Source: an uncultured virus (IMG/VR IMGVR_UViG_3300001605_000027) (lineage: Duplodnaviria > Heunggongvirae > Uroviricota > Caudoviricetes). From it: a stretch of 20,000 nucleotides of DNA. Shown one piece after another: positions 1 through 20,000 of this stretch. The notes beneath the pieces were generated by a model. That model did no database searches, had not been told where the DNA came from, and saw nothing but the letters and a program-made list of their open reading frames with translations. Location: the IMG/VR virus record IMGVR_UViG_3300001605_000027; one strand, 5' to 3'. The translations under genes and the position numbers were made by a program. Positions within the stretch are counted from its first letter, which is position 1, and every line of letters begins with the position of its first letter.

Positions 1-2
1 GA

Positions 3-1283
3 ACCGGCAAGTCCGCCACTACCGTCGCATTGCTCGAAAACTGGCCAATTGCGACGGCCACTATCTTATGCCCACGTTCGGTGATCGGCGTTTGGCGTCG
101 TGAGTTTGAACGCCATGCCGACGGCTTGGTCAAGGTGTTGTGTCTCGACAAAGGCACCGCAGCCAAGAAGTCCGCAGCGGTTGAAGACTTCGTGGCAGGC
201 CAGCGAGACTTTCTTCGCGTCGTGGTGGTGAACTACGAATCGGCATGGCGGCCCGGATTGGCCGAGCGTCTGTTGCTAACCGACTTCGACGCCGTGGTTC
301 TCGACGAATCGCATCGGATTAAATCGCATAGCGGCAACGCGTCCAAGTTCGCGTACAAACTGGGCAAGGCGGCCCGTCGTCGGCTGTGCCTTACCGGCAC
401 CCCGATGCCTCACTCGCCGCTTGATCTGTATGCCCAGTATCGATTCTTAGAACCGGCGATCTTCGGCACTTCGTTTACGGCGTTTCGATCAAAGTACGCC
501 GTCACTGATCCCAACTATCACAACCGCGTGTTGAGATTCCAAAACCAAGAGGAACTGACCGCCGAAGCCGAACCGCTGATGATTCGCATCAAGTCCAGCG
601 ACGTTCTCGATCTGCCGCCAATCGTCGAACAAGTAATCGACATCGAACTCGAACCCAAGGCCCGCAAGGCTTATGAGCAACTCAAAAGCGAGATGATTGT
701 CGAACTCGAAGCCGGAACTATCACGGCTGGCAACGCGTTGACAAAACTTTTGAGACTTCAACAGATAACCAGCGGTTGGGTCAAGACCGAAGACGAACGG
801 ATGATCGAAGTGTCCGACGCCAAGCGGCAAGTGTTAGAAGAAATGATCGACGACATGGGGCCGGATGAGCCGGTGGTGGTGTTCTGTCGATTCTCAAGCG
901 ACATCGAAGCCGTTCGTAAGGTTGCCAAGAATCTTGGCCGCGTGTTCGGCGAAATCTCGGGAAGCCATAAGGATTTGACGCCGCATTCAACCATGCCCGA
1001 AGGCATTCAAGTCATGGCCGTCCAACAACAGTCTGGCGGCACGGGTATCGACCTGACGGCGGCCCGTTATGTGGTGTGGTTCTCGCAGTCGTTCAGTCTT
1101 GGCGACAACGACCAAGCCAACGCACGGGTACACCGCCCGGGGCAAACCAAGCCAGTGACCATCTATCGGTTGTCGGTTGTCGATTCAGTCGACCAACTGA
1201 TCGCCCGGGCAATCGAGCAACGTCGTTCGGTTGTCGATTACGTGTTGGATTCTATTCGTCCCAAGGTAGCGGAGAGCATTTGA
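3..1283 (+). CDS. SNF2-family (SF2) DExH helicase, 5' partial
   Basis: The frame is open from base 3 with a Walker A tail TGKS. Motifs follow: VLDESHRIK (II), LTGTPMPHSPLDLYAQY (III), LLRLQQI, VVFCRF, GGTGIDLT (V) and QANARVHRPGQ (VI). Confidence 0.95.
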   Translation, partial: TGKSATTVALLENWPIATATILCPRSVIGVWRREFERHADGLVKVLCLDKGTAAKKSAAVEDFVAGQRDFLRVVVVNYESAWRPGLAERLLLTDFDAVVLDESHRIKSHSGNASKFAYKLGKAARRRLCLTGTPMPHSPLDLYAQYRFLEPAIFGTSFTAFRSKYAVTDPNYHNRVLRFQNQEELTAEAEPLMIRIKSSDVLDLPPIVEQVIDIELEPKARKAYEQLKSEMIVELEAGTITAGNALTKLLRLQQITSGWVKTEDERMIEVSDAKRQVLEEMIDDMGPDEPVVVFCRFSSDIEAVRKVAKNLGRVFGEISGSHKDLTPHSTMPEGIQVMAVQQQSGGTGIDLTAARYVVWFSQSFSLGDNDQANARVHRPGQTKPVTIYRLSVVDSVDQLIARAIEQRRSVVDYVLDSIRPKVAESI

Positions 1284-1284
1284 A

Positions 1285-1767
1285 ATGAGCGAAGGTTATG
1301 AGAATATCAACGAGTCAGCGACGATCGTTATTGATCGCAATTCCCAATACGTCCCCGCCGACGAAGTCGATCGGTTGCTGATGTTGGCCGAGCGTATCAA
1401 GACCGCCGACACCGAGTTGAAAGAACTCAAGTCGCAATACGATGAATTGGAATCGCTGATCGTCGAACAGTGGGCGGCTATTGGCAAGCAGTCCGAGAGT
1501 CGTCGCGGCAAAACGATCTTTCGCAAGCGTGAGTTTCAGTGTTCGACCAAGTCGGGCCAAGGCAACGCACTGAAAGACGCCGTCGAAGCCAACGGGCTGG
1601 GTCAATTTGTCAACGAGTCGGTGACCATCGGATCGCTCAAGTCATGGATTCGCGAGCGGTTGCAATACACCGAAAGCGGCGATCTGGATTTGTCGCAAGT
1701 ACCGGCGGAAATCGTCGAAAAACTCAACGTCCACGAACGCTTCGTCGTGGGCATCCGAAACAGTTAG
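1285..1767 (+). CDS. phage coiled-coil protein of the replication module (hypothetical)
   Basis: 160-aa ORF starting 1 nt after the helicase stop, with GGAG upstream. It has a heptad-like segment RIKTADTELKELKSQYDELESLI. Confidence 0.8.
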   Translation: MSEGYENINESATIVIDRNSQYVPADEVDRLLMLAERIKTADTELKELKSQYDELESLIVEQWAAIGKQSESRRGKTIFRKREFQCSTKSGQGNALKDAVEANGLGQFVNESVTIGSLKSWIRERLQYTESGDLDLSQVPAEIVEKLNVHERFVVGIRNS

Positions 1768-1853
1768 TGTTAGCTGTCCGTTGGCTGCGTTGGTCTAACG
1801 GCATACNTTTGTGTTGTTTGCTTGTTTGTCTTTTGATTAAGTGAGTCTTAGTT

Positions 1854-2675
1854 ATGTCGAAAAGTAAGAATGAAGTTGCGGTAGCCGCCGAGTCGTCCAC
1901 CGCCGTCGCTGTTTCGGAACCCAAGCCACTGTCGCGATTCTTGGCGTTGCAGCCAGAATCCGACGTGGCCCAAGCGTTCGTGGCGAACTACGGGCCGGGC
2001 GACGAAATCCAGCAGGGCGACTTGACGGTGTTGAAAGTCCCGTCGGGCGGGGCGACGACGTGGACGTTTGAAGACGTCACCGGCGAAGTCAACGCCAAAG
2101 AAGTCGAAGGCGTGATCGTGGCTTATCAGCCGTTCGGTGTGTTGTGGCCGCATGAAAAATCCACCGAAGGATCAAGGCCGTTCATGGTGACGCATGACCT
2201 GCGGATCGGTCACCGCAAGTCCGACGACTACGGCGACATGGACCCGGCTGGTATCGAGGCGTGCCGGTTGCCCGATGGCACCTACGATTGGCAGAAGTTG
2301 CCGCAGAATCAGTGGGGCAGCGGCAAGGGTAAGGGCAAGCGTTGTAAGGAACAGCGGATCATGTGCATCTTGCGTTCGACCGACGTTCTGCCGTTGCTGT
2401 TGCGTGTCCCGCCGGGTTCGCTGTCGTCGGTCGGCAAGTTCATCAAGAAGATGACCGTGCCGTTCTTTCGCTGCGTCGTGGGGCTGTCGCTCGAAAAGGC
2501 CGTGTCCAATCAGGGCGACGCCTACGCGATCGTCAAGCCACGGTTCATCGAAGCGTTGTCGCCCGAAGAAGGCTTGGCCATCCGTAGCCGGTACACCGAA
2601 TCGCTGACCAGTGCGATTCGCGAGTATGCCGAACAAGCGATGGAATCGTCGGCGGCACAAGACGACTTGGAATAG
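1854..2675 (+). CDS. conserved phage replication/recombination protein, putative ssDNA-binding protein
   Basis: 273 aa. Motifs LKVPSGG...EVEGVI...W, NQWGSG.GKGKRCKE.R and PLLLRVPPGSL resemble a widespread phage family (recalled, not searched). It has an acidic C-terminal tail (QDDLE) and lies between helicase and primase genes. Confidence 0.7.
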   Translation: MSKSKNEVAVAAESSTAVAVSEPKPLSRFLALQPESDVAQAFVANYGPGDEIQQGDLTVLKVPSGGATTWTFEDVTGEVNAKEVEGVIVAYQPFGVLWPHEKSTEGSRPFMVTHDLRIGHRKSDDYGDMDPAGIEACRLPDGTYDWQKLPQNQWGSGKGKGKRCKEQRIMCILRSTDVLPLLLRVPPGSLSSVGKFIKKMTVPFFRCVVGLSLEKAVSNQGDAYAIVKPRFIEALSPEEGLAIRSRYTESLTSAIREYAEQAMESSAAQDDLE

Positions 2676-2690
2676 TCGCAAGTTATGAGA

Positions 2691-2720
2691 GCGGGCGGCC
2701 CGATTCGTCGGGCCGCCCGT
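2691..2720 (+). other. GC-rich stem-loop with TTCG loop
   Basis: GCGGGCGGCCCGA-TTCG-TCGGGCCGCCCGT gives 12 Watson-Crick pairs plus one G-U. It sits just after the 2675 stop and has no U-tract. Confidence 0.75.
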
Positions 2721-2783
2721 GGGTTGGTAGTGGGTAAATAGCGGGTATCGGATTCAGGATCAAACGGAATAGGACAACGGCGA

Positions 2784-3218
2784 ATGTCACAGCAAGCAAC
2801 ATCGGAATACCTTGACGCTCTGCGAAAGGCCCAAGCGGTCAAACGCGAAATCGATTTGACATGCGACGCCATGTTACGCATGCGGGAACGCGTCAAACTG
2901 GCCCAGCGAGTCGACCAAGCTATCTGGGAGATTCACGCTCTGGCACGCGAGGGACGCGACGACGTCAATAGCCAGCGGCAATGCACCGTTATCCGGGCCG
3001 CGTTGCAAGACATCGCGTCGCCGCTGCAACTCCAAGTCGAAGACTTAACCGTCCGTCTCGAACGCGAAACACGACGGGCCGATCTGGCCGAACAACGCGT
3101 CGCCGAACTCGACGCCATGATCCGACGCGGTGCCGCCAAGGCCGCCCAGGAAATCGCCGAGCTATCTAAGCGGACGATCAAGCAGTCGTCAAAGTCAACC
3201 GAATCACTGACTATCTGA
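2784..3218 (+). CDS. hypothetical coiled-coil protein
   Basis: 144-aa ORF with AGGA upstream and a helical/coiled-coil composition. Confidence 0.75.
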   Translation: MSQQATSEYLDALRKAQAVKREIDLTCDAMLRMRERVKLAQRVDQAIWEIHALAREGRDDVNSQRQCTVIRAALQDIASPLQLQVEDLTVRLERETRRADLAEQRVAELDAMIRRGAAKAAQEIAELSKRTIKQSSKSTESLTI

Positions 3219-3228
3219 GGCGGTAGAC

Positions 3229-4806
3229 TTGGCCACAACTGAACAACGGCTCGCAGCGGCCATGGCGGCTGCCGAGCGTGGGTTGCGTATCGTCATCCTG
3301 CAAGACCACAACGGGACGCCGAAGTTCCGCAAGCGACCGGTCGGCACAGATTGGGGGATCAAAGCCACCGACGACGAAGAAGCGTTGATCCGCCGGTTCG
3401 ACAAACGCCCCGACGCCAACATCGGCGTGCTGCTTGGCAAGTATCCCGAAGGCTCGAAGATTCCCGGCGTGATCGACGTCGAGTTCGATTGCGAGGAAGG
3501 ACGCATCACCGCCGAGCGGTTGTTCGGTGCCAATACGTTCACGCCGACTTACAAATCAGCCCGATCCGTCCATCGGCTGTTTCTTTGGAATGATGCTTTT
3601 CCGCCGGAGCAAAAACTTGCAATCGAAGGATTGGAGGTTCGACTGGGTGGTGGTGCAAAGCAGACGCAGTCCGTATTGCCGCCGTCGACTCACGAAGATG
3701 GCCGCGAATACCAGTGGTTGCCGGGATTGTCGATCGACGAAGTCGAATTGGCCGAAGTCCCGGAGATTCTCGCCGTCCAGTTTTGCAATGTCGAATCCAG
3801 ATTAGAAGCCGAGGGGCTTTCGTCGGCTGCATCGGGCGGCCAACGCAAGCCCGACGAACATTGGGACAAACTCAAAGATGGCGTTGCCAAAGGATCGCGA
3901 AACGAATCACTTTGCAGTCTTGTTGGCCGATGGCTTACCAATCAAGTCGAAATCGACGTCGCCGAAATCAAAGAACGGGCGATCGATTGGGGAAAGCGGT
4001 GTGACCCGCCGCTATCAGCCAACGAATGCGAGTCGGTTGTCAGGTCAGTTGTCGGACGCGAACGGAAGCGACGGGCCGCCGAAGCCGAACAGCAATCCGA
4101 GCAAGTCGCCGTGGCCGTGGCAACGCCGCCAACGAATCGAGTCTTCGGCGATGCCCCGCAGCCAGTCGCCCAGCCAGACCGGGGATCGCTGGCGTCCATC
4201 GGTATCGACCGCGTGCAGATTATCGAAAGCAAGCCACCGATGGTCATTCTCTTTTCCAAGGCGTTCGTCGATTCAAAGGATCACAGCATTACTATGCCAC
4301 TGGTTGATCTGCCTAATATCCGTCTTGTCCAAAACCACTCACTCGAACAATCGCAATCAATGCTCCCCGGTTCATGGCAGCGTCGCGGGGCGTGGCCGAA
4401 GATTTGCGCCAAGCTCATCGCCAACGCCGACAAGATTCAGCCCGATCCCGAACTCAACCGTCCGTCGATCATCGCCCGCCTTATCATCCGCTACGCCAGC
4501 CGATCGACCGGCTTCCTTACTTGCTCTGCCATTCGTGACAACGGCATGTCGAATCCGACGGGCATTGAGCAGTTGGACGATGGCCGCTGGATCATCAGCG
4601 TTCAGGCGTTTTTCCGCTATCTCTGCGACGAACGGGCGTTGGAGCGAGTCACCCGCGAAGAAGTGCTGCGGGTCATTCGATCGGTCGATGCCCAGCATGT
4701 TAATTGGTCCGGTCGCTACTGGGTTCTCGACGATCTGGCGAAGCAAAAACTCGACTCTATCGAGGGGTGTGATGCTTCTACAAAGCATAGGGGGAATCAA
4801 CAGTGA
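3229..4806 (+). CDS. bifunctional DNA primase/polymerase (Prim-Pol, AEP superfamily) with PriCT-1 domain
   Basis: N-terminal Prim-Pol motifs: ATDD, PDANIGVLLG, VIDVE, RSVHRLF, EVRLGG..QSVLPPSTH.DG.EYQW. PriCT-1 motifs: GSRNESL...G..L and CDPPLS.NE...VVRSV. TTG start with GAGG RBS. No P-loop is visible in the C-terminal half. Confidence 0.9.
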   Translation: MATTEQRLAAAMAAAERGLRIVILQDHNGTPKFRKRPVGTDWGIKATDDEEALIRRFDKRPDANIGVLLGKYPEGSKIPGVIDVEFDCEEGRITAERLFGANTFTPTYKSARSVHRLFLWNDAFPPEQKLAIEGLEVRLGGGAKQTQSVLPPSTHEDGREYQWLPGLSIDEVELAEVPEILAVQFCNVESRLEAEGLSSAASGGQRKPDEHWDKLKDGVAKGSRNESLCSLVGRWLTNQVEIDVAEIKERAIDWGKRCDPPLSANECESVVRSVVGRERKRRAAEAEQQSEQVAVAVATPPTNRVFGDAPQPVAQPDRGSLASIGIDRVQIIESKPPMVILFSKAFVDSKDHSITMPLVDLPNIRLVQNHSLEQSQSMLPGSWQRRGAWPKICAKLIANADKIQPDPELNRPSIIARLIIRYASRSTGFLTCSAIRDNGMSNPTGIEQLDDGRWIISVQAFFRYLCDERALERVTREEVLRVIRSVDAQHVNWSGRYWVLDDLAKQKLDSIEGCDASTKHRGNQQ

Positions 4807-5016
4807 CAACACTTCAAAAACACAATTTTTCGGGGGGGTCGATGTCGCAAGTCGTTGCGGCGAAAGGTGTTTAGGAAACTTACTACACTGTCAACACTTT
4901 TTTGAAAAAATCGCAATTCGTAAAAACGTGTTGCAAGTGTTGACAGTGTTGACTAGCCCGCAATTTACGGGTCGAAAATGGGCAGGGGGGTCAACACTTC
5001 ATGGTGAAGTGTTGAC
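4797..5016. repeat. putative replication origin: iterated/inverted TCAACAC(T) motifs in an A/T-tract-rich spacer
   Basis: 15-bp perfect IR ACACTGTCAACACTT (4885-4899) / AAGTGTTGACAGTGT (4935-4949). 12-bp IR GTCAACACTTCA (4990-5001) / TGAAGTGTTGAC (5005-5016). Degenerate copies at 4797-4814. It lies directly downstream of the primase gene. Confidence 0.7.
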
Positions 5017-5076
5017 TGATTTGATAATTTAGACGGTCCCTCTTTTGGGCCGTACGGCTTACTAGAGGGGTGCATT

Positions 5077-6763
5077 TTGGCGACGGTGGCAAAGCTGATT
5101 GGCGGGGCTGGAACGGGCAAGACGACCGAGCTAATGCGGATCATGGGCGAGGTTATCGGGCATGGGGTCGATCCCTTTGAGATCGGCTACGTGTCCTTCA
5201 CCAAGGCGGCGATCATGGAAGCCGCCGGGCGGGTCGAGCAAGAGTTCGGGGTAGCCGCCGAGCATCTGACAAAGCAGGGGTGGTTCCGTACTTTGCATTC
5301 GGTCTGCTACCAGTCCTTGGGGTCGATGGCCAAGGGCTTGCTGACCGACAGGAAGGCCGACCGGGAATGGCTCGAAGGCGTCCTGCAAGAGCATGTCGGC
5401 GAAGTCGTCAAGGCCATCGACGACGATCAAGGCTCTGGCGTCCGAGCGATGGCGATGGATGCCCAGTCGCCCGCATCGAACGCCCTGCGGATATGGGCGA
5501 TGGCCCGGTCCCGGCTATGCACGATCGACGAAGTGGTCGCCGAGCTATTGATCTGCGGCGAGACGCCGCCGCCGGTGGAGTATTGCCGCAAGATCGCCCA
5601 TCAATACGAGCGGTCCAAGTATCTCGACGATCGGGTCGACTTCGCCGACTTGGCCGGTCGGTTTGCGGGCTGGCGGTGGAATCCCGATGGCGACCACGAC
5701 TGGTTTGTCGATCCAATGGGCGAGACGCCGAATGTCCGCGTCTGGTTCTTCGACGAGCATCAAGACGTTAGCCGACTTCTGAACTCGGTGGCCCGGCGTC
5801 TGACCAATAGTCCGTCGTGCCAGTGGGCTTATTTCTCCGGCGATCCATTCCAATCGATCTTCGGGTTCGGCGGTGCGGACATGAATTGCTTTCTCGACAT
5901 CGAAGCCGACCGCGAACGCACGATGGAGCGTTCCTTCCGGTGTCCCGAAAACGTCCTGCGGCTGGGCGAGCGGGCTTTGTCGCGGTGTTCCAATTACTTT
6001 GACCGTGGCATCGCCCCGAATGAACCCGGCGGACTGGTCGATTTTTCGTACCGTTACCGCGATCTGCTGACGACGCTCGATCTGTCGGCGACCACGATCT
6101 TGACGGCCCGTACCAATCAGTTGGCCAGCCGGTTTATTCCCGCGTTGGATGAATCGGCCATTCCATGGATGCGGACAGAATCCGAACACGGCTATCTCTC
6201 TAAAGGCGCAAAAACAATTTGTTTTTTTCTGCGGGGATTAGAGATGGACATGAAAGAGCAAATTCCGCGCAAATTTCCGATCGGTTCGTGGCTCTCTCTT
6301 ATAGAGAAGCTGCCAGTTGGTAAAGGCGAATCGGCGTTGTTCAGCCGTGGGACCAAGACGGCGGCCAAGGCCGGAACGTTGGGCGGCGACCGATCCATGG
6401 TCACTTACGAGGATTTGGCATCGCTGGGGGCCACGGACTATCTGCTACGGACGATCGCCACCGGCCAATGGTCAAACGTCGTCGAAGGCGGCGAGCGATT
6501 CAGGCGGGCAGTGGCGGCCCATGGGATGGAAGTGGCCATGGAACCGAAAGTCCGCGTCGGCACCATCCATTCGGTCAAAGGGTCGGAGGCCGATACGGTG
6601 GTCATGCTCGACTCGCTGACGCGTCGCTGCGATATGAGCCGCCGCGTACCCCGCCGGTCGCGACGAAGAACAACGCGTGGCCTACGTCGGGATCACGCGG
6701 GCCAAGAAGCGGCTGCATATTCTTCGCCAACAGTCCGATCGCTGGCGGATGGATATCGAATGA
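5077..6763 (+). CDS. UvrD/PcrA/Rep-like SF1A helicase (one +1 frameshift at ~6638-6661)
   Basis: Motifs GGAGTGKTT, SFTKAA, RTLHS, FDEHQD, GDPFQSIFGF, SFR and TIHSVKGSEAD are in frame. Motif VI (DEEQRVAYVGITRAKKRLHIL) is in the +1 frame and ends at TGA 6761-6763. Confidence 0.88.
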
Positions 6764-7260
6764 CTAAGACGCTCGACGATCTGCTGGCCGCCGTCCCGAA
6801 GCTACGGACCTACCGGCAATTGAACACGGCCCAATTGCGATACCTACTCGATCGGCTCGACGGCCAATGCACGTGGTGCGGACACGACGTCGGGCGTCGG
6901 CAGAACTGGTGCAGCGACGAATGCGTCGAATTGTTCCAGCTTCGATGCAGTCCGCCGCATCAAGCCAAGTTCGTCGTCGCCCGCGATGGCTACATCTGTC
7001 GATTGTGTGGTCGCGACACCATCGCCGCTGAGCAAGAGTTCCACCGCCAGTGGCATCAAGCGACTGACCGCCGAACAGCGGCCAAGCGGCAACTGATGGC
7101 ATCGCTAGGCCATGGCCGGGCAGGGTGGCGGGAGGTCGATCATATCTTGCCCGTAGGCGACGGTGGCGGGCTGACTGGGCCGGAGAATCTGCGGTTACTT
7201 TGCGGGGCTTGCCATAGCGAAGTATCGAAGGGGCAAGCACTTAGGAACCAATCCGAATAA
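6760..7260 (+). CDS. HNH endonuclease with Zn-binding Cys pairs
   Basis: ATG at 6760 overlaps the helicase TGA (ATGA). Motifs: CTWCG...WCSDEC, ARDGYICRLCG and EVDHILPVGDGGG..GPENLRLLCGACH. Confidence 0.9.
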   Translation: MTKTLDDLLAAVPKLRTYRQLNTAQLRYLLDRLDGQCTWCGHDVGRRQNWCSDECVELFQLRCSPPHQAKFVVARDGYICRLCGRDTIAAEQEFHRQWHQATDRRTAAKRQLMASLGHGRAGWREVDHILPVGDGGGLTGPENLRLLCGACHSEVSKGQALRNQSE

Positions 7261-7276
7261 GTCGCTTGTTTTGCTG

Positions 7277-7305
7277 TTGACAGTTTATCGGTTAGCCGAT
7301 AACAT
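7277..7305 (+). promoter_or_regulatory. sigma70-type promoter with overlapping palindromic operator
   Basis: TTGACA (7277-7282), a 17-bp spacer, then TAACAT (7300-7305). The IR TTATCGG-N4-CCGATAA (7285-7302) covers the spacer and -10. Confidence 0.8.
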
Positions 7306-7353
7306 GGTTACTCGGTCGGTTTAATTCAGTCAATGCAACGCGGAAACAAGAGA

Positions 7354-7548
7354 ATGTTCAACGGATACAAAGTCAGCCATCCAAAACTTGATTGCACGTA
7401 TTCGGTGGTTTTGTCAAAGGAACAATATCACGAAGTGTGCAACCATCTTGGTGAAATGGGCGAAGGCGGAAAGTGCGAACGAATGTCAGACTTGTCGATT
7501 GACACTAAGTTTGATTCGCTGGTTAAAGAATTGACGCGACACTATTAA
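7354..7548 (+). CDS. small hypothetical early protein
   Basis: First ORF after the promoter (alternative ATG at 7333). Its TAA stop overlaps hammerhead 1 stem I. Confidence 0.65.
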   Translation: MFNGYKVSHPKLDCTYSVVLSKEQYHEVCNHLGEMGEGGKCERMSDLSIDTKFDSLVKELTRHY

Positions 7549-7600
7549 CCCACTGACGAGCCGGTGCGATTCCGGCGAAACGCCCACGGGCGTATGGGTT
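7547..7600 (+). ncRNA. type I hammerhead ribozyme (HHR-1), predicted cleavage after A7594 (GUA)
   Basis: Stem I AACCCA (7547-52)/UGGGUU (7595-7600); core CUGACGA (7553-59); stem II GCCGG-UGCGAUU-CCGGC (7560-76); GAAA (7577-80); stem III CGCC/GGCG with A15.1-U16.1; cleavage triplet GUA (7592-94). Confidence 0.93.
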
Positions 7601-7632
7601 CGACAACAATACTTCAACAGCAAGGCAAGACG

Positions 7633-7974
7633 ATGGCAACGACAGTAAAAACAACCCCAGCCCAACAAGCCGCCGAGTTCATGGGCCGATGCAATTCGCT
7701 CGGTTGGAAAGTCGAACGAATCGACGATAGCGTAGTCACAATTACTAAGCGATTCGCAGCGGGCGACCGCGACGGCCTTGTCGAATGCGACATGGAATAC
7801 TACGACGTTTTGGGCATGTGCCCATTGAAAGGCGGTTCAGTTTGGGGAACTGACTGCGGCGGGCTTGGTGCGATATCGGCACTTAATAGCGGCGTGTTCC
7901 GAATGAACAAATCGGGGTCTGGTGGTAAGCGTTTTGCCGCCGAAGTTCGCAAGATCATGCTATCAACCCACTGA
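7633..7974 (+). CDS. 113-aa hypothetical protein flanked by two hammerhead ribozymes
   Basis: AAGG upstream of ATG 7633. The protein reads MATTVKTTPAQQAAEF...GGSVWGTDCGGLG...MLSTH. Its TGA stop is the UGA of the CUGACGA core of HHR-2. Confidence 0.85.
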   Translation: MATTVKTTPAQQAAEFMGRCNSLGWKVERIDDSVVTITKRFAAGDRDGLVECDMEYYDVLGMCPLKGGSVWGTDCGGLGAISALNSGVFRMNKSGSGGKRFAAEVRKIMLSTH

Positions 7975-8020
7975 CGAGATCCCGGCGGGGATCGAAACGC
8001 CAGCGATGGCGTATGGGATG
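7964..8020 (+). ncRNA. type I hammerhead ribozyme (HHR-2), predicted cleavage after A8013 (GUA)
   Basis: Stem I CAACCCA (7964-70)/UGGGAUG (8014-20, one A-A mismatch); core CUGACGA (7971-77); stem II GAUCCC-GGCG-GGGAUC (7978-93); GAAA (7994-97); stem III CGCCA-GCGA-UGGCG (7998-8011); GUA (8011-13). Confidence 0.93.
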
Positions 8021-8047
8021 CAACGACAACCACCAAGGGCCGATCAA

Positions 8048-8215
8048 ATGCTGAGAGTCATATTCCATTCGAACCGACAACGCGACGCGTTCATTCGCAC
8101 CAGCGGCATTCAGTCGAATGAGATCGTTTCGGTAGGTTGTGGCGTGTTGTATGTCACTCAATCGGCGATCGATTGGTCGATCAACGATTGGGTGATGCGA
8201 GTCGAGAACGTTTAA
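8048..8215 (+). CDS. small hypothetical protein (55 aa)
   Basis: AAGGG RBS and ATG at 8048, 34 nt after the HHR-2 cleavage site. Confidence 0.65.
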   Translation: MLRVIFHSNRQRDAFIRTSGIQSNEIVSVGCGVLYVTQSAIDWSINDWVMRVENV

Positions 8216-8234
8216 CAATTCAAGGCAACCACCA

Positions 8235-8438
8235 ATGGCAACCGCAACCACCGTGCAAAACGCACTAGGCGAAACGTTCGACTTGTCGACCATGACTGGA
8301 TGGGAAGTGAAGAAACTGTGTCGTGAATTGACCGCTGAGTCGGTCATGTATGGCCACATTGAAGACGTAGCCAAGCGGGATTGGCTACGCGATCAGCGTG
8401 ATATCGTCGACGCTGAGATTCGTCGGAAGTGCTACTAA
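8235..8438 (+). CDS. small hypothetical protein (67 aa)
   Basis: Its CAAGGCAA leader matches that of the 7633 gene. Confidence 0.7.
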   Translation: MATATTVQNALGETFDLSTMTGWEVKKLCRELTAESVMYGHIEDVAKRDWLRDQRDIVDAEIRRKCY

Positions 8439-8447
8439 GGATCAACC

Positions 8448-8779
8448 ATGACAAATGACTGGCTACCACCACTCGCCGCCGACGCCGAGCAAGGCCGCGA
8501 GATAGTGNAACNTACCCCGACCGGATCANNCGTCCATGCGTCGGTATGTTCAGATCAATAGCACGCGGCGACCGTGCGACGTTGTATCGTGCTGGCACTG
8601 GTCAGTACGGTGGCCGTGGATGGGTGCCGATTCATAAGGTGCCGGTTCATCTGCGATCGTCGCTTTACGGAGTCCCCAACAACGATTGGCAGGATGCGTA
8701 TTTCAAGACGCCGCAAGCAGCGGCAAAGATGCTTCACTCGATCGGTAAAGGCCCGGCCAATGTCCGCCAATCAGTGTAA
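8448..8779 (+). CDS. hypothetical protein (frame interrupted at ambiguous bases)
   Basis: TAAGGA RBS and ATG at 8448. Removing the Ns at 8508 and 8512 gives a continuous frame joining MFRSIARG...VRQSV. Confidence 0.6.
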
Positions 8780-9071
8780 GTGCCAAGGCTTCGGCTACTT
8801 CTACGGCAGCGAGATTCTCGGCTGGCGTCGCCGTCCATGGGATCGACTGACGTGTCGCGACTGCGGCAAGCCGTCGGCATGGCAGCGGCTACTGTACTGG
8901 TGGTACGGCTATCGAAGCAATGCCCAAGCGATCGAGAGTCCGGCGAGTTATGTGTTGTCGAATCCACAATTCAATGGCGGCCAAGAGTGCGACGTCGAAC
9001 GCGGCCCGTGTTCGTGCGGGGCTTGGCATGATGAAGTCGACCGTCCAACGTTTGATGATGATGTTTTTTAG
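8760..9071 (+). CDS. Cys-rich (Zn-binding) hypothetical protein
   Basis: Contains CKC, CRDC and ECD..GPCSCGAWH, and overlaps the upstream gene end. Confidence 0.6.
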   Translation: MSANQCKCQGFGYFYGSEILGWRRRPWDRLTCRDCGKPSAWQRLLYWWYGYRSNAQAIESPASYVLSNPQFNGGQECDVERGPCSCGAWHDEVDRPTFDDDVF

Positions 9072-9094
9072 TTCCTTTAACCTCACTAGGTGAA

Positions 9095-9370
9095 ATGATG
9101 ACAGTGGCAGAAGTTGAGCAAGTCGAACAATCGAGTCGACAAGATAATTCGATCGAGAGCCGGGTTGCCCGCAGTCTGGCAATCGCTCGATATATCCGGG
9201 CCGTAGCGAAGTTTGAAAACGCGTCGCGAGACTTCAACGACGCGTGCCAGCACGTCCGCGAAGTTGCCGAGCATGGCAGCCGTTTCGTTACAACCGTCGA
9301 TTACAAGAGCTACCTTGTAACCGTCGAAAACGACGGATCGTTCGAAGTCGTTCCGATCGACGTTATCTGA
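9095..9370 (+). CDS. hypothetical protein
   Basis: 91 aa with an AGGTG RBS. Confidence 0.75.
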   Translation: MMTVAEVEQVEQSSRQDNSIESRVARSLAIARYIRAVAKFENASRDFNDACQHVREVAEHGSRFVTTVDYKSYLVTVENDGSFEVVPIDVI

Positions 9371-9382
9371 TTTTTTGCCAAC

Positions 9383-9420
9383 GTTTATCCGTTGACAGAT
9401 AAACCGACGGCGTATAAGAT
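9383..9420 (+). promoter_or_regulatory. sigma70-type promoter with palindromic operator
   Basis: TTGACA (9392-97), a 17-bp spacer, then TAAGAT (9415-20). The IR GTTTATC-N8-GATAAAC (9383-9404) straddles the -35. Confidence 0.8.
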
Positions 9421-9457
9421 TCTCAAAGCCAGCTTGGCAAGTGGCAATAACAAGTCC

Positions 9458-9488
9458 GGTCGGTCCCGCAGCCAAGGCGGGGCCGACC
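9458..9488 (+). promoter_or_regulatory. leader hairpin upstream of the Dda-like helicase
   Basis: GGTCGGTCCCGC-AGCCAAG-GCGGGGCCGACC gives 12 bp including one G-U. Confidence 0.65.
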
Positions 9489-9513
9489 ATTCCTTACACT
9501 TCACGACGGATCG

Positions 9514-10687
9514 ATGGTTCAGACGATCAAACAACTATCGACCGACCAGGAATCCGCCGTCGCGTCGATTCGTGCGTTTGTCCGATCGGGCAGCCAGCAG
9601 TTGACGATGGGCGGCCTCGCTGGAACCGGCAAGACGTCGATCATGTCGTACCTGTGGCCAGAACTGATGGCCGCCGGTGCCTATGTGATTACGCCGACGG
9701 GCAAGGCTGCGAGTGTCCTACGCAAGAAAGGCATCGACCGCGTATCGACGATTCATGCGTTGTTGTATTTGTTTCGCGGCGTCGTCGACGACGTCCGCAC
9801 CGGTGAAAAGCCGATATTCGACAATCGCCACGATGGCGATTGGGGCTGCGATATCACGCCGAAGATGCTTGTGTGCGACGAGGCATCAATGGTCAACAGC
9901 CAATGTTATGACGACGTCATGGCCCGCGACGTCCCCGTTATATGGGTCGGCGACCACGGCCAGCTTGCCCCGGTCGGCGGCGATCCCGGCATCATGCGAG
10001 ATCCCGACATCCGACTCGAAAAGATTCACCGTCAAGCCGAAGGCAACCCCATCTTAGACCTAGCGTTGGCCGTCCGCCATGGATTGTCGACCGAGCGATT
10101 CCGCGACTTCGCCGACGGCGACCGCTTGAAGATCGGCGGCATCCTCGATGATCGGCGGCTTGTGAAGTACGCAAGGGACAACGAGATAGATCAAGTGATC
10201 GTCGGCGTCAACGGCAAGAACCGTCGACGACTACGGGTCAAGGCATAAGATCAACCGGCTATTCCGCGAGTCCTACGGATTCAAAGATGATTTGTGTGTC
10301 GGCGACCGGCTGATTTGTACGTTCAACAATCGACGGCGTGGGATCAGCAACGGTGAGATATTCCGCGTCGATGCGATCGAGTTTTCGACGGCGACTTATC
10401 ACAACTGCTATCTATCGAGTGAAACCGCCGACGGATGGGAGCCGCTGGGCAAGTCGATCAACGTACAGCGGATATCGCTGGGCAACCCGGATTACCGGTC
10501 GGCGGATCGCGTCCCTGACTGCGGCGAGTTCGATTATGGCCATGGGATCACCGCCCACAAAAGCCAAGGGTCGCAATGGCGTCGCTGCTTAGTGGTGCAT
10601 CGCAACGTCCATGCGTTCGATATGGATCGCTGGGCTTATACGGGTTTTACGAGGCCGTCGGAACATTTGAGTGTGGTGATACGATGA
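9514..10687 (+). CDS. Dda/RecD-like SF1B helicase (one +1 frameshift at ~10216-10245)
   Basis: First frame has GLAGTGKT, TPTGKAASVL, STIHALLY, CDEASMV, VGDHGQLAPV and LEKIHRQ. The +1 frame continues TVDDYGSRHKINRLFR...GDRLICTFN...YGHGITAHKSQGSQW...WAYTGFTR. Confidence 0.88.
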
Positions 10688-11151
10688 CAACAACAACCAC
10701 CCCAAAGATCGACGTCGCCAACATCGTGCTAGCGTCGTTCTTCGACGGCAGAATCGAACGTCGCAAGGGCGGCATGTATGTTTGCTGGACTGACCGCCAC
10801 AACGGCGACGTCTCGAAACGATGGCAGTGTCGCGGCCAAGACTTCTATCCGGTGTGGCACCATAAGTATCCCGGTGGCGGGACATCATCGACGGCGTTAA
10901 GCCAACTGATTCGCTGGGTGCAAGGCAAACCTGCGTTGCCGATATCGACGTGGCGAATGTGGGCGAGCGAGAGTTGCAGTCTGTTGCCGATCGAAGCCGT
11001 CCAGCAATTGATCGTCGGCGGCTATCCGCAGAGCGTCGATTGTGTGCTGTGTAAGAAGCAGATCGAAGGCCGATTGGATTGGTGGAGTCTCGACGGCGTG
11101 ACAGGTCCGTGTTGTGGTTATACGAGTGGTTGTAGGCAAAAGACACAATGA
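10684..11151 (+). CDS. hypothetical protein, Trp/Cys-rich
   Basis: ATGA overlap with the helicase stop. C-terminal CVLC...GPCC....GC. Confidence 0.75.
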   Translation: MTTTTTPKIDVANIVLASFFDGRIERRKGGMYVCWTDRHNGDVSKRWQCRGQDFYPVWHHKYPGGGTSSTALSQLIRWVQGKPALPISTWRMWASESCSLLPIEAVQQLIVGGYPQSVDCVLCKKQIEGRLDWWSLDGVTGPCCGYTSGCRQKTQ

Positions 11152-11393
11152 ACAAGACACTCGTAGCCATCGCCGCAATCGGAGTGCTTGTCGGATTCAA
11201 CGCCGGGCAAGCGTATGAACGCTATCGAACGACGAAACCGAATCGTCGAAGATATCCGCCGGATCGAAGCCGAGCGTTAAGTGCTAGACTTCGAACGTCG
11301 AAGGCTAGAATCGATTCAGTTATGGGAAAGCAAGATATGACCAACATCGAAACCATCCGCCAAGGCATTCGACCCCGTTTGCCGAAGCGTTGA
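11148..11393 (+). CDS. small protein with N-terminal hydrophobic helix
   Basis: ATGA overlap. Begins MNKTLVAIAAIGVLVGF, followed by a basic tail. Confidence 0.6.
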   Translation: MNKTLVAIAAIGVLVGFNAGQAYERYRTTKPNRRRYPPDRSRALSARLRTSKARIDSVMGKQDMTNIETIRQGIRPRLPKR

Positions 11394-11764
11394 AAGCCAA
11401 CGAGACCGATACGCTGGGCAGGCTGACCGAAGGTGAAAAGATACTGTTTTGGACTGCGGGATCGTGGACTGAAGCCAAACGCGTCACGCTTGGCGATCTT
11501 CGGCGACTGGCCCGAGCCATCAACGCCGAGCCGTCCGGCGACTTAACAGCCGACTTTCAAGTATGGGCATTTCGCGACAGCCACGGCAACACTGCTATTA
11601 ACGTCTGCGAAGAATCGAGCGACACAATACAAATCTGCGGACTAAAGAACGTCGAAGGCGATGGCGTCTACTTCGAATCCGAGGCGTATCACGCCCCCGC
11701 GTGGTGCCACGTAAACGGTATATCGTATTCGCATCGAGAGCATACTATTGAGGCGACGATCTGA
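11390..11764 (+). CDS. hypothetical protein
   Basis: TTG start overlapping the upstream TGA; 124 aa; start position uncertain. Confidence 0.6.
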   Translation: MKANETDTLGRLTEGEKILFWTAGSWTEAKRVTLGDLRRLARAINAEPSGDLTADFQVWAFRDSHGNTAINVCEESSDTIQICGLKNVEGDGVYFESEAYHAPAWCHVNGISYSHREHTIEATI

Positions 11765-11766
11765 TA

Positions 11767-12123
11767 ATGTGCGACTGCTTCGACAACCAACCGACATTCT
11801 ACAACGCCACGACAGTCAAAGGCCGCAAGGATCATCGTTGCTGCGAGTGTCTGCGGACGATCGCAAAAGGCGAGCGGCATCAGTATGTCAGCGGGTTGTG
11901 GGATGGCGACTTTTCGCAGTATCGAACATGCCAAGATTGCCTTGACATTATCGCATCGCTGGATTGTCCGTGCATGGCTCACGGGCTGTTGATGAATGAA
12001 GTGTCGGAGATCGACGAAAGCCGGATGACCGACGCGATGCGAGCATTCAATGATCGACGCGACGCCAACTATCGAGCGTTGGCCGCCGAGCGAAAACTTA
12101 AACGAGAGATGGCGGCCCAATGA
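11767..12123 (+). CDS. phage Zn-finger protein
   Basis: RKDHRCCEC..TI.KGE.....SGLWDGDF...RTCQDC, a pattern common in phage accessory proteins. Confidence 0.8.
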   Translation: MCDCFDNQPTFYNATTVKGRKDHRCCECLRTIAKGERHQYVSGLWDGDFSQYRTCQDCLDIIASLDCPCMAHGLLMNEVSEIDESRMTDAMRAFNDRRDANYRALAAERKLKREMAAQ

Positions 12124-12461
12124 CCAACAAGAAAACCGGAGCCGCCCCGCGAGCGCACCTCGTCCGCGAACACTCGATCATCGAAGCGATTAAGCGTCAC
12201 CTACGCAAGTATGGCTGGATATGCTGGAAAAATCACGGCAGCGGCTACACCGAAGTCGGACTGCCCGACATCATGGCATTTCGCAACGGCGTTTTCATGG
12301 CGATCGAAGCGAAGCGGCCCGGCAATAAGCCGACGGACATGCAGTTGCATTGGATCGAGCGGTATAAGAATCAAGGGGCCATCGCATTCGTGGCGTATGG
12401 CGTGGCGGACGTAGAACGTGAATTAGTGGCGGCGGGACTGAGTGGACCAATTGAGGATTAG
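12120..12461 (+). CDS. VRR-NUC domain (PD-(D/E)xK) nuclease / Holliday junction resolvase-like
   Basis: E..I...I...L, GLPDIMA, AIEAKRPGNKPTDMQ..W..R....GA.AFVAYGV.D. Confidence 0.9.
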   Translation: MTNKKTGAAPRAHLVREHSIIEAIKRHLRKYGWICWKNHGSGYTEVGLPDIMAFRNGVFMAIEAKRPGNKPTDMQLHWIERYKNQGAIAFVAYGVADVERELVAAGLSGPIED

Positions 12462-12475
12462 AGCGAGGTAATTTT

Positions 12476-13003
12476 ATGCGATGGCGAGATATTCGATTTG
12501 AGAAGCCGACCGAGGCGGATGGGGACTCTAGCGGGCGGATTGTGCAGCTACTTGACAGCGGCGGCTTGCTGGCGTGGCCTTACGACAACACCCAAGGATG
12601 CGTCGCGTGGCTGCCGATGTCCGAACTCCGCGCGTTTACCCCGATTCCCGACCCGCCCGAGGGCTGGCGATTTGTGCAGGCTGGCGAGGCGTTTGATAAG
12701 CGGGCGAAGTGGTACGCCAGAAGCGATGCCAAGTGGCATTTGACTATGCATAAGGAAAGCTACGATCCTGACTTTGCATACATCGTCCCCATCAACCCGC
12801 CAGAACCGCAGTATCGACCGTTTGCGAATGCCAAGGAGTTCGCACCGCATCGGGACAGGTGGATACGGACGCCAGGCCAAGACACGGCTAGGCGAGTCCT
12901 TCATTACAGCGATCGCGGCGTCGACGGGATGGCGTATTCGACGCTATTTAGAGATCGGACGTTCGACGACGGTAGCCCGTGCGGGGTTGAGGTGACGCCA
13001 TGA
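12476..13003 (+). CDS. hypothetical protein
   Basis: GAGG RBS. Contains PEPQYRPF....EF and ends TFDDGSPCGVEV, as in phage accessory proteins. Confidence 0.8.
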   Translation: MRWRDIRFEKPTEADGDSSGRIVQLLDSGGLLAWPYDNTQGCVAWLPMSELRAFTPIPDPPEGWRFVQAGEAFDKRAKWYARSDAKWHLTMHKESYDPDFAYIVPINPPEPQYRPFANAKEFAPHRDRWIRTPGQDTARRVLHYSDRGVDGMAYSTLFRDRTFDDGSPCGVEVTP

Positions 13004-13308
13004 GCGATAAACCAAAGCTAAGATTCGAAGACGAAGTGCCGATGCGATTCCGTCGCGATGAAGACGTGATCGTACGGACGGTTGGCCAAGTGATCGACGA
13101 ATTGTCGCAGCTGCCGCGAGATTTGCCGCTACTGGGCGACTGCGGCAATGGTCAGTATCGGATCAGCGTGACGCGATGCGTAGCCGATTGGAAGCCAGAC
13201 GAATTGGCTTGCTGTATTGACCCTGACTGGACGTCCGACGATGACGACGACTCTTTCGACGATGACTATGACGATTCGGATGACTACGATTACGGAACCG
13301 ACGTGTAA
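13000..13308 (+). CDS. hypothetical protein with very acidic C-terminus
   Basis: GAGGTG RBS and ATGA overlap. The tail reads DDDDDSFDDDYDDSDDYDY. Confidence 0.75.
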   Translation: MSDKPKLRFEDEVPMRFRRDEDVIVRTVGQVIDELSQLPRDLPLLGDCGNGQYRISVTRCVADWKPDELACCIDPDWTSDDDDDSFDDDYDDSDDYDYGTDV

Positions 13309-13311
13309 CCT

Positions 13312-13815
13312 ATGAAAATCCCATTCACCAAAAACATCGAAGTCGAGTCCGAAGTGGACATAGACATCGACGACATCACCAACGCGTTGCAAGAGCAGAT
13401 CGTCGAATGCAACCGAGCGATGCAGTATGAAGGCAATCGCGGACGCATCTTTGCGGTCAGCCAAGCCGCGTCGTTCATCATTAAAATGCTTCGGGCCATC
13501 ACCGACGCGATGATCGAGACGATACCGCAGTCGACACGTAACATCGTCGCCGAAGCGTTACGGAATCAGTCTGTCCGCTGGGGCGGCAAGCCGCGAGTGA
13601 TCGGCGACGATTGGGAAGTGCGACGCGTGGCGACGGGGTTGTCCGACGAAGATATCAAGGCGAAATTGATTCGGATGCGACTGTACTTCATCGCCAAGGG
13701 TGCCGGAGTCGGCGAGTGTGCCGCGTGGTGCGAGTTGAAGCAAGCGTTCGCCGTCGGTGTGTCCGACGAAGCGGACGAAGAATGGCTCGAATCGTATCAG
13801 CAGCGTAACGGCTGA
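13312..13815 (+). CDS. hypothetical protein
   Basis: 167-aa ORF starting 3 nt after the previous stop. Confidence 0.75.
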   Translation: MKIPFTKNIEVESEVDIDIDDITNALQEQIVECNRAMQYEGNRGRIFAVSQAASFIIKMLRAITDAMIETIPQSTRNIVAEALRNQSVRWGGKPRVIGDDWEVRRVATGLSDEDIKAKLIRMRLYFIAKGAGVGECAAWCELKQAFAVGVSDEADEEWLESYQQRNG

Positions 13816-13847
13816 ACACCATTTTGCTGACGCCAGCAAAATGGTGT
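13816..13847. repeat. perfect 14-bp inverted repeat
   Basis: ACACCATTTTGCTG-ACGC-CAGCAAAATGGTGT, immediately after the 13815 stop. Confidence 0.85.
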
Positions 13848-13876
13848 ACCGGCGACAACGCGAAACGGATCAAACA

Positions 13877-14239
13877 ATGAACAACCAAAACCGCCAATCG
13901 ACTTGGCGAGGAATGCACGAAGTTCCCGATGACGGCGAGTCACTCTGGATTGCTGTGCTTGAATGGGACGGGAAGCACACACACGTTGAATACGCCGAGG
14001 CGTATTTAGACATCGACGGGATGCGTGTAAAGCGATACGAACAAGAAGACGATGAACCATGGCCGCCGAAAGACGGACTGGCTTGGCAACCATGCGAGAT
14101 ACCGGGCTACGTGGCTTGCTGTCCGTTTTGCCAGCAACCGATCATTGATGTGTTTCGCAATCCATGCTGCCAGCAGACGATTGAGCTGCGTGACAAGATA
14201 GTGAATGAGCATCGGGAATCGTCAATTTCTCCCAAATAA
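13877..14239 (+). CDS. hypothetical protein with C-terminal Cys cluster
   Basis: GGA RBS and ATG at 13877 (a longer start at 13757 is possible). Pattern W....E.P...LAWQP...CCPFC...CC. Confidence 0.7.
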   Translation: MNNQNRQSTWRGMHEVPDDGESLWIAVLEWDGKHTHVEYAEAYLDIDGMRVKRYEQEDDEPWPPKDGLAWQPCEIPGYVACCPFCQQPIIDVFRNPCCQQTIELRDKIVNEHRESSISPK

Positions 14240-14305
14240 TTCTTGCGACGCCCCGACGTTGCCATAGCTTGAACTTGTTCGGTACTCGATCAAGTGGCAG
14301 TCGTT

Positions 14306-14638
14306 ATGGAACGTGTCTCAGTCGTCCAGCATCTTCGCAACAAGCACGAAGCCCGTCGGCAGCGTCGCGAACTTCAAGAACGCTACGGGCGTGCCCGCGT
14401 CGTCCTTGCCGAAGCCGACATGCGGGAATGCCTCGTTGAATCGGGCGGCGACGTCGACAAAGCCGCCGAACTATTCGAGCAACGCTGGCGACGACTCCAC
14501 GACGACGGCCCGGGGTCGATTGCGATGATTCTGACGTTCGTCCAGTTGGCCATTCTGGCCTACAAAATCCTCCGATATTTCGGCTTTCTCACACCATCGC
14601 CCGAGCAATTCGAGCAAGTTTACAGCGAAAATCTCTAA
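14306..14638 (+). CDS. membrane-anchored hypothetical protein
   Basis: C-terminal hydrophobic helix IAMILTFVQLAILAYKIL; alternative GTG start at 14294. Confidence 0.75.
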   Translation: MERVSVVQHLRNKHEARRQRRELQERYGRARVVLAEADMRECLVESGGDVDKAAELFEQRWRRLHDDGPGSIAMILTFVQLAILAYKILRYFGFLTPSPEQFEQVYSENL

Positions 14639-15195
14639 TGTATCGACACAACCACCGGCATAGCAGCGACAGCGGCATAGCGACGCTGATCGGACTGATT
14701 CTGACCATCATTTTGCTGCGATCCTACGTCGTCGGCGACTTGTTCAACATCGTCAACGCCATCGGATTCAAGGCGACCGGCTATTCGGTGCCGTCGGGAC
14801 AGTTTGCGACGATGGAGTCGATGGAGTCGATGGGATCGGTGTCGTACGTGCTGGTGGCGTTTGTCGCCAATCTAGTCTACGGCGTCGGTCAGTTTGCGAT
14901 CCTCGTTTGGACGGGACTCGGCTGGATCATCAGCGACATCATCGCCGGATACCGTCAGTGGTCAGCCGAACGCATTGCCAAGCCGACCGATGCGTCGCCG
15001 GATTTTTCGCAGCTAACCGGCCAGCCCGTCAACGTTCGCGTCGTTGAACCCGATCCGATGGAACAGATACTCGGACAATTTCAAGACAATCTGTTGTCGC
15101 TGCAAGACTCGCTGATCGAGCTATCCAACCGCGTCGAAGCGATCGATCGACCAAAGCCAGCAACACGGACAACACGGGCAAGGGCGAAAACATAA
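14638..15195 (+). CDS. membrane protein with C-terminal coiled coil
   Basis: TAATG coupling, two to three hydrophobic segments, a coiled coil LLSLQDSLIELSNRVEAI and a basic tail. Confidence 0.8.
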   Translation: MYRHNHRHSSDSGIATLIGLILTIILLRSYVVGDLFNIVNAIGFKATGYSVPSGQFATMESMESMGSVSYVLVAFVANLVYGVGQFAILVWTGLGWIISDIIAGYRQWSAERIAKPTDASPDFSQLTGQPVNVRVVEPDPMEQILGQFQDNLLSLQDSLIELSNRVEAIDRPKPATRTTRARAKT

Positions 15196-15377
15196 TGACG
15201 TTTGCTGTTGTCTGCGTATTGCTAATGGCGTCCGCGATCGGCCTTGGATTGGTCGGATGGGTCATCGTCGACGCATGCCGCAGGATCGACAGCATGACCG
15301 AAGAATCGCCGCCAACAACATCGCTTGACGACGGATTGCAACGCTGGGCTGACAACGGAGTTTGTGATGACGATTGA
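15195..15377 (+). CDS. small membrane protein
   Basis: TAATG coupling, an N-terminal TM helix and an acidic tail. Confidence 0.65.
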   Translation: MTFAVVCVLLMASAIGLGLVGWVIVDACRRIDSMTEESPPTTSLDDGLQRWADNGVCDDD

Positions 15378-15885
15378 TATTCCCGCCGTCCAAGTAGTCG
15401 CGTTCGACTTGTTCGGCACGGTGTTCTCATTCGCCGACGTCGATATCGACGAACGACGGGCATACATCGCCCACATTACGAAGCCGGACTATACGCCGCT
15501 GGCGTTGCCCGATTCGTGGCTCGATTTGCCGCTGCATCCCGATTCGCTCGAAGGGATCAAGCGACTGTCGGACAAATACGATCTTTGCTCTTGCTCGAAC
15601 GCTCCTTATGAGTTCACGCAGGAATTGTTTCTGCGATCTGGATTGGCGGGATTGCTTGAGATTGCCGACGTCGAAGCGACGATGGCATTCAAGCCAGCCC
15701 CGGCATGTTACGAATCGATCCGCCATTTAATGGATTGCGAATCCGGCGATGTACTGATGGTCACCGGCAACCGGGGATCAAAAGACGTCGACGGTGCCCG
15801 AGCGGTCGGCATGCAATCGATCCTGATCCGGCAACCCAACACACCGCAAACCATCATCGAACTTGCCGAGCTACTTGGCTGTTAA
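15367..15885 (+). CDS. HAD-superfamily hydrolase (2-haloacid dehalogenase-like)
   Basis: Motif I VVAFDLFGTV, motif II CSN, motif III FKPAPACY, and motif IV MVTGN...DVDGARAVGM. Confidence 0.88.
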   Translation: MTIDIPAVQVVAFDLFGTVFSFADVDIDERRAYIAHITKPDYTPLALPDSWLDLPLHPDSLEGIKRLSDKYDLCSCSNAPYEFTQELFLRSGLAGLLEIADVEATMAFKPAPACYESIRHLMDCESGDVLMVTGNRGSKDVDGARAVGMQSILIRQPNTPQTIIELAELLGC

Positions 15886-15887
15886 AC

Positions 15888-16376
15888 ATGAAACCGATTC
15901 AACCCATCGACTTGTCGATACTGCGACGCGAGCCGCAGGTGTCCGCACCCGCAACGGCACCGAAACGACGGCCACAACGCGACGGCACTTGGATGGTGAT
16001 CGCAGTGATCGCTATCGTGCTGTGTTCGATTGCGTGGGTGATGATCAAACGCGACGGACCAACGCCATCGCCCATCGACGACGATGGCATGTATGTCTTG
16101 GTCGTTAAGCCGACTGACTTGTCGCCGTTGACCAATGGACAGAAAGAGTTCTTGACGTCGGCGAAGGTTGCCGATTGGGTCGACGCGAACGGCGGGCAGT
16201 ATCGGGCGTATCCCGAAAGCCAGAACACGGACAACGAGAATCAGATATGGCGTGATCTACGCCGCGAAGCCGACGCGACACACCGCGTGATCGTTGCGAA
16301 GAATCGGCGACTGACACGCATGACTGTACCGGACGGCATCGACGCGGGAATCGCAGCACTGGAGCGAATACGATAA
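15888..16376 (+). CDS. membrane-anchored protein with Pro-rich linker
   Basis: TM segment WMVIAVIAIVLCSIAWVMI, then DGPTPSP and a small alpha/beta domain. TAATG-coupled to the protease gene. Confidence 0.8.
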   Translation: MKPIQPIDLSILRREPQVSAPATAPKRRPQRDGTWMVIAVIAIVLCSIAWVMIKRDGPTPSPIDDDGMYVLVVKPTDLSPLTNGQKEFLTSAKVADWVDANGGQYRAYPESQNTDNENQIWRDLRREADATHRVIVAKNRRLTRMTVPDGIDAGIAALERIR

Positions 16377-17182
16377 TGGCGACTTATGAAGGCATTCAGA
16401 TTTACGACGAATCCAACTATCAAACGTTGGTGAGTCAGACCGTCGACGGTGGCGGCCAATTCTACACTGGTTTGAACCCCGAGTCGGAACAACCGCTCTA
16501 CGGTTCGTCGTGCGAAGTCCGCGAATACGCGACGGTTCCACGGTCGGAGTGGAAAGAACGCATCGAAGAAAAGAAAGCCAAGGGATTGTTCCCCGGTTCT
16601 TGGTTTGAACGTGGGAAAGTGAAGATTCTCAACCAACGGTCATTCGGGTACTGCTGGATGTACGGCGTCGTCGGAGCGATGCAACTTCGCTACGCGATGA
16701 CCGGACAAGTCGCCCCGCATTTGAACCCGTTCTTTCCGGCATGGCTTGGTAAGCGAGGGGCCAATCGTGGCGGCTGGGGCGGCGAAGCGTTGGGTTATCT
16801 CGATCAATTCGGATGCCCGATGGAATCGATCTTCCCTGGCCAGCCAACGAATCGGGCGGCGTTCGATCGGCACGAAGTCCGCGAGAATGCCAAGCTCCAT
16901 AAGGTTTGGAAGTTCACCGAACTGCGACGAAATTCGTTCCAAGCGTTGATGGATATGTGGTTGTCGGATGATCCGATGCCAGTGTCCCAAGCGTATAATT
17001 GGTGGGGCCACCTCGTTTATGCGATGGAACCCGTCGTCATTGGTGCCAACGAGTTTGGTACATTGATCGGCAACTCATGGGGTTACTCATGGGGCACGCA
17101 GGGACGCGGCGTGATCGCTGAATCGAAAGCGGCGGCGGCTGAGCAGATTTGCGTTGACATGGTATCGACGGTGGCGGCATGA
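16376..17182 (+). CDS. papain-like cysteine protease (peptidase C1 family)
   Basis: Oxyanion Gln and catalytic Cys in NQRSFGYCW, His in WWGHLV, and Asn in IGNSWGYSWGTQG. Confidence 0.9.
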   Translation: MATYEGIQIYDESNYQTLVSQTVDGGGQFYTGLNPESEQPLYGSSCEVREYATVPRSEWKERIEEKKAKGLFPGSWFERGKVKILNQRSFGYCWMYGVVGAMQLRYAMTGQVAPHLNPFFPAWLGKRGANRGGWGGEALGYLDQFGCPMESIFPGQPTNRAAFDRHEVRENAKLHKVWKFTELRRNSFQALMDMWLSDDPMPVSQAYNWWGHLVYAMEPVVIGANEFGTLIGNSWGYSWGTQGRGVIAESKAAAAEQICVDMVSTVAA

Positions 17183-17550
17183 CGCGAAGCGAAACAATCT
17201 TCACTGCTGTATTTGTCCTAATCAACACGTTCTTCATTGGCGTGTTTAGCGGTCGAATGATCGAAGAAAAATCACAGCCAAAGGCAATCGAAGTGGCAAC
17301 CGAAGAATCGAAATCCCAGCCAATCGACGCGACCAACCCACCGGCGATGTTCTCAAATTGGCGGACGCCAACACAACCCGGCATGGCACCGTTGCACGCG
17401 TTGAGAGCGACGTCGGAGCGGATGCAGATCGAGCAAGGCACCGACCTAGGATCGGACGCCAATGCACGTGCTTTGATTCTCGTCATGGAAGCCGTGGCGA
17501 TCCTTGAGGGTCGCGATCGTACAGTCGACGGGATTCAAGTTATCGAGTGA
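17179..17550 (+). CDS. membrane-anchored hypothetical protein
   Basis: ATGA overlap and an N-terminal TM segment IFTAVFVLINTFFIGVF. Confidence 0.75.
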   Translation: MTRSETIFTAVFVLINTFFIGVFSGRMIEEKSQPKAIEVATEESKSQPIDATNPPAMFSNWRTPTQPGMAPLHALRATSERMQIEQGTDLGSDANARALILVMEAVAILEGRDRTVDGIQVIE

Positions 17551-17569
17551 ACGCCGGACATTTTGATTG

Positions 17570-17635
17570 CTTCGATTGGATTGTCGCTTAGACATGAGTG
17601 AAACGGTTGCCACGTTTCACGCCATCCAATCGAAG
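17570..17635 (+). promoter_or_regulatory. three-way-junction RNA structure in the 5' leader
   Basis: Outer 12-bp stem CTTCGATTGGAT/ATCCAATCGAAG. Inner hairpins are TGTC-GCTTA-GACA and GTGAAACG-GTTGCCA-CGTTTCAC. Confidence 0.65.
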
Positions 17636-17645
17636 GACTGACAGA

Positions 17646-18149
17646 ATGAATATCCGCCGAACGTTCCCGCTCGTTGCCATCGCCGCTGTTGCGATGATTG
17701 CCGCCATGCTCGCAGGTCCGACGCAGCCGTCGGCACAGTCGCCGAAGTGGGACACTGTTACCGACTCGGTTCTGCCAGTGTCGAATCAGCCGTCGACTGG
17801 GCCGGGATACAAGCCAGCCCCCGCGTCCAATACTTGCAATTGCGGCGACTTTGCGGCACTCGAAAAGCGAGTGGCTACGCTGGAAACGAAGATCGCAAGC
17901 TACGGAGCGGCAAGGCCGACAACCACCAACGGATCGGCTGGCGTCAACACGTCGACGGTAACCTACCAGTCGCCGCCGGTCTATTACAGTCCGCAGCAAA
18001 CGACGACCACGTATCGGTCGGCACCTGTTACCTATCAGGCTCAGCCAGCGACGACAACAGTCCGAACCGGATTATTTGGACGACGGTATCAAACATACTC
18101 GGCCCCCCAGTCGTGCCGCATCGTCAACGGCGTTCGCGTCTGCAACTAA
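17646..18149 (+). CDS. secreted low-complexity protein with terminal Cys motif
   Basis: Signal peptide MNIRRTFPLVAIAAVAMIAAML, then CNC, a short coiled coil, a T/S/Y/Q-rich region and GLFGRR, ending SCRIVNGVRVCN. Confidence 0.8.
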   Translation: MNIRRTFPLVAIAAVAMIAAMLAGPTQPSAQSPKWDTVTDSVLPVSNQPSTGPGYKPAPASNTCNCGDFAALEKRVATLETKIASYGAARPTTTNGSAGVNTSTVTYQSPPVYYSPQQTTTTYRSAPVTYQAQPATTTVRTGLFGRRYQTYSAPQSCRIVNGVRVCN

Positions 18150-18161
18150 GAAAGGAAGTCA

Positions 18162-18500
18162 ATGTCGAACGGAAGTGATCTACCAGACGGATTTTTTGGC
18201 TATGTTTTAGCGTTTGTAGGGACCGCTATGGGCACATTGGTTACAACGATTGCGACTTTGTGGAAAGTATCGGAGTCGAAGAACGCTAAGGCGATCGAGG
18301 AGCAGCGACAGGAAATCATGACGCAGAAAGTCGAGTTCGCCGACGCAAAATCGCAGATGCGGACTGAGATTTCGATGGTTCGCGAAAACTTAAAAGCCGT
18401 CGAAGACGCTCGCCTTGAATGCGAACGCGACAGGGCGATGCTGACAGCCAAGTGTGAGATTTTCGAGGCACGGTTATCCAAGTTAGAAGGACAATCCTAA
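18162..18500 (+). CDS. holin-like / TM plus coiled-coil protein
   Basis: AAGGA RBS, a single N-terminal TM helix and a long coiled coil. Confidence 0.7.
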   Translation: MSNGSDLPDGFFGYVLAFVGTAMGTLVTTIATLWKVSESKNAKAIEEQRQEIMTQKVEFADAKSQMRTEISMVRENLKAVEDARLECERDRAMLTAKCEIFEARLSKLEGQS

Positions 18501-18739
18501 TGTTTCCCAACCTCAAAAGCCTATTATCAAACCACGTCGCACCCGGCGGAGCGATCGCATCAGCATCGCCGTTTTCATTCTTCGCACGAGTCGAGGCATA
18601 CGGCGCCGCGGGCGAAGGTACGAAGCAAGTCGACGCGATTGCGACCGAACTGATGGAAGTCGATCGGCTATTGGACGCGGATAACTTGGTCGCCGGTCGC
18701 GAACGGCTGAAAGCGATCTTGCGAGGTATCGCCGAATGA
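18500..18739 (+). CDS. hypothetical protein
   Basis: TAATG coupling; 79 aa. Confidence 0.65.
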   Translation: MFPNLKSLLSNHVAPGGAIASASPFSFFARVEAYGAAGEGTKQVDAIATELMEVDRLLDADNLVAGRERLKAILRGIAE

Positions 18740-19074
18740 TCGCCATTCTCCTAACCCTCGCCACCTTCGCACCATCTCTACCCGTTGTCGAAGTCTGCGA
18801 GATCAACACCACGCCGAACTTCCAGCAGGTGATTTTGCGACGATGGCATCGGCTTGGCGAGGTCAACGGGCATCGCGTGACGGAGTGGTGGATACCGCGA
18901 AAAGAGACGACCACGGTGGAGCGATTTGGCGACCGCTGGCTAGTGCGATCGGACGGACGCGAGTTTATCGCACGGTCGGTGCGGTGGACTGAGACGCAGC
19001 ACGATCCTGAGATGAGAGAGCGTAAGATTTTGTGCCCGGGTGATCGGGTGCCGTATTTGGATAAAGAAAAATGA
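18736..19074 (+). CDS. hypothetical protein with short hydrophobic N-terminus
   Basis: ATGA overlap. Pattern VCEIN...FQQVILRRW...WW...ETQHDPEMRER. Confidence 0.75.
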   Translation: MIAILLTLATFAPSLPVVEVCEINTTPNFQQVILRRWHRLGEVNGHRVTEWWIPRKETTTVERFGDRWLVRSDGREFIARSVRWTETQHDPEMRERKILCPGDRVPYLDKEK

Positions 19075-19652
19075 ACGCAGAACAAAAACTGGCATATCTA
19101 TTAGAATCCGTTTGGGTGCCGACCAATGCGACGATCACAGTCGCGGCAATTGTCGAGGCTGTCGGTTTGGACGCTGGTAGATTGGTAGTAGGCACGATCC
19201 AAGCGGCATCGGCCCAAGACCCGATTTTGGCGGCATCTTATCAAGCTCTTTCAACCGTTGGCATGAGCCTATCGGGTGCGGATCGGCAATCGCTGATTGA
19301 TCAAGTGGCAATCGCTGGCAATTGGCCCGATGCGGTACGCGATGCAGTGAAAGCCCTCGGCGGCGTGTCGCGTCTTAGGTGGCAGATCGAAGGCTATCAG
19401 TCGCAGCCGACGATTGAGTCGGTACAGGCAGAGATTGACGCTGAATCGCAACCCGCCGACGAAACGCGGCACGAGGTGCTACTGTCCGTGAATCGCGGTA
19501 CCGATGGCGTGATGCGAGTAATGGCTAGAGTAACGCCAGTCGAGCTTGCCAGCGGTGTCGAACTGCGACGCGGACAACCGCGAACAATCGTTAATGATGC
19601 GGGGTTGGTCGCGGTTTTGAATCCGATTATTGAGGGGCTAATCGATGCCTGA
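19071..19652 (+). CDS. hypothetical protein (probable virion-associated)
   Basis: ATGA overlap; 193 aa; directly precedes the fibre-like gene. Confidence 0.75.
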   Translation: MNAEQKLAYLLESVWVPTNATITVAAIVEAVGLDAGRLVVGTIQAASAQDPILAASYQALSTVGMSLSGADRQSLIDQVAIAGNWPDAVRDAVKALGGVSRLRWQIEGYQSQPTIESVQAEIDAESQPADETRHEVLLSVNRGTDGVMRVMARVTPVELASGVELRRGQPRTIVNDAGLVAVLNPIIEGLIDA

Positions 19653-20000
19653 TAAATGGCCACTAGCAAACGACAACTGGAGCAACGCCGCAAACTGGAA
19701 CGACGGAACGAAGCCGGTTCCCGGTGATGATGTTTTTGCCGATGGGCGGACAGTCACGATCGATGAGGATATTGAAGTCGCAACCATTCGTACGACACAA
19801 CGCAGTGGAGGCACTGCCGGTGGCGGATTTACGCTGAACGCTGGTATTACAGTAACTTCCAACGTAGTCGCAGGAACGTCCACGTGTGTTACACGGTCCA
19901 CGTCTGGCGAAACATCACATATTATTGGCGATATTACAGGTGGCATAGGGTCTAACTCACCGGGGTTAATTATTGCCGGTGTATCTGGACCGATTGCAGT
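19645..20000 (+). CDS. putative tail fibre / beta-helical virion protein, 3' partial
   Basis: GAGGGG RBS. Begins MPDKWPLANDNWSNAANWNDGTKPVPGDDVFADGRTVTID and continues G/T/S-rich. The frame is open to the window end. Confidence 0.65.
   Translation, partial: MPDKWPLANDNWSNAANWNDGTKPVPGDDVFADGRTVTIDEDIEVATIRTTQRSGGTAGGGFTLNAGITVTSNVVAGTSTCVTRSTSGETSHIIGDITGGIGSNSPGLIIAGVSGPIA

Follow-up and report, generated by a model that had tools for sequence, protein, structure and literature searches.

Two type I hammerhead ribozymes flank a single small gene in an uncultured phage: a gene-boundary family for which a circular product is possible but not favored

The window, a 20,000-nucleotide stretch of DNA from an uncultured virus (IMG/VR record IMGVR_UViG_3300001605_000027), is part of a double-stranded DNA phage-like genome that encodes SNF2, UvrD, and Dda-like helicases, a primase-polymerase, and a VRR-NUC protein (Pfam and PHROG matches). 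Comparison of this phage by blastn with 50,697 phage records gave no match. A sigma-70-like promoter match probably marks, as judged from its sequence, the start of a small-gene operon; three promoter-like matches are seen in 2.5 kb, compared to 1.5 expected. The string of small genes that follows contains two complete type I hammerhead ribozymes, HHR-1 and HHR-2, at two consecutive gene boundaries (Table 1). Both lie on the same strand, one at each end of a single open reading frame (ORF), with their cleavage sites after A7594 and A8013. The TAA stop codon of the upstream ORF (7546 to 7548) overlaps stem I of HHR-1, and neither of the flanking small ORFs, of 64 and 55 amino acids, has a Pfam or PHROG match.

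Table 1. Features of the small-gene operon around the two hammerhead ribozymes
Feature	Coordinates	Strand	Remarks
Sigma-70-like promoter match	7277..7305	+	TTGACA-17-TAACAT; 10 of 12 positions; consensus match only
Upstream small ORF	7354..7548	+	64 aa from ATG 7354; 71 aa from 7333
HHR-1, type I hammerhead	7547..7600	+	Descriptor; covariance model 63.5 bits
Unit freed by double cleavage	7595..8013	+	419 nt; cleavage itself putative
A-rich leader with AAGG	7611..7632	+	Predicted helix with 7930-7946, -17.8 kcal/mol
113-aa ORF, GGSVWGTDCGG motif	7633..7974	+	43 homologues; UGA stop 7972-7974
HHR-2, type I hammerhead with pseudoknot	7965..8022	+	Descriptor; covariance model 54.1 bits
Downstream small ORF, 55 aa	8048..8215	+	Begins 34 nt past second cut

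Several further observations concern the surroundings of the operon. The word CGACAAC after the cut is common to both leaders (7602 to 7607 and the region of 8024 to 8029), as is CAAGG before the start codon. A/C-rich leaders also precede the next small genes (8220 to 8235 and 8436 to 8450), which have no hammerhead. A second promoter match, TTGACA-17-TAAGAT, is located at 9392 to 9420 ahead of the Dda-like helicase, with a -35 box identical to that of the first. This Dda/RecD-like helicase is split over two ORFs (9514 to 10248 with an N-terminal AAA_30 domain and 10292 to 10687 with a C-terminal UvrD_C_2 domain), possibly through an assembly frameshift. At 5077 to 7260, a UvrD-like helicase and an HNH domain share a single 727-amino-acid frame in which residues ∼520 to 560 look off-frame; these may be two genes fused by an assembly error or a frameshift. 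The window contains five N bases, three of them near 8509 to 8531. At 52 loci of the downstream helicase (best segment at most 55% identity), no ribozyme was found at E values up to 0.1.

Both hammerheads are real and canonical type I ribozymes, with the core CUGANGA, GAAA, UH, three stems, an open stem I, and GUA cleavage triplets. HHR-1 consists of a 6-bp stem I (7547-7552/7595-7600), the core (7553-7559), a stem II (7560-7576) capped by a 7-nt UGCGAUU loop, GAAA (7577-7580), and stem III (7581-7592). HHR-2 has a 4-bp stem I (7967-7970/8014-8017), the core (7971-7977), a stem II (7978-7993) with a GGCG loop, GAAA (7994-7997), and stem III (7998-8011); its loop bases 7985-7987 pair with 8019-8021, past the linker A8018. 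The descriptor finds only these two copies in the window and nothing in 100 shuffled versions of it. In a covariance model derived from 70 relatives, with the window's own copies excluded, the two score as listed in Table 1, and the next best match in the window reaches 9.7 bits. Rfam 15 detected neither hammerhead in the window at E values up to 1, and no hammerhead was found on the minus strand. Self-cleavage at 7594 and 8013 presumably takes place in vivo. The UGA stop codon of the 113-amino-acid ORF is also the UGA of the CUGA core of HHR-2, and ribosomes terminating there would come to rest on the catalytic core. A stop codon within the ribozyme core is found in 8 of 52 listed units (the window and loci L173, L182, L185, L189, L214, L234, and L257), some of which come from related phages.

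Pattern scans yielded 42 viral loci, at least 125 more (with long flanks for 80), and 16 loci in genome contigs; the patterns demanded CCA/UGG beside the core, which biases the seeds to this stem I but not the neighboring copies. A strict pattern taken from the window's two copies gave no viral matches. The descriptor recovers at least 264 type I hammerheads, at least 200 of them distinct, in 176 of the 335 loci examined, with up to nine type I copies per locus; one was dropped because of a short flank, leaving 199 for analysis, the window's two included. In the alignment, 96.5% of stem cells are paired and 12 of 15 pairs show two-sided changes, compared to 24 to 40% in slid controls, with the rows picked by a descriptor that requires pairing and thus leans toward the structure. 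An ATG lies within 60 nt after the cut in 183 of the 199 listed copies, at a median distance of 30 nt. A stop triplet in any frame directly precedes stem I, or does so by at most 2 nt, in 87 of the 118 members of the CCCA/UGGG group. Among the 52 listed units, no ORF beginning at the first ATG crosses the next core, and 25 end inside it or at most 40 nt before it. The layout of the window, with hammerheads flanking ORFs, also occurs in 28 listed arrays, with cargo genes that vary between units. On these sequence features, the family is a gene-boundary module composed of a stop codon, a type I hammerhead, an A-rich leader with the ribosome-binding site (RBS), and a start codon ∼30 nt past the cut.

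Rfam 15 at the gathering score did not detect the family at four of its loci, and this type I family (stop codon, CCCA, core, UGGG) would merit a model of its own. Dense arrays occur in uncultured phages (L181, L153, L234, L182, and L156). Within 5 kb, L181 carries nine type I and four type II hammerheads, almost one for every gene; seven type I copies occur in L153 and six in L234, their stem I changing from copy to copy. In L236, a 1,217-nt unit with a 287-amino-acid cargo lies between two hammerheads. This cargo may resemble an ArdC-type anti-restriction protein, in line with ardA beside hammerheads in Perreault 2011 (PMC3088659).

The family shows two subtypes of tertiary contact. Of the listed relatives, 43 carry an RG(C/G)R tetraloop at the tip of stem II; their stem I measures 4 bp in 38 cases, with an A right after it in 37. 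By a fixed-register count, the three bases past this A pair with loop II at all three positions in 30 of 43 and at two or more in 38 of 43, several of these rows deriving from one phage. Two-sided changes in loop II/tail include GCG/CGC (15), GGA/UCC (9), GCG/UGC (4), and GCA/UGC (2); by position, the pairs are G-C in 39 of 43, then C-G in 23 and G-C in 14, and then G-C in 15, A-U in 15, and G-U in 4. The fixed-register count was used because a generic pseudoknot score is noisy (own pairing in 117 of 147 versus 51% in shuffled sequences for non-GNRA loops, and no excess for GNRA loops). Across the family (L152 to L334), covariation of the loop II/tail pseudoknots extends to a large variety of loop sequences, 4 to 8 nt in length. 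The pseudoknot of HHR-2 is GCG/UGC, and by this comparison UGGG-A-UGC is its native and complete partner. The preliminary description had counted a mismatch in the partner UGGGAUG; the letters are correct, but since the loop II/tail pairs covary in relatives, the mismatched base is the pseudoknot linker and no defect. HHR-1 belongs to the second subtype, with a 7-nt YGNRAHY loop and 37 listed relatives, in which stem I comprises 5 bp in 28 and 6 bp in 1. From this subtype assignment, its GNRA-like loop probably docks on its longer stem I.

Double cleavage would release a unit with the leader, the complete ORF, and its stop codon, and from known hammerhead chemistry, its ends are expected to be a 5'-OH and a 2',3'-cyclic phosphate. 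The unit starts with UGGGUUCGA (7595-7603), and positions 7965-7970 read AACCCA. The coordinates, letters, and length of the unit, its ORF, and the pairing of UGGGUU with AACCCA are as described previously, and a comparison of energies bears out that stem I of the circle is stronger than the linear one of HHR-2. The duplex across the joined ends amounts to -8.0 kcal/mol, compared to -7.2 for HHR-1's own stem I, -5.5 to -5.8 for that of HHR-2, and -5.2 when the strands are combined the other way round. Folding of the excised unit predicts closed ends, with pair probabilities of 0.72 to 1.0. Closure reaches a probability of ∼1.0 here and exceeds 0.9 in 3 of 36 listed relatives (units up to 720 nt); with the interior of the unit shuffled, it still exceeds 0.9 in 21 of 40 cases. 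The ends may thus pair noncovalently, and according to the folding model end closure is better here than in most relatives, this unit being among the better candidates for a circle test. After the first cut, end pairing has a probability of 0.48 versus 0.15 for HHR-2's own stem I in a folding model blind to pseudoknots, so that the second cut might be partly inhibited; this cross pairing exceeds the ribozyme's own pairing in 2 of 36 listed relatives. The fold of the unit is otherwise ordinary (z = -0.8 against 100 shuffles, 61% paired, branched). The predicted helix between the leader and the ORF end aids end closure and would cover the ribosome-binding region; 16 of 360 tiles of the window pair equally well. 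As a family trait this helix was rejected, the 51 family units showing no trend (mean rank, 0.51).

The ribozyme rebuilt by joining these ends would differ from both parents. It combines the loop of HHR-2 with the tail of HHR-1, leaving one of three pseudoknot pairs in register, or two in a shifted register, in competition with the extended stem. Among 29 listed units, the own pseudoknot is better than the hybrid one in 11 and worse in 1. The earlier statement that the ends rebuild an intact hammerhead therefore holds for stem I only: because the 3-bp pseudoknot of HHR-2 is lost in the hybrid, the circle would rebuild a minimal hammerhead. In a type II example of Perreault 2011 (PMC3088659), breaking the pseudoknot or extending stem I by 2 pairs strongly slows cleavage. 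Minimal hammerheads ligate poorly, at about 0.01 versus 1 per minute (PMC12118343). Native type I retrozymes show self-ligation of 1 to 3% versus 30 to 80% with RtcB in vitro (PMC7229834). With the tertiary contact lost and self-ligation that low even in native type I retrozymes, reverse ligation is unlikely here and a protein ligase would be needed.

The end match itself can be compared with what the family offers. The 5' strands of HHR-1 and HHR-2 are near-identical repeats. The 5' end of the unit forms at least six contiguous pairs (G-U allowed) with 96 of 197 listed 5' strands from unrelated family members, and 27 of the 197 reach -8.0 kcal/mol. Within the CCCA/UGGG group, 89 of 118 listed 5' strands pair as long with it, and for 22 of 24 in HHR-2's own loop class, it is a better partner than the strand's own tail. 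The 6-bp match would thus follow mainly from repeat homology and a family consensus derived from the stop codon, and since these account for it, the step from a better end match to a designed circle does not hold.

A survey of 51 adjacent ribozyme pairs in other phages or prophage-like loci (spacing up to 1.5 kb; 27 loci, partly of related phages) points in the same direction. Among these listed pairs, the circle stem is longer than the reverse stem in 8, shorter in 10, and equal in 33 (energies, Wilcoxon P = 0.83); compared to the downstream ribozyme's own stem, it is longer in 3 and shorter in 18. In 13 of the 51, it has fewer than 3 bp and is unable to close. Unit lengths modulo 3 are distributed 14/18/19, with no bias to multiples of three. 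Cross-pairing of at least 4 bp is found for 35 of 51 adjacent pairs, 42 of 68 nonadjacent pairs in the same array, and 2,252 of 6,890 pairs between arrays; by these sequence counts, copies within one genome resemble each other, and neighbors do not do so specially. The symmetric circle/reverse result is compatible with selection for identical stems, but in arrays such as L153, L182, and L234, stem I is altered within each ribozyme, so that cross-pairing is broken. The present unit has the longest circle stem among the 52 listed pairs, 6 bp compared to at most 5.

The cargo belongs to a phage and bacterial protein family and is modeled as an alpha/beta fold (pLDDT, 93.7), without a Pfam or PHROG match. 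No clear fold match emerged: Foldseek gave no match to the model at E values up to 0.001, Atlas hits are all under 0.9, and the best VIA match has a Z score of 5.2, an rmsd of 4.1, and 86 aligned positions. The family ribozyme is present in 0 of 151 loci of ORF homologues (best score, 15.3 bits); these include 80 of 140 loci from one search, 135 with enough flank on both sides, and 5 at 60% identity or more. Since none of these loci carries the ribozyme, the gene and the ribozymes are not a conserved unit. In 16 of the homologue loci, Rfam found nothing but tRNAs. Loose descriptor matches in L012/L087, L075, and L138 were rejected as chance, having weak stems and disappearing under a stricter descriptor and the model. 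In L007 and L009, the place that HHR-2 takes in the window, just past the stop codon of the homologue, is filled by a conserved G+C-rich hairpin. As to the conservation of end complementarity among homologous cassettes, which the circle proposal had called for, the 13 pairs that cannot close, the lack of asymmetry, and the 151 loci without the cassette indicate nonconservation in part.

The closest known systems are the clustered hammerheads of Perreault 2011 (PMC3088659), which flank single prophage genes or short gene blocks and cleave in vitro and in E. coli, with pseudoknots in about 40%. The window shows the same features, namely, same-strand hammerheads flanking a single phage gene at the boundaries of an operon of small variable genes, with a nonconstant cargo and a tertiary contact formed by a pseudoknot of loop II with the stem I region. 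Those authors also proposed processing into single-gene mRNAs and considered circles; spliced or circular products were sought and not detected. The cargo gene differs here, and the window shows the stop-CCCA/UGGG stem I and two loop II subtypes; the family may be contained in its Figure 2B or supplement S4.

The animal non-LTR retrozymes of Cervera and de la Peña 2020 (PMC7229834) also carry tandem type I hammerheads, 170 to 400 nt apart, and their monomer ends re-form the ribozyme and could be closed by RtcB. They are, however, multicopy tandem repeats that are noncoding and highly self-paired and have reverse transcriptase (RT) partners, with identical ribozymes whose tertiary contact is kept in the circle. 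The window contains one coding unit of ordinary, not highly self-paired fold, with ribozymes of two different subtypes and a circle lacking a native ribozyme. Zetavirus-like tandem ribozyme pairs in totiviruses (Lopez-Galiano et al. 2026, PMC13725137), 186 to 399 nt apart, could likewise yield a circle with an ORF. Those belong to RNA viruses and are rod-like, with lengths in multiples of three and no stops; the unit of 419 nt is no such multiple and is branched rather than rod-like, with a stop codon and no minus-strand hammerhead.

The reading that fits these data best, and which is considered likely, is that the ribozymes punctuate an early phage operon and yield linear single-gene mRNAs. 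An operon of small genes near a promoter would be transcribed as a polycistronic message, and each hammerhead would cut the nascent transcript in cis by means of its own tertiary contact, the loop II pseudoknot with bases just past stem I in HHR-2 and presumably GNRA-like loop docking in HHR-1. The product would be a linear mRNA for one gene, bearing a 5'-OH and, at its hairpin-capped 3' end, a cyclic phosphate, and the stability and translation of each piece would be uncoupled from those of the neighboring genes. The rebuilt hammerhead without the tertiary contact would favor neither fast ligation nor a designed circle. Complete cores, covarying stems, the placement of stop codon and ATG at gene boundaries, and the advantage of own over hybrid pseudoknots (11 to 1) argue for punctuation. 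The exceptional circle stem and end closure of this unit and the preference for end pairing after the first cut are harder to reconcile with it, and the benefit of cutting is untested across the whole class, the role of hammerheads in bacteria being called largely elusive in PMC6765202. An unlikely but not negligible addition is that some of the units are closed by an RtcB-type ligase of the host, the hybrid ribozyme then recutting slowly so that circles persist unselected. The near-certain predicted closure, the efficiency of RtcB on type I retrozyme monomers (PMC7229834), RtcB in 10 of 14 control genomes, and the 4 bp or more available across the ends in 35 of 51 listed pairs speak for such a by-product. 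Against it, Perreault 2011 (PMC3088659) saw no circles from such units (data not shown there), and RtcB was found neither in the 27 records with arrays, most of them incomplete, nor among the 34 window ORFs scanned, out of 157.

The remaining readings are all improbable. The least so is a one-way ratchet in which the GNRA-loop hammerhead upstream and the pseudoknot hammerhead downstream cut fast, and the strongly paired ends (6 to 8 bp plus the helix), closed by host RtcB, would be slow to reopen and leave a long-lived protein-coding circle. Marginally less credible is a switch in which the freed 5' end and ribosomes stopping in the HHR-2 core compete with HHR-2's own stem I, the second cut becoming dependent on the first and on ORF translation, which would tune the downstream genes. 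Cross pairing at 0.48 and the stop codon within the core, a feature shared with 7 of the 51 other units, agree with it, but the folding model ignores the pseudoknot and the cotranscriptional order, the preference recurs in only 2 of 36 relatives, and a stop codon within CUGA may reflect economy alone. A selected circular mRNA, with ends evolved by the phage for an exonuclease-resistant, translated circle, ranks slightly lower still. The RBS, complete ORF, and stop codon all lie within the unit, the circle stem outdoes HHR-2's own, the UGGGUU tail of HHR-1 is unusual for its subtype (6 bp in 1 of 37), and the leader helix helps closure. This is opposed by the match expected from the consensus, the symmetry of circle and reverse stems, the pairs that cannot close, the adjacent pairs being no more compatible than nonadjacent ones, the lack of a multiple-of-three bias (14 of 51), the ordinary fold, the absence of the ribozymes from homologue loci, and the hiding of the RBS by the closing helix. 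A retrozyme-like mobile cassette, reverse transcribed from circular RNA and inserted at hammerhead sites, is largely refuted. Its length and tandem type I layout resemble those of animal non-LTR retrozymes, and the ORF is found ribozyme-free in many contexts; insertion, however, predicts a coherent circle ribozyme and hybrid genomic ones, and the opposite is seen, as loop II fits its own tail. Retro-insertion through a circle was rejected on this ground; the unit is also single copy in the window, the cargo varies between units, and RT is absent from 26 of 26 viral records (most incomplete). A circular mRNA is thus possible, neither shown nor favored.

The layout has been known since 2011, and the two hammerheads of the window are further members of it, from a type I family that escaped Rfam 15 here and whose tertiary contact comes in two covarying subtypes. 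A literature search, with most subscription papers outside its reach, found no report of a DNA phage with a circular mRNA made by ribozymes. The window adds one more example to the ribozyme-punctuated phage operons, and units of this kind lend themselves to use as test constructs. Should a translated circle be demonstrated, a DNA phage would provide a circular mRNA of natural origin, a parallel in nature to engineered ribozyme/RtcB circularization.
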